Below, in pieces: positions 1-64,000 of a stretch of DNA of 64,000 bases; the first letter of the stretch is position 1; every line of letters starts with the position of its first letter. The notes below the pieces were generated by a model. The model was given only the letters and a program-made list of their open reading frames with translations. It made no database searches and was not told the DNA's origin. The translations under genes and the position numbers were made by a program. Origin of the DNA: Pontiella sp. (GTDB taxonomy: Bacteria > Verrucomicrobiota > Kiritimatiellia > Kiritimatiellales > Pontiellaceae); assembly GCA_050290185.1 (NCBI GenBank), contig JBNKHE010000001.1, forward strand, positions 418,713 to 482,712, given 5' to 3'.

Positions 1-319
1 TGCCGCCTACCACGATTATTTCCCGACCGGATTCGAAGGCAGGCCGCACTGATTCCAGATACGTAGCGACGCTGAACTTTCCGGTCGGATCAATCAGATC
101 GACACCGGCATACTTCACCTTGCCCCGCTCTTCTGCCGAAGGCTTTGCGGTCCCTATGTCCATGCCACGGTAGAGATTCATCGAATCGGCGGAGACCACC
201 AGCTGCCCCTGGCGTTCGGCCATGTATTGCGCCACCGCACTTTTCCCGGAGGCGGTTGGCCCCACCAGAAAGAAAGCGCACGGCGCTTGGCGCCTGGTGC
301 ATGGCGCATCGCTAGCCAT
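1..319 (-). CDS. miaA: tRNA dimethylallyltransferase, 5' part (runs off window; absent from ORF track)
   Basis: Manual translation from ATG at 319: ...FLVGPTASGKSAVAQYMAE...VSADSMNLYRGMDIGTAKPS, the MiaA P-loop and DSMxxYRGMDIGTAKP motifs; start overlaps the lspA stop. Confidence 0.93.
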   Translation of the reverse strand, partial: MASDAPCTRRQAPCAFFLVGPTASGKSAVAQYMAERQGQLVVSADSMNLYRGMDIGTAKPSAEERGKVKYAGVDLIDPTGKFSVATYLESVRPAFESGREIIVVGG

Positions 320-800
320 CGCCCTGCTCCATGCCCTCTGTGCCATCCTTCCCCTCTTTTGAAGAAAGGAGATTCGTGATGACGTAGAGGCCGATGGCGA
401 TGCAGATGGAGGAATCTGCCACATTGAACGAAGGATAGTGGTAGGAGCCGAACTGGAAATCGAGAAAGTCGGTTACCCAGCCGAAGCGAATGCGGTCCAC
501 CAGATTTCCGGCAATGCCGCCAATCAGCAGGCCCAGTAATATTCTGTGCGACAGTTGTTCCTGCAGGAAGGAACTTCGGTAAACCAGAAGAAGGACCAGA
601 ACCGCAACGGATATGAGAATCAGTATGAGTCCATGTCCACTGAGGATATTCCACGCCGCACCGTCGTTGCGGACGTAGACCAGATTGAAAAACCCTTCAA
701 TGATCGGGTGGGACTCACCGTAAAGCAGATGATCCCTGACCGCCTGCTTGGTAAGTTGATCCAGAACCAGGACGATTAAACCAAGCAACAGAACCAGCAT
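312..800 (-). CDS. lspA: Lipoprotein signal peptidase II
   Basis: LDQLTK, NDGAAW, GNLVDR, VTDFL, FNVADSSI motifs; hydrophobic; downstream of ileS. Confidence 0.96.
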   Translation of the reverse strand: MLVLLLGLIVLVLDQLTKQAVRDHLLYGESHPIIEGFFNLVYVRNDGAAWNILSGHGLILILISVAVLVLLLVYRSSFLQEQLSHRILLGLLIGGIAGNLVDRIRFGWVTDFLDFQFGSYHYPSFNVADSSICIAIGLYVITNLLSSKEGKDGTEGMEQGDG

Positions 801-818
801 GAATCGCCTCCGGGCAGA

Positions 819-1397
819 TTACATGCCGTGGATAGTGGAACCGAACGGACGGTAGGTAGCGCGGCCCCGCTCCAGTTCGGACTGGGCCTGTACGGAATAG
901 CGGACATAGGGAAGCGCTTCAAGACGCTCGATATTGATCGCCACGTCGGTCATCTCGCAAATGCCGTAGGTACCGTTTTCGAGACGTCTGATGGCTTCAT
1001 CAATCTCGAAGAGCACATCCTGCTCATTGCTGAGCTGGTTGAGAGCAAACTCGCGGTCAAACGTATCGGTCCCCTGATCGGAAAGCGACGGATCGGGATC
1101 GCTGGGACTCAGCGAATCGCGGTTGATCGAAATGATTTCACCGGTAACGCGTTCCCGCAGTTCAAGCAGACGGCGCAGCTGCTCTTTGAGCTGCTTTTGG
1201 GTAAAATGTTTGTTCTTGGAAATCTTGCCCGTCAATGGGCCTCCGCCGGTACGGGCTACAGGCGAGGTAGGCGACTGTTTTTTGGCGGCAGGAGCCTTTT
1301 TCGCCGGTGCTTTCTTCGCAGCAGCTTTTTTGGCAGGAGCCTTCTTGGCGGCAGCCTTCTTCGCCGGGGCTTTTTTAGCGGTTTTTTTAGTAGCCAT
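819..1397 (-). CDS. DksA/TraR-family protein with Lys/Ala-rich (PAKK repeat) N-terminus
   Basis: C-terminal EIDEAIRRLENGTYGICEMT...ERLEALP; N-terminal KKAPAKKAAA repeats; start ATG 1397 or TTG 1406. Confidence 0.88.
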   Translation of the reverse strand: MATKKTAKKAPAKKAAAKKAPAKKAAAKKAPAKKAPAAKKQSPTSPVARTGGGPLTGKISKNKHFTQKQLKEQLRRLLELRERVTGEIISINRDSLSPSDPDPSLSDQGTDTFDREFALNQLSNEQDVLFEIDEAIRRLENGTYGICEMTDVAINIERLEALPYVRYSVQAQSELERGRATYRPFGSTIHGM

Positions 1398-1495
1398 TTT
1401 CTTCAAATCTCCAGTGCAAATTCAGCTATTCCCTGAAATAAAGGGTTGCGTATTTATCATCTGACCCCACCCCTGTCAACCTACATATACTGTTA

Positions 1496-4400
1496 TTAGG
1501 AAGCGGTCTTAATGGACAGCAAACAGGGGTGTCCGTTCAAATCCCATTGGGTTTTCATTTCACCCACGCCATCCTGCTCCTCGCACGACAGGGCAAGGGT
1601 CTCTGCTTCAATATATTCCCGGTATTCCGCAACTGCCGTGCCAATTTCGGAATCCCCCTTGAATCCGATGCGAATGCGTTGCGTGACCTCCAAATCCATC
1701 TCCTTGCGCATGCTCTGGATCTTGTTCACGAATTCGCGCGCCAGACCTTCGGTAATCAGATCGTCATTGAGCTGGGTATCCAGCCCGACCACCAGGGAAC
1801 CTTCCGCACTTACGGCCATGCCGGCCTTCGGGTTACGCACGACTTCGATATCGCCGTCCGTCAACTCGATGTTCCGACCCTCCAGTTCAACCGTAACGGT
1901 TTCCCCGGAGGAAATCGTCGTGACCTGTTCATCCGACAGGCTGTTGATCAGCGGAACGGCCTTCTTCATCAACGGACCAAGCTTGGGCCCCAGCTGTTTG
2001 AAATTGGGCTTGGCCTGGATGGTGGCTAGCTCGGAGGAGTCGGTACCGAAAACAACCTCACGAACATTCAGCTCGTCGGATATCAGGCTTTCGAGTTCCT
2101 GGATATTGGCCAACAGTTTTTCGTCGTCGCAGACGACATGCATTTTGGCCAGCGGCTGGCGGTTTTTCAACTTGTACTCGGCGCGCAGGGCGCGTCCCTG
2201 CTCGACCGCGCTCATGACAACGGCCATCTGGCCTTCAAGTACTTCGTCGCGCTTCGCATCGGCGGCGGTCGGGAAGTCGCACAGGTGGACCGATTCCGGC
2301 ATACCGTCGGTTTTCAGATTCTGGTAGATGGTTTCCGAGATGAAAGGCGTGAACGGTGCAGCAATCTTACTGAGGCCCAGCAGCACGTCGTACAATGTGG
2401 AATAAGCCTGCATCTTGTCGCCATCATCCTCGCTCTTCCAGAAACGGCGGCGCGAGCGGCGGATATACCAATTGGTCAGATCATCGATAAACTGGACAAA
2501 CGGACGGACAGCCGCCTGCAGGTCGTAGGTATCCATCGCATCGGTCACCTGCTGTTCCAGACGCGCCAGCGAGCTTTGGATCCAACGGTCCATCAGATTA
2601 TCGCGCTCCGGTACGGATTGCTCCGGCGTCCACTGATCCACATTGGAGTAGGTGATAAAGAAGCTGTAGGAATTCCACCAAGGAAGGATCAGATGGCGCA
2701 GGGCATTCTTGACTCCATCTTCCGAAAAACGGAGCGATTCGGCGCGAACCACCGGAGAATAGATCATGTAGAGGCGCAGCGCGTCGGCGCCGTATTCATT
2801 GATCACGTGGATCGGGTCGGGATAGTTCTTCAGGCGCTTGGACATCTTCAGCCCGTCCTCGGCCAGCACAAGGCCGTTGACGACAACGTTCTTGAAGGCC
2901 GGCTTGTCGAACAGCGCGGTCGAGAGCACCATCAGCGTGTAGAACCAGCCACGGGTCTGGTCGAGACCCTCCGCGATGAAGTCCGCCGGGAAGTTGGCTT
3001 CGAAGTGCTCCTTATTATCAAAGGGATAGTGGTTCTGCGCATACGGCATCGAACCGGACTCGAACCAGCAGTCGAGCACTTCCGGCGTGCGCTTGTAGGT
3101 CTTGCCGTCCTTCTCGATAATGATCTCGTCGACGAAGTGCTTGTGCAGATCCTCGACCTTCTGGCCGGAAAGCGCCTCCAGCTGTTCGATGGACGAAATG
3201 CAGATCATATCGTCCTTGTCCTCGACATTAACCCATACCGGGATACAGGAACCCCAGAAACGGTTGCGACTGATATTCCAGTCCTTGGCGTCGGCCAGCC
3301 AGTTGGCAAAGCGCTTTTCGCCGACATAGTCGGGCATCCAGTGCACGCCATCGTTGTTCTTAAGCATGCGATCACGCAGGTCTTCCACGCGTACATACCA
3401 TGCGTCGATGGCGCGGTAGACCAGCGGCGTGTCGGTACGTTCGCAGAAGGGATAGCTGTGCTGGATCGTCGATTGATGGATCAGCTTGCCGGCATGCTTG
3501 AGCGCCCGGATGATCTCCTTGTCGGCATCCTTGCAGAACTGGCCGGCATAGTCGGGAACGAGCTGGGTAAACTTGCAATCCTCGTCGAGCGGGTCAACCA
3601 GCGGGATATCGACATCCCGGCAGACGCGATAGTCGTCCTCGCCGTAGGCCGGAGCCAGATGCACGATCCCGGTGCCGTCTTCCGTCGTTACATACTCGTC
3701 GTTCAGAATCTGGAAGGAATTGGGATTGTCGGCGAAGAAATCGAAGATCGGCTCGTATTTCAGCCCCTTCAAATCGGTCCCCTTGTAGGACTTGAGGACT
3801 TCGTATTCCTCTTCCGACTTGTAGTAGGCCGAAAGGCGCGCCTGCGCCAGAACGAATACTTCGTGGGTTTCCTTGTCCTTGATCGCGACATAGTCGACGT
3901 CCGGCCCGGCGCAGATCGCCAGGTTGGAAGGCAGCGTCCACGGCGTGGTCGTCCAGATCAGCGCGCTGGCATGCTCGAATTCAAAATCAATCAGCCGGAC
4001 GCGGACGGTGACCGCCGGATCCTGCACATCCTGGTAGTTGCGGCCCGCCTCGAAGTTGGAGAGCGGCGTGTTGAGCTTCCAGCTGTAGGGCATGATGCGG
4101 TGCGCCTTGTAGATGCGTCCCTGCTCCCACAACTGCGAAAAGACCCACCAAATGGTTTCCATGAACGGCGTGTCCATGGTCTTGTAGTCGTTCTCGAAGT
4201 CGACCCAGCGACCCATGCGGGTCACCGTCTTTTCCCACTCCTCGACATATTTGGTAACCATCGAGCGGCACTGCTCGTTGAACACATCAACGCCCGCCTC
4301 TTGAATGGCCGGCGCACCCGCGAGGCCAAGCGCCTCCTGCGCAAGCGCCTCGATCGGCAGGCCGTGGCAGTCCCAGCCAAAACGGCGCGAAACATAGTGG

Positions 4401-4627
4401 CCACGCATCGCCTGGTAGCGCGGGATGATGTCTTTGATCGTTCCCGCCAGCAGATGACCGTAGTGCGGCAGACCGGTCGCAAAAGGAGGTCCGTCGTAGA
4501 AAACAAATTCCTTGCCGCCCTTGCGGATTTCCAGCGACTTCTTGAAGGTATCCTGCTCCTTCCAGAGCTTGATCACCTCTTCCTCCATCCCTGGGAAACT
4601 CACTTTGCTGGAAACATCTTTAAACAT
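1496..4627 (-). CDS. ileS: Isoleucyl-tRNA synthetase (long, IleRS2-type)
   Basis: DGPPFATGLPHYGH, GWDCHGLP, EGLDQTRGWF, KMSKR; 1043 aa. Confidence 0.97.
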   Translation of the reverse strand: MFKDVSSKVSFPGMEEEVIKLWKEQDTFKKSLEIRKGGKEFVFYDGPPFATGLPHYGHLLAGTIKDIIPRYQAMRGHYVSRRFGWDCHGLPIEALAQEALGLAGAPAIQEAGVDVFNEQCRSMVTKYVEEWEKTVTRMGRWVDFENDYKTMDTPFMETIWWVFSQLWEQGRIYKAHRIMPYSWKLNTPLSNFEAGRNYQDVQDPAVTVRVRLIDFEFEHASALIWTTTPWTLPSNLAICAGPDVDYVAIKDKETHEVFVLAQARLSAYYKSEEEYEVLKSYKGTDLKGLKYEPIFDFFADNPNSFQILNDEYVTTEDGTGIVHLAPAYGEDDYRVCRDVDIPLVDPLDEDCKFTQLVPDYAGQFCKDADKEIIRALKHAGKLIHQSTIQHSYPFCERTDTPLVYRAIDAWYVRVEDLRDRMLKNNDGVHWMPDYVGEKRFANWLADAKDWNISRNRFWGSCIPVWVNVEDKDDMICISSIEQLEALSGQKVEDLHKHFVDEIIIEKDGKTYKRTPEVLDCWFESGSMPYAQNHYPFDNKEHFEANFPADFIAEGLDQTRGWFYTLMVLSTALFDKPAFKNVVVNGLVLAEDGLKMSKRLKNYPDPIHVINEYGADALRLYMIYSPVVRAESLRFSEDGVKNALRHLILPWWNSYSFFITYSNVDQWTPEQSVPERDNLMDRWIQSSLARLEQQVTDAMDTYDLQAAVRPFVQFIDDLTNWYIRRSRRRFWKSEDDGDKMQAYSTLYDVLLGLSKIAAPFTPFISETIYQNLKTDGMPESVHLCDFPTAADAKRDEVLEGQMAVVMSAVEQGRALRAEYKLKNRQPLAKMHVVCDDEKLLANIQELESLISDELNVREVVFGTDSSELATIQAKPNFKQLGPKLGPLMKKAVPLINSLSDEQVTTISSGETVTVELEGRNIELTDGDIEVVRNPKAGMAVSAEGSLVVGLDTQLNDDLITEGLAREFVNKIQSMRKEMDLEVTQRIRIGFKGDSEIGTAVAEYREYIEAETLALSCEEQDGVGEMKTQWDLNGHPCLLSIKTAS

Positions 4628-4667
4628 GGCTGGCCTCTCGCACTACCTTTTCATACATAATATCTTA

Positions 4668-4730
4668 ACCACAGAGAACACAGAGGGTCACAGAGAAATC
4701 CCCTCCGCACACCTTGGTGCTCTCTGTGGT
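4668..4730. repeat. Short-period (9-10 nt, CACAGAG) palindromic intergenic element
   Basis: ACCACAGAGAACACAGAGGGTCACAGAG...CTCTGTGGT; related copies at 36519, 62583, 63034. Confidence 0.75.
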
Positions 4731-4831
4731 GAACTGTTCGCCCCGTGGAGGAAAGCGCAGAATGTAGCGACTGCCCTATGGGATGACAAGCAGGCAGGCG
4801 TCTGAATTTGGCTTATTTAGCCCTATAAATG

Positions 4832-4861
4832 AAAAACTCCCGCCGGATGACGGGAGTTTTT
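4832..4861 (-). terminator. Intrinsic (probably bidirectional) terminator after pgk
   Basis: AAAAACTCCCG-N8-CGGGAGTTTTT hairpin with A/T tails. Confidence 0.75.
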
Positions 4862-4883
4862 CGATCGTTTGGTTTTGAACGAC

Positions 4884-6083
<1,200 letters not shown>

Positions 6084-6410
6084 AATTCCACTCCCTGTTG
6101 GTTAAATTGAGGCGCTGATCATAAGCATATCCGAAAACGAGTCAAACGAAACCGAATGCGGCCGCGCCTTGGAGCCACTGTGTTTGTCATGAAATTTGAA
6201 AGGCCGGACCGGCCATTAATCGATTGGCCAGAACGACCATTTTCCGCATGCTTGCGGTTAGGGAACCCTTCTTCGGTTTGCCGTTGGCGGCAAGGCGTTC
6301 GCAAACCTCCCCGAAAGCGAGATTATGCTGGCTTGCGCCGACCGCGGGCATGTATAGAGCCCGGCGAATGCGTGCAACAACTTCTCTGCATCATCAAGGT
6401 GATATTTGTC

Positions 6411-7856
6411 TCAGGATAAAGCGCGGTTCCCGCCGACGAGAGAGTATACCTTGGAGTAGCCGGCGGAACGGAAGGCGTTGGCAGTGTATTGCGTGCGGAC
6501 GCCGGCGGCGCAGACGAGCAGATAGGGTTTATCTTTTTCAATCGCTGAAGGATTCCCCAACAGATCGTTCATGGGGATGTGCACATGTTCACAGGGCAAC
6601 GGTTCTGCAACCACCTCGTTCGGCTCCCGGATATCGATCACGAAAAAGTCGGAGAGATTGATTTCATTGACCGACACATCGACCGATTCGGGGAGTACCG
6701 CATCGGGTTCGTGTGCTGGACACGTCGCGTTCCGCGGCAAGGCGATCCGGCGCATGCCGTAGTCGGACAGGTTGACGATGAGCAGTTCGTTTTCGAGCCG
6801 ACCGTCGAGTTGGAGCAATTGCTTGATGGCTTCCAGCGCCTGGATGGAACCGAGCACACCGGGCACCGGTCCGAGCACGCCGGCGACCGAGCAGGATGGC
6901 ACCTCCTTTGGCGCGCCGTTTTCGTAGAGGCATTCCAGACAGGAGGAATCGGGCGTTACAACCTGCACTTGTCCCTCGAATTGGTAGATGCTGGCAAACA
7001 CCACCGGAATACCGGCCTTGATGGCCACGCGGTTGACAAGCAGCTTGGTATCCATGCAGTCGGTGCATTCGACGATGATGTCGTACTCGGACAACTGTTC
7101 AATATCGAGTTGCTGAAAAAGCACATCAAAAGCTTCGACTTCGATTTCCGGATTGTATGACTTCAGCCATTCGCCGGCCAGCGCGGCTTTGGATTCACCG
7201 AGATGGTTCGGGACATAGAGAAACTGGCGATGCAGGTTGCTGGCTTCGAGCCGGTCGTGCTCGACGATGCCGAGGTGACCAACGCCTGCGCCGGCCAGGT
7301 AGGCCAGCACCGGGCAACCCAGTCCGCCGGCGCCGACCACCAGAACACGGCTGGCCGCGAGCTTGCGCTGCCCCATCGGACCGATGGCCTTGAGGGCGGT
7401 TTGACGGCTGTAGTCCATTTTGGGTTTGTGTCCGTGCTTGGCGCATTCCTCGCAGTTGACCCAGCCGGAGTCGCCGGTGACGTAATGTTCCTTTTTCCAG
7501 ATGGGCACGCGCACCTTGATTTCGTCGATGATGTAACGGCAGGCCTTGAAGGCGGCATCGCGGTGCGGCGTGGCGACGCCGACCCATACGGCGATGTCGC
7601 CGATGGCCAGATGGCCGACGCGATGGATGCAAACGGCTTTTTCGAGGCCAAACTTTTGACGCGCTTCGTCGAGAATGCGGTTTCCTTCGGCGACGGCGAG
7701 CTGGTCGTAGGCTTCGTATTCGAGCGAAGTGACGTCATGCCCCTCGTTGTGGTTGCGCACCCAGCCTTCGAACGTCACCAGCGCCCCGCATGCGGGGTTT
7801 TCGGTTTCGGCTTTCAATTGCTCAACGTTGAGCGGTTCTGACGATAAATAAAACAT
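6411..7856 (-). CDS. MoaE-MoeB/ThiF-rhodanese fusion (molybdopterin synthase large subunit + sulfurylase)
   Basis: MoaE motifs (GALVTFEGWVR, HRVGHL, PIWKKE), then MoeB (GAGGLG, SNLHRQ, CLEC) and rhodanese (CAAGVRT); start reassigned to ATG 7856. Confidence 0.9.
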   Translation of the reverse strand: MFYLSSEPLNVEQLKAETENPACGALVTFEGWVRNHNEGHDVTSLEYEAYDQLAVAEGNRILDEARQKFGLEKAVCIHRVGHLAIGDIAVWVGVATPHRDAAFKACRYIIDEIKVRVPIWKKEHYVTGDSGWVNCEECAKHGHKPKMDYSRQTALKAIGPMGQRKLAASRVLVVGAGGLGCPVLAYLAGAGVGHLGIVEHDRLEASNLHRQFLYVPNHLGESKAALAGEWLKSYNPEIEVEAFDVLFQQLDIEQLSEYDIIVECTDCMDTKLLVNRVAIKAGIPVVFASIYQFEGQVQVVTPDSSCLECLYENGAPKEVPSCSVAGVLGPVPGVLGSIQALEAIKQLLQLDGRLENELLIVNLSDYGMRRIALPRNATCPAHEPDAVLPESVDVSVNEINLSDFFVIDIREPNEVVAEPLPCEHVHIPMNDLLGNPSAIEKDKPYLLVCAAGVRTQYTANAFRSAGYSKVYSLVGGNRALS

Positions 7857-7868
7857 AGCATTCCTTGA

Positions 7869-7934
7869 TGGAGGGACACTGTCCTCAGTGTCCTCATCAC
7901 ACGAAAAGTGGACAATGAGGACATTGTCCCTCCA
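7869..7934. repeat. REP-like doublet palindrome
   Basis: TGGAGGGACACTGTCCTCAGTGTCC...GGACAATGAGGACATTGTCCCTCCA; related copy 36006-36057. Confidence 0.7.
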
Positions 7935-7936
7935 GG

Positions 7937-8176
7937 TTACCCTCCAGCCACCGGCGGAATAAAGACCACGGAATCGCCATCGTTCAACGACGTGTTCCAA
8001 TCCACAAAGGCGTCGTTGATGGCGAGGCGTACATGCGAGCGGCACATGGAGAAATCGTGTTTTGTTTTGAGTTGATCAAACAACGCAACGGCGTCGCCAC
8101 CATCAGTTTCAACGGTCTCAGCGCTGCATCCCGCCTCTTCGCGGAACATGGCGTAATAGTTAACGGTTATCTTCAT
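7937..8176 (-). CDS. moaD: Molybdopterin synthase sulfur carrier subunit
   Basis: 79 aa from ATG 8176, ending FIPPVAGG; between moaA and the moaE fusion. Confidence 0.93.
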   Translation of the reverse strand: MKITVNYYAMFREEAGCSAETVETDGGDAVALFDQLKTKHDFSMCRSHVRLAINDAFVDWNTSLNDGDSVVFIPPVAGG

Positions 8177-8241
8177 GATACGTGAAACGTGAGCCGTGAA
8201 ACGTGAACCTGTAGCCACCACGTCTCAATCGTCACTCGTCA
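8176..8241. repeat. 7-nt-period (CGTGA/TCACG) palindromic intergenic element
   Basis: CGTGAAACGTGAGCCGTGAAACGTGA...CACGTCTCAATCGTCACTCGTCA; related copies at 11197, 18716, 19657, 40183. Confidence 0.7.
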
Positions 8242-9276
8242 TCCTCCTATATAGAACATTTCGATTTTGTGCTTCGATTCCTTCTTCGTGTTTTCGCCCC
8301 AGCGCAACTGGCTGTATTGATCGTGCCGCTGCTCCCAGACGGAGCGGATCGCATCGTGCAGATCGTCATCCGATGTGCCGTTGCGGACGAGTGCGCGCAG
8401 GTCGGTGCCTTCGGTGGCGAAGAGACAGGTGTAGAGCTTGCCGTCGGCCGAGAGCCGGCTGCGGTTGCACGAGCGGCAGAAGGGCTGGCTGATGGAGGAT
8501 ACGAATCCAATCTCGCCGGAGCCATCGGCGAAGCGGTAGCGGTCGGCGACTTCGCCGGGATAGTTTTTTCCGATCGGCTCGATTTTCCAATGCGCGAAAA
8601 CATGGCCGATCAGCTCGGCGGTCGGCACTACCTGGTCGCGCTGCCAATGGTTGACGTTGCCGACATCCATGTATTCGATGAAGCGCACCGTGACACCCGA
8701 GCCCTTGAACTGTTGCAGAATCGGGACCACTTCGCCGAGGTTGATATCGCGCCGGACGACGGTGTTGATCTTGATATCCTCGAAGCCGACAGACTGCGCC
8801 GCAGCGATGCCTTCAAGCACCTGTTCCGGGAAATTGATGCCGCCATTCATTTGGCGGAAGATGGTTTCGTCGAGTGCGTCCAGACTGACGGTCACGCGGT
8901 CGAGGCCGGCGGCCTTCAGGGCGGCGGCGAAGCGGGGAAGCAGGACGCCGTTGGTCGTCATGGCGATATCCCGGATCCCCGGGATTTCGCGCAGATCCCT
9001 GACCAGCTCGGACAGATGGGTGCGCAACAGCGGCTCGCCGCCGGTGAGGCGGATCTTTTCCACGCCGAGGAGGGTAAACTGCCGGACGAGCCGGAGCATT
9101 TCCTCGAACGACAACCGCTCATCATGCGCCAGCCACGGGAAATCGGGACCGACTTCCTCCGCCGGCATGCAATAGGTGCAGCGGAAGTTGCAGCGGTCGA
9201 TCACCGACAAGCGTAAGTCCCGCATGGGGCGCTTAAGCTTGTCGACCGGCATTTCTATGTTCTTTGGGTTTGTCAT
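8239..9276 (-). CDS. moaA: GTP 3',8-cyclase
   Basis: Radical SAM CNFRCTYC, C-terminal FCRSCNR...C, terminal IGG. Confidence 0.96.
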   Translation of the reverse strand: MTNPKNIEMPVDKLKRPMRDLRLSVIDRCNFRCTYCMPAEEVGPDFPWLAHDERLSFEEMLRLVRQFTLLGVEKIRLTGGEPLLRTHLSELVRDLREIPGIRDIAMTTNGVLLPRFAAALKAAGLDRVTVSLDALDETIFRQMNGGINFPEQVLEGIAAAQSVGFEDIKINTVVRRDINLGEVVPILQQFKGSGVTVRFIEYMDVGNVNHWQRDQVVPTAELIGHVFAHWKIEPIGKNYPGEVADRYRFADGSGEIGFVSSISQPFCRSCNRSRLSADGKLYTCLFATEGTDLRALVRNGTSDDDLHDAIRSVWEQRHDQYSQLRWGENTKKESKHKIEMFYIGG

Positions 9277-9389
9277 TTTTTCGAAGAATAACAGCAGTAC
9301 TACTGTTGTGCGGATAAAAAAGATTGCGCATCACACGCGTGAAAATCAAATACATCATCTCGTTGGGTCATTTTTCCATGCAAAACCAG

Positions 9390-9405
9390 TGCATGGAGTA
9401 TGCCA
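9390..9405 (-). promoter_or_regulatory. Sigma-54 -24/-12 promoter of the moaA operon
   Basis: Reverse strand TGGCAT-ACTCC-ATGCA. Confidence 0.65.
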
Positions 9406-9629
9406 CCGCCTCGCAATCACCCCAGATCTGCCGAAACCCTCCATACCGCAGGCGAAAAGAAGCGAAAAGCGGAAAGCCAACAAATACATGACAACACCGA
9501 TTACAATGTACACATTTGTATCATATTGCCATTTTACAACATAATTGGAATTCAATTCAGTTCGCCCGTGCAACGGAAAATCGCTGATTCGCCCTGTGTT
9601 TATTGCGTCCCCGGATAGTGCACGCTGCG

Positions 9630-9645
9630 TGGCACATGTCGTGCA
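9630..9645 (+). promoter_or_regulatory. Sigma-54 promoter of the narK-like operon
   Basis: TGGCAC-ATGTC-GTGCA. Confidence 0.75.
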
Positions 9646-9723
9646 ATGGAGCGCAACCATAAACCCCGTTTTGATGGGATCCGTCGGGGAGACCGCAAGA
9701 TATAACCTGTGAGGAGATAAATC

Positions 9724-11196
9724 ATGGCATCAGCCAATCTAAATCCGCTGGATTTCAAAAATCCGGCCATACGAACCCTGCATCTGTCGTGGGTTGCATT
9801 TTTCCTGACCTTTGTAGTGTGGTTCAGCCACGCTCCGCTCATGGGAGCCATCAAAGAGGCGTTCGGCCTGTCCGGTCAACAGGTCAAAGCCCTCCTGATC
9901 CTGAACGTTGCCCTGACCATTCCAGCCCGCATTGTGATTGGCATCCTGGTCGACAAGTTCGGGCCGCGGCATGTATTCAGCGGACTACTGATTGTCTCGT
10001 CCTTCATCTGCTTTGGCTTTGCCTCGGCGCAGTCGTTCGAACAGCTGGCCTTGTTCCGCTTCCTGCTCGGCTTCGTGGGCGCCGGCTTTGTGATCGGCAT
10101 CCGTCTGGTCGGCGAATGGTTTCCGGCCAAACAGGTTGGGATGGCCGAAGGCATCTATGGCGGCTGGGGCAACTTCGGTTCGGCGGCGGCAGCCATGACC
10201 CTGCCCTCGCTGGCGTTGATCTACGGCGGTGAAAACGGCTGGCGTTACGCCATCGCCACGACCGGCGTAGTCACCCTGCTCTACGGGGTCGTTTTCTACC
10301 TGCGCGCCCGCAACACCCCCAAAGGCTCCACCTACTTCAAACCGAAAAAGTCCGGCGGACTGGAAGTCTCCTGCAAGAAAGATTTTTATTTCTATCTGAC
10401 CATGAACATCCCGATGTATCTGGCGCTTGCATTGCTGACCTGGAAGCTCACCTCGGCCAAGATCGCCCTGCTCTCACCGGCCGTCGGGATTGTATTATAC
10501 ATCAGCTTCGTGATTCTGTTCATCGTTCAGACGTTCAAGATCCGTCATGTAAACAGTCATCTATTTGAAAAAGAGCAGACCGCCGGACTGCTCAACTACA
10601 AATTCAAGCAGGTTGCGATTCTCGACCTTGCCTACCTCGTCACCTTCGGCTCCGAGCTGGCGGTGGTCTCCATGCTTCCGCTCTTCTTCATGGAGGTATT
10701 CAAGCTGGGAGCCGTGGAGGCCGGCCTGCTGGCATCCGGCTTTGCCTTTATGAATCTGGTTGCCCGCCCCGGCGGCGGATGGATTTCCGACAAGCTCGGC
10801 CGTCGCAAAACCCTCATGGTGCTGATTGCCGGACTAGCCTGCGGATATTTCGTTCTGGGACAGGTGGGCGCGAGCTGGCCGGTGCAGCTGGCCGTGGTAG
10901 CCACCATGTGCTGTTCATTCTTCGTCCAGGCCGGCGAAGGCGCCGTCTTCGCCATGGTGCCGCTCGTCCAGCGCCGCATGACCGGACAGATTGCCGGCAT
11001 GGTCGGGGCCTATGGCAATGTCGGCGCCGTCATCTTCCTGACCGTGCTCTCCTTCGTTGACTACTCGACCTTCTTCATCGTGATCGGCTCCTGCTCGCTA
11101 CTGACCCTGCTCAGCACGGCGTTCATCACCGAACCGGCCGGGCACGTCTCCGAAGTTGACGAAAGCGGGAATATCCAGCTGATCGAGGTGGCATAG
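9724..11196 (+). CDS. NarK/NrtP-family nitrate/nitrite MFS transporter
   Basis: About 12 TM segments; nitrate signature YGGWGNFG and [17 protein letters not shown]. Confidence 0.93.
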
Positions 11197-11311
11197 CGTG
11201 ACGAGTGATGCGTGAGACGTGCGGCGTGAGAGTAAAACGTAAACCTTGCGCCTGAACATGAATACCATCAGAATACGGAAAATCACGAATCACTCATCAA
11301 TCGTCATTCAC
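11197..11311. repeat. 7-nt-period palindromic intergenic element
   Basis: CGTGACGAGTGATGCGTGAGACGTG...TCACGAATCACTCATCAATCGTCATTCAC. Confidence 0.65.
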
Positions 11312-11312
11312 C

Positions 11313-13046
11313 ATGTTCCATCTTGACGGAAAAATTAAAATCGCGTCCGGGCAGGCCAGCCGGTCCGGACGGAAGGCATCGAATGAGGATTCGATCGTCG
11401 TCCACGTCCCCGACGACCACCACCTCATGACCCACAAGGGCATCGTGGCGGTCATCGCCGACGGGGTCAGCAGTGCGGACGCAGGCAAGGAAGCGGCGAA
11501 TCTGTGCACCACCCGGTTTGCGGAGGACTACTATGCCAGCCCCGATGTATGGACCACGAAGCACTCTGCACAAAACGTGCTCACCACGCTCAACCGCGAT
11601 CTCTACAACCGGGGCAAGGTCTACCTCAACGCGGAAAAGGGCTATCTGTGCACCCTGAGCATTCTGATCCTGAAATCGCATACCGCGCACCTGTTCCATA
11701 TTGGCGACACCCGTATCTATCGCCTGCGCGCCGGAAAGCTCGATCCGCTGACCACCGATCACAGCGTTCGCGTCAGCGAACAGCAATGCTATCTTGCCCG
11801 TGCCATGGGGCTCGACAACCAGGCGCGCATCGACTACTCGACCGCGGATGTACAGGATGATGACATCTTCCTGTTGACCTCCGACGGCATCCACGACCAT
11901 GTCGACAAAACCCGGGTCGCCACCCTGATCGAGTCCAACCGCGGAGACCTCCAGCACGGATGCGACATGCTCGTGCAGGAAGCCTACGACATGAACAGCA
12001 AGGACAACCTGAGCTGTATTGCGATCAGAATCCTGGCCTTGCCGGAAAATGCGCGTGACGAGGTTGACCAGCGCCTGACACAACTGCCCTTCCCTCCTCC
12101 ACTGAAAACCGGCGACCGGATTGATGGCTACCGGGTGCTCGAAGAACTCCATGCCACCAGCCGCAGCCAGGTCTACCGGGTCGAGGACGAGGACAACGGC
12201 CGGCACTATGCCATGAAAACGCCGTCACCCAACTACGAGGACGATGACGCCTACATCGAGCGGTTCGTGATGGAGAGCTGGATCGGAACCCGCATCGACT
12301 GCCCCAACGTCGCCCGGGTGATCGATCAGCAGCGCCCGCGCAGCAGCCTGTACTACCTCAGCGAATACGTCGGCGGCATTCCGCTGTCGCTATGGGAGGA
12401 ACAAAACCACCATCCCCAGATGCAGGCCGTTCGCGAGATTGCCGTACAGCTGGTGAAGGGATTGCGCGCCTTCCATCGCAAGGAAATCCTCCATCAGGAT
12501 CTTAAGCCTGACAATATCCTGATCGACGCCCACGGACGGGTAAAGATCGTCGACTTCGGCTCCTGCCGTGTGGCAGGCTTCGAGGAAATATGCGGCCCTA
12601 TCGAACGCGACCTGATCCTCGGAACCGTCGATTATGCCGCGCCGGAATACCAGCTGCGCCTGCCCTCCGGGACCTGGTCGGACCTGTTCAGTCTGGGATG
12701 CATCCTCTATTTCCTGCTGACCGGTGAACATCCCTACGGACCTAAATTTTCCAAATGCCGCAAACTCTCCGAGTTCGCCCAGCTCCAGTACCGTCCGGCC
12801 TACCACTTCAACCCGGATGTGCCTATCTGGGTCGATGGAGCATTGGAGAAAGCGGTGAAGGTGAATACCGAGGAACGTTACGAAGCGCACTCCAAGTTCA
12901 TGGCGGACCTGAACAAGCCCAACCCCGAATTTTCAGATCGCACACGCACTCCCATCATGGAGCGAAACCCCGTGCTCTTCTGGAAGATCGTATCGGGCCT
13001 GCTGGCCCTGATGGTGGGTGTCCTGCTCCTTATTCTGGCGCACTAG
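11313..13046 (+). CDS. Bifunctional PP2C phosphatase / Ser-Thr kinase with C-terminal TM anchor
   Basis: NED, IADGV, GDTR, SDG, DN (PP2C); HQDLKPDN, DFG, APE (kinase). Confidence 0.92.
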   Translation: MFHLDGKIKIASGQASRSGRKASNEDSIVVHVPDDHHLMTHKGIVAVIADGVSSADAGKEAANLCTTRFAEDYYASPDVWTTKHSAQNVLTTLNRDLYNRGKVYLNAEKGYLCTLSILILKSHTAHLFHIGDTRIYRLRAGKLDPLTTDHSVRVSEQQCYLARAMGLDNQARIDYSTADVQDDDIFLLTSDGIHDHVDKTRVATLIESNRGDLQHGCDMLVQEAYDMNSKDNLSCIAIRILALPENARDEVDQRLTQLPFPPPLKTGDRIDGYRVLEELHATSRSQVYRVEDEDNGRHYAMKTPSPNYEDDDAYIERFVMESWIGTRIDCPNVARVIDQQRPRSSLYYLSEYVGGIPLSLWEEQNHHPQMQAVREIAVQLVKGLRAFHRKEILHQDLKPDNILIDAHGRVKIVDFGSCRVAGFEEICGPIERDLILGTVDYAAPEYQLRLPSGTWSDLFSLGCILYFLLTGEHPYGPKFSKCRKLSEFAQLQYRPAYHFNPDVPIWVDGALEKAVKVNTEERYEAHSKFMADLNKPNPEFSDRTRTPIMERNPVLFWKIVSGLLALMVGVLLLILAH

Positions 13047-13121
13047 CACAACCGGGGATTTTACGCCTGTCCGTGACTGGCCCCAGGCGGCCCGGGAACA
13101 TCCCCCTGCCGGTTTCACCCA

Positions 13122-15200
13122 TCATCGCTTTTCCAGCAGGACGGCCCCGCTCTTGTAGGTGGGCTGGAAGGATTCCGGATCAAACGAAGGCAACGTCAAC
13201 CGATTGGTGTCTTCATAGTGCATCGGCAGGAAAACATGGCACCTGGCCATGCCATCCTCAAGAACAGCGATCGCCGGGATCTCCCCGCGCTTCGAACAGA
13301 CGGAAACGGTGTCGCCCTGCTGGATACCGAGTTCGGCGGCATCCAGCGGATTGATTTCCACATACAGTTCTTCGGGCGCCATGCGCCGCAACTTCTCCAC
13401 CTTGCCCGTTCGGCTAAGCGTATGCCATTGCGCCACCGAACCGCGCCCGGTGATGAGCCAAAACGGATAGTCGGCAGAACACTGCTCTTCCGGCTCAGTA
13501 GGTTCGGTGCAGACGAAACGCGCTTTGCCGTCCTGATGAAAAAACCGATGATCGCCAAACAACCGCCGATGGTTGTCTTCCAGGATCGCCCCGGCGGGAA
13601 ACGGCCACTGAATCCCGCCGGCCTGCTCAAGATGCCCATAGCCTTCTATCCCGGTGATATCGCAAGGTTGCCCGGCAGAAATTTTCTGTAGCAACCGGAA
13701 TACGCTTTCCGGATTCTGCCACTCGTCGATCCATTGCCCGCACCCCCATACCTTGGCAATACGCAGGAAGATATCGAAATCCGGCAGGGCCTGTCCCGGC
13801 GGCTCGCACACCTTCCGCACCACGCCGATTCTGCGTTCGGAGTTAATGAAAGTGCCCTCCTTCTCGCTCGAGGCGGCCGCCGGCAGGTACAGATCGGCCA
13901 TCCGGGCCGTCGCCGTGTCGGGATAAATATCCTGCACCACCAGAAAATCCAGCTCCTTGACGATCTCCTCAAATTCGTTCAAGTCGATCCACGTATGGGC
14001 CGGATTGGTGCCTACGATCCACAGCCCCTTGATCACCCCGTTCCGAACCTGTTCGAGGATCTTGTGGTAGGGCAGACTGGACTGGCCGGAAATGCGGCTG
14101 TCGTTGATGTTAAGGAGTGCCGCCACTTTTCGGCGGTGCCGGCGGTCCTCGAAGTCATGCCCGCCGAAGAGATTGGTGGTGTTTGCAAAAAGGCGCGAGC
14201 CCATCGCATTGCACTGCCCGGTGATGGAATTCGCACCGGTTCCCGGTTTGCCTATGTTTCCGGTCATAAGCGCAAGGTTGATGATGGCCTCGGAGGTCTT
14301 TACCCCCTGATGGCTCTGGTTCACCCCCATGGACCACCAGAACGATACACGCTTTCCTTCATGTATGAGCTGTGCAAATTCCTCGATCTGCTCAACCGTC
14401 AGGCCGCATTGATCCGCAACGTGCTTCACGGGGTATTCCGCCACATGGGCGCGGTAGACCGGAAACCCGACGGTATGCCGTTCAATGAAATCGGGATCAA
14501 TCCATCCCCGCTCAATCAAGATATTGGACACCGCGTACAGGAACAGTAAATCGGTCTTGGGTTGCAGCGCAATGTGATGGGACGCCGCCTGGGCTGTTTT
14601 GGTCCTGCGCGGATCGACCACGATCACCTTCGGCTTTTTGCGATTGCTTCGAATCCGGCTCCAAAGAAGAGGATGGGCGACAATGGGATTTGCCCCGATA
14701 AACACAACGACATCCGATTCTTCCAGATCGTTGCAGGCGTAGGGCGGTGCATCGAAACCAAACGCCTGCTTGTAGGCCACCGAGGCCGAAGCCATGCACT
14801 GTCGCGTGTTCCCGTCGCCATGCACCATCCCCATGCCGAACTTGGCCACGGCACCCAGCAGCGCCATCTCCTCGGTGGTGATCTGTCCTGTACTGAGAAA
14901 GGCGACGCTCTCCGGCCCCCATTCCGCCATGATCTCCTTCATGCGGGAAGAAAATACCTCGACGGCTTCATCCCATTCCACCGGTTTGAATCCTTTTTCA
15001 GTCCTGAGCAGGGGTTGCGTACCCCGGTCATCCGACAAAAGCGGTTCGATCAGGTTGAGTCCCTTGTCACAGGCCTTCCCGAGATTGACCGGATAATCGG
15101 ACTTGCCCTGAATCTGGATCGCTCCATCCTTCCGGGAAACCTCAAGGGCGCACCCGATCGAGCAATAGCTGCAGATTGTTGTTTTTGGATCTTTAGACAT
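13122..15200 (-). CDS. Nas/NarB-type nitrate reductase catalytic subunit (Mo-bisPGD), copy 1
   Basis: CSYCSIGC...C Fe-S motif, NTRQCMASA, TGQCNAMG, EGTFINSERR; start ATG 15200; no Tat signal. Confidence 0.88.
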   Translation of the reverse strand: MSKDPKTTICSYCSIGCALEVSRKDGAIQIQGKSDYPVNLGKACDKGLNLIEPLLSDDRGTQPLLRTEKGFKPVEWDEAVEVFSSRMKEIMAEWGPESVAFLSTGQITTEEMALLGAVAKFGMGMVHGDGNTRQCMASASVAYKQAFGFDAPPYACNDLEESDVVVFIGANPIVAHPLLWSRIRSNRKKPKVIVVDPRRTKTAQAASHHIALQPKTDLLFLYAVSNILIERGWIDPDFIERHTVGFPVYRAHVAEYPVKHVADQCGLTVEQIEEFAQLIHEGKRVSFWWSMGVNQSHQGVKTSEAIINLALMTGNIGKPGTGANSITGQCNAMGSRLFANTTNLFGGHDFEDRRHRRKVAALLNINDSRISGQSSLPYHKILEQVRNGVIKGLWIVGTNPAHTWIDLNEFEEIVKELDFLVVQDIYPDTATARMADLYLPAAASSEKEGTFINSERRIGVVRKVCEPPGQALPDFDIFLRIAKVWGCGQWIDEWQNPESVFRLLQKISAGQPCDITGIEGYGHLEQAGGIQWPFPAGAILEDNHRRLFGDHRFFHQDGKARFVCTEPTEPEEQCSADYPFWLITGRGSVAQWHTLSRTGKVEKLRRMAPEELYVEINPLDAAELGIQQGDTVSVCSKRGEIPAIAVLEDGMARCHVFLPMHYEDTNRLTLPSFDPESFQPTYKSGAVLLEKR

Positions 15201-15231
15201 GGCGGTTCCGCTTTGATTCGCACGCCTAATG

Positions 15232-15247
15232 AGCATCGAGTGTGCCA
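15232..15247 (-). promoter_or_regulatory. Sigma-54 promoter of nitrate reductase copy 1
   Basis: Reverse strand TGGCAC-ACTCG-ATGCT, ~32 bp upstream of ATG. Confidence 0.72.
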
Positions 15248-15788
15248 TCGACCGGTTCCCCAACCGCAAATTGTGCCCCGTACCGTATTCACAAGGAGAT
15301 AGAGAAGTAGATACAAGGCTTTGCTAACCCTTAGTATATGATCATCTACATCATATTTGTTTGTAAAACACCCTCTCGACCACAATTATGTAAAATAGAA
15401 ACCCAGGCAGCAAACCCTGTAAACCGAGGTTTGGCTTAGCAAATTTTCAGCGGCTAGACACCGAGGGAGCATAGCTTTCGAACTCGAAATCGATTCCGTT
15501 CAAGATCGAACACAGCTCGGCCAAGTGTCCTGCATTTTTTCTTTTCGAGATTTTTTTCCGCAATCGCCTTAGCTCAATAGCATTGCCGCAACCACCGCTT
15601 CACATGGGAAACATAGATGTATTTTTCTTGATTCAAAATTCTATTGATTACATTTTTGAACATGTGATTTTTATGTATATCTAATCTCATTATTAATACA
15701 TTTTTGTGTATATATTTTCCATTTTACACAATATCCGTTTTGCCCCTATCTCTCTCTGCTTTTGCTACTTACAGATATTTAAACACGG

Positions 15789-15804
15789 TGGCACAGCATT
15801 TGCA
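15789..15804 (+). promoter_or_regulatory. Sigma-54 promoter of the nrt operon
   Basis: TGGCAC-AGCAT-TTGCA, perfect consensus. Confidence 0.85.
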
Positions 15805-15875
15805 AATAGGCTCCCAGTAATTCGCGACTATTCCGGTCACGTTATAAATGTTTTAATAAACCCAAACAAAGGAAC

Positions 15876-17246
15876 ATGATGAAAGCTACCAAAAGAACCA
15901 TCCTGAAATCAGGTCTGGCTGCCGCCCTGATTGGCGCCATCCCCGCATTTGGTGCCGTTGACGACAACACCATTCCGTTGGATGTCGAAAAGCCCAATTT
16001 GCATTTCGGCTTCATCAAGCTGACCGACTGCGCTCCGCTGGTGATCGCCAAAGAAAAGGGATTCTTCGAGGCCGAAGGCTTGAACGTCCAGCTGACCGCC
16101 CAGAAGAACTGGGTAATCCTGCTCGACAACGTGATCAAGGGATCGCTTGACGGCGCGCACATGCTGGCCGGACAACCGATCGGAGCCACGGTAGGCGTCA
16201 GCCAGAAGGCCGATATCATCACCGCCTACAGTCTCGACCTCAATGGCAACGGTATCACACTAGCCACCGACATCTGGGAACAGATGAAGAAAAACGTTCC
16301 GGTGGACGCAGACGGCAAGCCGGTCCACCCCATTAGTGCCAGCGCCTTGAAGCCGGTTATCGACAACTGGGAGGGCGACTTCAACCTCGGTATGGTTTTC
16401 CCGGTATCAACCCACAACTATGAAATCCGCTACTGGCTGGCCGCCGGCGGCATCAAGCCCGGCTTCTACACCGAAGCAGATTCCCAGGGCCATACCGGCG
16501 GTGACGTAATCATCTCGCCCAATGCCCCGCCACTGATGCCTTCGTACCTTAACTCGCGCGCCATTCTCGGCTACTGCGTGGGGGAACCCTGGAACCAGAA
16601 GGCCGTATTTGCCGACAAGGAAGGCAAACAGCTCGGCGTTCCCGTGATTACCAACTACGAGATCTGGAAAAACAACCCCGAAAAGGTCTTCGGCGTAACC
16701 AAAGAATGGGCTGAAAAATATCCGCAGACCCACCTGGCCGTACTCAAGGCGCTGATCAGGGCCGGCAAGTGGCTGGATGAATCGATCGAAAACCGCGAGG
16801 AAGCCGTCCAGATCCTGTCCCGCTCGAACTATGTCGGCGCCGAGCCGGAAGTCCTGCGCAACTCGATGACCGGCTCGTTCGTTTACGAGCGCGGTGACCG
16901 GCGCGACATGCCCGACTTCAATGTCTTCTTCCGCTACTACGCGTCCTATCCCTACTACAGCGACTGTGTCTGGTTCCTGACGCAGATGCGCCGCTGGGGC
17001 CAGCTCCGGGATGATAAGCCGGACAGCTGGTACCTCGAAACCGCCAAGGACATCTACCGTCCCGAGCTCTATATGGAAGCCGCACAGCTGCTGATCGAGG
17101 AAGGCAATCTGGCGGAATCCGACATCCCGACCGGCACCGATGGCTTCCGGGCCCCGACCGGCAAGGGCGACTTCATCGACGACAAGGTGTACGACGGCCA
17201 CAAGCCGAACGACTACATCAAGAGCTTCACCATCAGGGCTGAATAA
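15876..17246 (+). CDS. nrtA: NrtA/CmpA-family ABC substrate-binding protein (nitrate/nitrite)
   Basis: [35 protein letters not shown]-terminal signal. Confidence 0.9.
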
Positions 17247-17263
17247 TCTCTCCCCGACCCATG

Positions 17264-17307
17264 CCGGGCCAATCCCGCTTCTCTCTCCTCCGGCGGGATT
17301 GGCCCGG
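17264..17307 (+). other. GC-rich stem-loop between nrtA and nrtB
   Basis: CCGGGCCAATCCCGC/GCGGGATTGGCCCGG stem, pyrimidine loop TTCTCTCTCCTCC. Confidence 0.7.
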
Positions 17308-17324
17308 TGAATAAAAAATAGAGG

Positions 17325-18719
17325 ATGCAACACACCATGCAGAAATTACTCAACTTTTCTGAAAAGACCGGTCTCACCCTGCTGATTCCGATCATTAAAA
17401 TGATCATGAAGGACGAGCCTGAAAAACAGCTCGGCGAGCTGCTCAAGCTGTTACTGCTGCCGATCGTTGGACTCGCCATTTTCTTCGGACTCTGGGGCTT
17501 TGCCTCCACCAGGATCAGCACCAGCGTCGGAGCCCTGCCTTCCCCGGCCTACGTCTGGAGCCAGGCCAAGGCCATGGTGGGCGACGCCCGGGCCGAAAAG
17601 GTGAACAAGAAGGAGTTCGAACGTTACGAGAATGCACGCGCCACCCTATCCGGCCTATTCGAAAAACGCCGCGAACTGGAAGCTGCCGGTGCATCGGCGG
17701 CCACGCTCAAGAAACTCGACGACAAGCGGGCTGACTTCACAAACGATCTTCAGGCGTATGTAGACAAGCTTGGCACCCGCATCGAAACTCTGACCACCCA
17801 GGTGGCGGATGCAGACAAGGCCGCCGAGGAGGCCGGCATTACCGACCGCCGCATCGCCCCCTACAAAACCACCGTCATCCGGGTCTACAAGGACAGCCAC
17901 CATTCACTCGCCAGCCTGCTCAGCAAGAACAAGAAAATATCCGACTGCATTGCCGGCATGGAAACCGCCACCGAAGCCAAGGCGGCAACCCTGGAGAAGC
18001 GGCGCCATGCCTATGAAACCCAGCTCAGCAAACCGCTCGACTACAGCGGAAACGGTTCGATTCTCGACTATGTCAAGCGCAGCATCATTACCGTCATCTT
18101 CGGATTCTTCCTCGCGGCCGTCGTAGCCATCCCGCTCGGCATCCTCTGCGGGCTCAGCAAAAACTTCATGACAGCCGTCAACCCGCTCATCCAGATTTTC
18201 CGGCCCGTATCGCCGCTGGCCTGGGTACTCATCACGATTCAGATCGTCGATGGCATTTTTGTGGGCGACAAGGCCCTCAACGGGGAATTGATCAACAATC
18301 CGTTCCTGCATTCCGCCATCACCGTCGCGCTCTGTTCGCTGTGGGCCACCTTGAGCAACACCGCCCTGGGCGTATCGTCGGTCAGTACGGATTACATGAA
18401 CGTTGCAAAGGTGCTTAAGCTCAGCTGGATTGACCGCATCACCAAAATTGTAATCCCATCTGCCGTACCCTACATCTTCACCGGTCTGCGCATCACACTC
18501 GGCGTCGGCTGGATGGTGTTGATTGTCTCGGAAATGATGGCCACCTCGCGCGGGCTTGGCTGGTATATCGACCAGCAGTACCAGAACAACAAGGTCGAAT
18601 CGCTCGCCAACATTATTGTCTGCATCTTTATCATCGGGATCATCGGGGCCATCCTCGACCGGATCATGTTCATCCTGCACAAGACGGTCAGCTTCAACGA
18701 CGACGAGGTGTCAGCGTGA
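17325..18719 (+). CDS. nrtB: NrtB-type ABC permease with a large extra soluble insert
   Basis: NPLIQIFRPVSPLAW, FTGLRITLGVGWMVLIVSEM; ~150-aa charged helical insert after LPSP. Confidence 0.88.
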   Translation: MQHTMQKLLNFSEKTGLTLLIPIIKMIMKDEPEKQLGELLKLLLLPIVGLAIFFGLWGFASTRISTSVGALPSPAYVWSQAKAMVGDARAEKVNKKEFERYENARATLSGLFEKRRELEAAGASAATLKKLDDKRADFTNDLQAYVDKLGTRIETLTTQVADADKAAEEAGITDRRIAPYKTTVIRVYKDSHHSLASLLSKNKKISDCIAGMETATEAKAATLEKRRHAYETQLSKPLDYSGNGSILDYVKRSIITVIFGFFLAAVVAIPLGILCGLSKNFMTAVNPLIQIFRPVSPLAWVLITIQIVDGIFVGDKALNGELINNPFLHSAITVALCSLWATLSNTALGVSSVSTDYMNVAKVLKLSWIDRITKIVIPSAVPYIFTGLRITLGVGWMVLIVSEMMATSRGLGWYIDQQYQNNKVESLANIIVCIFIIGIIGAILDRIMFILHKTVSFNDDEVSA

Positions 18720-18773
18720 CGATTGAAACGTGAGGCGTGATCAATTCACGTTTCACGGATCACTTTTCACGAA
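18716..18773. repeat. 7-nt-period palindromic intergenic element overlapping the nrtB stop
   Basis: GTGACGATTGAAACGTGAGGCGTGA-TCAAT-TCACGTTTCACGGATCACTTTTCACG. Confidence 0.7.
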
Positions 18774-18786
18774 TAAAGGAACTTTT

Positions 18787-19656
18787 ATGAGCACAGTATT
18801 GGAAGTCAAGAACGTCAATAAGAACTTCGGCAACAACGGTCATACGGCCGAGGTGCTGCACGACATCAACCTGAGCCTCGACAAGGGTGAATTCGTAGCC
18901 ATTGTCGGCTTTTCAGGAACCGGAAAAACCACGTTGATCAACCTGCTCGGCGGCTTGGAAAAACCCACATCCGGCGAGGTGCTTTGCAAGGGCAAACCCG
19001 TCACCGGACCAGGTCCTGAACGCGGCATCATCTTTCAGAACTACTCATTGATGCCGTGGCTCACCGTGCGCGGAAATGTTGCCGTGGCGGTTCACGAAAC
19101 CCGCAAGGATCTACCCGTGGCCAAACGTAAAAAAGTGGTCGAAAAATATGTGGAAATGGTCAACCTCACCCCCGCCATCGATAAACGGCCCGGCGAACTT
19201 TCGGGTGGCATGCGTCAGCGCGTATCCGTGGCACGCGCGCTATCGATGAACCCCGAAATCCTACTGATGGACGAACCGCTCAGCGCCCTCGATGCCCTGA
19301 CCCGCGCCGTGCTGCAGGATCAGATTCTCGAAATCTGGCGAAAGGAAAAAAAGACTGTCGTGCTCATCACCAACGATGTCGATGAAGGCATCATGATGGC
19401 CGACCGCATCATTCCGCTGAACATGGGCCCGAAGGCCACGCTCGGACCTTCCTTTCCGGTGGACATCGAACGTCCGCGCAACCGCAAGACCATGAACCAT
19501 GATCCGCACTTCAAGCGCATTCGAAACGACGTGAACTTCTACCTCAACGAACAGCGCCGCAAGCACAAGGAGATCGCCGACCTGACCAGCAAGCCCGCCA
19601 CGGTCCTACCGGACATCCAGCCCGCGCACATGAACAAGGAATTTGCATGGAGATAA
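18787..19656 (+). CDS. Nitrate ABC transporter ATPase 1
   Basis: GFSGTGKT, LSGGMRQR, MDEP; start ATG 18787. Confidence 0.92.
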   Translation: MSTVLEVKNVNKNFGNNGHTAEVLHDINLSLDKGEFVAIVGFSGTGKTTLINLLGGLEKPTSGEVLCKGKPVTGPGPERGIIFQNYSLMPWLTVRGNVAVAVHETRKDLPVAKRKKVVEKYVEMVNLTPAIDKRPGELSGGMRQRVSVARALSMNPEILLMDEPLSALDALTRAVLQDQILEIWRKEKKTVVLITNDVDEGIMMADRIIPLNMGPKATLGPSFPVDIERPRNRKTMNHDPHFKRIRNDVNFYLNEQRRKHKEIADLTSKPATVLPDIQPAHMNKEFAWR

Positions 19657-19767
19657 CGAAACGTGAAAATTTTTACAGGTGGAGAACATATGAAAAGAAT
19701 AATCACGACTCAACCGTCACTCATCACGAACCTAAAACCTAATACTTAGCACTTAATACTGAACACT
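19657..19767. repeat. Degenerate 7-nt-period element
   Basis: TCACGACTCAACCGTCACTCATCACG then CCTAAAACCTAATACTTAGCACTTAATACT. Confidence 0.55.
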
Positions 19768-19772
19768 CCCCT

Positions 19773-20597
19773 ATGAAATCCTACATCCATACCCACTATC
19801 TGGATCTTGTGAACCTCTGCAAGATATACCCCACCAAGAAGGGGCCGTTCACCGTTCTGGAAGAATTCAATCTCCAGGTGGTCGAAGGCGAGTTTGTCTG
19901 CCTCATCGGCCACAGCGGTTGCGGCAAGTCCACCATCCTCACGATGGTGGCCGGACTGAACGAAATCAGCAAAGGCAATGTATCCCTGGCCGGACATGAA
20001 ATCGATGGCGCCGGCCCCGAACGCGCCGTGGTCTTCCAGTCCCCCAGTCTGTTGCCCTGGCTGACGGCCTACGAAAATGTCATGCTCGGCGTGAAGCAGG
20101 CGTTTTCCGATGCGACCAAGAAACAGCGCGACCAGATCGTGCGCTACTATCTCGAATCGGTCGGGCTCGGCGATAACATGGACAAGAAGCCCACCGAACT
20201 TTCGCAGGGCATGTGCCAGCGCGTCGGCATCGCTCGCGCCTTTGCCTTAAAACCCAAGCTGATGATCCTCGACGAACCGCTCGGCATGCTCGACGCGCTC
20301 ACCAAGCAGGAATTGCAGGATCTGTTCGTCAAGCTCCACGCCGAACACCAGCTTACCACCCTGATGGTGACCCATGATGTCGACGAGGCGCTCTACCTCT
20401 CCGATCGCGTCGTGATGATGACCAACGGACCGAATGCGACGCTCGGCGACATTCTCGAGAATACCCTGCCGCGCCCCCGCATCCGCGAAGAGATCATGGC
20501 CCACCCGGACTATTACAAACACCGCGATTACCTCATCGATTTTCTGGAAGATCAGGATCATCAGGCTGAGTTGAAAAAAACCGGAACCGAAGACTAA
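19773..20597 (+). CDS. Nitrate ABC transporter ATPase 2 (NrtD-like)
   Basis: GHSGCGKST, LSQGM, LDEP, THDVDEA, MMTNGP. Confidence 0.92.
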   Translation: MKSYIHTHYLDLVNLCKIYPTKKGPFTVLEEFNLQVVEGEFVCLIGHSGCGKSTILTMVAGLNEISKGNVSLAGHEIDGAGPERAVVFQSPSLLPWLTAYENVMLGVKQAFSDATKKQRDQIVRYYLESVGLGDNMDKKPTELSQGMCQRVGIARAFALKPKLMILDEPLGMLDALTKQELQDLFVKLHAEHQLTTLMVTHDVDEALYLSDRVVMMTNGPNATLGDILENTLPRPRIREEIMAHPDYYKHRDYLIDFLEDQDHQAELKKTGTED

Positions 20598-20626
20598 CAC
20601 GTTCAAACCAAAGGAGAACCTAACCA

Positions 20627-21856
20627 ATGAATACCAAAACCCGCATCGTAATTGCTGCAGCAACTCTTGGACTGGCATCTGCCGGACACGCCGAAAACGG
20701 CGTTGAGTTGTTCCAGAGCATCATGTCGCAGACCAACAACACGCTTATTCCAATGCTGGATTGGCGCGCCCGTTATGAATATGGCGACCAGGACAATCTC
20801 GAATCCGCGCATGCCGCTACACTGCGGGCCCGCATAGGATTGCAGTCGCAGGACTACAGCGGATTCAGCGGACTCGTTGAATTCGAGGCCACCCGGGCCA
20901 TCGACTCGACGGGCTACCGCGCCGCCAACGTGCATGGCGATCCGGCCAGGACCGTCATTGCCGATCCGGAAAGTACGGAACTCAACCGCGCCCAGCTGCA
21001 GTTCAGCCGCAACAACAACCTGCTGATCGGTGGCCGCCAGCGCATCATCCTCGACAATGCCCGCTTCATCGGAAACGTCGGCTGGAGACAGAACGAACAG
21101 ACCTATGACGGGGTGTCCTACAAAAACACCATGGTTGAAGATCTGTCGTTGTACTATGCCTATCTATCCCGCGTGAACCGCATCTTCGGATCCGATGCAC
21201 CCAAGGGCACGGGCACGGACGATTTCGATTCTGATTCGCAGTTGATCAACGTGGCCTACAGCGGACTCGAAGGGCAGAAGCTCGCCGCCTATGCCTACCT
21301 GCTCGACTTCGACAACTCCGCCGCCAACTCCTGCAACACGTACGGCATCAGCTATGCCATAAAAGGCAAGGTGGCCGAGGATTACGCGCTCAACGGGTAT
21401 GCTGAGTTTGCCTACCAGGAAGGCGCTGGAGACAACATCGATTATTCCGCTCCCTACCTGCACCTGAACGGAAAGGTTGCCCGCAAGGGCTATTTCGCCC
21501 TGCTGGGATACGAACTGCTCGGCTCCGACGACGGCATGATCGGCTTCAAAACGCCGCTGGCTACCGCACATGCGTTCAACGGCTGGAACGACCAGTTCCT
21601 GGGAACGCCGGCGAATGGCCTGCAGGATCTCTACCTCGGGTTCGGCCTTCCCGTACCGAAGGTTCCGGTGAAGTTCTTCTACCACAAGTTTTCCTCGGAT
21701 GAAAATTCCATGGACTACGGGCAGGAATTCGATGCCGTGGCGGTGCATAAGATCAGCCCGAAAATGAAGGCCATTGCCAAGGCTTCCTACTACGATGCGG
21801 ACGAATTCAGCGTCAACCGCACCCGTTTTTCAGTGGAACTGGATTATAAATATTAA
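20627..21856 (+). CDS. Alginate-export-family outer-membrane beta-barrel (likely nitrate/nitrite porin)
   Basis: Signal peptide, GRQRI..DN.RFIGNVGWRQNEQTYD, terminal aromatic residue (LDYKY). Confidence 0.8.
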   Translation: MNTKTRIVIAAATLGLASAGHAENGVELFQSIMSQTNNTLIPMLDWRARYEYGDQDNLESAHAATLRARIGLQSQDYSGFSGLVEFEATRAIDSTGYRAANVHGDPARTVIADPESTELNRAQLQFSRNNNLLIGGRQRIILDNARFIGNVGWRQNEQTYDGVSYKNTMVEDLSLYYAYLSRVNRIFGSDAPKGTGTDDFDSDSQLINVAYSGLEGQKLAAYAYLLDFDNSAANSCNTYGISYAIKGKVAEDYALNGYAEFAYQEGAGDNIDYSAPYLHLNGKVARKGYFALLGYELLGSDDGMIGFKTPLATAHAFNGWNDQFLGTPANGLQDLYLGFGLPVPKVPVKFFYHKFSSDENSMDYGQEFDAVAVHKISPKMKAIAKASYYDADEFSVNRTRFSVELDYKY

Positions 21857-21923
21857 TCTCCTTCTAATCCACTCGGCCGGCGGCGAGGATGCGCCGCCGG
21901 CCACCTCTTAAAAACGGCAACCC

Positions 21924-23927
21924 ATGAAGAAAGATCCCATGGACACAGCATCCTCCCCCGCATCCGATCCAGTGATTGTCGTGGGCAACGGAATGGTCGG
22001 TCACCGCTTCTGCCGTTCCTTCAGAAACCTGGATACCGCCACACCCGTAATCGTGCTGGGCAAGGAACCCGAACCGGCCTACGACCGCGTCAACCTGACC
22101 AGGCTGGTGCTTGAACCGAAACGCGAATCCCTTTATCTCGACCCAACCGATTGGTACGCCGACCACAACATCGAGCTACGGCTGGGCGAATCGGCCGGGT
22201 CCGTCGATACCGCCGCAAGAACCGTAACCACGTCCAGCGGCGAAACCCTGAACTATGGCAAACTGGTCGTGGCCAGCGGCTCCACGCCGTGGATGCCGCC
22301 CATCCCCGGCGCGGATGGAGCTTCCGTTTTTCCCTACCGCACCATGGAGGACATCGACAACATCCGGCAGGCCGCCGCATCCGGGCGAAGCGCCGCGGTG
22401 ATCGGCGGAGGCCTCCTGGGGCTCGAAGCCGCCGAAGCGCTTCAGCAACTGGGGCTCACCGTCCACGTTTTGGAAATCGCCGACTATCTCATGCCGCAAC
22501 AGCTCGATGCCGAAGGCGGCATTATGCTCAAGGAAGAGATTTCCCTGATGGGCATCTATGTCCGCACCCGCTGCCAGACCCTGGAAATCGTCGACCTCAA
22601 CGGTCGCAAGGAACTGCGCTTTGCCGACGGTTCGGCACTGCAGTGCGACTTTGTTGTGATCTCCGCCGGCATTCGACCGGAAACCGCCTTTCTCAACCAC
22701 ACCCCGCTGGAACGCAATCCCAACAACGCCATTGTCGTCAACGAGGGCATGGAAACCAGCGCCCCCCACGTGTACGCCATCGGCGAATGCGCCACCTTCA
22801 AAGGCACCGTCTACGGACTGGTCGCCCCCGGCTATCAGATGGCCGATACCCTGGCCAGCCGCCTATCGGATGCCAAAGCCTCCTTCACGGGAACCGATCT
22901 CAGCGCCCGACTCAAGGTCATGGATGTTCCGGTGGCGGCACTGGGCGACTACCACCAGGCCGAAGCCGTCTCGCAAACCCTCGTCTACTCGAAGATCGGG
23001 CCAAGATCGACCTCCTGCTACCGCAAACTGATCCTCTGCAAACGGCGCGTCATCGGCATCATGGCGGTAGGCCGGTGGGATAATCTTCCGGCCATCGAGA
23101 ATGCGATGGCCTCCGGACTCAAACTTTCCTGGAAACAGCTTCGACACTTCGAGGAGTCCGGCGAACTCTTCACCGCTGGCAAGGATCCGGCCGTACTGCA
23201 CTGGTCGCCGGATACCAAGGTCTGCAACTGCATGATGGTCAAGAAGGCCACGCTGATCGAGGCCATCAATGAAGGCTGCAGAACAGTTGAAGATTTGCAG
23301 GCCCGCACCCTGGCAGGTACGGTCTGTGGCAGTTGCAAGCCGGTGCTGGGCGATCTCGTGGGAGCGCCTTCCCTGCCGGTCCGGATGCCCAAGTCGGCCA
23401 TTGCCGTACTGTCCTGCTCGCTTCTGTCCATGTTTGGTGTCTGCGCCACCGTGTTTGGTGCACCCATGACCTATGCCGACTCGGTCGAGGATTACTGGTA
23501 CCATGTCGACCAGCTGTGGCGGAGCGGCGTGTTGAAACAGATCTCCGGCTACACGCTGCTCGCGCTCTGCCTCTTTGCGTTATGGCTTTCCGTCCAGAAA
23601 CGCTTCGCGTCCCTGAAGCTTGGCAACTATTCCGTCTGGCGCGCCATCCACACGGCCACCGGACTGCTGACGCTGGGACTGCTTTTCGTACACACCGGCT
23701 TCCACCTCGGTGCCAACTTCAATTCATGGCTCATGCTCACCTTCGCCCTGCTCAATCTGGTGGGCGGCGTGTCCGGTGTTTTCAGCGGATTGGAAACGAA
23801 GACGGATTCGGGTATCGGCCTATTGAGCCGTCGTCTCAAGCCGGTCGCGACCTGGGCGCACATCCTTCTCTTCTGGCCCATTCCGACCCTCGTGATGTTC
23901 CACATAATTTCGGTGTACTACTGGTGA
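21924..23927 (+). CDS. NirB-like NAD(P)H flavoprotein + BFD [2Fe-2S] fused to a His-containing membrane domain (no siroheme domain)
   Basis: GNGMVG, YDRVNL, GGGLLGLEAA, VYAIGECA; VCNC...GTVCGSC; last ~180 aa hydrophobic with four His. Confidence 0.85.
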   Translation: MKKDPMDTASSPASDPVIVVGNGMVGHRFCRSFRNLDTATPVIVLGKEPEPAYDRVNLTRLVLEPKRESLYLDPTDWYADHNIELRLGESAGSVDTAARTVTTSSGETLNYGKLVVASGSTPWMPPIPGADGASVFPYRTMEDIDNIRQAAASGRSAAVIGGGLLGLEAAEALQQLGLTVHVLEIADYLMPQQLDAEGGIMLKEEISLMGIYVRTRCQTLEIVDLNGRKELRFADGSALQCDFVVISAGIRPETAFLNHTPLERNPNNAIVVNEGMETSAPHVYAIGECATFKGTVYGLVAPGYQMADTLASRLSDAKASFTGTDLSARLKVMDVPVAALGDYHQAEAVSQTLVYSKIGPRSTSCYRKLILCKRRVIGIMAVGRWDNLPAIENAMASGLKLSWKQLRHFEESGELFTAGKDPAVLHWSPDTKVCNCMMVKKATLIEAINEGCRTVEDLQARTLAGTVCGSCKPVLGDLVGAPSLPVRMPKSAIAVLSCSLLSMFGVCATVFGAPMTYADSVEDYWYHVDQLWRSGVLKQISGYTLLALCLFALWLSVQKRFASLKLGNYSVWRAIHTATGLLTLGLLFVHTGFHLGANFNSWLMLTFALLNLVGGVSGVFSGLETKTDSGIGLLSRRLKPVATWAHILLFWPIPTLVMFHIISVYYW

Positions 23928-23936
23928 TTTTTTCTC

Positions 23937-25310
23937 ATGGAATTGTTTAATAAGAAAGGATTGATCTGGATGGTCTGGATCGCCGCCAGCCTGGTCGGGA
24001 CCGGCATGCTCGCCCGCAAAATGTTTGCCGGCGAAGACAAGCGCATGTTCCTGCCCGGACAGACGACCGCCGGCCACTACCAGATCGAGCTGCGCTGCGA
24101 CGAATGCCATACGCCGGGCATGGGCGTAAAGCAGGATGCCTGCATCCGCTGCCATGGAGAGGAACTTAAAACCGCGCACGACTCCCATCCCAAGGCCAAG
24201 TTCGACGACCCCACCAAAACCTACCTCCTCAAGCAGATCAAGGCCGACGAATGCATCTCCTGCCACATCGAACACAACGCCGACACCACGCATCCCATGG
24301 GTGTGACCGTTCCGCTGAACTACTGCGCCTTCTGCCATCAGGAGGTGGGCGATAACCGTCCCTCGCACAAGGGACTCGGCTTCAAAACCTGCGCCACGGC
24401 GGGGTGCCACAACTTCCACGACAACCGCGCCCTCTACGAACGCTTCCTCCAGCAGCATGCCGATGAACCGGCCCTGCTGACCAACCAAGTAGCCCAAGTG
24501 CTCGATGAGCCGCGTAGTTTTGGCGATGCGCTAACCGTCGGCGATATGGATGCCCCCAAGAGCCACGAAGGAAACGAGTCTGTGCAGCAGGAATGGGCGG
24601 ACAGCGTCCATGCCAAGCAGGGGGTCAACTGCACCGCCTGCCACAACGTGCCCGACGACGCCGGAAACCTGGCCTGGACCGATCATCCGGCACCGGCCGC
24701 CTGTGCCGGTTGCCACAAGGAAAACACAGAGGGCTGGATGACCGGCCGCCACGGCATGCGCGTGGCCGAAGGGCTTTCGCCCATGACGCCCGCCATGGCC
24801 CGCCTGCCCATGCAACCGCATTCGCTGCACCGCGAACTCGATTGCTCTTCCTGCCACGGCGCGCACGGCTACGACACGCGCTACGCCGCAGTCGACGCCT
24901 GCCTGGAATGCCATGCGGACAAACACTCGCTGGCCTACAAGAACACGGCCCATTTTGATCGGTGGAAACAGGACGCGGACCATGGCGTCTCCTGCGCCAC
25001 CTGCCACATGCCGCGCATGGAAAACGAAGACGGTCGCGTCATCGTCCAGCACAACCAGAACGACAACCTGCGCCCCAACGAAAAGATGATCCGCAGTGTG
25101 TGCATGGATTGCCATGGCGTCGAATTCAGCCTGCAGGCACTGGCCGATCCGTCGATGGCGGACGCCTGCTACGAGGGACCACCCGCCGCCGACCTTGAGA
25201 CCATGGAGATGATCCGTACCCGCATGGTTGAGATTGAGGAACGAAGAAAACGCATCGCCGAACGGCAGGCGCAAGCACAGGCCAACGGCATCGATGAAGA
25301 CGATCTGTGA
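23937..25310 (+). CDS. Membrane-anchored multiheme cytochrome c (10 CxxCH + 1 Cx4CH)
   Basis: Motifs counted directly; N-terminal hydrophobic segment. Confidence 0.92.
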   Translation: MELFNKKGLIWMVWIAASLVGTGMLARKMFAGEDKRMFLPGQTTAGHYQIELRCDECHTPGMGVKQDACIRCHGEELKTAHDSHPKAKFDDPTKTYLLKQIKADECISCHIEHNADTTHPMGVTVPLNYCAFCHQEVGDNRPSHKGLGFKTCATAGCHNFHDNRALYERFLQQHADEPALLTNQVAQVLDEPRSFGDALTVGDMDAPKSHEGNESVQQEWADSVHAKQGVNCTACHNVPDDAGNLAWTDHPAPAACAGCHKENTEGWMTGRHGMRVAEGLSPMTPAMARLPMQPHSLHRELDCSSCHGAHGYDTRYAAVDACLECHADKHSLAYKNTAHFDRWKQDADHGVSCATCHMPRMENEDGRVIVQHNQNDNLRPNEKMIRSVCMDCHGVEFSLQALADPSMADACYEGPPAADLETMEMIRTRMVEIEERRKRIAERQAQAQANGIDEDDL

Positions 25311-25355
25311 ACGAGAAGGCGGCAAGTGCCGCAACTAACCAAAAGGAGCAAGAAA

Positions 25356-25955
25356 ATGAAGGCAATGAAATGGATCCCCGCAACCATGGCCGTAGGAACA
25401 ATCGCCTTGCTGGCAACCCAGACCGGCTGTGAGGAAAAGGCCAGCGCCTCGAGCGGCATCGATCCGAAGATCGTGGCCGACAGCCTGTTCACGGTCATGG
25501 AGGCCGACCGGGCATCGTACACCAAGCACGTCATCAAGCGCGTGAAGGCCGAGGGCGCGATTGACGCAAACGAATACTGGGAGGACAGCGGAAACAAAGA
25601 CCTGCCCCTGCCGGCCCAGATGTTCCGCATGGCCGCCGAGCGTGCCAAGGGTTCAAAGCACAACTCCGCCGGATTCTTCTACCAGCTGAAATCGCCCTGG
25701 CCCATTAACAAGCAGAACAAGCCCGTCACCGACGTGGAAAAGGAAGGATTCGACTTCATCGTGGCCAACAAAGGTGCTGAACCGTTCTATGCGGAGGAAA
25801 CGCTCGACGGCAAAAAATACTTCACGGCCATCTATGCCGATGTCGGTGTCTCCTCGGCCTGCATCAACTGCCACAACGCACATGCAGATACACCGAAGAG
25901 CGACTTTGCCTTGGGCGATGTCATGGGTGGTGTGGTGCTGCGATTCCCTATGTAA
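25356..25955 (+). CDS. DUF3365/Tll0287-like monoheme c protein, probable lipoprotein
   Basis: PLPAQMFR, single CINCH, GDVMGGVV; signal ending TGC; ATG 25356 after AAGGAG. Confidence 0.78.
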   Translation: MKAMKWIPATMAVGTIALLATQTGCEEKASASSGIDPKIVADSLFTVMEADRASYTKHVIKRVKAEGAIDANEYWEDSGNKDLPLPAQMFRMAAERAKGSKHNSAGFFYQLKSPWPINKQNKPVTDVEKEGFDFIVANKGAEPFYAEETLDGKKYFTAIYADVGVSSACINCHNAHADTPKSDFALGDVMGGVVLRFPM

Positions 25956-25980
25956 CCCCAATAAAGGAAAGGACAAAACA

Positions 25981-26442
25981 ATGATCAATCCATTCAAGAA
26001 AAAACCGAAACCCGAAGCACCTGCGGGACTGCCCAGCGAAGAACAGGTCAAGCTGGTCCAGGAGAGCTGGGCCATGGTCGAACCCATCGCGGATACGGCC
26101 GCCGAGCTGTTTTACGGCCGCCTCTTCGAGACCGCTCCCGAGGTCAAACCGCTTTTCTCGGGCGATATGAAGGCGCAGGGAAAGAAACTGATGTCCATGA
26201 TCACCGTGGCCGTCAAAGGGCTGTCCAACCTCGAAGCGATCGTGCCTGCCGTTCAGGATCTGGGAAAGCGGCATGTCGCATACAACGTTAAGGAAGAGCA
26301 CTACGCCGCCGTGGGTTCCAGTCTGCTATGGACCTTGGAACAGGGACTGGGAGATAAGTTCACTCCCGATACCAAAGAGGCATGGACCACGGTTTATGGC
26401 CTTCTCGCCACGACCATGATTGACGCCACCAAAACCGCTTAA
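25981..26442 (+). CDS. Single-domain globin (flavohemoglobin-like globin fold)
   Basis: LVQESW, FYGRLFE, QGKKLM, LGKRH, HYAAVG, AWTTVY; start ATG 25981. Confidence 0.92.
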   Translation: MINPFKKKPKPEAPAGLPSEEQVKLVQESWAMVEPIADTAAELFYGRLFETAPEVKPLFSGDMKAQGKKLMSMITVAVKGLSNLEAIVPAVQDLGKRHVAYNVKEEHYAAVGSSLLWTLEQGLGDKFTPDTKEAWTTVYGLLATTMIDATKTA

Positions 26443-26465
26443 CACGGGGTTTTTCGACGCTACAG

Positions 26466-26503
26466 GCAGCCATGGAAATCCAGATGGATCCCATGGCTGC
26501 TTT
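26466..26503 (+). terminator. Probable terminator ending the nrt-globin operon
   Basis: GCAGCCATGG...CCATGGCTGC followed by TTT. Confidence 0.6.
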
Positions 26504-26709
26504 CGTTCCTGTTATGAAGAAAGAGAATTTCCCGACCCCAGATTTGTAGATAAATACGATAATATATTACATATATGTCTACGACCGTTCACATTACCAG
26601 CTAGCTTCCTGACTGCCCCCAATAAAAACAGGAATGTTATTCATCATATAACGTTGCATTAAGGATAGTTATAAACACTGAACCCCCACTAAACCCCACT
26701 CTATTCGCT

Positions 26710-26725
26710 TGGTATGGTGTGTGCT
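26710..26725 (+). promoter_or_regulatory. Sigma-54 promoter of the DmsBC-like/nitrate reductase 2 operon
   Basis: TGGTAT-GGTGT-GTGCT, 40 bp before ATG. Confidence 0.6.
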
Positions 26726-26765
26726 AAAGTGCCCTCACTATATTTAGGACCAATTCGGTATTTAT

Positions 26766-28457
26766 ATGAATCTACCTACCAACACCAATAATGGATGCTG
26801 CGGTGGTGGTTGCTCGGGAAACAAACCCAAGGCGGAAACGCTTCCCAAGCCACGCAAGCGATCCCCTGTCGAGAAACCGGACATTGTCGGCTTTCGCACG
26901 GAAGGCCGCGAATCGCAAACCCGTTTCCACTTCCATATGGATCTGTGCATCGGCTGCCACGCCTGCGAAGTCGCCTGCGCCGAGCAGAACAACCTGCCCG
27001 CCGACACCCAGTGGCGCCGGGTCGGCGAGGTGCAATCCGGAACCTTCCCCGACACCCAAAGCTTTTTTCTTTCCAGCGGTTGCAACCACTGCCTTGACGC
27101 CGCCTGCGCCAAGGGGTGCCCGGTCGACGCCTACGAGGTGAACGATAAAGGCATCGTGATCCACAAGGACGACGTCTGCATCGGTTGCGGCTACTGCACC
27201 TGGAATTGCCCCTACGGCGTTCCAACCCTGCAGGAAGATCGCCGCATCGTGACCAAATGCGACCTGTGCCACAACCGCTTGGCGGACGGACAAGATCCCG
27301 CCTGCGTGGCCGCCTGCCCCGCCGGCGCAATCACGGTCGAGACAGTGCCGATCGAACAGATCTATGAGGAATACATGGAATCGGGAATCGGCCCCGACAT
27401 GCCGTCGCCAAACATCACCATTCCGTCCACCAAGATCACCCTGCCCAAAGGCATGGACGTGGAAGCCTTCACCAAGGTGGACCAGCCGTTCGTGAAACCC
27501 GAGCATCCGCATTCGCCGCTTATTGTAATGACGGTCCTGACCCAGCTCGGCTTCGGCGGTTTCTGCACGGTGTTCGTGGCGGACCTGATCCGCACCTTCT
27601 TCTTCGACACCGCAGCGCTCGGCAATGTGCTCGGCTGGCTGGCCCCCACCCTCATGGGCATTGTCGGTATGTCCCTGGCCGCATCGACCCTCCATCTGGG
27701 CCGGCCGATCTATGCCGGCCGCGCGCTCAAGGCCTGGAAGACATCCTGGCTGTCGCGCGAAGTGCTGGGCCTTTCCGCTTTCGCGGGCGCGGCCATGACC
27801 TATGCCGCGGTCCTGCTGGCAACGGAAGGATTCAAGCTGTTCGATGTCGGCCTCATCGGCGGCAATCTGGTTCGCTTGGCGATTGGTTCCGGCACCGTGG
27901 TCTGCGGCATTGCCGGCATCTACTGCAGCTCGATGCTCTACCGCGTCCCGGCCCGTCCGGCCTGGGACAGTCGGAAGACCACTATCGACTTCTTCGACGT
28001 CGCCGCGATGCTGGGACCCGTGGCTTTCATCGTCGCCGCCATGGTGGCCATTCTGATTGCCGGCCACCCGATCGGATTCCTGACGGGCGCCATGCAGGCC
28101 GCCGCACTGTTTGCCGCTCTGGCCTTCGTGTTCAAGCACACCAAGAATGCCTACATCATCAAGAAGTGGCTGGAGTCGGACACGCATGAGCTCAAGGCCA
28201 GCGCCGAAATGCGCATGAAAAACTTCTACCGCCTGCGCATGATCCGCAACACCATCGGCATCGCCGGAATGTTTGCGCTGATCCCCTTCATGGCCGAGAC
28301 TTCGCTGCCCGCCGGCGGCAAGCTGGCCATGGCCATGCTGGCCCTGTTGCTGTTCATGGCCGTCAGCTTCATCAATCGCTACATCTTCTTCGTCACCGTG
28401 GTGCCGCGCAACATTCCCGGCAACTACCTCGTCGCTTCCAAGAGCGAGGCGCATTAA
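26766..28457 (+). CDS. DmsB-like 4x[4Fe-4S] protein fused to a DmsC/NrfD-type membrane anchor
   Basis: CIGCHACEVAC, CNHCLDAACAKGCP, CIGCGYCTWNCP, KCDLC...ACP; then HLGRP, SWLSRE and ~8 TM helices. Confidence 0.9.
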   Translation: MNLPTNTNNGCCGGGCSGNKPKAETLPKPRKRSPVEKPDIVGFRTEGRESQTRFHFHMDLCIGCHACEVACAEQNNLPADTQWRRVGEVQSGTFPDTQSFFLSSGCNHCLDAACAKGCPVDAYEVNDKGIVIHKDDVCIGCGYCTWNCPYGVPTLQEDRRIVTKCDLCHNRLADGQDPACVAACPAGAITVETVPIEQIYEEYMESGIGPDMPSPNITIPSTKITLPKGMDVEAFTKVDQPFVKPEHPHSPLIVMTVLTQLGFGGFCTVFVADLIRTFFFDTAALGNVLGWLAPTLMGIVGMSLAASTLHLGRPIYAGRALKAWKTSWLSREVLGLSAFAGAAMTYAAVLLATEGFKLFDVGLIGGNLVRLAIGSGTVVCGIAGIYCSSMLYRVPARPAWDSRKTTIDFFDVAAMLGPVAFIVAAMVAILIAGHPIGFLTGAMQAAALFAALAFVFKHTKNAYIIKKWLESDTHELKASAEMRMKNFYRLRMIRNTIGIAGMFALIPFMAETSLPAGGKLAMAMLALLLFMAVSFINRYIFFVTVVPRNIPGNYLVASKSEAH

Positions 28458-28470
28458 ACTGGATTTTTCC

Positions 28471-30654
28471 ATGATCAAGAAAATCAAACATCTCATCGGA
28501 CTCGACATCAAGGAAGAGGAATACGCTTACGGCCATGATCCGGAGCACGGCTACCTCTCCAAGAGCAAGATTCCCGACCGCTGGGTCAAATCCACCTGCG
28601 GCTACTGCAGCGTCGGCTGCGGTATGCTGCTCGGCGTCAAGGACGGCAAGATCATCTCCGTACGCGGCGACAAGAACCACCCGGTCAACGAAGGAGATCT
28701 TTGCCCCAAGGGACTCAGCGAACACTATCCCGTTTCCAGCCCGGACCGCGCCGTATCCCCGCTGATCAAGCAACCCGACGGATCGTTCAAGGAAGCGAGC
28801 TGGGACGAAGCCTACGACCGCATGGTGAACACGGTTCGCGACGTGCAGGAAAAACACGGTCCCGAAAGCTTTGGAGTGCTCTCCACCGGCCAGCTGCTGA
28901 CCGAGGAATTCTATGCCCTCGGCAAGCTCGTCCAGCTGGGCTTCGGCACCAACAACTATGACGGCAATACCACGCTTTGCATGTCGTCCGCCGTCGTCGG
29001 CTACAAGCAGAGCTTTGGCTCCGACGGACCGCCCGGATCCTACAAGGGCCTCGCCACCGCCGACATCATCTTTCTGACCGGTGCCAACATTGCCGACAAC
29101 CATCCGATCCTCTGGCACCACATCCGCAAGAACAAGGATTTCAAGCTCATCGTCTGCGACCCGCGGAAAAGCAAAACCGCCATGCTCGCCGACCTCTATC
29201 TGCCGCTCAAGCCGCGCCGCGACATCGACCTGCTCAACGGCCTGATCCATCTCGTCATCAAGAACGGCAAGGTGGACCAGGACTACATCGACAAGCACAC
29301 CACCGGATACGAAGAGTTGTGCAAACACGCCGAGCCATTCGACCTCGCCACCACCGTCGAGCGCACCGGCATTTCCGAGGAAAAAATTCTCGAAACCTAC
29401 GAAGCCATCGCCAACGGAAAGAACGTCTTCTTCGGCTGGACCATGGGCATCAACCACAGCACGCAGGGATCCGACACCGTCAGCCTCATCAACACCCTCG
29501 CGCTGATCACCGGAAACATTGGCCGGACCGGTGCCGCGCCCATGAGCATTACCGGCCAGTGCAACGCCATGGGTTCGCGCGAATTCAGCTTTTCCTCCTC
29601 CATGCCCGGCTACCGTAAGTTCGAGAGCGCCGCCGACCGCAAGGAGCTGGCCGAACTGTACAACATCGACGAAAGCCTCTTCCCCACCGAGCGCGGCGGA
29701 AACTATCCGCAGATCATCGACGGCATCCTCGAAGGCAAAATCAAGGCCCTGTGGGTGATCGCCACCAACCCGCTCGTCAGCTTCCCCGACCAGGCGCGCC
29801 TGAAGGAAGCCCTCGCCAAGCTCGAAATCCTGGTCGTGCAGGACGGCTTCCATCCGACGCCCACCACCGAGCTCGCGGACATCGTGCTGCCGGCGGCCAT
29901 CTGGGGCGAAAAGGACGGCATGTATACCAACTCCGAACGACGTGCCTCGCGTGCCAACGCCGCCGTCCCGCCGCCCGGCCTCGCGCGCTCCGATTTCCAG
30001 ATCTGCATGGACCTCGCCGACAAGCTCGGCAAGAAGGAAATGCTCTTCCCCGGCTGGACGCGCTCCGAGGATTCGTTCGAGGAAATCCGGAAAATTTCAA
30101 ACGGTCGCCTGTGCGACTACAGCGGCATGACCGTTGAAAAGATGATGGACAAAGGCGGGCTCCAATGGCCCTGCAACGAAGAAAATCCCGATGGCTCCGA
30201 CAGCCTCTATACCGATGGCGTTTTCAAGCACGAGGACGGCAAGGCCAAGCTGCTTTTCACCACATCCGAGGAACTTCCCGAAGACGTCGACGGCAGCTAC
30301 CGCCTCATCCTCAACACCGGCCGGACCGTCGAGCAATGGCATACCGGAACCAAGACGCGCAACGTCGCGCTCTTGAACAAGCTTTCCCCCGAAGCGTGGG
30401 TGGAAGTAAACCCGAAAACCGCCGCCTATTACGGCATCGGCCCGCACGACCGCGTATCGCTGGTATCGCGCCGCGGCCGCGTCGACGACCTGATGGTGCG
30501 CATCGCCGAAACCATCCATCCCGACCACGTCTTCATGCCGTTCCACTTTGCCGAAAAATGCATCAACAAACTGACCGTTCCGGCCTTCGACCCAAAATCA
30601 GGCGAACCCAACTACAAGCAGTGCGCCGTGATGCTGGAACGCTACGACGGTTGA
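28471..30654 (+). CDS. Nas-type nitrate reductase catalytic subunit, copy 2
   Basis: CGYCSVGC...LCPKG, NTTLCMSSA, TGQCNAMGSRE, TNSERR; no Tat signal. Confidence 0.88.
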   Translation: MIKKIKHLIGLDIKEEEYAYGHDPEHGYLSKSKIPDRWVKSTCGYCSVGCGMLLGVKDGKIISVRGDKNHPVNEGDLCPKGLSEHYPVSSPDRAVSPLIKQPDGSFKEASWDEAYDRMVNTVRDVQEKHGPESFGVLSTGQLLTEEFYALGKLVQLGFGTNNYDGNTTLCMSSAVVGYKQSFGSDGPPGSYKGLATADIIFLTGANIADNHPILWHHIRKNKDFKLIVCDPRKSKTAMLADLYLPLKPRRDIDLLNGLIHLVIKNGKVDQDYIDKHTTGYEELCKHAEPFDLATTVERTGISEEKILETYEAIANGKNVFFGWTMGINHSTQGSDTVSLINTLALITGNIGRTGAAPMSITGQCNAMGSREFSFSSSMPGYRKFESAADRKELAELYNIDESLFPTERGGNYPQIIDGILEGKIKALWVIATNPLVSFPDQARLKEALAKLEILVVQDGFHPTPTTELADIVLPAAIWGEKDGMYTNSERRASRANAAVPPPGLARSDFQICMDLADKLGKKEMLFPGWTRSEDSFEEIRKISNGRLCDYSGMTVEKMMDKGGLQWPCNEENPDGSDSLYTDGVFKHEDGKAKLLFTTSEELPEDVDGSYRLILNTGRTVEQWHTGTKTRNVALLNKLSPEAWVEVNPKTAAYYGIGPHDRVSLVSRRGRVDDLMVRIAETIHPDHVFMPFHFAEKCINKLTVPAFDPKSGEPNYKQCAVMLERYDG

Positions 30655-30818
30655 TAAGGTTTGTGCTAAAACCGCTCTGCGGATTGCGTCGGCGTTGCCG
30701 GCGCTTTTTTTATTTCGCTGAAGTTCCAGCGGATAGGCAAAGCGGCATCACTAGGACAGCACCTCCCGGGCGCTTTGCGCACCCAGATACAACATTTCTT
30801 TCCCCGGCCTCAGGTATT

Positions 30819-30917
30819 GGAAATAAATGTCGTACTTTTACACAAGCCGTTGTTTTCAGGACAATTGGATGATCGGTCGATCTTGAGCCATTCGGTATCC
30901 GACAATTATTTCCGAAC
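30819..30917. promoter_or_regulatory. Putative activator (UAS) pair upstream of nifH
   Basis: GGAAATAAATGTCG at 30819 and inverted CCGACAATTATTTCCGAAC at 30899; same pair upstream of nifE. Confidence 0.65.
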
Positions 30918-31016
30918 GAACGCTATCCTTCACTTCTCACGCCTCACCGCCCACCCCTCTCCTTAACACCTAACACTTAACAACTTAACGCCCCACTGCG
31001 CGCCATCGGCGCGCGG

Positions 31017-31032
31017 TGGCACACTCGGTGCA
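31017..31032 (+). promoter_or_regulatory. Sigma-54 promoter of nifH
   Basis: TGGCAC-ACTCG-GTGCA. Confidence 0.82.
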
Positions 31033-31068
31033 ATAGGGGCTGTCACGTTTTGGACGTTAGTGAATTGA

Positions 31069-31923
<855 letters not shown>

Positions 31924-31975
31924 TCAAACCTGTACGGGCGTCCCTGCTTGATGCCCCCACGAAAAGGAGAAAACC

Positions 31976-32308
31976 ATGTCTAAATTACTCGTACGCTCGA
32001 TCGTCCGCCCTGAAAAGGCCGACGCTGTTATGAAATCCCTCCTCGAAGCGGGTTACCCCGCTATCACGAAGGTGCCCGTCTTCGGACGCGGCAAGCAACG
32101 CGGCCTGAAGGTCGGCGAAGTCACCTACGACGAGCTGCCCAAGGAAATGCTGATGACCGTTATCCCGACAGCCGACAAAGAATTTGTCGTCAAGACGGTG
32201 CTGGGCACTGCCAAGACCAGCGAAACCGGCAACTTCGGCGACGGCAAGATCTTTATCTCTCCCGTCGACGAGGTCTACACAATCAGCTCCGGCATTAAGG
32301 AAGACTAA
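31976..32308 (+). CDS. nifI1: PII-like nitrogenase regulator NifI1
   Basis: GRGKQRG...YDELPK, GDGKIF; between nifH and nifD. Confidence 0.9.
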   Translation: MSKLLVRSIVRPEKADAVMKSLLEAGYPAITKVPVFGRGKQRGLKVGEVTYDELPKEMLMTVIPTADKEFVVKTVLGTAKTSETGNFGDGKIFISPVDEVYTISSGIKED

Positions 32309-32311
32309 CCT

Positions 32312-32403
32312 ATTGGCGATTGATGATTGATGATTGTCGATTGAATGGCCCGCGGATGAAACCCAGCCAACAAATCGGTAATCGGAAATCTAAAATCGGC
32401 AAT
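32312..32403. repeat. 7-nt-period (GATTG/AATC) palindromic element
   Basis: ATTGGCGATTGATGATTGATGATTGTCGATTG...AAATCGGTAATCGGAAATCTAAAATCGGCAAT. Confidence 0.7.
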
Positions 32404-32422
32404 TCATCCCAAGGGAAGAATC

Positions 32423-32833
32423 ATGAAAGAAGTAATGGCCGTAATACGGATGAACAAGATCAACGACACCAAGAGGGCGTTGAATGAAGCGGGCATCAGC
32501 TCCTTCACGGCGACCGGGCGTGTCCAGGGTCGCGGGAAAGGGTTGGTGGACTACCGGATTCTTCACGGTGCCGAAGAAGGGGCGCCCGAAGCGATCGAGC
32601 AGTTGGGCGAAGGTCCGCGCCTCGTTCCCAAGCGTCTGATCACCGTCGTGGTGTCAGACGACTGGGTCGAGAAGACCGTCGACACCATCATCAAGACCAA
32701 CCAGACCGGCAGCTCGGGCGATGGAAAGATTTTCGTCCTGCCGATTATGGAAGCAACCCGCGTTAGAACAGGCGAAACCGTCGAAGGCCCCTCCGGCGGA
32801 ACCGTCCTAGACTCCTCAGGAGGTTTAGTATGA
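32423..32833 (+). CDS. nifI2: PII-like nitrogenase regulator NifI2
   Basis: MKEVMAVIRMNKIN.TK, GRGKG, GDGKIFV, RVRTGE. Confidence 0.9.
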   Translation: MKEVMAVIRMNKINDTKRALNEAGISSFTATGRVQGRGKGLVDYRILHGAEEGAPEAIEQLGEGPRLVPKRLITVVVSDDWVEKTVDTIIKTNQTGSSGDGKIFVLPIMEATRVRTGETVEGPSGGTVLDSSGGLV

Positions 32834-34470
32834 GCGAAGAAAGAAAACTGCCGGATCCTTCTGCACTGAAGGAAGAAATCCTTGCCAAGTATCCGCCGAA
32901 GATTGCGCGCAAACGTGCGAAATCGATGGTGATCAACGACACCAAGCTGGATCAGGAAATCCAGTCCAACGTCCGCACGATTCCGGGCATCATCACTCAG
33001 CGCGGCTGCACCTACGCCGGCTGCAAAGGGGTGGTACTCGGTCCGACGCGCGACATTATCAACCTCGTGCACGGACCGATCGGTTGCAGCTTTTATGCCT
33101 GGCTGACGCGCCGCAACCAGACCGATCCCGGTCCGGATGGGCCCGATGGCGAAAACTTCATCAACTACTGCTTCTCCACCGACATGCAGGACGACAACAT
33201 CGTTTTCGGCGGCGAGAAGAAGCTGAAGGAAGCAATCCAGGAAGCGTACGACATCTTCAAACCCAAGGCCATCGGCGTGTTCTCCACCTGCCCCGTCGGC
33301 CTGATCGGTGACGATGTGCATGCGGTCTCCCGCGAGATGAAGGAAAAACTTGGCGACTGCAACGTGTTTGGCTTCAGCTGCGAAGGCTACAAGGGTGTTT
33401 CGCAGTCCGCCGGACATCACATCGCGAACAACCAGTTGTTCAAGCATGTGGTGGGTCTGGACGACACCAAACCGGAAGGCAAGTTCAACATCAACCTGCT
33501 GGGCGAATACAACATTGGCGGCGACGGCTTCGAGATCGACCGCATCTTCAAGGCCTGCGGCATCAACGTGGTCTGCACCTTCTCGGGCAACTCCACCATG
33601 GGCGCGTTCGAACAGTCGCACATGGCCGACCTGAATCTGGTGATGTGCCATCGTTCGATCAACTACATGGCCGAGATGCTCGAAACCAAGTTCGGCATTC
33701 CGTGGATGAAGGTCAACTTCATCGGTGGAGAGTCGACGGCCAAGGCATTGCGCAAGATTGGCGAATATTTCGAGGACGAAGAGCTGAAGGCAAAAATCGA
33801 GGAGGTGATTGCCGCCGAGCTGCCTGCCGTCAAGAAACGTGCAGAGGAAGCACGCAAGCGCACGGCCGGCAAGCTGGCCATGCTCTTCGTGGGTGGCTCC
33901 CGGGCGCATCATTACCAGGAACTCTTCAAGGAATTGGACATGGAAACCGTGTCCGCCGGCTATGAGTTCGGTCATCGCGATGACTACGAAGGCCGCAAAG
34001 TGCTGCCGACGATCAAGGTCGATGCCGACAGCCGGAACATCGAGGAGCTCAAGGTTGTTGCCGATCCCGAACGCTTCAACCCGCGTGCGTCCGACATCAA
34101 ACTCGAAACGCTGCAGGCCAAAGGACTCGAGGTCAGCGACTACAAGGGAATGAAGACCGACATGGCCGACAACTCCCTGATCGTCGACGACATCACACAC
34201 TGGGAAACCGAGAAGCTGGTCGAGTTCTACAAGCCCGACATCTTCTGCGCCGGCATCAAGGAAAAGTATGTGGTCCAGAAGTCCGGCATCCCGTTGAAGC
34301 AGCTGCACTCGTACGACTACGGCGGACCGTACGCCGGGTTCGTGGGTGCGATCAACTTCTACACCGACATCGAGACCATGCTCAGCACCTCGATCTGGAA
34401 GAAGCTGAAAGCTCCGTGGCTGAACAAAACGGATATGGATCCCTGCATCTGCGCGGAATATGTAGCCTAG
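32830..34470 (+). CDS. nifD: Nitrogenase MoFe protein alpha chain (long, group II-type)
   Basis: RGCTYAG, GPIGC, STCP, CHRS, LHSYDY; internal insertion typical of clostridial-type NifD. Confidence 0.96.
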   Translation: MSEERKLPDPSALKEEILAKYPPKIARKRAKSMVINDTKLDQEIQSNVRTIPGIITQRGCTYAGCKGVVLGPTRDIINLVHGPIGCSFYAWLTRRNQTDPGPDGPDGENFINYCFSTDMQDDNIVFGGEKKLKEAIQEAYDIFKPKAIGVFSTCPVGLIGDDVHAVSREMKEKLGDCNVFGFSCEGYKGVSQSAGHHIANNQLFKHVVGLDDTKPEGKFNINLLGEYNIGGDGFEIDRIFKACGINVVCTFSGNSTMGAFEQSHMADLNLVMCHRSINYMAEMLETKFGIPWMKVNFIGGESTAKALRKIGEYFEDEELKAKIEEVIAAELPAVKKRAEEARKRTAGKLAMLFVGGSRAHHYQELFKELDMETVSAGYEFGHRDDYEGRKVLPTIKVDADSRNIEELKVVADPERFNPRASDIKLETLQAKGLEVSDYKGMKTDMADNSLIVDDITHWETEKLVEFYKPDIFCAGIKEKYVVQKSGIPLKQLHSYDYGGPYAGFVGAINFYTDIETMLSTSIWKKLKAPWLNKTDMDPCICAEYVA

Positions 34471-34485
34471 TAAAGGAGAAGAAAA

Positions 34486-35868
34486 ATGCTCTTAAGACAT
34501 ACACCAAAAGAAATCAAGGAACGCAAGGCGTTAACCATCAACCCGGCGAAAACCTGCCAGCCGGTCGGTGCCATGTATGCCGCTCTCGGCGTGCACGGCT
34601 GCCTGCCGCACTCGCACGGATCACAGGGTTGCTGCTCCTATCACCGCAGTGTGCTGACCCGCCACTACAAGGATCCGATCATGGCCGGCACCAGCTCCTT
34701 CACGGAAGGTTCTTCGGTCTTCGGCGGACAAGCCAACCTGTTGCAGGCCATTGCCAACATGTTCACGATCTATGATCCGGACCTGATCGCAATCCACTCC
34801 ACCTGCCTGTCGGAAACCATTGGTGACGATCTTAACCAGATCGCGCAGAAGGCGGTCGACGACGGTAAGGTGCCGGAAGGTAAGAAGATCATCTTCTGCA
34901 ATACGCCGAGCTATGTCGGGTCGCACGTCACCGGCTTCGCCAACATGTGCACCGGCATCGTGAAGGGCCTGGCGGAACATACCGGCGTCGCAAAGGATCA
35001 GGTCAATATCCTGCCCGGCTGGGTTGAACCGTCCGACATGCGTGAAATCAAGCGCATCGCCGCCGAAATGGCAGCCAGCATCGTCCTGTTCCCCGACACC
35101 TCCGACGTGGTTGACACGCCGCAGACCGGCGAGTTCAAGATGTATCCCGATGGCGGTGCCACCGTGGAGCAGATCGCCTCGTCCGGCGACAGCATCAAGA
35201 CGCTGGCACTCGGATCTTGGGCTTCTGAAGATGCGGCCAAGCTGCTCGACAGCAAGTTCAAGGTGCCCTACGAAGTGCTCGATCTTCCGATCGGCCTCTC
35301 CGCCACCGACCGATTCGTCGAAGCATTAAGCAATGCGGCAAAGGTTCCGGTTCCGGCATCGTTCATTGCCGAACGCGGCCGCCTGGTGGATGTGATCGCC
35401 GACATGTCGCAGTATCTCTACGGCAAGAAAGTCGCGCTTTACGGCGACCCCGACCAGCTCATCCCGCTGACCGAGTTCCTGCTCGACCTCGACATGATCC
35501 CGACGCACATCGTATCCGGCACGCCCGGTAAAAAGTTCACGGCGAAGATCAAGGAGCTGTGCGCCGAAAAGGCGCCGAACGTCAACGTGAAGAACGGCCC
35601 GCAGGCCGATATCTTCCAGCTGCACCAGTGGATGAAGAATGAGCCGGTCGACCTGCTCATCGGAAACACCTATGGCAAATACATCTCGCGCGACGAAGAC
35701 GTACCGTTTGTCCGGTACGGCTTCCCGATTCTTGATCGTATCGGCCACAGCTACTTCCCGTCCGTCGGTTATACCGGCGGCATCCGTCTGCTCGAAAAAA
35801 TCCTCGGCGCCATCATGGACAAGATTGACCGCGATGCCGACGAAACCAAGTTCGAGCTCGTGATGTAG
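34486..35868 (+). CDS. nifK: Nitrogenase MoFe protein beta chain
   Basis: NPAKTCQP, HGSQGCC, TCLSETIGDD, GFPILDR. Confidence 0.96.
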   Translation: MLLRHTPKEIKERKALTINPAKTCQPVGAMYAALGVHGCLPHSHGSQGCCSYHRSVLTRHYKDPIMAGTSSFTEGSSVFGGQANLLQAIANMFTIYDPDLIAIHSTCLSETIGDDLNQIAQKAVDDGKVPEGKKIIFCNTPSYVGSHVTGFANMCTGIVKGLAEHTGVAKDQVNILPGWVEPSDMREIKRIAAEMAASIVLFPDTSDVVDTPQTGEFKMYPDGGATVEQIASSGDSIKTLALGSWASEDAAKLLDSKFKVPYEVLDLPIGLSATDRFVEALSNAAKVPVPASFIAERGRLVDVIADMSQYLYGKKVALYGDPDQLIPLTEFLLDLDMIPTHIVSGTPGKKFTAKIKELCAEKAPNVNVKNGPQADIFQLHQWMKNEPVDLLIGNTYGKYISRDEDVPFVRYGFPILDRIGHSYFPSVGYTGGIRLLEKILGAIMDKIDRDADETKFELVM

Positions 35869-35872
35869 TACT

Positions 35873-36004
35873 CTTCATCCCCGCCTGTTCCGGAGGCGGG
35901 GATGAATCACTTTGGAACCGGAGTGCGGGAAATAGGGCATCACCTCATAACAGAAATCTCTCTCCTCCTCTGTTTGCACGCCCGCGCTCCGGTTTCATTT
36001 TTTT
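35873..36004 (+). terminator. Two stem-loops after nifK, the second followed by a T-run
   Basis: TTCATCCCCGCCT/AGGCGGGGATGAA; GAACCGGAGTGCGGG/CCCGCGCTCCGGTTTC + TTTTTTT. Confidence 0.65.
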
Positions 36005-36005
36005 G

Positions 36006-36057
36006 TGGAGGGATAGCGTCCTCGCTGTCCGTGGACGACGGGGACGGCGTCCCTCCA
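36006..36057. repeat. REP-like doublet palindrome
   Basis: TGGAGGGATAGCGTCCTCGCTGTCC-GT-GGACGACGGGGACGGCGTCCCTCCA. Confidence 0.7.
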
Positions 36058-36104
36058 GGAAAAAAGCAACACCACGTATGAAAACAATAAATTAGGAGCC
36101 AACC

Positions 36105-36506
36105 ATGACCGCATCATCCGGCACCAACTACACCGCCTTCATGAACGAAGGCGATAAATATCTCAAGACCGCGCGCGGCGGCGTCAACCGTCCGACTGTC
36201 TTTACCTCCGAAATCCTCTACAACATCATTGGCCTCGCCATCGAAAAACACGTCATGGGCGCACTCATGGCCAAAGGAAAACTGGCCGACAACCACACCT
36301 TCACCGATCTCATCGACGCCGCGAACCAGGTTGGAGGAATCGATGATTCCATCGCCGTCCAGCTGCGCAAGTTCGAATCCTACCAGAACATCTGCCCCGT
36401 CTTCGCCGGCTACCACCGCACCGAACCGCCTGCCGACGCCATTCCCGAAATGATTGAAACCGCCGAGGCCGTCCAATCCTGGGCCGAAAAAATAATCGCC
36501 GCGTAA
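36105..36506 (+). CDS. Hypothetical protein, HEPN-like helical pattern
   Basis: RBS AGGAG, host-like codon bias; AIEK..MG.L...NHT..DL pattern. Confidence 0.7.
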   Translation: MTASSGTNYTAFMNEGDKYLKTARGGVNRPTVFTSEILYNIIGLAIEKHVMGALMAKGKLADNHTFTDLIDAANQVGGIDDSIAVQLRKFESYQNICPVFAGYHRTEPPADAIPEMIETAEAVQSWAEKIIAA

Positions 36507-36518
36507 AATGAAATCCAA

Positions 36519-36577
36519 TTCACCACTCGCTTCGCTAGAGAGCACAGAGGGTGTTCCTCGGTGTCCTCTGTGGTGAA
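36519..36577. repeat. CACAGAG-type palindromic element
   Basis: TTCACCAC...CTAGAGAGCACAGAG...CTCGGTGTCCTCTGTGGTGAA. Confidence 0.65.
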
Positions 36578-36632
36578 AATGAATTTCTGAGCACTTTGCG
36601 TATTTTGTGGTTATCAAATTAATGGAGAAGAA

Positions 36633-36932
36633 ATGTCAGAAGCAAAACCACTCGGAAAAATAACCGCCATCCTGGCCGACCTCGGCCTCGAAGTCACCTA
36701 CGCCTACGACGACCTCGTCTTCGTCCAGCATAGCGCCTTCCTGCTGCAATTTACCGACAAGCCGAATACACTCAAACTCTTCACCAACTCGGAGTGCGAG
36801 CCCCAGGAAGCCAACGCCGTCGCCTCCAACATCGTCCTCTCATTCCACGAGGGCGGTTTCGTCGCCACCCCCTCCGGTAAGTACACCCTCTCTCAAACCG
36901 AAAATGAAACCCTCCAGCTCGAGTTCGCATAG
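36633..36932 (+). CDS. Hypothetical protein (99 aa, acidic)
   Basis: RBS GGAG, host-like codon bias. Confidence 0.72.
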   Translation: MSEAKPLGKITAILADLGLEVTYAYDDLVFVQHSAFLLQFTDKPNTLKLFTNSECEPQEANAVASNIVLSFHEGGFVATPSGKYTLSQTENETLQLEFA

Positions 36933-37037
36933 ACAATCCAGCAATTGACTGGTGCAAATCCGTTTGATCAGTTTGATCCGACGGATTTTTTGCATTCAGG
37001 TTCAACTGCTACATTTCTTTCCTCCTCATTCTTCAGT

Positions 37038-37136
37038 GGAAATAAACGTCGGAATTCCGCGCAAGTGCTTGTTCTTAGATGGGTTGTAGCCCCCCCCGCC
37101 CTTCCGCCAAACCGCTACCGACAATTATTTCCGAAC
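37038..37136. promoter_or_regulatory. Putative activator (UAS) pair upstream of nifE
   Basis: GGAAATAAACGTCGG at 37038 and CCGACAATTATTTCCGAAC at 37118. Confidence 0.65.
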
Positions 37137-37236
37137 AAACCCCTGCTATCACGACTCACACTTCACGGCTTACGCCATCCCTTAGCACCTAACAATACGA
37201 TACTTAGAACTCCATTGCTCCTGCACGGCGCGGCAC

Positions 37237-37252
37237 TGGCACACCTGTTGCA
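37237..37252 (+). promoter_or_regulatory. Sigma-54 promoter of nifE
   Basis: TGGCAC-ACCTG-TTGCA. Confidence 0.85.
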
Positions 37253-37282
37253 ATAGGGGTTTGCATTAATTGGGATACCAAA

Positions 37283-38644
37283 ATGGCAAACGAAACGATC
37301 AACCTACTTGAAAAGCGCAAACGCCAGGTCCACGAGGGCGGCGAGTTTGCGATGGAGGCGGAGAAGCAGAGCCTCGCCGGATCGGTTAGCCAGCGTTCGT
37401 GCAGCTTCTGTGGATCGCGCGTCGTGCTCTACCCGATCGCCGATGCAATCCATCTGGTCCACGGCCCGATCGGTTGCGCCTCCTACACCTGGGACATCCG
37501 CGGATCGCTCTCCTCCGGACCCGAGCTGCACCGCCTGAGCTTCTCGACCGACATGATCGAGAAGGACGTCATCTACGGCGGCGAAAGCAAACTCTACCAC
37601 GCGCTGATCGAACTGATCGACGAGTACAAGCCGAAGGCCGCCTTCATCTACTCCACCTGCATCGTCGGCGTGATCGGCGACGACGTGGTGGCCATTTGCA
37701 AGAAGGTCGAAAAAGAAAAAGGTATCCCGGTCATCGCGGTCGATTCCGAAGGCTTCAAGGGCTCGAAGAAGGAAGGCTACAAGGCCGCCTGCGACGCCCT
37801 CTTCAGCATGGTCGGAAAGGACGACGTGAAGGAGAAAGTGCCGAACTCGATCAACATCCTGGGCGACTTCAACCTGGCCGGCGAGCTCTGGATCATCAAG
37901 GACTACTACGAACGCATGGGCGTGAGCGTCGTCTGCTCCGTTTCGGGCGACGGCCGCGTGGACGACATCCGCAAGGCGCACCGCGCCCAGCTCAACATTG
38001 TCCAGTGCTCCGGCTCGGTCAGCAACCTGGCCAAGATGCTGGAGCACGAATACGGCACGCCGATGATGCGCGCCTCCTACTTCGGCATCGAGGACATGTC
38101 GAAAGCCCTTTACGATGTCGCCGACTTTTTCGACGACGACGAAATGCGCGCCGCGGCGCAGCGCGTGATCAAGGAAGAAGTAGCCAAGCTAATGCCTCTG
38201 CTGGCGCCCTACCGGAAGGATCTGAAAGGGAAAAAGGCCGCGGTGTATACCGGCGGCGCCTTCAAGGTCTTTTCACTGGTCCGCTCGCTGCGCACGCTCG
38301 GCATGAGCGTGGTGGTGGCCGGATCACAGACCGGGTCGGTGGACGACTACAAGTTGCTCACCGAACTCTGCGATCCGGGCACCGTCATCATCGACGACAC
38401 CAATCCGCTCGAACTCGCCAAGTTCATCAAGGAAAAGGACGTCGACCTCTTCATCGGCGGCGTCAAGGAACGCCCGATCGCCTTCAAGCTGGGCGTCGGC
38501 TTCTGCGACCACAACCACGAACGCAAGGAAGCGCTGGCCGGCTTCATCGGCATGCTCAACTTTGCAAAGGAAGTCCACGCGTCGGTCATGAGCCCGGTCT
38601 GGCAGTTCGCGCCGCGTCGCGAGCGGAAAGGAATGAAGTCATGA
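37283..38644 (+). CDS. nifE: FeMo-co scaffold NifE
   Basis: CSFCG, HGPIGCA, STCI..IGDD, VQCS, NHER. Confidence 0.93.
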   Translation: MANETINLLEKRKRQVHEGGEFAMEAEKQSLAGSVSQRSCSFCGSRVVLYPIADAIHLVHGPIGCASYTWDIRGSLSSGPELHRLSFSTDMIEKDVIYGGESKLYHALIELIDEYKPKAAFIYSTCIVGVIGDDVVAICKKVEKEKGIPVIAVDSEGFKGSKKEGYKAACDALFSMVGKDDVKEKVPNSINILGDFNLAGELWIIKDYYERMGVSVVCSVSGDGRVDDIRKAHRAQLNIVQCSGSVSNLAKMLEHEYGTPMMRASYFGIEDMSKALYDVADFFDDDEMRAAAQRVIKEEVAKLMPLLAPYRKDLKGKKAAVYTGGAFKVFSLVRSLRTLGMSVVVAGSQTGSVDDYKLLTELCDPGTVIIDDTNPLELAKFIKEKDVDLFIGGVKERPIAFKLGVGFCDHNHERKEALAGFIGMLNFAKEVHASVMSPVWQFAPRRERKGMKS

Positions 38645-40185
38645 GCTCCTGCAATTGCGGAAACACCTGCGGTCCCGCCAGTGGCTGCACGGACGTCGAC
38701 AAGGCCAAATGCGGCTGTGAAAGCCCATCGGCGACTGAGATCCACAAATCGGCAATCGGCACGCGAAGCGAGGCTGGAGCCTGCGACAGCAACGAAACGA
38801 AGTGTAGTGGCCATCCAAAATCGGCAATGCCTTTGACCGGAAAACACTTCACTGCCACCCGCAACGCCTGCAAGCTTTGCGCCCCGCTCGGAGCCAGCCT
38901 TGCGTTCCGTGGAATCGAAGGCTGCCTCCCTTTCCTCCACGGTTCGCAGGGGTGCGCCACCTACATCCGCCGCTACCTCATCAGCCACTACCGCGAGCCG
39001 ATGGATATCGCCTCGTCGAGCTTCGGCGAAGACAGCGTGGTCTTCGGCGGGCGGCGCAACCTCTTCGACGGACTCAAGCACGTGATCGAAGGCTACAACC
39101 CGAAGGTCATCGGCATCGCCACCACCTGTCTGGCGGAAACCATCGGCGACGACGTACACATGTACGTGAAGGAATTCATCTCCGAAAACCGCAAGACCAT
39201 GGCCCTGCCCTACCTCCTTCACGTTTCGACCCCGAGCTATTCGGGCAGCCACGCCGACGGATACCAGTGGGCCGTGCGCGCCATCGTCGACCAGCTGGCC
39301 GTCGACGGTCCCAACGAAAAATTCATCGGCGTGCTGCCCGGCATGGTATCGCCCGCCGACCTGCGCCACCTGCGCGAAGTCATGACCGACTTCGGCATGC
39401 CGTTCTCCATCGTCCCCGACTATTCCGACCCGCTCGACGGCCCCGTTTGGGACGACTACCACCGCATCCCGTTCGGCGGCACGCCGGTTAGCGAAATCAG
39501 CAAGCTCGGCCGCGCCGCCGCCGTCATCGAACTGGCCTCGACCATCTTGGAAAAACAGTCCGCCGCCACGTTGCTCGACCAGCGTTTCTCCACCGCCGTC
39601 TTCCGCGTCGGCCTGCCGATCGGCATCCGCCAGTCGGACGCCTTCTTCAAGGTACTCGAACAGATCACCGGACGTCCGACCCCCGAAAAGCACGCCGCCG
39701 AGCGCGGCCGCCTGATCGACGCCTACGTCGACGGCCACAAATACACCTTCGGCAAGAAGGTGGTGATCTTCGGCGAAGAGGATTTCGTGGTCGGCATGGC
39801 CGCCTTCGCCGCCGAAATCGGGCTCAAGCCCGTGCTGTGCGCTTCCGGCGGCAAGAGCGGCAAGCTCAAGGAATGCGTCCTGGCCGCCGCGCCGGAAATC
39901 GATCCGGAAACCCCCATTCTCGAAGATGTTGATTTCGCCGAAATCGGCGAAGCCGTAAAGCAATTGCATCCCGATCTCCTCATCGGGAACAGCAAGGGCT
40001 TCTCCCTCAGCCGCGCCGCCGGCACCCCGCTGATCCGGGTCGGGTTCCCCATCCATGACCGGATCAGCGGGTCTCGCTCCCTCCATCTGGGATACCGCGG
40101 CGCGCAACGGCTTTTCGACACGATTGTGGACAAGCTTATGGAAATCAAACAGGACAGCAACGACATCGGATACACGTATATTTGA
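38641..40185 (+). CDS. nifN: FeMo-co scaffold NifN (with possible Cys-rich N-terminal extension)
   Basis: NACKLCAPLG, HGSQGCATY, TCLAETIGDD, GFPIHDR; ATG 38641 overlaps the nifE stop (ATGA); alternative start 38827-38829 region. Confidence 0.9.
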   Translation: MSSCNCGNTCGPASGCTDVDKAKCGCESPSATEIHKSAIGTRSEAGACDSNETKCSGHPKSAMPLTGKHFTATRNACKLCAPLGASLAFRGIEGCLPFLHGSQGCATYIRRYLISHYREPMDIASSSFGEDSVVFGGRRNLFDGLKHVIEGYNPKVIGIATTCLAETIGDDVHMYVKEFISENRKTMALPYLLHVSTPSYSGSHADGYQWAVRAIVDQLAVDGPNEKFIGVLPGMVSPADLRHLREVMTDFGMPFSIVPDYSDPLDGPVWDDYHRIPFGGTPVSEISKLGRAAAVIELASTILEKQSAATLLDQRFSTAVFRVGLPIGIRQSDAFFKVLEQITGRPTPEKHAAERGRLIDAYVDGHKYTFGKKVVIFGEEDFVVGMAAFAAEIGLKPVLCASGGKSGKLKECVLAAAPEIDPETPILEDVDFAEIGEAVKQLHPDLLIGNSKGFSLSRAAGTPLIRVGFPIHDRISGSRSLHLGYRGAQRLFDTIVDKLMEIKQDSNDIGYTYI

Positions 40186-40241
40186 CGAGTGAAACGTGAG
40201 GCGTGATTTCCCTTCACGACTCAATCGGCACTCATCACGAA
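40183..40241. repeat. 7-nt-period palindromic element overlapping the nifN stop
   Basis: TGACGAGTGAAACGTGAGGCGTGA...TCACGACTCAATCGGCACTCATCACG. Confidence 0.7.
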
Positions 40242-40257
40242 ACAACGGAGAAAAACA

Positions 40258-41517
40258 ATGGCTTTAGACCTAACCAAACACCCCTGCTTCAACCCCGATG
40301 TCAAAGGCAAGTATGGCCGCGTGCATGTACCGGTGGCTCCGAAGTGCAACATCCAGTGCGGCTACTGCAACCGCAAGTATGATTGCGTGAACGAAAGCCG
40401 TCCTGGCGTCACCAGCAACGTGCTGTCCCCCGGACAGGCGGCCTACTATGTTTCGCAGCTCGTCGACATGAAGAAGCCGATCTCCGTTGTCGGCATCGCC
40501 GGCCCGGGCGACCCCTTCGCCAATCCGGAAGAGACCATGGAAACGCTGCGGCTCATCCGCAAGCGCCATCCCGACATGCTGTTGTGCGTCTCCACCAACG
40601 GCCTCGGCGTCGGCCCATACATCCCCGAGCTGGCCGAACTGAAAGTCAGCCACATCACGATCACGTTCAACGCCATCGATCCGGAAGTCGGCAAGAACAT
40701 CTACCCATGGATCCGCGACGGCAAGAAGCCGCTGCGCGGACTCGAAGGTGCGGAACTCCTGTTGCAGCGCCAGATCCAGGCCATGAAATCCATCAAGGCT
40801 CACGGCCTGACGCTCAAGGTCAACACCATCCTGATCCCCGGCGTGAATGATCATCATATCGGCGACGTCGCCGAATTCGTGAAGGCCGAAGGCGCCGACC
40901 TGCACAACATTATTCCGATGTGCCCCGTGGAAGGCACCCTATTCGAGAATCTGGAGGAGCCGACGCCCGCGATGATCCACGCCGCCCGCGAACTCGCGGG
41001 CGCCCACCTGCCGCAAATGACCCACTGCCAGCGCTGCCGTGCCGATGCGTGCGGCCTGCTGGCCGAGGGCACCACCCAGGAAACCTTGGAAATGATTCAG
41101 GACGCCGCCAACGCCCCCATCACGCCCGACGAAAACCGTCCCTACGTCGCCGTTGCCACCCGCGAAGGCATACTGGTGAACGAGCATCTCGGGGCAGCCG
41201 AAACCCTCACCATCTTTGCCGAACAGGACGGTGACTTTGCCGAAATCGAAACACGCATCACCCCCTATCCCGGCGGCGGAGACGAACGCTGGAGCAAGCT
41301 GGCCGAGCTCACCTCCGACTGCAAGGCCCTGCTGGTGTCCGGCGTCGGCCCCAGGCCCACGCGCATCCTCGAAAAGTCGGGACTGAAAGTCATTGTGATG
41401 GAAGGTTTGATCGACGAAGCACTTGTCAAAATCCAGTCCGGCCAGGAAATCCGCTCGCCCATCCGCAAGACCAAGTGCGGCGACAAATGCTCCGGAAGCG
41501 GATCAGGCTGCGGATAA
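40258..41517 (+). CDS. nifB: Radical SAM NifB with C-terminal NifX-like domain
   Basis: HPC, CNIQCGYC, ESRPG, AGPGD, CQRCRADA; VNEHLG. Confidence 0.96.
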   Translation: MALDLTKHPCFNPDVKGKYGRVHVPVAPKCNIQCGYCNRKYDCVNESRPGVTSNVLSPGQAAYYVSQLVDMKKPISVVGIAGPGDPFANPEETMETLRLIRKRHPDMLLCVSTNGLGVGPYIPELAELKVSHITITFNAIDPEVGKNIYPWIRDGKKPLRGLEGAELLLQRQIQAMKSIKAHGLTLKVNTILIPGVNDHHIGDVAEFVKAEGADLHNIIPMCPVEGTLFENLEEPTPAMIHAARELAGAHLPQMTHCQRCRADACGLLAEGTTQETLEMIQDAANAPITPDENRPYVAVATREGILVNEHLGAAETLTIFAEQDGDFAEIETRITPYPGGGDERWSKLAELTSDCKALLVSGVGPRPTRILEKSGLKVIVMEGLIDEALVKIQSGQEIRSPIRKTKCGDKCSGSGSGCG

Positions 41518-41527
41518 AGAGATATCA

Positions 41528-41603
41528 AACGCAAAGGCGCAAAGCACACGAAGTTTCGCAAAGGAACCTCTGCGTAGCTTAGCGAACTTAGCGCCTTTGC
41601 GTT
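41528..41603. repeat. CGCAAAG-type short-period palindromic element
   Basis: Perfect 13-bp terminal inverted repeat AACGCAAAGGCGC/GCGCCTTTGCGTT with internal 8-10 nt units. Confidence 0.75.
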
Positions 41604-41637
41604 AAATAAAATCAACAAACAACCAAGGGAAAACAAC

Positions 41638-41946
41638 ATGGCAATAGCAAAACCGGAAATGCACTTCTTCATCTGCAACTCGTACCGTGTGAGCGGACAG
41701 GCGCAGGGCGTATGCAACAGCAAGGAGGGCGGCGACCTGCTGGCCTATCTCGAAACCGAAATCCTCGACCGCGGCCTCGACGCCCAGGTGTCCGGCTGCG
41801 GCTGCCTGAAGGTCTGCACGGAAGGGCCCGTCATGGTCGTCTATCCGGAAGGAAAATGGTTCGGACAAGTCGACGAGGAAAAGGTCGACTCCATCCTCGA
41901 TGCCATCGAGGACGGAGGGGATACCAGCGAGTATGAACTCGACTAG
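41638..41946 (+). CDS. Thioredoxin-like [2Fe-2S] ferredoxin (nif-associated)
   Basis: HFFIC...C...GCLKVC..GP.MVVYPEG. Confidence 0.9.
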
Positions 41947-41978
41947 ACATCCATAAATATCCGTCGGGACCTCACGAT

Positions 41979-43079
41979 ATGGAAACACCCTATTTGATCG
42001 ATACCACTCTGCGCGACGGCGAGCAGATGCCGGGCACCGTATTCACGCGCGAGGAAAAACTGACCATCGCGACTGCGCTGGCGGAAGTCGGCGTGGGCGA
42101 GATCGAAGCGGGCATTCCCGTGATGGGTCCGACGGAACAGGACGATATTGAGGCCATTATCGCCCTGGATCTACCGTGCCGGATTACGGGCTGGTGCCGT
42201 GCGGCGATGGCCGACCTCGAAGCCGCCGAAGCCGCCGGATTGGATTCGGTCCATCTTTCCTTCCCAATGTCCAACCACCACTTCCGGGCGCTCGGCAAGG
42301 ATTCGAACTGGGTGTTCAACACGCTGGAAAAAGTCCTGCCGGAAGCATTGAAGCGTTTTTCATATGTGTCGATCGGTGCACAGGATTCGGCGCGGGCCGA
42401 CCATTCATTGCTACTGGCGTTTGCACAGCGGGTCCAAGGACTGGGCGGACATCGGTTGCGCATCGCGGATACGGTCGGCGTCATGAATCCGTTCCAAGCG
42501 GTAGACTTGTTCCGAGAACTGAAAACCGCGGCGCCAGAACTCCCGCTTGCCTTTCACGCCCACAACGATCTGGGCATGGCAACCGCCAACACGCTAGCTG
42601 CTATCGAAGGTGGCGCGGAGGCTGCCGACGTCACGGTGGCAGGCATCGGCGAGCGTGCGGGTAATGCGGCGTTGGAACAAGTCGCCTTGGCTGTTCCGGA
42701 ATTCGGACTGCACACGAGGACGCTCGCATCGCTGTGTGGTCTGGTGCTTGCGGCGGCAGGGATCGATGTCCCGGCCTGCGCCCCCATTATCGGAAAGAAC
42801 GTGTTCAGCCATGAATCCGGCATCCATGTGCATGCCGTGCTGAATCACCGCAACGCATACGAACCCTTCGCCGCAGCCGACATCGGCCGGACCGATGCTA
42901 CCAATATTGTGCTGGGCATTCATTCCGGCGAAGCCGCGCTGCGCCACGCCTTGAACCAGCTTAACATCAATCCCGGAAACGAACCGCTTGGCTGGCTGCT
43001 TAAGCGCATAAAAAACCATGCGTTGAAAACCAAACAATCGATCGGGCCGAGGGAGCTTAGATATTACTACTATGAATAA
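41979..43079 (+). CDS. nifV: Homocitrate synthase
   Basis: [30 protein letters not shown]; nif context. Confidence 0.9.
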
Positions 43080-43290
43080 CCAGACGCCGTCCTGCCCGCA
43101 CTGCGGCTCGCATCAGCTTATCGCCCATCAGAATAGTCGCAGGGTTGTCATTACCCATACCGGATTACGGATTCCCCTGCTCACCGCCAACTATACTCTG
43201 GATCATCCGGTGATCGAGGAGCGCACCACCACCTACACGTGCTGCTGTTCATGGACAGGGGACGAAGCGGACATCACGTCGCACGGCTAG
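43072..43290 (+). CDS. Small hypothetical protein, possible Zn-ribbon
   Basis: CPHC...CCC; overlaps the nifV stop. Confidence 0.45.
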
Positions 43291-43300
43291 AATTACGCTT

Positions 43301-43316
43301 TGGTACACTTATTGCA
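43301..43316 (+). promoter_or_regulatory. Sigma-54 promoter of NifA-like activator 1
   Basis: TGGTAC-ACTTA-TTGCA. Confidence 0.72.
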
Positions 43317-43393
43317 TCTATATGCACATGCATGTGTGAATGCAGATTTATGCAACATATTTGTACGCGAACACCTAAAATGATGAACAGCAA

Positions 43394-44980
43394 ATGCCAA
43401 ATTGTAAGTTTGATGATCCCAAGCTCTGTGATGCCCGCCATATCAACGAACTCGAAACGCTGGCGAAAATTGCCCGCACCCTCTCCCGCAAATCGCAACA
43501 GGAAGAGGTTCTACTCGAAGTAATCGATGTGCTCGAGCGCAGCCACAATGTTCAGCGTGTGACCATCATGCTGCTGACTGTGGATGGCCGCGAGTTGCGT
43601 GTTGAGGCGGTCAAAGACCAAAAGGTTCAGCAGGCCGAAGGCAAGGCCTACCGGAAAGGCGAAGGCATTACCGGAAAGGTGCTCGAGACGGGACAGCCGA
43701 AGATTGTTCCGCTGGTTGCTGACGAGCCACGTTTCAAGGGCCGCCTGCATCACCGCTCCAACGAACCGCTAAGCTTTATCTGCGTTCCCCTTATCCTCGA
43801 TAACGAGACGGTCGGAACACTTTCCGCCGACTGCCCGGCCCGCGGTATCCCCGCGCTTGAGGAACTCCAGCGCTTCCTTTCAATCGCGGCGATCATCATC
43901 GCCAACGACGTCAGCGGACGGCGGATCGCCCGCATGGAGCGGCAGGCGCTTGAATCGGAAAACGTACGCCTGCGCGAGGCCATGATGGCCAAGTTCCAGC
44001 CGGAAAACATGATCGGAAACTCAAACCTGATGCATGCGGTTTATACCAGCATCCATCAGGTAGCCGCCACCGATACCACCGTGCTCATCCGTGGTGAATC
44101 GGGCACCGGCAAGGAGCTGGTCGCCTCGGCCGTCCACTACAGCAGCAACCGGGCAAAAAAGCCCTTTGTGAAAGTCAACTGCGCCGCGTTGAACGAAAAT
44201 CTGCTGGAGAGTGAGCTCTTCGGCCATGAAAAAGGCGCGTTTTCGGGCGCGCTTCAAACCCGTATCGGCCGGGTGCAGGAAGCCGAAGGCGGCACTCTGT
44301 TCCTTGATGAAATCGGCGATTTTTCACCCGCCATGCAGGTCAAGCTGCTACGCGTGCTCCAGGAGCGCACGTATGAGCGCGTCGGGAGCAACGAACAGCG
44401 AGTAGCCAACGTCCGCATTATTACCGCGACCAACGCCGACCTGGAAAACGCCATTGTTGAAAACCGGTTTCGGCAGGACCTGTTCTACCGCATCAATGTC
44501 TTCCCGATTCACCTTCCACCACTCCGCGCCAGACGAGACGACATCCTGCTGCTCACTAACTTTTTCATCAAGAAATACGGAGCCCAAATGGGCAGTGAAA
44601 TCCGGCGTATCAGCACCCCGGCCATCAATATGCTCATGGCCTATCATTGGCCCGGCAATGTCCGCGAACTGGAAAACACCATCGAGTATGCCGTACTCAT
44701 GGGCAAGGAGGATGGCGTGATCCACGGCCATGACCTCCCCCCCACGCTGCAAACCCCGGTCGCCATTGCGGCAACGGGCAGCATGAAACATACCCTCAAG
44801 GCCCGGGTCGCCACGCTGGAAAAGGATTTGATCGTCGACTCCCTCAAGCGCCACAACGGCACCATCAGCGCCGCGGCCCGCGAGCTTGGGATCACGGAAC
44901 GCATGGTGCGCTACAAGATCAAAAATCTCAAAATTGACTATGAAACCCTCTTCAAGAAACGGAAACGAAGGAAGAGCTAG
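43394..44980 (+). CDS. NifA-like GAF-AAA+-HTH sigma-54 activator 1
   Basis: GEGITG GAF motif, [25 protein letters not shown]. Confidence 0.92.
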
Positions 44981-45028
44981 CCTTTGCTCTTTGGACCAAC
45001 CCATCAACTAAACACGGAATTAATCCCC

Positions 45029-45469
45029 ATGGAAATTCGCACCGCGACCAAAGACGATATCCCGGCGATGGCAGAGCTTCTGCACCAGCTGTTTGCCATC
45101 GAGAGTGATTTTACTCCGGACTATCCGAAGCAGGCCAAAGGACTGGAACTGTTGATCGACCGACCGGCGGCAACGATCTTTGTGGCCGAGATCGATGGAT
45201 CCGTGGTGGGCATGTGTACGGCCCAGATTATCGTATCTACGGCTATGGGACAGGAAGTGGGTGCGGTGGAGGATGTCATTATAGATGTAGAATACCGGGG
45301 CAAGGGAATCGGTGCCGCGCTGATGCGGGCGATAGAAGCATGGGCCGTTCAAAAAAAGCTGGGCCGGCTGCAACTCCGGGCCGACAAGAATAATGGCCCC
45401 GCCCTTTGCTTCTATCGGCAACAGGGATGGAAACATACCAACCTGATTGGCTGGATGAAGTTTCTGTAG
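45029..45469 (+). CDS. GNAT acetyltransferase
   Basis: YRGKGIG motif A, N..AL.FY..QGW; start ATG 45029. Confidence 0.88.
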   Translation: MEIRTATKDDIPAMAELLHQLFAIESDFTPDYPKQAKGLELLIDRPAATIFVAEIDGSVVGMCTAQIIVSTAMGQEVGAVEDVIIDVEYRGKGIGAALMRAIEAWAVQKKLGRLQLRADKNNGPALCFYRQQGWKHTNLIGWMKFL

Positions 45470-45750
45470 AGATGCCGGACGACCTCGTCCACCCAGCCTT
45501 ATTCCAATGATCTACAACCCTGCTTCCTGCGCAGGTCCGCAACAACAGTATTCCCATGCGCGCATCAAAGATAGTATTTCAGGATTAAATCATCACTGAA
45601 GACGACGTTTTGAAATACCGCATGCGCTTAAGAGACCACACCTCCCCAGGACCTTCGATTTCTAGTAATTTCTACGAGCACGGACTTGCGTTCGAAACTC
45701 AGGTTATTTATGCTGTAGCAGTTAGGTCGATAGAACAGAGAGGATTCATT

Positions 45751-46119
45751 GTGGTACAGATTGCGGAAAAGGAATGGCAGACGCTCAAGAAGAAGCTGGG
45801 AGACGACGGCCGACTTGAAAAATTTACTCTCGGCGAACCCGAACAGGAGTACGTCACCTCTCGGGGAATGGATATCCTGCGCCTCCATGCAACCGACTTT
45901 GTCAACAAGCGGCTGGCTCCGGCCAATCCAAAAAACGATGGGCGTCAAACCCCGACCAAAGGACACCCGGTCTTCATTGCCCAGCATGCCTGTGGTTGCA
46001 ACGACCGCGCCAGCCTGGAAGAATTCTTCGGAATCGAAATGGGGCGGGAGCTCACCGAGAAAGAAGTGAATTTCGTTGTAGATGTGATCCTCAAGTGGAT
46101 CGAGGAACACCTTGATTAG
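45751..46119 (+). CDS. DUF4186-like protein
   Basis: RLAPANPKNDGRQTP..GHPVFIAQHA; GTG start after AGAGG. Confidence 0.78.
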   Translation: MVQIAEKEWQTLKKKLGDDGRLEKFTLGEPEQEYVTSRGMDILRLHATDFVNKRLAPANPKNDGRQTPTKGHPVFIAQHACGCNDRASLEEFFGIEMGRELTEKEVNFVVDVILKWIEEHLD

Positions 46120-46142
46120 TTAATAGGGTATTCCCTGCATCA

Positions 46143-46176
46143 GAAAACCTTCCTTAAGCGGAAGGTTTTTCTTTTT
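46143..46176 (+). terminator. Intrinsic terminator
   Basis: AAAACCTTCC-N6-GGAAGGTTTTT-CTTTTT. Confidence 0.72.
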
Positions 46177-46210
46177 ATCGCCCCTTCTATTCGAATATTC
46201 TCTACCCACT

Positions 46211-47440
46211 ATGGAACCAGTAATTGTTAAGCGATCCGATCATAACATCAGCCGGAAGAACATCAGTTCTGCGGCGGTAAAGGTGCTCTATCATCTCAAG
46301 GATGAAGGCCACACCGCCTATCTGGCAGGAGGCGGAGTACGCGACCTGCTGCTCAAACGCAGTCCCAAGGATTTTGATGTCGTCACCGATGCTACCCCGG
46401 AGCAGATCCGCAAGATGTTCCGCAACTGCCGCCTGATCGGTCGGCGTTTCCGTCTAGCCCATATCCTGTTTCGCGGAGAGGTCATTGAAACCTCCACATT
46501 CCGCGCGCCCGTTCCCGAGGAAGAAAATGGTGACTATTGCGAAAATACCTTTCGCACCGGCGAAAGCGGAATGGTCATGCGCGATAACATCTTTGGAACA
46601 CCAGAGCAGGACGCATTGCGGCGCGACTTCACGATCAACGCCCTTTTCTACAACATTGCCAACTTTTCCGTGATCGACTACGCAGGCGGGCTGAAGGATC
46701 TGGACGCGAAGATAATTCGCGTCATCGGAGATCCCGACAAGCGCTTCGCAGAGGATCCGGTGCGCATGATCCGCGCCGCCCGTTTTGCCGGCACGCTTGG
46801 ATTTGACATTGAATCGAAAGCCTTCGATTCGATCTGCCGCAACAAGGATATGCTGGCTCAGGCTTCCTCCTCGCGCATGTATGAAGAGGTGCAAAAGCTC
46901 TTTTTCTGCGGTCATGCCAAAGAGGTCTTCCACTGGCTGGAGCGGAGCGATCTGCTGCACCCCATGTTTCACGATTTTTCCCATTGGATCGACGAAGACA
47001 AGGCTCGGCACGACTGGGTCATCCAGACGCTCGATCAGATGGATCGCTGGCGCAAAGCCGGCCTCCAGGTGCATCCTCCCTTGCTCTTCGCCCTGATATT
47101 CGGCGAATACCACGAATTTCTTGCTGACAAACTCGAAAAGGAGGGCCTATCGGCCCATGATGCCTGCAGACAGGCGGTTCAGCAGCACCTAACAGGTGTG
47201 TGCGAAAATGTGCGGATTCCAAAACAGGTCATCTATCAGGTTTCCGATATCATGGGAAACCAGTTGCGTTTCCACAAAACCCAGGGACACCGGGCGCAAC
47301 GCTTCCAGCATAGCCGCGGATTTCTGGATGCATTCCTCTACTTCAAGTTTTCCTCCAAAGCCCACAACCGAAATCTGGATTTACTCGATTTCTGGACGGA
47401 TCGCCACAAGAACCTGAAACATCGGGCTCCGCATAAATAA
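46211..47440 (+). CDS. pcnB: Poly(A) polymerase I
   Basis: GGGVRD, DFD, PAP signature LIGRRFRLAHI, RRDFTINA, EDPVRM.RA. Confidence 0.9.
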   Translation: MEPVIVKRSDHNISRKNISSAAVKVLYHLKDEGHTAYLAGGGVRDLLLKRSPKDFDVVTDATPEQIRKMFRNCRLIGRRFRLAHILFRGEVIETSTFRAPVPEEENGDYCENTFRTGESGMVMRDNIFGTPEQDALRRDFTINALFYNIANFSVIDYAGGLKDLDAKIIRVIGDPDKRFAEDPVRMIRAARFAGTLGFDIESKAFDSICRNKDMLAQASSSRMYEEVQKLFFCGHAKEVFHWLERSDLLHPMFHDFSHWIDEDKARHDWVIQTLDQMDRWRKAGLQVHPPLLFALIFGEYHEFLADKLEKEGLSAHDACRQAVQQHLTGVCENVRIPKQVIYQVSDIMGNQLRFHKTQGHRAQRFQHSRGFLDAFLYFKFSSKAHNRNLDLLDFWTDRHKNLKHRAPHK

Positions 47441-47563
47441 CCGATTATAAACGGTGCGACAGCCGATTATCTAAAAACATCCTTGTTCGCCTCAGAACAT
47501 CTCTGTACATATTTGTAGCTCGTTTCTGTTTTGATACAGAAACCGATAAAGAAGGATAAAACC

Positions 47564-49096
47564 ATGACCAATAGTGAAAAGGAACTTAGCGTTCTATACA
47601 AAATTTCTCAGACTATTTCCGCGCGCCAGCACAATATTTCCGACTTGCTGAATGAGGTTCTTCAAACCATGTCGACGGACATGGGCTTGCTTCGCGGAAC
47701 ATTGGCCCTGCGCAAACCCGGAACGGATATCCTGAACATTGAAGCGTCGAGCGGACTTTCCACCAGCGAGATGCGACGCGGACAGTATCAGCTTGGAGAA
47801 GGAGTGACGGGACGGGTGGCACAGACCGGGAATGCGGCCATCGTGCCCGACATCTCCGAATCGACCGACTTCCTTAACCGCACCAAGGCTCGCAGTGATC
47901 AGAAAATAGCCTTTATCTGTGTCCCGATCGTTCACCACAAGGAAGTGGTCGGCACCATGAGCATCGACCTGCCGACCTGCGAAGACCAGGAACTTAAAGG
48001 TTATGCTCTCTTTCTCGAGCATGTCGCCCAGATTCTGGCCTCGGCCGTCTCCACGATCCGGGAGGAAATCGAAGAACGTCATGCGCTCGAATCCGAAAAC
48101 GAAATGCTGCGCCGCCAGCTGGGGGATCGCTACAGCATCGACAACATGGTCGGGAACTGCAACTCGATGCGAAGCGTGTATGAGCAGATCGTACAAGTGG
48201 CCAACAGCGCAGCAACCGTACTGGTGCGCGGAGAATCCGGCACCGGCAAGGAGCTGGTAGCCCGTGCCATTCACTTTAACAGCCCGCGCAAAAACAATGC
48301 ATTCGTCAGCGTCAACTGCGCAGCACTGCCCGAAAACCTGATCGAGAGCGAACTGTTTGGTCACGAAAAGGGCGCCTTCACCGGGGCGGCGCAACAGCGC
48401 AAGGGCCGCTTTGAACTGGCGAATGGCGGAACCATTTTTCTCGATGAAATCGGCGATATTTCCCCGGCGGTTCAGGTTCGCCTGCTGCGCGTTCTGCAGG
48501 AAAAAACCTTTGAGCGCGTCGGGGGTAATGAAACGATCGAAGTCAACGTGCGCGTCGTGGCGGCTACCAGCCGCAACCTCGAGGAAGGCATCGCCCAGCA
48601 AACCTTCCGGGAAGACCTGTATTATCGTCTCAACGTCTTCCCGATCCTGCTTCCGCCGCTACGTGAACGAAAATCCGATATCATGCTGCTGGCCGATCAC
48701 TTCCTTCAAAAGTACGGCAATATGTACGGCAAGAACATGAAACGTATTTCCACCTCCGCCATCAATATGATGATGGTCTACCACTGGCCCGGAAACGTCC
48801 GCGAGCTGGAAAACTGCCTGGAACGCGCAGTGCTAACCTCCGCCGATGGAGTGATCCACGGCTTCAACCTTCCGCCATCGCTGCAGACCAGCGAAGGGAC
48901 GCACACCAATCTGCTCCCTGAAAACGGCGCCAACCTCAAGCAGATGGTCGAAGCCTACGAACGCGAAATCCTTATCGATGCGCTGAAGAAATACCGGGGC
49001 AATGCAGCCGCCGTGGCACGCTATCTGGAAACCACGCAGCGCATTATCAACTACCGCATCAAAAATCTCGGCATCGAACCCAGAAACTATAAATAA
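47564..49096 (+). CDS. NifA-like GAF-AAA+-HTH sigma-54 activator 2
   Basis: [28 protein letters not shown]; start ATG 47564. Confidence 0.92.
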
Positions 49097-49215
49097 CCGA
49101 AGAATACGCTGCATAACGCAGATAAGGAAAAGTGATGGACGAGTTTCTTTACAAAAACGAATCCCACGCTATCCGGTCTGAATATCATGCTGCGGGTTTC
49201 TTCGAATTCTGCGCT
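49095..49215 (+). pseudogene. Remnant of a GxxExxY-like gene start inside a degenerate palindromic element
   Basis: AAGGA + ATG 49135: MDEFLYKNESHAI, resembling GxxExxY N-termini, then similarity is lost. Confidence 0.5.
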
Positions 49216-49225
49216 AAAAACATAT

Positions 49226-50089
49226 ATGGAAATTGACCAGCTAATCGAATCCTTGGAATTCCGGTTTTCGGCCGCAGGGGTGGATAATGCCAAACGTGTT
49301 GCCGAAGAACTGCTGGCACACGTCTTCCACTGTAAACCGCTGGAAATCTACACCGGCGCGGTTCCCCGGCAGGCAACCACCCTTGAGCAGCTCGAGATCA
49401 TCAAGCGTCTCGAGCCTCTGGCGCAACGTGTCGAAGACGGCGAGCCGTTGCAATATGTCATTGGCCACGTCGACTTCTGGGGACTGGAAATAAAATGCGA
49501 TCCCCGGGCGCTTATTCCCCGGCCCGAAACCGAACTGCTGGTCGAGGAAGTTCTAAGCTCCGGCATTTGGCATAACGGGCCTGCCACCGTCGTGGATGTG
49601 GGCACCGGAACCGGGTGTATCGTTTTGACGCTGGCCCAGCAAAGACCGGATGCCAACTTCAAAGCGGTCGACCAATCATCCGAAGCACTGGATCTGGCCC
49701 GCGAAAACGCGAAATTAAACGGATTGGGCAACCGCATACTCTGGCTGGTCGGGGACCTGCTGGAAGGTTTTGCCGAGAAAAGCGCAGATGCCCTCGTGGC
49801 CAACCTTCCCTACATTGCAACCGGCGACTGGAAAGAACTTTCTTCCTCCGTTCGCGACCACGAACCGCGTTCAGCATTGGACAGCGGCCCCAGTGGAATG
49901 GAACTGATCAAGCAGCTGGCCACGCAGGCCCGCTATGTCCTCGTGCCCAACGGCATGCTATTCCTCGAATTCGGCTACGATCAGGGGGAATCCGTCCGAC
50001 TTTGCCTTGAACAACTCGGATACCGTAAAATTCAGATCAAGCACGACCTCGCCGGCCACGACCGCATCGCCATTGCCGAGAACCCGTAG
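49226..50089 (+). CDS. prmC: Release factor glutamine methyltransferase
   Basis: GEPLQY, LIPRPETE, DVGTGTG, NLPY; start ATG 49226. Confidence 0.93.
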   Translation: MEIDQLIESLEFRFSAAGVDNAKRVAEELLAHVFHCKPLEIYTGAVPRQATTLEQLEIIKRLEPLAQRVEDGEPLQYVIGHVDFWGLEIKCDPRALIPRPETELLVEEVLSSGIWHNGPATVVDVGTGTGCIVLTLAQQRPDANFKAVDQSSEALDLARENAKLNGLGNRILWLVGDLLEGFAEKSADALVANLPYIATGDWKELSSSVRDHEPRSALDSGPSGMELIKQLATQARYVLVPNGMLFLEFGYDQGESVRLCLEQLGYRKIQIKHDLAGHDRIAIAENP

Positions 50090-50131
50090 CCGTTCCAGAC
50101 CAAGCAAGCATGGGGAAGAATAATCGTCTGC

Positions 50132-50287
50132 GTGATCACATTTATCGCCTTCATCTTCGATCAGCGACTGGTCTCCCTGGTTGGGAAAAGCGGCTTGAGC
50201 ATCATCACGCGCCTGATGGGACCGATTCTCGCCGTGTTCGGCATGCAGCTGCTTACAAACGGTGTAATGAACATTGTGCATGGATGA
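50132..50287 (+). pseudogene. MarC-family C-terminal fragment
   Basis: Manual translation: VITFIAFIFDQRLVSLVGKSGLSIITRLMGPILAVFGMQLLTNG; N-terminal three quarters absent. Confidence 0.65.
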
Positions 50288-50288
50288 T

Positions 50289-50909
50289 ATGGCCTTGAAT
50301 AAAACAGACCGCCTTCGGGTTCGATTTTCGCCGAATGACCGGGTCGAATTCAATTACAGGAACCGCCGCTTGACGGGATTGATTATTCGCACCAATCCCA
50401 AGCGCGCCGTGGTGCGCATAGAGGAAGACGAGTTCACCGTACCCTATGAGCGCCTCATTGCTCTGGGAGATGCCGCCGAACAGCGGGAACAACGTCTCAA
50501 TTCGATCCTCCAACTCGCATGGAACCTGATGGACAGACACGGGCTTCAAGGCTGGCGTTTTCAATTCGACCATTCCACCCGCCGGGCGGGCTGCTGCAAC
50601 TATCATGACCAATTGATTTCCATCTCCTTCGATCTCGCCCGCAGCGGCTCCGAAACCGATATCCGCGATACGATCCTGCACGAAATCGCCCACGCACTCG
50701 TAGGCAAGAAACACAATCACGATGCCGTCTGGAAGGACAAGGCCAGAGAAATCGGCGGCTCCGGAGAACGTACCCACCGAATGGAGTTTTCACCACCACG
50801 CTGGAAGGTACGCTGCGAAAACCACTGCTGGTCACATACCGCCCAGCGTCGGAACCGCCGGCTGGTTTGCCGCAAGTGCGGCGGAAAGCTCGTTTATTCA
50901 GCCTGCTGA
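50289..50909 (+). CDS. SprT-like Zn metalloprotease with C-terminal Zn ribbon
   Basis: ILHEIAH...H...W; C...C and CRKC. Confidence 0.85.
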   Translation: MALNKTDRLRVRFSPNDRVEFNYRNRRLTGLIIRTNPKRAVVRIEEDEFTVPYERLIALGDAAEQREQRLNSILQLAWNLMDRHGLQGWRFQFDHSTRRAGCCNYHDQLISISFDLARSGSETDIRDTILHEIAHALVGKKHNHDAVWKDKAREIGGSGERTHRMEFSPPRWKVRCENHCWSHTAQRRNRRLVCRKCGGKLVYSAC

Positions 50910-52007
50910 CAGCAACCGAACAATATTGCGGACGGAAAACGCCAGGTCCTCAGGGGCGTGGGCCATGCATTCTGCCAGCGAAGTATGGCCGGCGGAGATG
51001 CTGAAGGCATAATCGAATGTGCCGAAGACCGCATCAAGGTCGCCATGCAGCGCCCCCGAAAGCAACAGGGTTTTCACTCCACGCTCACGAGCCATGCCCG
51101 CCAAAACGGCACACAGCTTACCGGAGGCTGTCTGTCTATCGGTCCGGCCTTCTCCCGTAATCAGCAGGTCGGCTTCTTCGAGCGCCTGCGGCAAGCCAAC
51201 GGTTTCCGCAACCAACTGAGCACCGGGAACAATGCGGGCCTGGCAAAACGCCCGCAGTCCATAGCCCAATCCTCCGGCGGCTCCGTCGCCGGGCTCCTCG
51301 GCTACACCAAGGATGGTTCGGAGATTGCCAAGCCCGGCATCAAGACGTTCGGTCATTTCCGGCGTGGCCCCCTTTTGCGGTCCAAATACATGGGCCGCGC
51401 CGTTTGGCCCAGTCAGCGGATTGGTCACATCGCAGGCCACCTGAATGTTCGCATCGGCCAGCGCCGGATGTACCGATGCGGAATCAACGGAATGAATGAC
51501 AGAAAGGATTCTACCGCCCCGTTCAGCAGTCTCATTCCCGTCGCGATCGAGGAAACGATAGCCCAGAGCCTGGGCCATGCCGGTGCCGCCATCGACCGTA
51601 GCGCTGCCTCCAATCCCCATCACAATGGAGGTGTGCCCCTCATCCAACATATGCCCAAGAATTTCACCCACCCCATATGTCGTAGTTTCCAAGGGGTTGA
51701 GCCGGTCATGCGGAACCAGTTCAATGCCGGCGGCCGAAGCCATTTCCATCACAGCAGTACCATCATGAAGAAGTCCATACTGCGCTTCAACGCGGTCTCC
51801 CAGCGCGCCGCAAACTTCCAAGGTATGCAAGGAGCCCCTGGTTGCCGCAACCATGGCATCAACCGTCCCTTCCCCACCATCTGCCATGGGGAACATCCAC
51901 ACCTCGGCATCGGGGCACTCGAGCAAAATAGCGTCCCGGATTATGGTGCAGATCGTCGAACTGCGCATATTGCCTTTGTAGGAATCCGGAGCAATTATGA
52001 TTTTCAT
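50898..52007 (-). CDS. glxK: Glycerate kinase
   Basis: MKIIIAPDSYKG, ADGGEGT, GGSAT.DGG, GPQKGA, TGEG. Confidence 0.92.
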   Translation of the reverse strand: MKIIIAPDSYKGNMRSSTICTIIRDAILLECPDAEVWMFPMADGGEGTVDAMVAATRGSLHTLEVCGALGDRVEAQYGLLHDGTAVMEMASAAGIELVPHDRLNPLETTTYGVGEILGHMLDEGHTSIVMGIGGSATVDGGTGMAQALGYRFLDRDGNETAERGGRILSVIHSVDSASVHPALADANIQVACDVTNPLTGPNGAAHVFGPQKGATPEMTERLDAGLGNLRTILGVAEEPGDGAAGGLGYGLRAFCQARIVPGAQLVAETVGLPQALEEADLLITGEGRTDRQTASGKLCAVLAGMARERGVKTLLLSGALHGDLDAVFGTFDYAFSISAGHTSLAECMAHAPEDLAFSVRNIVRLLSAG

Positions 52008-52110
52008 GCGTCCTCCCGGTCTCATCGTAAACTGCGTTCAGTTTGTACGCTTGACCGGAGAAAGCAAGGCCACGCACCGGCTGTTTCAGGGAGGTTGAAG
52101 CGTTCATCGC

Positions 52111-52139
52111 TTGACACCGTCCGTTCGAAGGGGAAGTAT
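52111..52139 (+). promoter_or_regulatory. Possible sigma-70 promoter for the btu operon
   Basis: TTGACA-N17-AAGTAT just upstream of the riboswitch. Confidence 0.45.
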
Positions 52140-52146
52140 GCGCCAT

Positions 52147-52242
52147 CAATCGGATGATTCGGCAAGTCCCGTGGAAATCGGGCGCTGTCGCGCAACTGTA
52201 ATCGGCCAACGGGCCGTAAGCCAGAAAACGGACATCGGATTG
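52147..52242 (+). ncRNA. Cobalamin riboswitch (compact)
   Basis: CCCGTGGAAATCGGG-CGCTGTCGCGCAACTGTAA...AAGCCAGA; flanking P1 CAATCGGATG/CATCGGATTG; upstream of B12 genes. Confidence 0.85.
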
Positions 52243-52368
52243 CTTTTGTTTGTCTCCTTCGCGGAATAAGGGGATGGCTGCCGGTTCCTACGGTCTCCTT
52301 CCCTTTGTCCTTGCGCGGGATTTTAATTAACCGACTAGCGCCCCGCGTAAGGGCAGAATGGAATACCC

Positions 52369-54378
52369 ATGCAATACCGTATCCTCGCCGTGTTCGCACT
52401 TGCGGCAACCACAACGTTTGCCGACTCGACCAACACCCTATCCAACACCGGAACGCAGGATCCCAATACCATCCTGATCACCGCAACGCGCACGAAAAGC
52501 AGCGTGCAGAACATCCCCGGAAACCCTGTCGTCATCGACTCGGACGCAATCAGGCAGGGAGGATTCACATCGCTCCCCGCCATATTGAACAAGAAGGCCG
52601 GACTGCATTTCCGCAACTATTCCGACAACCCCGGCCGCGCCTCCGTGGATATGCGCGGATTTGGAGCGAACAGTCATGGCCGGGTGCTGGTCATGATGAA
52701 TGGCCGCCGCATTAACCGACCCGACCAGGCCCCGGTCAACTGGTCGCAGATTCCGGTCGGCAACATCGACCGCATCGAAGTCGTCCGGGGAGCACACAGT
52801 GCGCTGTACGGGGACTTTGCGGTGGGTGGAGCCATCAACATCATCACCCGTCGCGGCACGGGAAAACCCGAATTCGAGGCCAGCCTCACGGGTGGCTCGT
52901 ACGGATTCAACGACGAAAGCATCAGCGCTTCCGGCGATGCAGGCGATATCGGCTACTCCACATCCATCGGGCACCAGTCCGCCGACGGATACCGGGATCG
53001 GTCTGCCTATGAAACCTGGTCGGGCACACTGAGTCTCGAAACGGATTTTTCGGATTATCTGGGATCATGGATCGATTATTCCTACATCGACTCCGACTAC
53101 GAACTGCCCGGCAGCCTGACCGAGGCCCAGGTGCGGCAGGATCGACGGCAATCCATCAACCCCGACAACGATGCCGCGGAACAGTTCCACAACATCGGAT
53201 TCGGCCTCGGGCTTTATCCCAACGAAAACAACGAGGCAACAATCGATCTCGGATTCAGCCGCAAGGACATTGAATCGAACTTCGCATCGTATTCATCCTT
53301 CAACACATGGGGGATCAACACCTATACCCTCAGCCCGAAATATGTCTACTCGGCCACCCCCTTCCACCGTGAAAACAAACTGACCCTGGGGGTCGACTTA
53401 AGCTACGACGATCTGGATGTCGACCTCTACGGCGACCGGGCCCACACCATCCGGAACGGGTCGTCCGCCGTGGGAAAAGAAACCGCCGGCGCATACGTTC
53501 ACAACGAACTCGATATTCTCGACCATCTTATCCTGTCCGGAGGAGCCCGGGTTGAGCAGGCCAAATACAGCATCAAGGAGCGCGATGCCTTCGGCGTTGT
53601 GCAACAAGACACCAGCGATACCCACAAGATATCCGCCTTCGATGCCGGAATCACCTTCCTGCCGGTCGAGCCGCTGAAGCTCTTCGCCCGGATTGACAAA
53701 CTCTACCGCCTCCCGTTTCTCGACGAGCAAATCTCCTACCAGGGCTTCGGCTCCGGCTTCAACAAGGATCTAGATCCCGAAACCGGCATGTCGTACGAGA
53801 CCGGCTTCAACCTTGCGCCCTCCGATCAGCTCGATCTCTCATGCACCCTTTTCCGCATGGATATGAAAGACGAGATCGCCTATGTCTTTCCCTCCAACGT
53901 GAACCTCGACAAAACCCGCCACCAAGGGGTGGAGCTTTCCGGCAACTGGCAGGCACTCGAACATCTGGGCCTTTACGCAAACTACACGTTCCAAAAGGTC
54001 GAATTCACCGCCGGTGCAAACAAAGGCAACGAAGTCCCGCTCGTACCCCAAAACCTGCTGACGACTGGATTCGATGCCGAACTACTGGATAACCTGCACG
54101 TCCTGACTGACGTCACCTTCACAGACTCCCAGTTTGCCGGCGGAGCCGAAAACAACGCCGCGGGATCCGAGCTCGATGCCTACACGCTGGTGGACGTTGC
54201 TTTGCGCTACACCCTTGCCTTCAAAAAGTCCGAGGTGGAGCTGTTTGCCGGCATAGACAACCTGTTCGCGGAGGAATACAGCCCCATTGCGTATTACAGC
54301 ACGTTCTCCGGTAGCATCTATGCCTACTACCCCGCGCCGGAGCGCACCTACAAGGCCGGCGTCAAAGTACGGTTCTGA
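52369..54378 (+). CDS. TonB-dependent receptor, BtuB-like
   Basis: Signal peptide, ITATR, IDRIEVVRG, GGAINIIT, terminal F; riboswitch upstream. Confidence 0.9.
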   Translation: MQYRILAVFALAATTTFADSTNTLSNTGTQDPNTILITATRTKSSVQNIPGNPVVIDSDAIRQGGFTSLPAILNKKAGLHFRNYSDNPGRASVDMRGFGANSHGRVLVMMNGRRINRPDQAPVNWSQIPVGNIDRIEVVRGAHSALYGDFAVGGAINIITRRGTGKPEFEASLTGGSYGFNDESISASGDAGDIGYSTSIGHQSADGYRDRSAYETWSGTLSLETDFSDYLGSWIDYSYIDSDYELPGSLTEAQVRQDRRQSINPDNDAAEQFHNIGFGLGLYPNENNEATIDLGFSRKDIESNFASYSSFNTWGINTYTLSPKYVYSATPFHRENKLTLGVDLSYDDLDVDLYGDRAHTIRNGSSAVGKETAGAYVHNELDILDHLILSGGARVEQAKYSIKERDAFGVVQQDTSDTHKISAFDAGITFLPVEPLKLFARIDKLYRLPFLDEQISYQGFGSGFNKDLDPETGMSYETGFNLAPSDQLDLSCTLFRMDMKDEIAYVFPSNVNLDKTRHQGVELSGNWQALEHLGLYANYTFQKVEFTAGANKGNEVPLVPQNLLTTGFDAELLDNLHVLTDVTFTDSQFAGGAENNAAGSELDAYTLVDVALRYTLAFKKSEVELFAGIDNLFAEEYSPIAYYSTFSGSIYAYYPAPERTYKAGVKVRF

Positions 54379-54390
54379 TGGAATCAAGAA

Positions 54391-54418
54391 GCGGCTTCCT
54401 TGAAACCAAGGAAGCCGC
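54391..54418 (+). other. Stem-loop after the receptor gene
   Basis: GCGGCTTCCTTG-AAAC-CAAGGAAGCCGC. Confidence 0.65.
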
Positions 54419-54456
54419 TAACATGCGTCTGCCGAAAAAGGAGACAGGAGATACCG

Positions 54457-55080
54457 ATGTACGAGTTGATGATCAAGGGCGGTCCGGTAATGTGGCCGTT
54501 GCTGGCCTGTTCAATAGTGGCGCTGGCCGTCGTCTTTGAGCGTCTCCTGTTCTGGTTGCTCGTTTCCATGCGCAAGAACCAGAAGCTCGTCAACCGCATC
54601 TTCACGCTGACCGAAAACGGCGACTTCGATACCGCCATCCAGGAAGGCGAAGCATCCCGTTGCCTGGTCTGTCGAATTCTCACTGCAGGGCTGGCGCACC
54701 GCAACTATGGCCTCGTCCAGTCGCTCGAAGCCGCCGCCATGCAGGAAATCGAAAAGATGAAGCGCTACCTCTCCGTGCTCGACACCATCATCACGCTCGC
54801 TCCCCTGCTCGGTATTCTCGGTACGGTCTCCGGCATCATCATCTCCTTTGACCTGCTTGGAACGGCGGGCATCGAGAACCCCAAGGCCGTCACTGGCGGT
54901 ATCGCCCAGGCGCTCCTCACCACCGCCGCCGGCCTCGCCATCGCCATCGTCGCCCTGCTCCCCTACAACGCCCTTACCCGCAAGGTCGAAAAGGTCACCC
55001 GCTATCTCGAACAGCTCGTCACCTGCTACGAAGTCACCGTCCAGAAGGGGATGGAGAACCGGCGGGATTCGACAAAATAA
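54457..55080 (+). CDS. exbB: ExbB/TolQ proton channel
   Basis: APLLGILGTV.G, GIAQAL.TTA.GL; start ATG 54457. Confidence 0.9.
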   Translation: MYELMIKGGPVMWPLLACSIVALAVVFERLLFWLLVSMRKNQKLVNRIFTLTENGDFDTAIQEGEASRCLVCRILTAGLAHRNYGLVQSLEAAAMQEIEKMKRYLSVLDTIITLAPLLGILGTVSGIIISFDLLGTAGIENPKAVTGGIAQALLTTAAGLAIAIVALLPYNALTRKVEKVTRYLEQLVTCYEVTVQKGMENRRDSTK

Positions 55081-55925
55081 TTAGGGACAAAATAATTCGA
55101 TGCCAATGGTTCCACAGCACCCAATCCGGCGGATTCCTGAAACGGAATTCCATGAGCTGGATTATGCAATCATGAAATTGGCTTTCGACACGCACAATGC
55201 TCTCGGTCGCTTTTATGACGAGAAGATTTACCAGGCTGAGCTGGCGAGAAACTGCAAACATTCCGGCATCGATATCTCGCTGGAATTCGAGATAAAACTG
55301 GTTCATGGCGACTATCAAAAACCGCTGTATATCGACCTACTGGCAGACAAAAGCTCGGTGTATGAACTCAAAGCGTGTTCCTGCATCGCAGAACCACATC
55401 GGATACAAGCGCTTAACTACCTCTTTGCCTCCGAGACGAAACATGGAAAAATCATAAATTTCCGCCCTAAATCCGTAGAGCACGAATTCGTCTCCACCCA
55501 ACTGGATCTTCATAAACGGCGGGAGTTCAGCATATCAGATGGAACGTGGGCATCGGGAACCCATGCTGACCAGTTAAAAGATCTAATTATCGCCCTACTC
55601 AATGACTGGGGTGCATTTTTCGATACCGACATTTATCTCGATGCCATATGCCACTTTCTCGGAGGAAAGGGTGCGGTCATTCGCGACACATCGATCCATA
55701 GCGACAATGCAGTAATAGGACGCCAAACCATACCACACCTCTCCGACACCGAGGCCTTCTGCCTGACCTCCGTATCAAAAAACATTCCGACCTATGAAAG
55801 CCACCTGATCCGATTTCTGAAACACACCAAGCTCGAAGCCATCCACTGGATAAATTTAAACCGTTCCAAAATTGGTTTTTCATCCCTGAATAGAAAATCA
55901 TTTTGTCCCTAATCATTTTGTCGAA
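55068..55925. mobile_element. Inverted-repeat-bounded GxxExxY cassette
   Basis: 30-bp terminal inverted repeats (28/30 match) at 55068-55097 and 55896-55925; splits exbB from exbD; more AT-rich than flanks. Confidence 0.7.
55100..55912 (+). CDS. GxxExxY-family (PD-(D/E)XK-like) protein
   Basis: HNALGRFYDEKIYQ, IDLL...VYELKA, Q..NYL...G.IINF. Confidence 0.8.
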   Translation: MPMVPQHPIRRIPETEFHELDYAIMKLAFDTHNALGRFYDEKIYQAELARNCKHSGIDISLEFEIKLVHGDYQKPLYIDLLADKSSVYELKACSCIAEPHRIQALNYLFASETKHGKIINFRPKSVEHEFVSTQLDLHKRREFSISDGTWASGTHADQLKDLIIALLNDWGAFFDTDIYLDAICHFLGGKGAVIRDTSIHSDNAVIGRQTIPHLSDTEAFCLTSVSKNIPTYESHLIRFLKHTKLEAIHWINLNRSKIGFSSLNRKSFCP

Positions 55926-55928
55926 CCC

Positions 55929-56336
55929 ATGAAACTAAACTGCGGATATGAAACGAAGAAGGCGCGGGTGGAAATGCTTCCGCTCATCGATGTCGTGTTT
56001 CTGCTACTCGTCTTCTTCATCTACGCCATGCTTTCCATGGTCGTTCATCACGGCCTGAAGGTGGACCTGCCATCGGCAGGAACCGCCACGCTGGAACAGA
56101 ACGACTACATCGCCATCACGATCGATGCCGACAACCGGATCTTTCTTGGCGGTGCCCCCATCGACATGGGCGAGCTTCCGGATCGCGTGCTTGAACTGCG
56201 CGGTGCGGAATCCAAACCTGTCTTCATCGACGGCGACGAGCTCGCGGATCTTGGCTTGGCGATCCAGTTGCTGGATATCCTGAAAAAATCGGGCATTGAG
56301 GAAGTTTCTTTTTCATGCAAGCAATCGCAACCATAG
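55929..56336 (+). CDS. exbD: ExbD/TolR
   Basis: PLIDVVFLLLVFF, VDLP. Confidence 0.92.
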   Translation: MKLNCGYETKKARVEMLPLIDVVFLLLVFFIYAMLSMVVHHGLKVDLPSAGTATLEQNDYIAITIDADNRIFLGGAPIDMGELPDRVLELRGAESKPVFIDGDELADLGLAIQLLDILKKSGIEEVSFSCKQSQP

Positions 56337-56926
56337 TAAGACAGCCCATCCTTGCCGGGCTGCTGCTTTCCGTGGTCGCCCACATGGCCATACTGCATCG
56401 GCACGCCATCATTGCCCCGTTGCATACAACGCCCATCCCCGAACTGGAATCAGGCCGAACGGCGGTACAACTAACCCTGATGACGACGGCCTCCGAGGTG
56501 CACATGCCACAGGAGGAACCACTCCCCGTTCCGGAACAGAACCAGCCCTCGCAGAAAGCCACCGTGGAACCCGTTGCAACCAATGCCGTTCCCCCATCCG
56601 CACCCCGGGAACCCAATACGGCAACGGTGCCGACTGAAGATACCGGCATCACATCCGAGGCTGTGGTCGTCGGCACCTACCATCCTGTCTATCCGCATAT
56701 TTCGACACGGCGAAGAGAAGAAGGTTCTGTAATGATATCGGTTCAGGTGCTTTCCAACGGGACCCCGGGCATCGTTGAAATCCTTGAATCCAGCGGCTAT
56801 CGCAGGCTAGACCAGGCCGCCATTGATGGCGTCGGAAAAACGACTTTTAAACCCGCTCTGCAGGATGGTCTTCCTGTCGAATCCACCACGGAACTCACAT
56901 ACACCTTCAGGTTGACCGATGATTAA
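56315..56926 (+). CDS. tonB: Energy transducer TonB
   Basis: TM anchor, Pro-rich linker, YP..RR.EG.V, SSG..LD.AA, FKPA. Confidence 0.85.
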   Translation: MQAIATIVRQPILAGLLLSVVAHMAILHRHAIIAPLHTTPIPELESGRTAVQLTLMTTASEVHMPQEEPLPVPEQNQPSQKATVEPVATNAVPPSAPREPNTATVPTEDTGITSEAVVVGTYHPVYPHISTRRREEGSVMISVQVLSNGTPGIVEILESSGYRRLDQAAIDGVGKTTFKPALQDGLPVESTTELTYTFRLTDD

Positions 56927-57824
56927 GCGGATCCCAATAGTACTACTTACCATCCTGCTTGCGGCCTGCGGACGGCACCCCCCCCCCCTGCCCGGGAATC
57001 CGGAGCGCATCGTTTCCATGGCACCGAGCATCACCGAATGCATCTTTGCCGCCGGCGGCGGTGACCGTCTGGTCGGGGTCAGCGCCTTCTGCACCTATCC
57101 GGAAGCCGTCCATCACCTGCCGGCGATCGGTGGATACACCGATACGAACTATGAAATGATTTATTCCCTAGAGCCGGATCTCGTGTTCATTCTCGATGAA
57201 CACGGTTCCGCCGCCGAACGTCTTGCCGCGCTGGGAATCCCCTCGTTCAAGGTGGACACCTCCACCATTCCCGCCATTCTCGAAAGCCTGCAGAACCTGG
57301 GATCACTCTTCCACACCGAAGAAACTGCCGACCTGGAAGTTGCCCGGCTGAAGCAACGGATGGAGGAAATCCAAACGCGAACACGCGATGCACCGCCCCG
57401 CCGCGTCCTCATTTCCGTCGGGCGCAACATAGGAACCGGGGACCTGTCCGATGTCTACGTCGCCGGGCGGAACACCCTCTATAATGAAATGCTCGAAATG
57501 CTTGGGGCGCAGAACGTCTATTCGGGCAACCTGGAATACGCCAAGCTCTCCCGCGAAGGCCTCATGCGGCTCGCCCCCGATGTCATTATCGATCTGGTTC
57601 CCGATCTGGCGTCCTACGGCAACCTGACCGCCGATGACGTTCGGCAGGAATGGAACATCCTGGCCAGCGTACCCGCCGTGCGGGACGGACAGGTCCATGT
57701 TTTGAGCAACAACTATGTCTGCATCCCCGGCCCGCGCTTCGTGCTCACATTCGAAGACATCGCCCGCGCCGTCTATCCCGAATGCTTCGCGGCAACAGCA
57801 CAAAATAATTTGGTGACAGAATAA
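56919..57824 (+). CDS. Cobalamin-binding lipoprotein (BtuF-like)
   Basis: Lipobox LAAC, RIVSMAPSITE, PGPR. Confidence 0.85.
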   Translation: MIKRIPIVLLTILLAACGRHPPPLPGNPERIVSMAPSITECIFAAGGGDRLVGVSAFCTYPEAVHHLPAIGGYTDTNYEMIYSLEPDLVFILDEHGSAAERLAALGIPSFKVDTSTIPAILESLQNLGSLFHTEETADLEVARLKQRMEEIQTRTRDAPPRRVLISVGRNIGTGDLSDVYVAGRNTLYNEMLEMLGAQNVYSGNLEYAKLSREGLMRLAPDVIIDLVPDLASYGNLTADDVRQEWNILASVPAVRDGQVHVLSNNYVCIPGPRFVLTFEDIARAVYPECFAATAQNNLVTE

Positions 57825-57826
57825 TT

Positions 57827-58615
57827 ATGTCCAAACCGGCCATCCATATCGAGAACCTGAACCTGAGCTTGTCCGGGAAAAACATCCTCGACGGGATTGC
57901 CCTGGAGGTGCAGCGCGGCGAGTATGTCTCGATCATCGGTCCGAACGGCGCAGGGAAAACCTCGCTCATCAAATGCATCGGCCACATCCATTCGAACTGG
58001 ACCGGATCGATCGCGGTCAACGGCAAGCCCTTGAACCGCTGCCCCCAACGCGAACTGGCTCGGCAGTTGAGCTATGTTCCGCAGGCCGAAGGACGCAGGC
58101 TGCCCTTCACCGTATTCGAGTTCGTGCTCATGGGGCGCTACCCGCATCTTTCCCCGTTCACCTCGGTCGGAGCAAACGACAAATGCATCGTCACCGAAAC
58201 GCTGGAACGGACCGGATTACTTCCGTTCAGCGGCCGCCGCCTTGACACGCTCAGCGGCGGTGAGCGGCAAATGGTATTCATTGCGGCGTCTCTTGCGCAA
58301 GGGGCGGAAATCCTGTTGCTGGACGAACCGACCTCCTTCCTCGACTATCGCCACCAGGCCCAGGTCATGCAGTTGCTAAGACGGTTGCACCGGCAAAACA
58401 ACATCACCATCGTATCCGTCAGCCACGATATCAATGCCGCCTGCGCGCAAAGCGACCGCATCGTGGCCCTTAAAAACGGAAAATGCGCATTCATCGACAC
58501 CCCGGAAAATGCCTTGAATGCCGAGCGGCTGGAAGCACTCTACGGAACCTCCTTCCTGATTGCCGACCACCCCTCCGGCAATGGGCGCATCGTTCTCGCG
58601 GAGGATCCCGCATGA
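57827..58615 (+). CDS. Cobalamin/Fe-siderophore ABC ATPase (BtuD-like)
   Basis: GPNGAGKT, LSGGERQ, LDEPT. Confidence 0.9.
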   Translation: MSKPAIHIENLNLSLSGKNILDGIALEVQRGEYVSIIGPNGAGKTSLIKCIGHIHSNWTGSIAVNGKPLNRCPQRELARQLSYVPQAEGRRLPFTVFEFVLMGRYPHLSPFTSVGANDKCIVTETLERTGLLPFSGRRLDTLSGGERQMVFIAASLAQGAEILLLDEPTSFLDYRHQAQVMQLLRRLHRQNNITIVSVSHDINAACAQSDRIVALKNGKCAFIDTPENALNAERLEALYGTSFLIADHPSGNGRIVLAEDPA

Positions 58616-59601
58616 AAACCGGCATAACCCTTTTCATCCTTGCCTGCATCGCATTGCTGACCCTGGCCATCGCGCCCATGATCGGTATCGATTTCATTCC
58701 ATGGTCGGCTATCTGGCACAACCCGGACGGCATGGAAGCCGGCATTCTGCGCGACCTGCGCATTCCGCGCACGCTGACCGGATTCCTCGTCGGCAGTGCG
58801 CTGGCCTTGAGCGGAATGACCTTCCAGGCCATGTTCCGCAACCCGCTCGCCACCCCCTTCACCCTTGGCACCGCCAGCGGCGCTTCGCTCGGCGCAGCAT
58901 TGTGCATTCGCTTCGGACTCACCTTCTCGTTCCTTGGGCTCACCGGCATCTCGTTCGCCGCCTTTGCCGGAAGCCTGCTGGCGGTCGGGCTCGTCTATGG
59001 CCTGACCCGGTTGAAAAAGGGATTCTCCACGGCCACCCTGCTGCTTGCCGGCGTGGCGGTCAGCTTTTTCTTTTCCAGCCTGATTCTGTTCATCAACTAC
59101 ATCAGCGGCTTTGCCAACACCTTCCGCATTATCCGGTGGATGATGGGATCGGTCGACCTCACCGGCTATGCCGGCCTTTCAAACATGCTCCCCTTCGTTT
59201 CGCTGGGCGCCTTGGGCATCGTGCTTTCCGCCAACGAACTGAACCTTCTCATGACCGGCGACGACATTGCAGCCAGTCGCGGAATGAATGTCGACCGGAC
59301 CAAGAAAATCCTCTTCGTGGCGACCGCGCTCATGATTGGCGGCGTAGTCGCCTTTTGCGGACCGATTGGATTCGTCGGCATGATGGCCCCCCATATTTGC
59401 CGGTTGATCATCGGCAACGAACATCGCGCGCTCATCCCCGCCACCGTACTCTTCGGCGGCACATTCCTCGTCGTATGCGATACGCTGGCACGCACCCTCA
59501 TCGCGCCGGTAGAAATGCCCGTCGGCGTCATTACTGCCCTGCTTGGCGGCCCCTTTTTCATCATTCTCCTGCTCAATAAAAAAGGAAACCTGGATCTATG
59601 A
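58612..59601 (+). CDS. FecCD/BtuC-family permease
   Basis: LRIPR, FRNPLA.P, GPIGFVG, PVGVITA.LGGPFF; start ATG 58612. Confidence 0.9.
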   Translation: MKTGITLFILACIALLTLAIAPMIGIDFIPWSAIWHNPDGMEAGILRDLRIPRTLTGFLVGSALALSGMTFQAMFRNPLATPFTLGTASGASLGAALCIRFGLTFSFLGLTGISFAAFAGSLLAVGLVYGLTRLKKGFSTATLLLAGVAVSFFFSSLILFINYISGFANTFRIIRWMMGSVDLTGYAGLSNMLPFVSLGALGIVLSANELNLLMTGDDIAASRGMNVDRTKKILFVATALMIGGVVAFCGPIGFVGMMAPHICRLIIGNEHRALIPATVLFGGTFLVVCDTLARTLIAPVEMPVGVITALLGGPFFIILLLNKKGNLDL

Positions 59602-61115
59602 GCGCGCGCTGCATCGCATTGCTCGGCACCGGCTCCGACGTCGGCAAAAGCGTCGTGGTCGCCGCGCTCTGCCGCATCTTCAAAAACCGCGGCATCTCCG
59701 TGGCGCCCTACAAGGCCCAGAACATGTCGAACAACTCCTACGTCACCCTCGAAGGCGGAGAAATGGGACGGGCGCAAGTGGTGCAGGCCGAAGCCTGCGG
59801 CCTCGAACCGCATACCGACATGAACCCCGTTTTGCTCAAACCCAACACCGATCTCGGCGCGCAGGTGGTCTTGCACGGACACGCCATCGGCAACGCCCTG
59901 GCCGCAGACTATTTCAAGGATACGCGCCATCTGTTCAACAAGGCCAACGAGAGCCTCGCCCGACTCAAGGAAAAATATGAGCTGGTGGTCATCGAGGGTG
60001 CCGGTTCCTGCGCCGAGGTCAATCTGCGCTCCCGCGACTTCGTCAACTTCGAGACCGCCCATGCCGCCGACGCCCCCGTCGTCATCATTGCCGACATCGA
60101 CCGCGGCGGGGTATTCGCCCAGATTGTCGGAACCTTGGAAATCATCCCTGAAAAGGACCGGGCCCGCGTGGCCGGCTTCATCATCAACAAGTTCCGGGGC
60201 GATGCCGCGCTGTTCGACGACGGCATCCAATATCTGGAGGAAAAGACCGGCCTGCCGATGCTCGGCCTGATCCCCTACTACCGCCATATCGAGATCGACC
60301 CCGAAGACGGAATGCCGCTTGAAACCGTCATCGACCCGCCCACACGACCGTTGCCGGGAAAGATCAATGTCGCCGCCATTCGTCTGCCGCACATCTCGAA
60401 CTTCACCGACTTCAACCCGTTGATCCGCAACGAACGGGTCTCCTTCCACTATCTATCGAAATCCCGTTCGCTCGACGGCTACGACGCGCTGATGCTCCCC
60501 GGAACCAAGAACGTCCGCTTCGACCTCCAATGGCTCAAGGACACCGGATGGGAAAACCCGATCCGCGAATTCTCCGAAAGCGGCGGCCACGTGCTTGGCA
60601 TTTGCGGCGGCTACCAGATGCTGGGCCGCCAGGTGCACGATCCGCACGGCATCGAAGGCGAGCCCGGAACCACGGACGGCTTTGGACTACTTGACATCCA
60701 AACCACGCTCAAAAAAGAAAAGGTGCTCTCCCGCTCGCAGGGAATCCTTGCCGGCGGAATACGCATCGATGGCTACGAAATCCACATGGGAAAAACCGCG
60801 CTGGGCGGCGATGCCGCGCCCATGGTCTTCGTGCAATCCCGGAACCGGCACCCCGTCGAGGATACCGACGGAGCGGTTTCCCCCGACGGAAGAATCAAGG
60901 GTTCCTATTTCCACGGCCTGTTTGATTTTCCCGAATTCCGCAACCACTACCTGAAACGGCTCAATCCCGATTATCCGGCCGAAGAAGCGCAAGCCGCCGC
61001 CGACTTCAAGCAATCCCAATACGACCTGCTCGCCGAACATTTCGAGCAGCACCTCGACATGGATAGACTCCTGTCGATCACCTTCGCTAAAAATCAATCC
61101 CCTTGCGGGCTTTGA
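59598..61115 (+). CDS. cobQ: Cobyric acid synthase
   Basis: GTGSDVGKS, KAQNMSNN, EGAGS.AE.N, GICGGYQMLG, GYEIH. Confidence 0.95.
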   Translation: MSARCIALLGTGSDVGKSVVVAALCRIFKNRGISVAPYKAQNMSNNSYVTLEGGEMGRAQVVQAEACGLEPHTDMNPVLLKPNTDLGAQVVLHGHAIGNALAADYFKDTRHLFNKANESLARLKEKYELVVIEGAGSCAEVNLRSRDFVNFETAHAADAPVVIIADIDRGGVFAQIVGTLEIIPEKDRARVAGFIINKFRGDAALFDDGIQYLEEKTGLPMLGLIPYYRHIEIDPEDGMPLETVIDPPTRPLPGKINVAAIRLPHISNFTDFNPLIRNERVSFHYLSKSRSLDGYDALMLPGTKNVRFDLQWLKDTGWENPIREFSESGGHVLGICGGYQMLGRQVHDPHGIEGEPGTTDGFGLLDIQTTLKKEKVLSRSQGILAGGIRIDGYEIHMGKTALGGDAAPMVFVQSRNRHPVEDTDGAVSPDGRIKGSYFHGLFDFPEFRNHYLKRLNPDYPAEEAQAAADFKQSQYDLLAEHFEQHLDMDRLLSITFAKNQSPCGL

Positions 61116-61698
61116 TACCGGCCTCGTAGGCGTGCTTGACGCTGTTGATTTCCGCAACGGTGTCCGCCAACTCGCGGATCGCATTGCCCCCACCGCGCCC
61201 CGTAACAACAACGGTCTGCTCGCGCGGTCGGTTGCGAATGGCTTCGAGCACCATCTCTTCGTCGAGGTATTTGTAGCCCAGCATGTAGGTCAGCTCATCG
61301 AGCACGACCAGATGCAGGCTTTCGTCCTTGAGCAACCGTTCAGCAAAGGCCCAGGTCTTTTCGGCCGCGGCCATATCGCCCGCGCGGTCCTGCGTATCCC
61401 AGGTAAAGCCCGTTCCCATTTGGTAGAACGGCAGGTCGGGATAGTTTTCGCGGATGAACAATTCCTCCCCGCTCAGCTGCTTTCCCTTGATAAACTGCAC
61501 GAGGCCAACCTTGTGGCCATAACCCAGGCAACGCATGATCATGCCGAAGGCCGAGGTCGTCTTGCCCTTCCCGTTCCCCGTGAGCAGAATCACGATGCCA
61601 CGCTCCTCCGTGGCCATCGCGATTTGACTATCCACCCGCTCCTTCTGGTGTGCCATTTCGAATTTGTGCTTCAACTGCGCCCGTCTTTGCTCGTCCAT
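61087..61698 (-). CDS. cobO: Cob(I)alamin adenosyltransferase (CobO/BtuR)
   Basis: TGNGKGKTT, QFIKG, LDEL, TGR, GIDF. Confidence 0.93.
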   Translation of the reverse strand: MDEQRRAQLKHKFEMAHQKERVDSQIAMATEERGIVILLTGNGKGKTTSAFGMIMRCLGYGHKVGLVQFIKGKQLSGEELFIRENYPDLPFYQMGTGFTWDTQDRAGDMAAAEKTWAFAERLLKDESLHLVVLDELTYMLGYKYLDEEMVLEAIRNRPREQTVVVTGRGGGNAIRELADTVAEINSVKHAYEAGIKARKGIDF

Positions 61699-61777
61699 GA
61701 AAATCCTCCATATAATATAGCCAAAACTATGTCACAAACCGAATTGTCGGAACAATCCAATCCGTTAGAATGCGCCC

Positions 61778-62572
61778 ATGAATTCCATTGAAGAAAAAGA
61801 ACAGACCTTGCTCGAAGAGCTCAAATCCTACGGCGCCTTGGCCGTCGCCTATTCCGGAGGGGTCGACTCCACCTATCTGGCTGACTGCGCGCACGAGATG
61901 CTGGGCCACAACGCCATGATGGTGATTGCCGATTCCCCATCGATTCCCCGCGAAGAGCTGCAGGCGGCCATCGATATGGCCACTGCTCGCGGCTGGAACC
62001 TGCGTATTATAAAAACCAGCGAACACCTCAACGACGAATATCTTCAAAACAAGGGTGACCGGTGCTTCCATTGCAAAAACGAGCTGTTCACCAGAATGGA
62101 GGACATCCTTTCTGAATTCGACGACAATATCGTACTCGCACATGGCGCCATCGAGGACGACAAGGGCGACATCCGCCCCGGCACACAGGCTGCCGCCAAC
62201 CATTGCGTTGTCGCCCCGCTGCAAAATGCGGAACTCTACAAAAAGGACATCCGCATACTCAGTGAACGGCGCGGCCTGCCCACCGCCCGCAAGGCCTCCT
62301 TCGCCTGCCTCGGCTCGCGCTTCCCCACAGGAACCCCCATCGACCTCGAATCCATGACCCGGATCGAAAAGGCCGAAGCCATTTTGCGCGCCCGCGGCTA
62401 CCGCCAATACCGCGTCCGCCACCACGGCGACCTCTGCCGCATCGAGATCGATCCGATCGATTTCGACAAACTGATGCATGAGCGCACCGAAGTGGTCGAT
62501 GCCATCAAGAAAACCGGCTATCGGTTTGTCACCCTCGACCTCACCGGCTACACGATGGGATCGAGCGCGTAA
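61778..62572 (+). CDS. larE: LarE-family ATP-dependent sulfur transferase
   Basis: AYSGGVDS, RCFHCK, RPG, ACLGSRF, RVRHHG. Confidence 0.88.
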   Translation: MNSIEEKEQTLLEELKSYGALAVAYSGGVDSTYLADCAHEMLGHNAMMVIADSPSIPREELQAAIDMATARGWNLRIIKTSEHLNDEYLQNKGDRCFHCKNELFTRMEDILSEFDDNIVLAHGAIEDDKGDIRPGTQAAANHCVVAPLQNAELYKKDIRILSERRGLPTARKASFACLGSRFPTGTPIDLESMTRIEKAEAILRARGYRQYRVRHHGDLCRIEIDPIDFDKLMHERTEVVDAIKKTGYRFVTLDLTGYTMGSSA

Positions 62573-62582
62573 TATAATTTGA

Positions 62583-62653
62583 ACCACCCGCTGCACTAGA
62601 GGCACCAAGGTTCACAGAGACTTTTCCTCCGTGCCCCTCAGTGACCTCCGTGG
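62583..62653. repeat. CACAGAG-type palindromic element
   Basis: ACCAC...CTAGAGGCACCAAGGTTCACAGAG...CTCCGTGCCCCTCAGTGACCTCCGTGG. Confidence 0.65.
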
Positions 62654-62680
62654 AGAAAAATAAAATTAAAGGAGAAAAAA

Positions 62681-63025
62681 ATGAGCGATTTACCCAACTG
62701 CCCGAAATGCGAATCCGAATACTGCTATGAAAACCAGGATATGCTGGCCTGCCCCGATTGCGGCCACGAATGGAACCCGGCCGATGAAACCGCCGCATCG
62801 GAAGATGAGGGTCTGGTGGTCAAGGATGCTGTCGGCAATGTACTGAAGGACGGCGACGACATCACCGTTATCAAAGACCTGAAGGTCAAAGGCGCATCGC
62901 AACCGCTCAAGGTCGGCACCAAGGTCAAGGGCATCCGCCTCGTCGAAGGCGACCACAACATTGACTGCAAGATTGCCGGTTTCGGCGCCATGAAGCTCAA
63001 GTCCGAGTTCGTCAAAAAGGCATAA
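62681..63025 (+). CDS. yjdM: YjdM/PhnA zinc-ribbon protein
   Basis: CPKC...[24 protein letters not shown]. Confidence 0.92.
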
Positions 63026-63033
63026 GCCAATTA

Positions 63034-63109
63034 TCACCACCCGTCCCGCTAGAGATCACAGAGTTACACAGAGCATATTACCTCCGTGTCCCTCTGTGTC
63101 CTCTGAGGT
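63034..63109. repeat. CACAGAG-type palindromic element
   Basis: TCACCAC...CTAGAGATCACAGAGTTACACAGAG...CTCCGTGTCCCTCTGTGTCCTCTGAGGT. Confidence 0.7.
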
Positions 63110-63128
63110 AAAAAAACAGGTAGAGAAT

Positions 63129-63830
63129 ATGGCTTTTGAACTCCAAAGCATCGTGCCATGGGGCCCTTCGTTCGAAGAATACGTCGCCATGTTTGCACTT
63201 TCGGAACACGACCTGTCCAAGCGCATTCTCGGTTGCGGCGATGGACCGACCAGCTTCAATACCCATCTGACACAACGAGGGGGATGCGTGGTCTCCGTCG
63301 ATCCGTTGTATGCCCATAGCACGGAAGAAATCAGCAAGCGCATCGACGAAACCTTCCAGGAAGTTCTCCACCAAGCGCGCCTGAACCGGGACGAGTTTGT
63401 CTGGGACCGGATCACGAGTGTCGACGAGCTGGGCCAAATCCGGATGGCGTCGATGCGCGATTTCCTCGCCGACTACGAAACAGGAAAGGCGGAGAAACGG
63501 TATCTGCCGCAAGCGCTGCCCCGCTTGGATTTCCCGGATCGATCATTCGACCTGTGCATCTGTTCGCATTTCCTGTTCCTGTACAGCGACCAACTCGACC
63601 TCGCCTTTCATCTGGCGGCGATCAAAGAACTATGCCGTGTCTCGGAAGAAGTCAGGATATTCCCATTGCTGAAACTGGGAACGGAGCACTCCCCTCATGT
63701 AGAGCCGGTCTGCGAATACTTCACTGCCGCTGGATATGAGGTATCGAAAGTTCAGGTTTCGTACGAATTCCAGCGAGGCGGAGATAAAATGCTGCAACTC
63801 AGAACGTCCAAGGGAATTGATTCCGAGTAG
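63129..63830 (+). CDS. SAM-dependent methyltransferase-like protein
   Basis: ILGCGDGP.SF, FDL..CSHFLF.Y, EVRIFPL; start ATG 63129. Confidence 0.8.
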   Translation: MAFELQSIVPWGPSFEEYVAMFALSEHDLSKRILGCGDGPTSFNTHLTQRGGCVVSVDPLYAHSTEEISKRIDETFQEVLHQARLNRDEFVWDRITSVDELGQIRMASMRDFLADYETGKAEKRYLPQALPRLDFPDRSFDLCICSHFLFLYSDQLDLAFHLAAIKELCRVSEEVRIFPLLKLGTEHSPHVEPVCEYFTAAGYEVSKVQVSYEFQRGGDKMLQLRTSKGIDSE

Positions 63831-63841
63831 CGAAACTGGAA

Positions 63842-64000
63842 CTATTCCTGCGTTTCACCTTCAGGAGCAGCGGCTTCAGTGGCATCAACTTCGGACGGCG
63901 CATTACGGGGTTTCCCGCCAAGCAGGACGACGACCTGCTCCTGCACTTGCTCGAGCTCATCGAGTTTGAGTTCAGGATCAACGACCATGAAGCTTTCGCC
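63842..64000 (-). CDS. 3' end of an unidentified gene (partial)
   Basis: Open frame from the window edge: GESFMVVDPELKLDELEQVQEQVVVLLGGKP...ETQE*. Confidence 0.6.
   Translation of the reverse strand, partial: GESFMVVDPELKLDELEQVQEQVVVLLGGKPRNAPSEVDATEAAAPEGETQE

Follow-up and report, generated by a model that had tools for sequence, protein, structure and literature searches.

A vitamin-B12 uptake operon in the window, which is the whole stretch of 64,000 nucleotides analysed here, carries exbB, a GxxExxY cassette gene and exbD in succession, with an insert of 858 bp between exbB and exbD. The features of this locus and two further repeats of the window are listed below by window position.

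54457..55080, forward strand: exbB, from the list of open reading frames (MotA_ExbB, PF01618, E 1e-30); its final 5 codons and TAA stop lie within the left arm
55065..55097, no strand assigned: left arm, two 12-nt boxes GACAAAATAATT at 15-nt spacing (repeat search and chance test)
55100..55912, forward strand: cassette ORF of 270 aa for a two-domain GxxExxY / PD-(D/E)XK protein (list of open reading frames, profile matches, alignment and model)
55154..55477, forward strand: N-terminal catalytic PD-(D/E)XK domain, aa 19-126 (PF13366, TIGR04256 and fold matches)
55505..55909, forward strand: C-terminal domain, aa 136-270, a predicted degenerate PD-(D/E)XK-like fold without catalytic D/ExK residues
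55896..55928, no strand assigned: right arm, two boxes AATCATTTTGTC, the reverse complement of GACAAAATGATT (repeat search)
55929..56336, forward strand: exbD (PF02472, E 3e-24), beginning directly past the right arm
57799..57826, forward strand: solo arm, CACAAAATAATT TGGT GACAGAATAATT at 16-nt spacing, of the same repeat superfamily as the cassette arms
4665..4733, no strand assigned: gene-less CACAGAG hairpin, of the family that brackets the short GxxExxY gene (window palindrome search)

The inverted-repeat search returned two arms of 33 nt each, which are 91% complementary and separated by 798 nt. The 12-nt box GACAAAATRATT was found twice per arm by the repeat search, 15 nt apart. Positions 55068-55097 read TTCGACAAAATAATTAGGGACAAAATAATT and the reverse complement of positions 55896-55925 reads TTCGACAAAATGATTAGGGACAAAATGATT, with 28/30 positions identical, confirming the GxxExxY gene bounded by inverted, tandemly built repeats that the first-pass annotation had placed between exbB and exbD. 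With at most one mismatch, GACAAAATRATT occurs six times in the window compared to 0.49 expected occurrences, and none of 100 shuffles reached this number.

The TAA of exbB (55078-55080) lies inside the first unit of the left arm and the cassette ORF starts 2 nt past this arm. The right arm encodes the final codons of the cassette gene together with its TAA (55910-55912), and the ATG of exbD follows at position 55929, 3 nt after position 55925. These reading frames agree with the earlier statements that the arms supply both stop codons and that exbD begins 3 nt later, and the position at a gene junction is likewise borne out by the operon orientation and the stop codons in the arms. No Shine-Dalgarno-like sequence was found in the sequence upstream of exbD and no terminator-like site in the range 54400-56400. 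The G + C content of the cassette gene is 46.9% (GC3 52.8%), compared to 59.6% (GC3 80.3%) for exbB and 53.9% for exbD, so that the gene is AT-richer, as had been noticed. An excised form of the cassette was not found among the contigs of four DNA runs, in which rare forms cannot be revealed. Contigs of these runs that join across the cassette turned out to be empty junctions of relatives, with 17 other letters between the sides; other cross-cassette contigs stemmed from gene-less hairpins at different places and matched no more than 27-29 nt on each side.

The cassette protein matched PF13366 (PDDEXK_3) with 74 bits at aa 19-126 (cut-off 22) and TIGR04256 (GxxExxY) with 70.5 bits (curated cut-off 35), the matches spanning aa 19-128. 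These were the only family matches in the profile searches; a transposase or recombinase domain was not detected, in line with the previously noted absence of DDE and recombinase motifs, and the PADLOC and PHROGs libraries yielded no match. Residues G36, E41, Y44, E62, K74, D79, E89, K91, Q103 and Y107 are invariant in 19 of 19 aligned sequences. The PD-(D/E)XK catalytic residues D79, E89 and K91 are among them, in addition to E62 and Q103. The N-terminal fold matched Cas4 (4ic1, Z 7.9), BpuSI (7.7) and 3ijm (7.4). Foldseek gave nothing at E 1e-3 or better, and neither the N-terminal domain profile nor the short GxxExxY protein of this genome found a sequence relative in the PDB.

A single-domain GxxExxY protein comprises about 116-135 aa (profile lengths 116 and 117), a size exceeded by the 270 aa of the cassette protein, which is a member of a long GxxExxY subfamily with a second, degenerate domain. 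In the model of the whole protein (pLDDT 93.6) both halves have the order helix-helix-strand-strand-strand-helix-strand-strand. The C-terminal half folded alone (pLDDT 92.4) found mostly restriction-endonuclease-like chains as top matches, at low Z values of up to 5.6. The models thus support the view that the second half is a degenerate copy of the PD-(D/E)XK fold. Of the earlier suggestion of a second degenerate domain copy, the predicted structure sustains the common order of elements, whereas the profile-profile comparison of the two halves with hhalign was not significant (E 0.24). In the ESM Atlas, clusters of about 261 aa are commonest in Verrucomicrobiota and Planctomycetota. The function of GxxExxY / PDDEXK_3 is given as unknown in the available part of a survey of PD-(D/E)XK proteins (PMC3424549). 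In the main texts searched we found no description of GxxExxY gene-plus-hairpin cassettes, GxxExxY appearing in one publication only as an annotation label, and no publication linking PDDEXK with inverted repeats and non-autonomous elements.

The gene and its arms recur as a unit in relatives. Within the primary set of 20 homolog loci (19 relatives and the window's own genome), two-unit arms flank the gene on both sides at 18 loci; the other two have one matching unit per side (L027) or are broken by a contig end (L020). A further search with an alignment of eight closer sequences gave 17 additional loci in named genomes, with clear two-unit arms at 12, weak arms at three and no arms at one, the remaining locus being cut. 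The proposed survey of the flanks of other GxxExxY genes hence returned tandem-unit arms, including those around the short gene of this genome. Protein clades sharing only 33-63% identity retain the box core CA-R-R-A-Y-N-A-T-K, and box variants track the protein clades across two host families. At least 15 of the 20 cassettes are co-directional with the genes on either side, from which they are separated by a few to tens of nt. In L077 and L079 the gene is deleted internally and the arms are intact. A cassette at exbB|exbD is also present in the type strain Pontiella sulfatireligans F21.

The cassette proteins form locus-specific clades (95/92 for exbB|exbD, 98/93 for ABC|FecCD and 100/99 for dprA). 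Sampled gene-bearing copies share at most 63% amino acid identity, save one copy with 98% on a possibly chimeric contig, and a near-identical second gene-bearing copy was not found among those sampled. Based on the locus-wise clustering and the deep divergence, the gene looks like an old resident and not like a recent hopper. The first reading as a non-classical mobile element is therefore retained in part: gene and arms form a conserved unit (18 of 20 loci) without a transposase, but the gene-bearing copies are old and clustered by locus.

Empty exbB|exbD sites were sought in relatives as suggested, and the gene is not fixed at this locus. Neither of the two findings named beforehand as contrary to the first reading, fixation here and a lack of such flanks at other GxxExxY genes, was therefore made. 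The 22 loci comprise six filled and eight cleanly empty junctions, three remnants, four junctions with other repeats and one that is cut. At the empty junctions (eight genomes) exbB and exbD overlap or abut; the junction sequence of these relatives contains GGAGAAACAATGCGACTGAGC and has no likeness to the boxes. A target-site duplication was not visible when filled and empty junctions were compared. In one remnant (L048), about 13 codons survive together with the ATG and the left arm. On the ExbB + ExbD tree the filled state takes five changes, at least three of which are forced by well-supported branches. In this tree, G000 clusters with G011 and G023 (98) and G001 with G007 (98); the sites of G011, G023 and G007 are empty. 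The cassette tree, by contrast, joins G000 and G001 as sisters (100/99) and places the exbB|exbD proteins in one clade.

Genome G041 shows an identity of 97-99.6% over at least 4.6 kb around the cassette, compared to 72-92% elsewhere, and the identity rises towards the cassette. The tract spans the whole operon up to a riboswitch and may result from a chimeric contig of a metagenome bin. As a near-identical strain for recent gain or loss, G041 was ruled out, its genome-wide identity being only about 75-92%. Identity windows across 18 genomes revealed no clear signal of co-conversion and no rise near the junction.

Arms were detected at 12 loci of this genome, compared to one match for the reversed control. 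These loci are the cassette, six gene-less palindromes and five solo or degenerate arms. The gene-less hairpins are about 75 nt long and built from the cassette boxes; hairpins and solo arms occupy short spacers between co-directional genes. Folding of two of the gene-less palindromes as single-stranded DNA gave hairpins with z values of -4.2 and -2.5. The solo arm at 57799-57826 is the sole other member of the cassette repeat family in the window. Located at the junction of a periplasmic-binding-protein gene and an ABC ATPase gene, it contains the last codons of the upstream gene, stop included, and adjoins the downstream ATG. At the orthologous junction of a relative (L030), a complete gene-bearing cassette was found. 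The suggestion that the many empty palindromes of the window may be footprints of the cassette was not supported: 0 of 6 inverted pairs are built from its unit, and the palindrome at 4665-4733 belongs to the CACAGAG family.

The co-occurrence of arms and long gene was analysed in 41 related genomes, with the long gene called at E below 1e-30. The exact arm pattern gave no control matches in any of the 41 genomes and 0-43 arms per genome. The median is 14 arms in the 23 genomes with the long gene, compared to one arm in the 18 genomes without it. The direction is the same in both host families (Mann-Whitney p 1e-4, uncorrected for kinship); since the genomes are kin, this p-value overstates the case. 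Exceptions without the long gene are G003, G014 and G004 with nine, six and five arms, respectively. Exceptions with the long gene are G012, G028 and G030, which have 0-1 pattern matches and whose box variants are in part missed by the pattern. No arms were found in G017, where the match to the long gene is split in two and contains an in-frame TGA. The rarer box ACARGAYGAT was surveyed in five genomes (two with extra hairpins, one with only the two arms of the gene itself, two with none), which adds little.

Seventeen junctions were compared with their orthologs in a related species. The hairpin was kept at three, a decayed copy was present at one and a hairpin of another family at no fewer than three, and the rest have short or unrelated spacers. 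Hairpins at orthologous junctions do turn over.

The other GxxExxY gene of this genome, the short one, is flanked by 24-nt arms that are 96% complementary and consist of CACAGAGRA units. Each gene type therefore comes with its own repeat, built from GACARAATRATT boxes for the long gene and from CACAGAG boxes for the short one. The CACAGAG family was found at 23 loci, compared to none in the control, and its arms also enclose small ORFs other than GxxExxY genes. The genome also contains junction hairpins of several unrelated repeat families, and the comparison of orthologous junctions indicates that one junction may hold different families in two species. Two integron-type integrase genes scored above the curated cut-off and lie on other contigs than the cassette; a rough scan revealed no recurring palindrome array around them. 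Arms around other ORFs and the presence of these integrases imply that another enzyme could act on such hairpins.

Based on these results, we propose that the insert is the gene-bearing copy of a gene-plus-hairpin family, in which the nuclease likely recognises the paired boxes and would thereby maintain or spread the gene-less hairpins in a manner resembling REPIN/RAYT systems. This reading of the comparative data is given about an even chance. It builds on the two-box arms around the gene, the recurrence of their boxes in gene-less hairpins and solo arms at other junctions, hairpin numbers that go with the gene, internally deleted intermediates, hairpin turnover and the conserved catalytic residues. 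The deep divergence of the gene-bearing copies, the low arm numbers, the imperfect co-occurrence, the loosely kept pairing between arms, the CACAGAG arms around other ORFs and the inward-facing sigma-70 matches count against it. Under it, gene-less hairpins likely spread to other gene junctions; no movement of the cassette or of a hairpin was observed. A more specific version, put forward tentatively and judged less probable than the general proposal, is that a hydrolytic PD-(D/E)XK nuclease reads the boxes on folded DNA and drives both the spread and the turnover of hairpins at operon junctions, which would constitute an undescribed class of replicator.

In the mechanism envisaged, the arms would probably be read as a hairpin folded on single-stranded DNA, and one protein molecule would bind one box. 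A box spacing of 15-16 nt for the two-domain form, compared to 9 nt for the one-domain form, would fit such a footprint per protein. The cassette protein could be a fused pseudo-dimer with a single active site, in which case it would be a nickase. It would nick at the arms, after which the hairpin would be copied or removed by host replication or repair. PD-(D/E)XK enzymes hydrolyse DNA, and to our knowledge strand transfer by them has not been described; spread would thus need host functions, and replication and repair are invoked since rejoining of DNA is beyond a hydrolytic nuclease. The copy with the gene would remain at its locus as a long-standing resident and, being chained by translation to exbB and exbD on its two sides, would do little harm to the operon.

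Other explanations have to be weighed against this proposal. The cassette could be a selfish gene of the homing type, whose nuclease would cleave exbB|exbD on a related chromosome that lacks the insert, so that repair from the filled copy installs the cassette, with the arms as a by-product or serving expression. The patchy pattern of filled and cleanly empty junctions with its five changes on the flank tree, the single clade of exbB|exbD cassette proteins despite their scattered flank-tree positions and the rise of identity towards the cassette in G041 are all consistent with homing. However, the G041 tract is possibly chimeric and extends over the entire operon as far as the riboswitch, no rise near the junction was visible in the identity windows of 18 genomes, and the empty junction has no likeness to the boxes. 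Homing also gives no account of conserved boxes, of same-box hairpins at unrelated junctions or of hairpin numbers that track the gene, and we regard it as unlikely. A similarly low probability is assigned to an RNA element of the 23S-IVS type, the arms of which would pair in the transcript; cleavage of the resulting stem by RNase III or by the cassette nuclease would determine how strongly exbB, cassette and exbD are expressed relative to one another. The minimum-energy RNA fold of 55040-55960 does pair both arms (z -2.6, 20 shuffles), the arms provide stop codons and adjoin start codons, the common orientation and short gaps (at least 15 of 20 cassettes) are in its favour, and known IVS are stems enclosing a small ORF, as stated in the accessible part of PMC4990558. 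Yet strict pairing between the arms is not maintained. Arm-versus-arm comparison over 563 aligned columns yielded 22 transversions and seven indels, sense-strand mismatches are 22 of the A.C type versus 10 of the G.U type, and pairing is kept in only 10 of 54 substitutions. Moreover, the variable ninth box position and the spacer are not complementary between arms, no Rfam family reached the gathering score anywhere in the window, and the dispersal and turnover of hairpins would be left unexplained.

The gene might also be a passenger that landed in the loop of a hairpin made or moved by host processes or by a recombinase, for instance an integron-type integrase. The several unrelated families of junction hairpins, different families at the same junction in two species, CACAGAG arms around non-GxxExxY ORFs and the two integrase genes point in this direction. 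We consider this still less probable than homing or an RNA element, given the two-box arms at 18 of 20 and 12 of 17 loci, the box variants that track protein clades in two host families and the hairpin numbers that track the gene. In addition, the attC core (GTTRRRY) is matched at 6 of 7 positions at the outer ends only in this cassette and its nearest relative, with no match in other cassettes, and the integrase genes lack a recurring palindrome array in the rough scan. Least probable is a regulatory module, in which the arms would act as operators or promoters and the cassette protein would regulate by binding the boxes. Each arm does contain an inward-facing match to the sigma-70 consensus (TCGACA-16-AATAAT, 10/12; 9/12 on the other strand), and five such sites were found in 2 kb compared to 1.4 expected. 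However, no more than 3 nt separate the -10-like hexamer from the ATG, the composition of AT-rich boxes is enough to make them look like -10 hexamers, and the invariant catalytic D-ExK triad would be needless in a pure binding protein.

The preferred gene-plus-hairpin reading draws on a comparison with REPIN/RAYT systems. RAYT genes are flanked by an inverted dispersed repeat, with gene-less doublets as intergenic hairpins, one repeat type per gene type, and gene copies within a genome that are distinct, locus-bound and old, according to the part of PMC3337134 available to us. The cassette resembles them in all of these respects: inverted copies of a dispersed repeat lie on both sides of its gene, gene-less inverted doublets occur between genes (six palindromes, two of which were folded as hairpins, besides five solo arms), each GxxExxY gene type pairs with its own repeat type, and the gene copies are distinct, locus-bound and old. 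For a single, vertically inherited copy per type the picture is mixed, as the clades are locus-specific, yet the cassette is patchy on the flank tree and one near-identical distant tract exists. It differs in the enzyme, which is of the PD-(D/E)XK type according to the profile matches, whereas RAYT is an HUH-Y1 (IS200-like) transposase. Further differences are the arms, which are tandem boxes instead of the single imperfect palindrome of REP, the copy number, with tens (0-43 arms per genome) compared to hundreds reported for REPINs, and the location within operons, with stops and starts fitted to the neighbours.

Like insertion sequences and MITEs, the cassette has terminal inverted repeats around one gene and internally deleted derivatives (L048, L077 and L079); unlike them, it has no transposase (DDE, serine, tyrosine or HUH) or recombinase domain, no visible target-site duplication and no near-identical gene-bearing copies. 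Free-standing homing endonuclease genes are lone nuclease genes between conserved genes, intronless homing occurs in phages and PD-(D/E)XK homing enzymes exist. The lone nuclease gene of the cassette, patchy at one exact site between conserved genes, is similar, but we know of no homing genes that have inverted arms built from boxes or that come with gene-less hairpins derived from them at sites unrelated to their own. The attC site is an imperfect palindrome with two protein-binding boxes per arm, is active when folded and has the core consensus GTTRRRY. The cassette shares the imperfect palindrome with two boxes per arm, but its gene lies inside the palindrome and not beside it, core sites are not conserved and there is no adjoining integrase. 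The IVS of the Coxiella 23S rRNA is described, in the part of PMC4990558 at hand, as an inverted-repeat stem around a small ORF with sporadic distribution. Stem, enclosed ORF and sporadic distribution are common to both, whereas the cassette lies at an mRNA cistron junction between protein-coding genes, not in rRNA, and contains another ORF family. The ShiLan-type homing insertion conceals an HNH gene and is placed in frame within a phage gene (PMC11855218, abstract). It is likewise an unorthodox nuclease-bearing insertion fitted to its host gene with little harm, but its enzyme is HNH and box-built arms or hairpin derivatives are not mentioned in that abstract.

Taken together, the cassette ties GxxExxY / PDDEXK_3, a family common in bacterial genomes, to a concrete DNA partner, namely a hairpin repeat built from boxes. 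The behaviour of this repeat across genomes parallels that of REP/RAYT, with a different enzyme fold. If the proposal is true, GxxExxY nuclease and box hairpins would be a convergent counterpart of REPIN/RAYT with a new chemistry. If the link is functional, it would give a large orphan family a function, explain a class of intergenic palindromes at operon junctions and provide a second, independent case of a long-lived partnership between repeat and enzyme in bacterial chromosomes.

The cassette in the window matched its first-pass annotation base for base and comprises a single gene between two inverted arms at the exbB–exbD junction.

Cassette and operon features (window coordinates)
52134–52283: AdoCbl (B12) riboswitch-like leader, 47.3 bits, E 1e-7, upstream of the TonB-dependent receptor gene
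55065–55097: left arm, 33 nt
55896–55928: right arm, 33 nt, 91% complementary to the left arm
55100–55912: cassette ORF, 270 aa, the sole ORF between the arms
55069–55096 (+) and 55924–55897 (−): sigma-70-like promoter matches, one per arm

Each arm carries two copies of the 12-nt box GACAAAATRATT at a spacing of 15 nt. Allowing at most one mismatch, this box occurs six times in the window compared to 0.49 expected, a number reached by 0 of 100 shuffles. As had been claimed, exbB takes its TAA, along with its final codons, from the left arm, the cassette's own TAA lies inside the right arm (both read from the sequence), and the ATG of exbD follows 3 nt after the 30-nt right arm as originally delimited. 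The cassette is indeed AT-richer, with a G + C content of 46.9% versus 59.6% for exbB. Because of the box spacing, the arms can also be read as inward-facing sigma-70-like promoters (TCGACA, 16 nt, AATAAT; 10/12 and 9/12).

The N-terminal half of the protein matches PF13366 (PDDEXK_3) and TIGR04256 (GxxExxY), both over cut-off. Ten residues (G36, E41, Y44, E62, K74, D79, E89, K91, Q103 and Y107) are invariant among 19 full-length homologues aligned end to end, indicating that the PD-(D/E)XK site is intact. In the same alignment, the C-terminal half has invariant residues of its own (R140, W170, G171, Y232, W250 and N252) and no D/ExK. The AlphaFold2 model of the whole protein (pLDDT 93.6, pTM 0.87) is closest to known folds through its N-terminal domain (Cas4 4ic1, Z 7.9; BpuSI, 7.7; 3ijm, 7.4). 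Modelled alone (pLDDT 92.4), the C-terminal half finds mostly restriction-endonuclease-like folds as best matches, at low Z scores (3ijm, 5.6; BstYI, 5.4; CinB, 5.3). The proposal that this half is a second, degenerate domain copy is supported by the identical order of structural elements in both halves of the predicted model, but not by profile comparison, which is colinear over 103 columns and not significant (E 0.24). From the model, we interpret the protein as a pseudo-dimer formed by fusion, which would have a single active site.

Long-form homologues (E < 1e-30) were found in 23 of 41 related genomes. A survey of their flanks revealed two-box arms on both sides in 18 of 20 loci, abutting the gene start and overlapping the gene 3' end; of the other two, one has a single matching box per side and the other is truncated where its contig ends. 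A further 24 loci from named genomes comprise 7 that repeat earlier-sampled places and 17 new ones, with clear two-box arms in 12, weak arms in 3, one cut locus and one armless locus, the latter from a Pirellulaceae bin and matching only in part. Pontiella sulfatireligans F21 is a cultured carrier of the cassette. The box core C-A-R-R-A-Y-N-A-T-K is kept across protein clades of 33–63% identity, and the two arms frequently fail to complement each other at the variable ninth base and in the spacer. Of 563 aligned columns of arm pairs, 502 match, 22 carry a transversion and 7 an indel; the other mismatches, scored on the sense strand, are of the A·C type in 22 cases and of the G·U type in 10. 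These counts favour a conserved recognition motif over strict arm pairing. The only other GxxExxY gene of the window's genome, a short one-domain form, likewise has tandem-unit arms (24 nt, 96% complementary) built from CACAGAGRA units spaced 9 nt apart. Box spacing increases with the size of the protein (9 nt with one domain, 15–16 nt with two), which hints at one protein per box.

Across the 41 genomes, the exact arm pattern gave no control matches. The median number of arms is 14 where the long gene is present (n = 23), compared to 1 where it is absent (n = 18); the Mann–Whitney p value of 1e-4 exaggerates the significance, given the kinship of the genomes, and the direction is the same in both host families. 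Exceptions are three genomes without the long gene that have 9, 6 and 5 arms, and some with the gene that have 0–1.

Empty exbB–exbD sites, sought in relatives, were found in 8 of 22 loci compared, with the two genes overlapping or abutting (example: ATGCGACTGA). Six junctions are filled, one of them split across two contigs, and three hold remnants of the cassette family: in one, a left arm followed by ATG, about 13 codons and a stump of the right arm; in another, a mini-palindrome with one box; and in the third, no more than a single box. The rest have unrelated repeats or spacers (four) or are cut (one). The cassette-free junctions L040, L047 and L051 show unrelated short tandem repeats (7-nt GGCAATA, a unit of about 21 nt, and heptamers), and L049 has a spacer of another sort, resembling a hairpin. 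The junction is a hot spot for diverse types of repeat DNA. On the ExbB + ExbD tree, the filled state requires five changes, at least three of them forced by strong branches, and the window's genome is placed with empty-site genomes. The cassette-protein tree has one clade per locus (exbB|exbD, 95/92; ABC|FecCD, 98/93; upstream of dprA, 100/99), and the nearest clades of the cassette occupy three junctions of the same uptake-operon type, namely exbB|exbD, binding protein|ATPase and ATPase|permease. In the window, the binding protein|ATPase junction has a solo arm only. Two loci, L077 and L079, have internally deleted genes between intact arms and link the gene-bearing to the gene-less form.

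Arms of the cassette build occupy 12 loci in the window's genome, compared to one match for a reversed control: the cassette, six palindromes of about 70–120 nt and five solo or degenerate arms. Their sites are short spacers separating genes of the same direction, and in at least three cases an arm forms the end of the adjoining gene. Two gene-less palindromes, folded as single-stranded DNA hairpins, gave z values of −4.2 and −2.5. The CACAGAG family numbers 23 loci, with none for its control.

Repeat pieces elsewhere in the window, and integrase genes in its genome
57799–57826: solo arm of the cassette's repeat family, the only such piece elsewhere in the window
4665–4733: hairpin of the CACAGAG family
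7869–7934 and 41523–41608: intergenic palindromes of other short units (GGACAnTG-type, GCAAAG-type)
C5:3602–4534 and C3:254837–255775: integron-type integrase genes, over the TIGR02249 cut-off

It had been suggested that the window's empty palindromes may be footprints of the cassette; of the pieces listed, the solo arm alone shares the cassette's repeat family, and four other inverted pairs are built from neither the cassette unit nor the CACAGAG unit. In the window's genome, CACAGAG-type arms also bracket small non-GxxExxY ORFs at C13:258–729 (96 aa, no Pfam match) and C7:164005–164512 (106 aa, weak HTH_IclR match), the arms of the second being direct, not inverted. In one large genome (G007), cassette-family arms recur about 500 nt apart (C1:1466293–1467316) and at spacings of 729 and 332 nt (C3:1195459–1196545), which suggests arrays of cassettes or hairpins. 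The 539-nt contig C121 of the window's genome consists almost entirely of repeated TATGATTTTGTC-like and related units and probably represents a repeat array that was left unassembled.

The related species G041 carries 31 arms, and for 17 of its 19 arm sites the flanks have orthologues in the window's genome. There, a same-family hairpin is kept at three of the 17 junctions and a decayed copy at one, at least three have a hairpin of another repeat family (including window 4639–4751), and the remaining compared junctions have short or unrelated spacers. Judged from this comparison, junction hairpins come and go, and different families can occupy one junction. The two genomes are 75–92% identical at 27 sampled loci. 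On G041 contig C92, a stretch of 4.6 kb or more, starting at the riboswitch and ending at the contig end, is 97.3% identical to window 52134–56767, compared to 72–80% in the syntenic continuation; from 90% at the riboswitch, identity climbs to 98.4–99.6% around exbB, the cassette and exbD. The arms do not differ, the cassette has four synonymous and six non-synonymous differences, and exbB five and none. Either the operon with its cassette was recently exchanged between the species, or the contig is a chimera.

The first-pass annotation took the cassette for a non-classical mobile element targeting gene junctions. The anatomy, the association of gene and arms and the turnover of hairpins are observed; as to mechanism, we give about an even chance to a REPIN/RAYT-like relationship between gene and hairpin family, in which the nuclease would act on the boxes. 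The features used for comparison are those described in PMC3337134. Literature searches found no description of a GxxExxY gene combined with box-built arms, and PDDEXK_3 is given as 'Unknown' in a survey (PMC3424549). A homing-type gene is unlikely in our estimation, and so, to the same degree, is an RNA-level, IVS-like element, with which the predicted RNA fold pairing the two arms would agree. That the gene is a passenger inside hairpins moved by another agent appears quite improbable; the two integron-type integrase genes and the other small ORFs between CACAGAG arms speak for it, and a rough scan saw no recurring palindrome array around these integrase genes. The promoter-like matches would suit a regulator with the arms as operator or promoter boxes, which we consider very improbable.

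The insert sits in an operon ordered as AdoCbl riboswitch-like leader, TonB-dependent receptor, exbB, cassette, exbD, tonB, periplasmic binding protein, ABC ATPase and permease. After insertion, exbD lacks a Shine–Dalgarno-like sequence, and its ATG comes 17 nt downstream of the cassette stop; we infer that translation is chained from exbB via the cassette to exbD. Such a chain would make the insert tolerable and the cassette ORF hard to lose. The leader scores just below the AdoCbl gathering score of 50 and is hence missed at that threshold; if it is an AdoCbl riboswitch, the whole operon including the cassette would be under B12 control.
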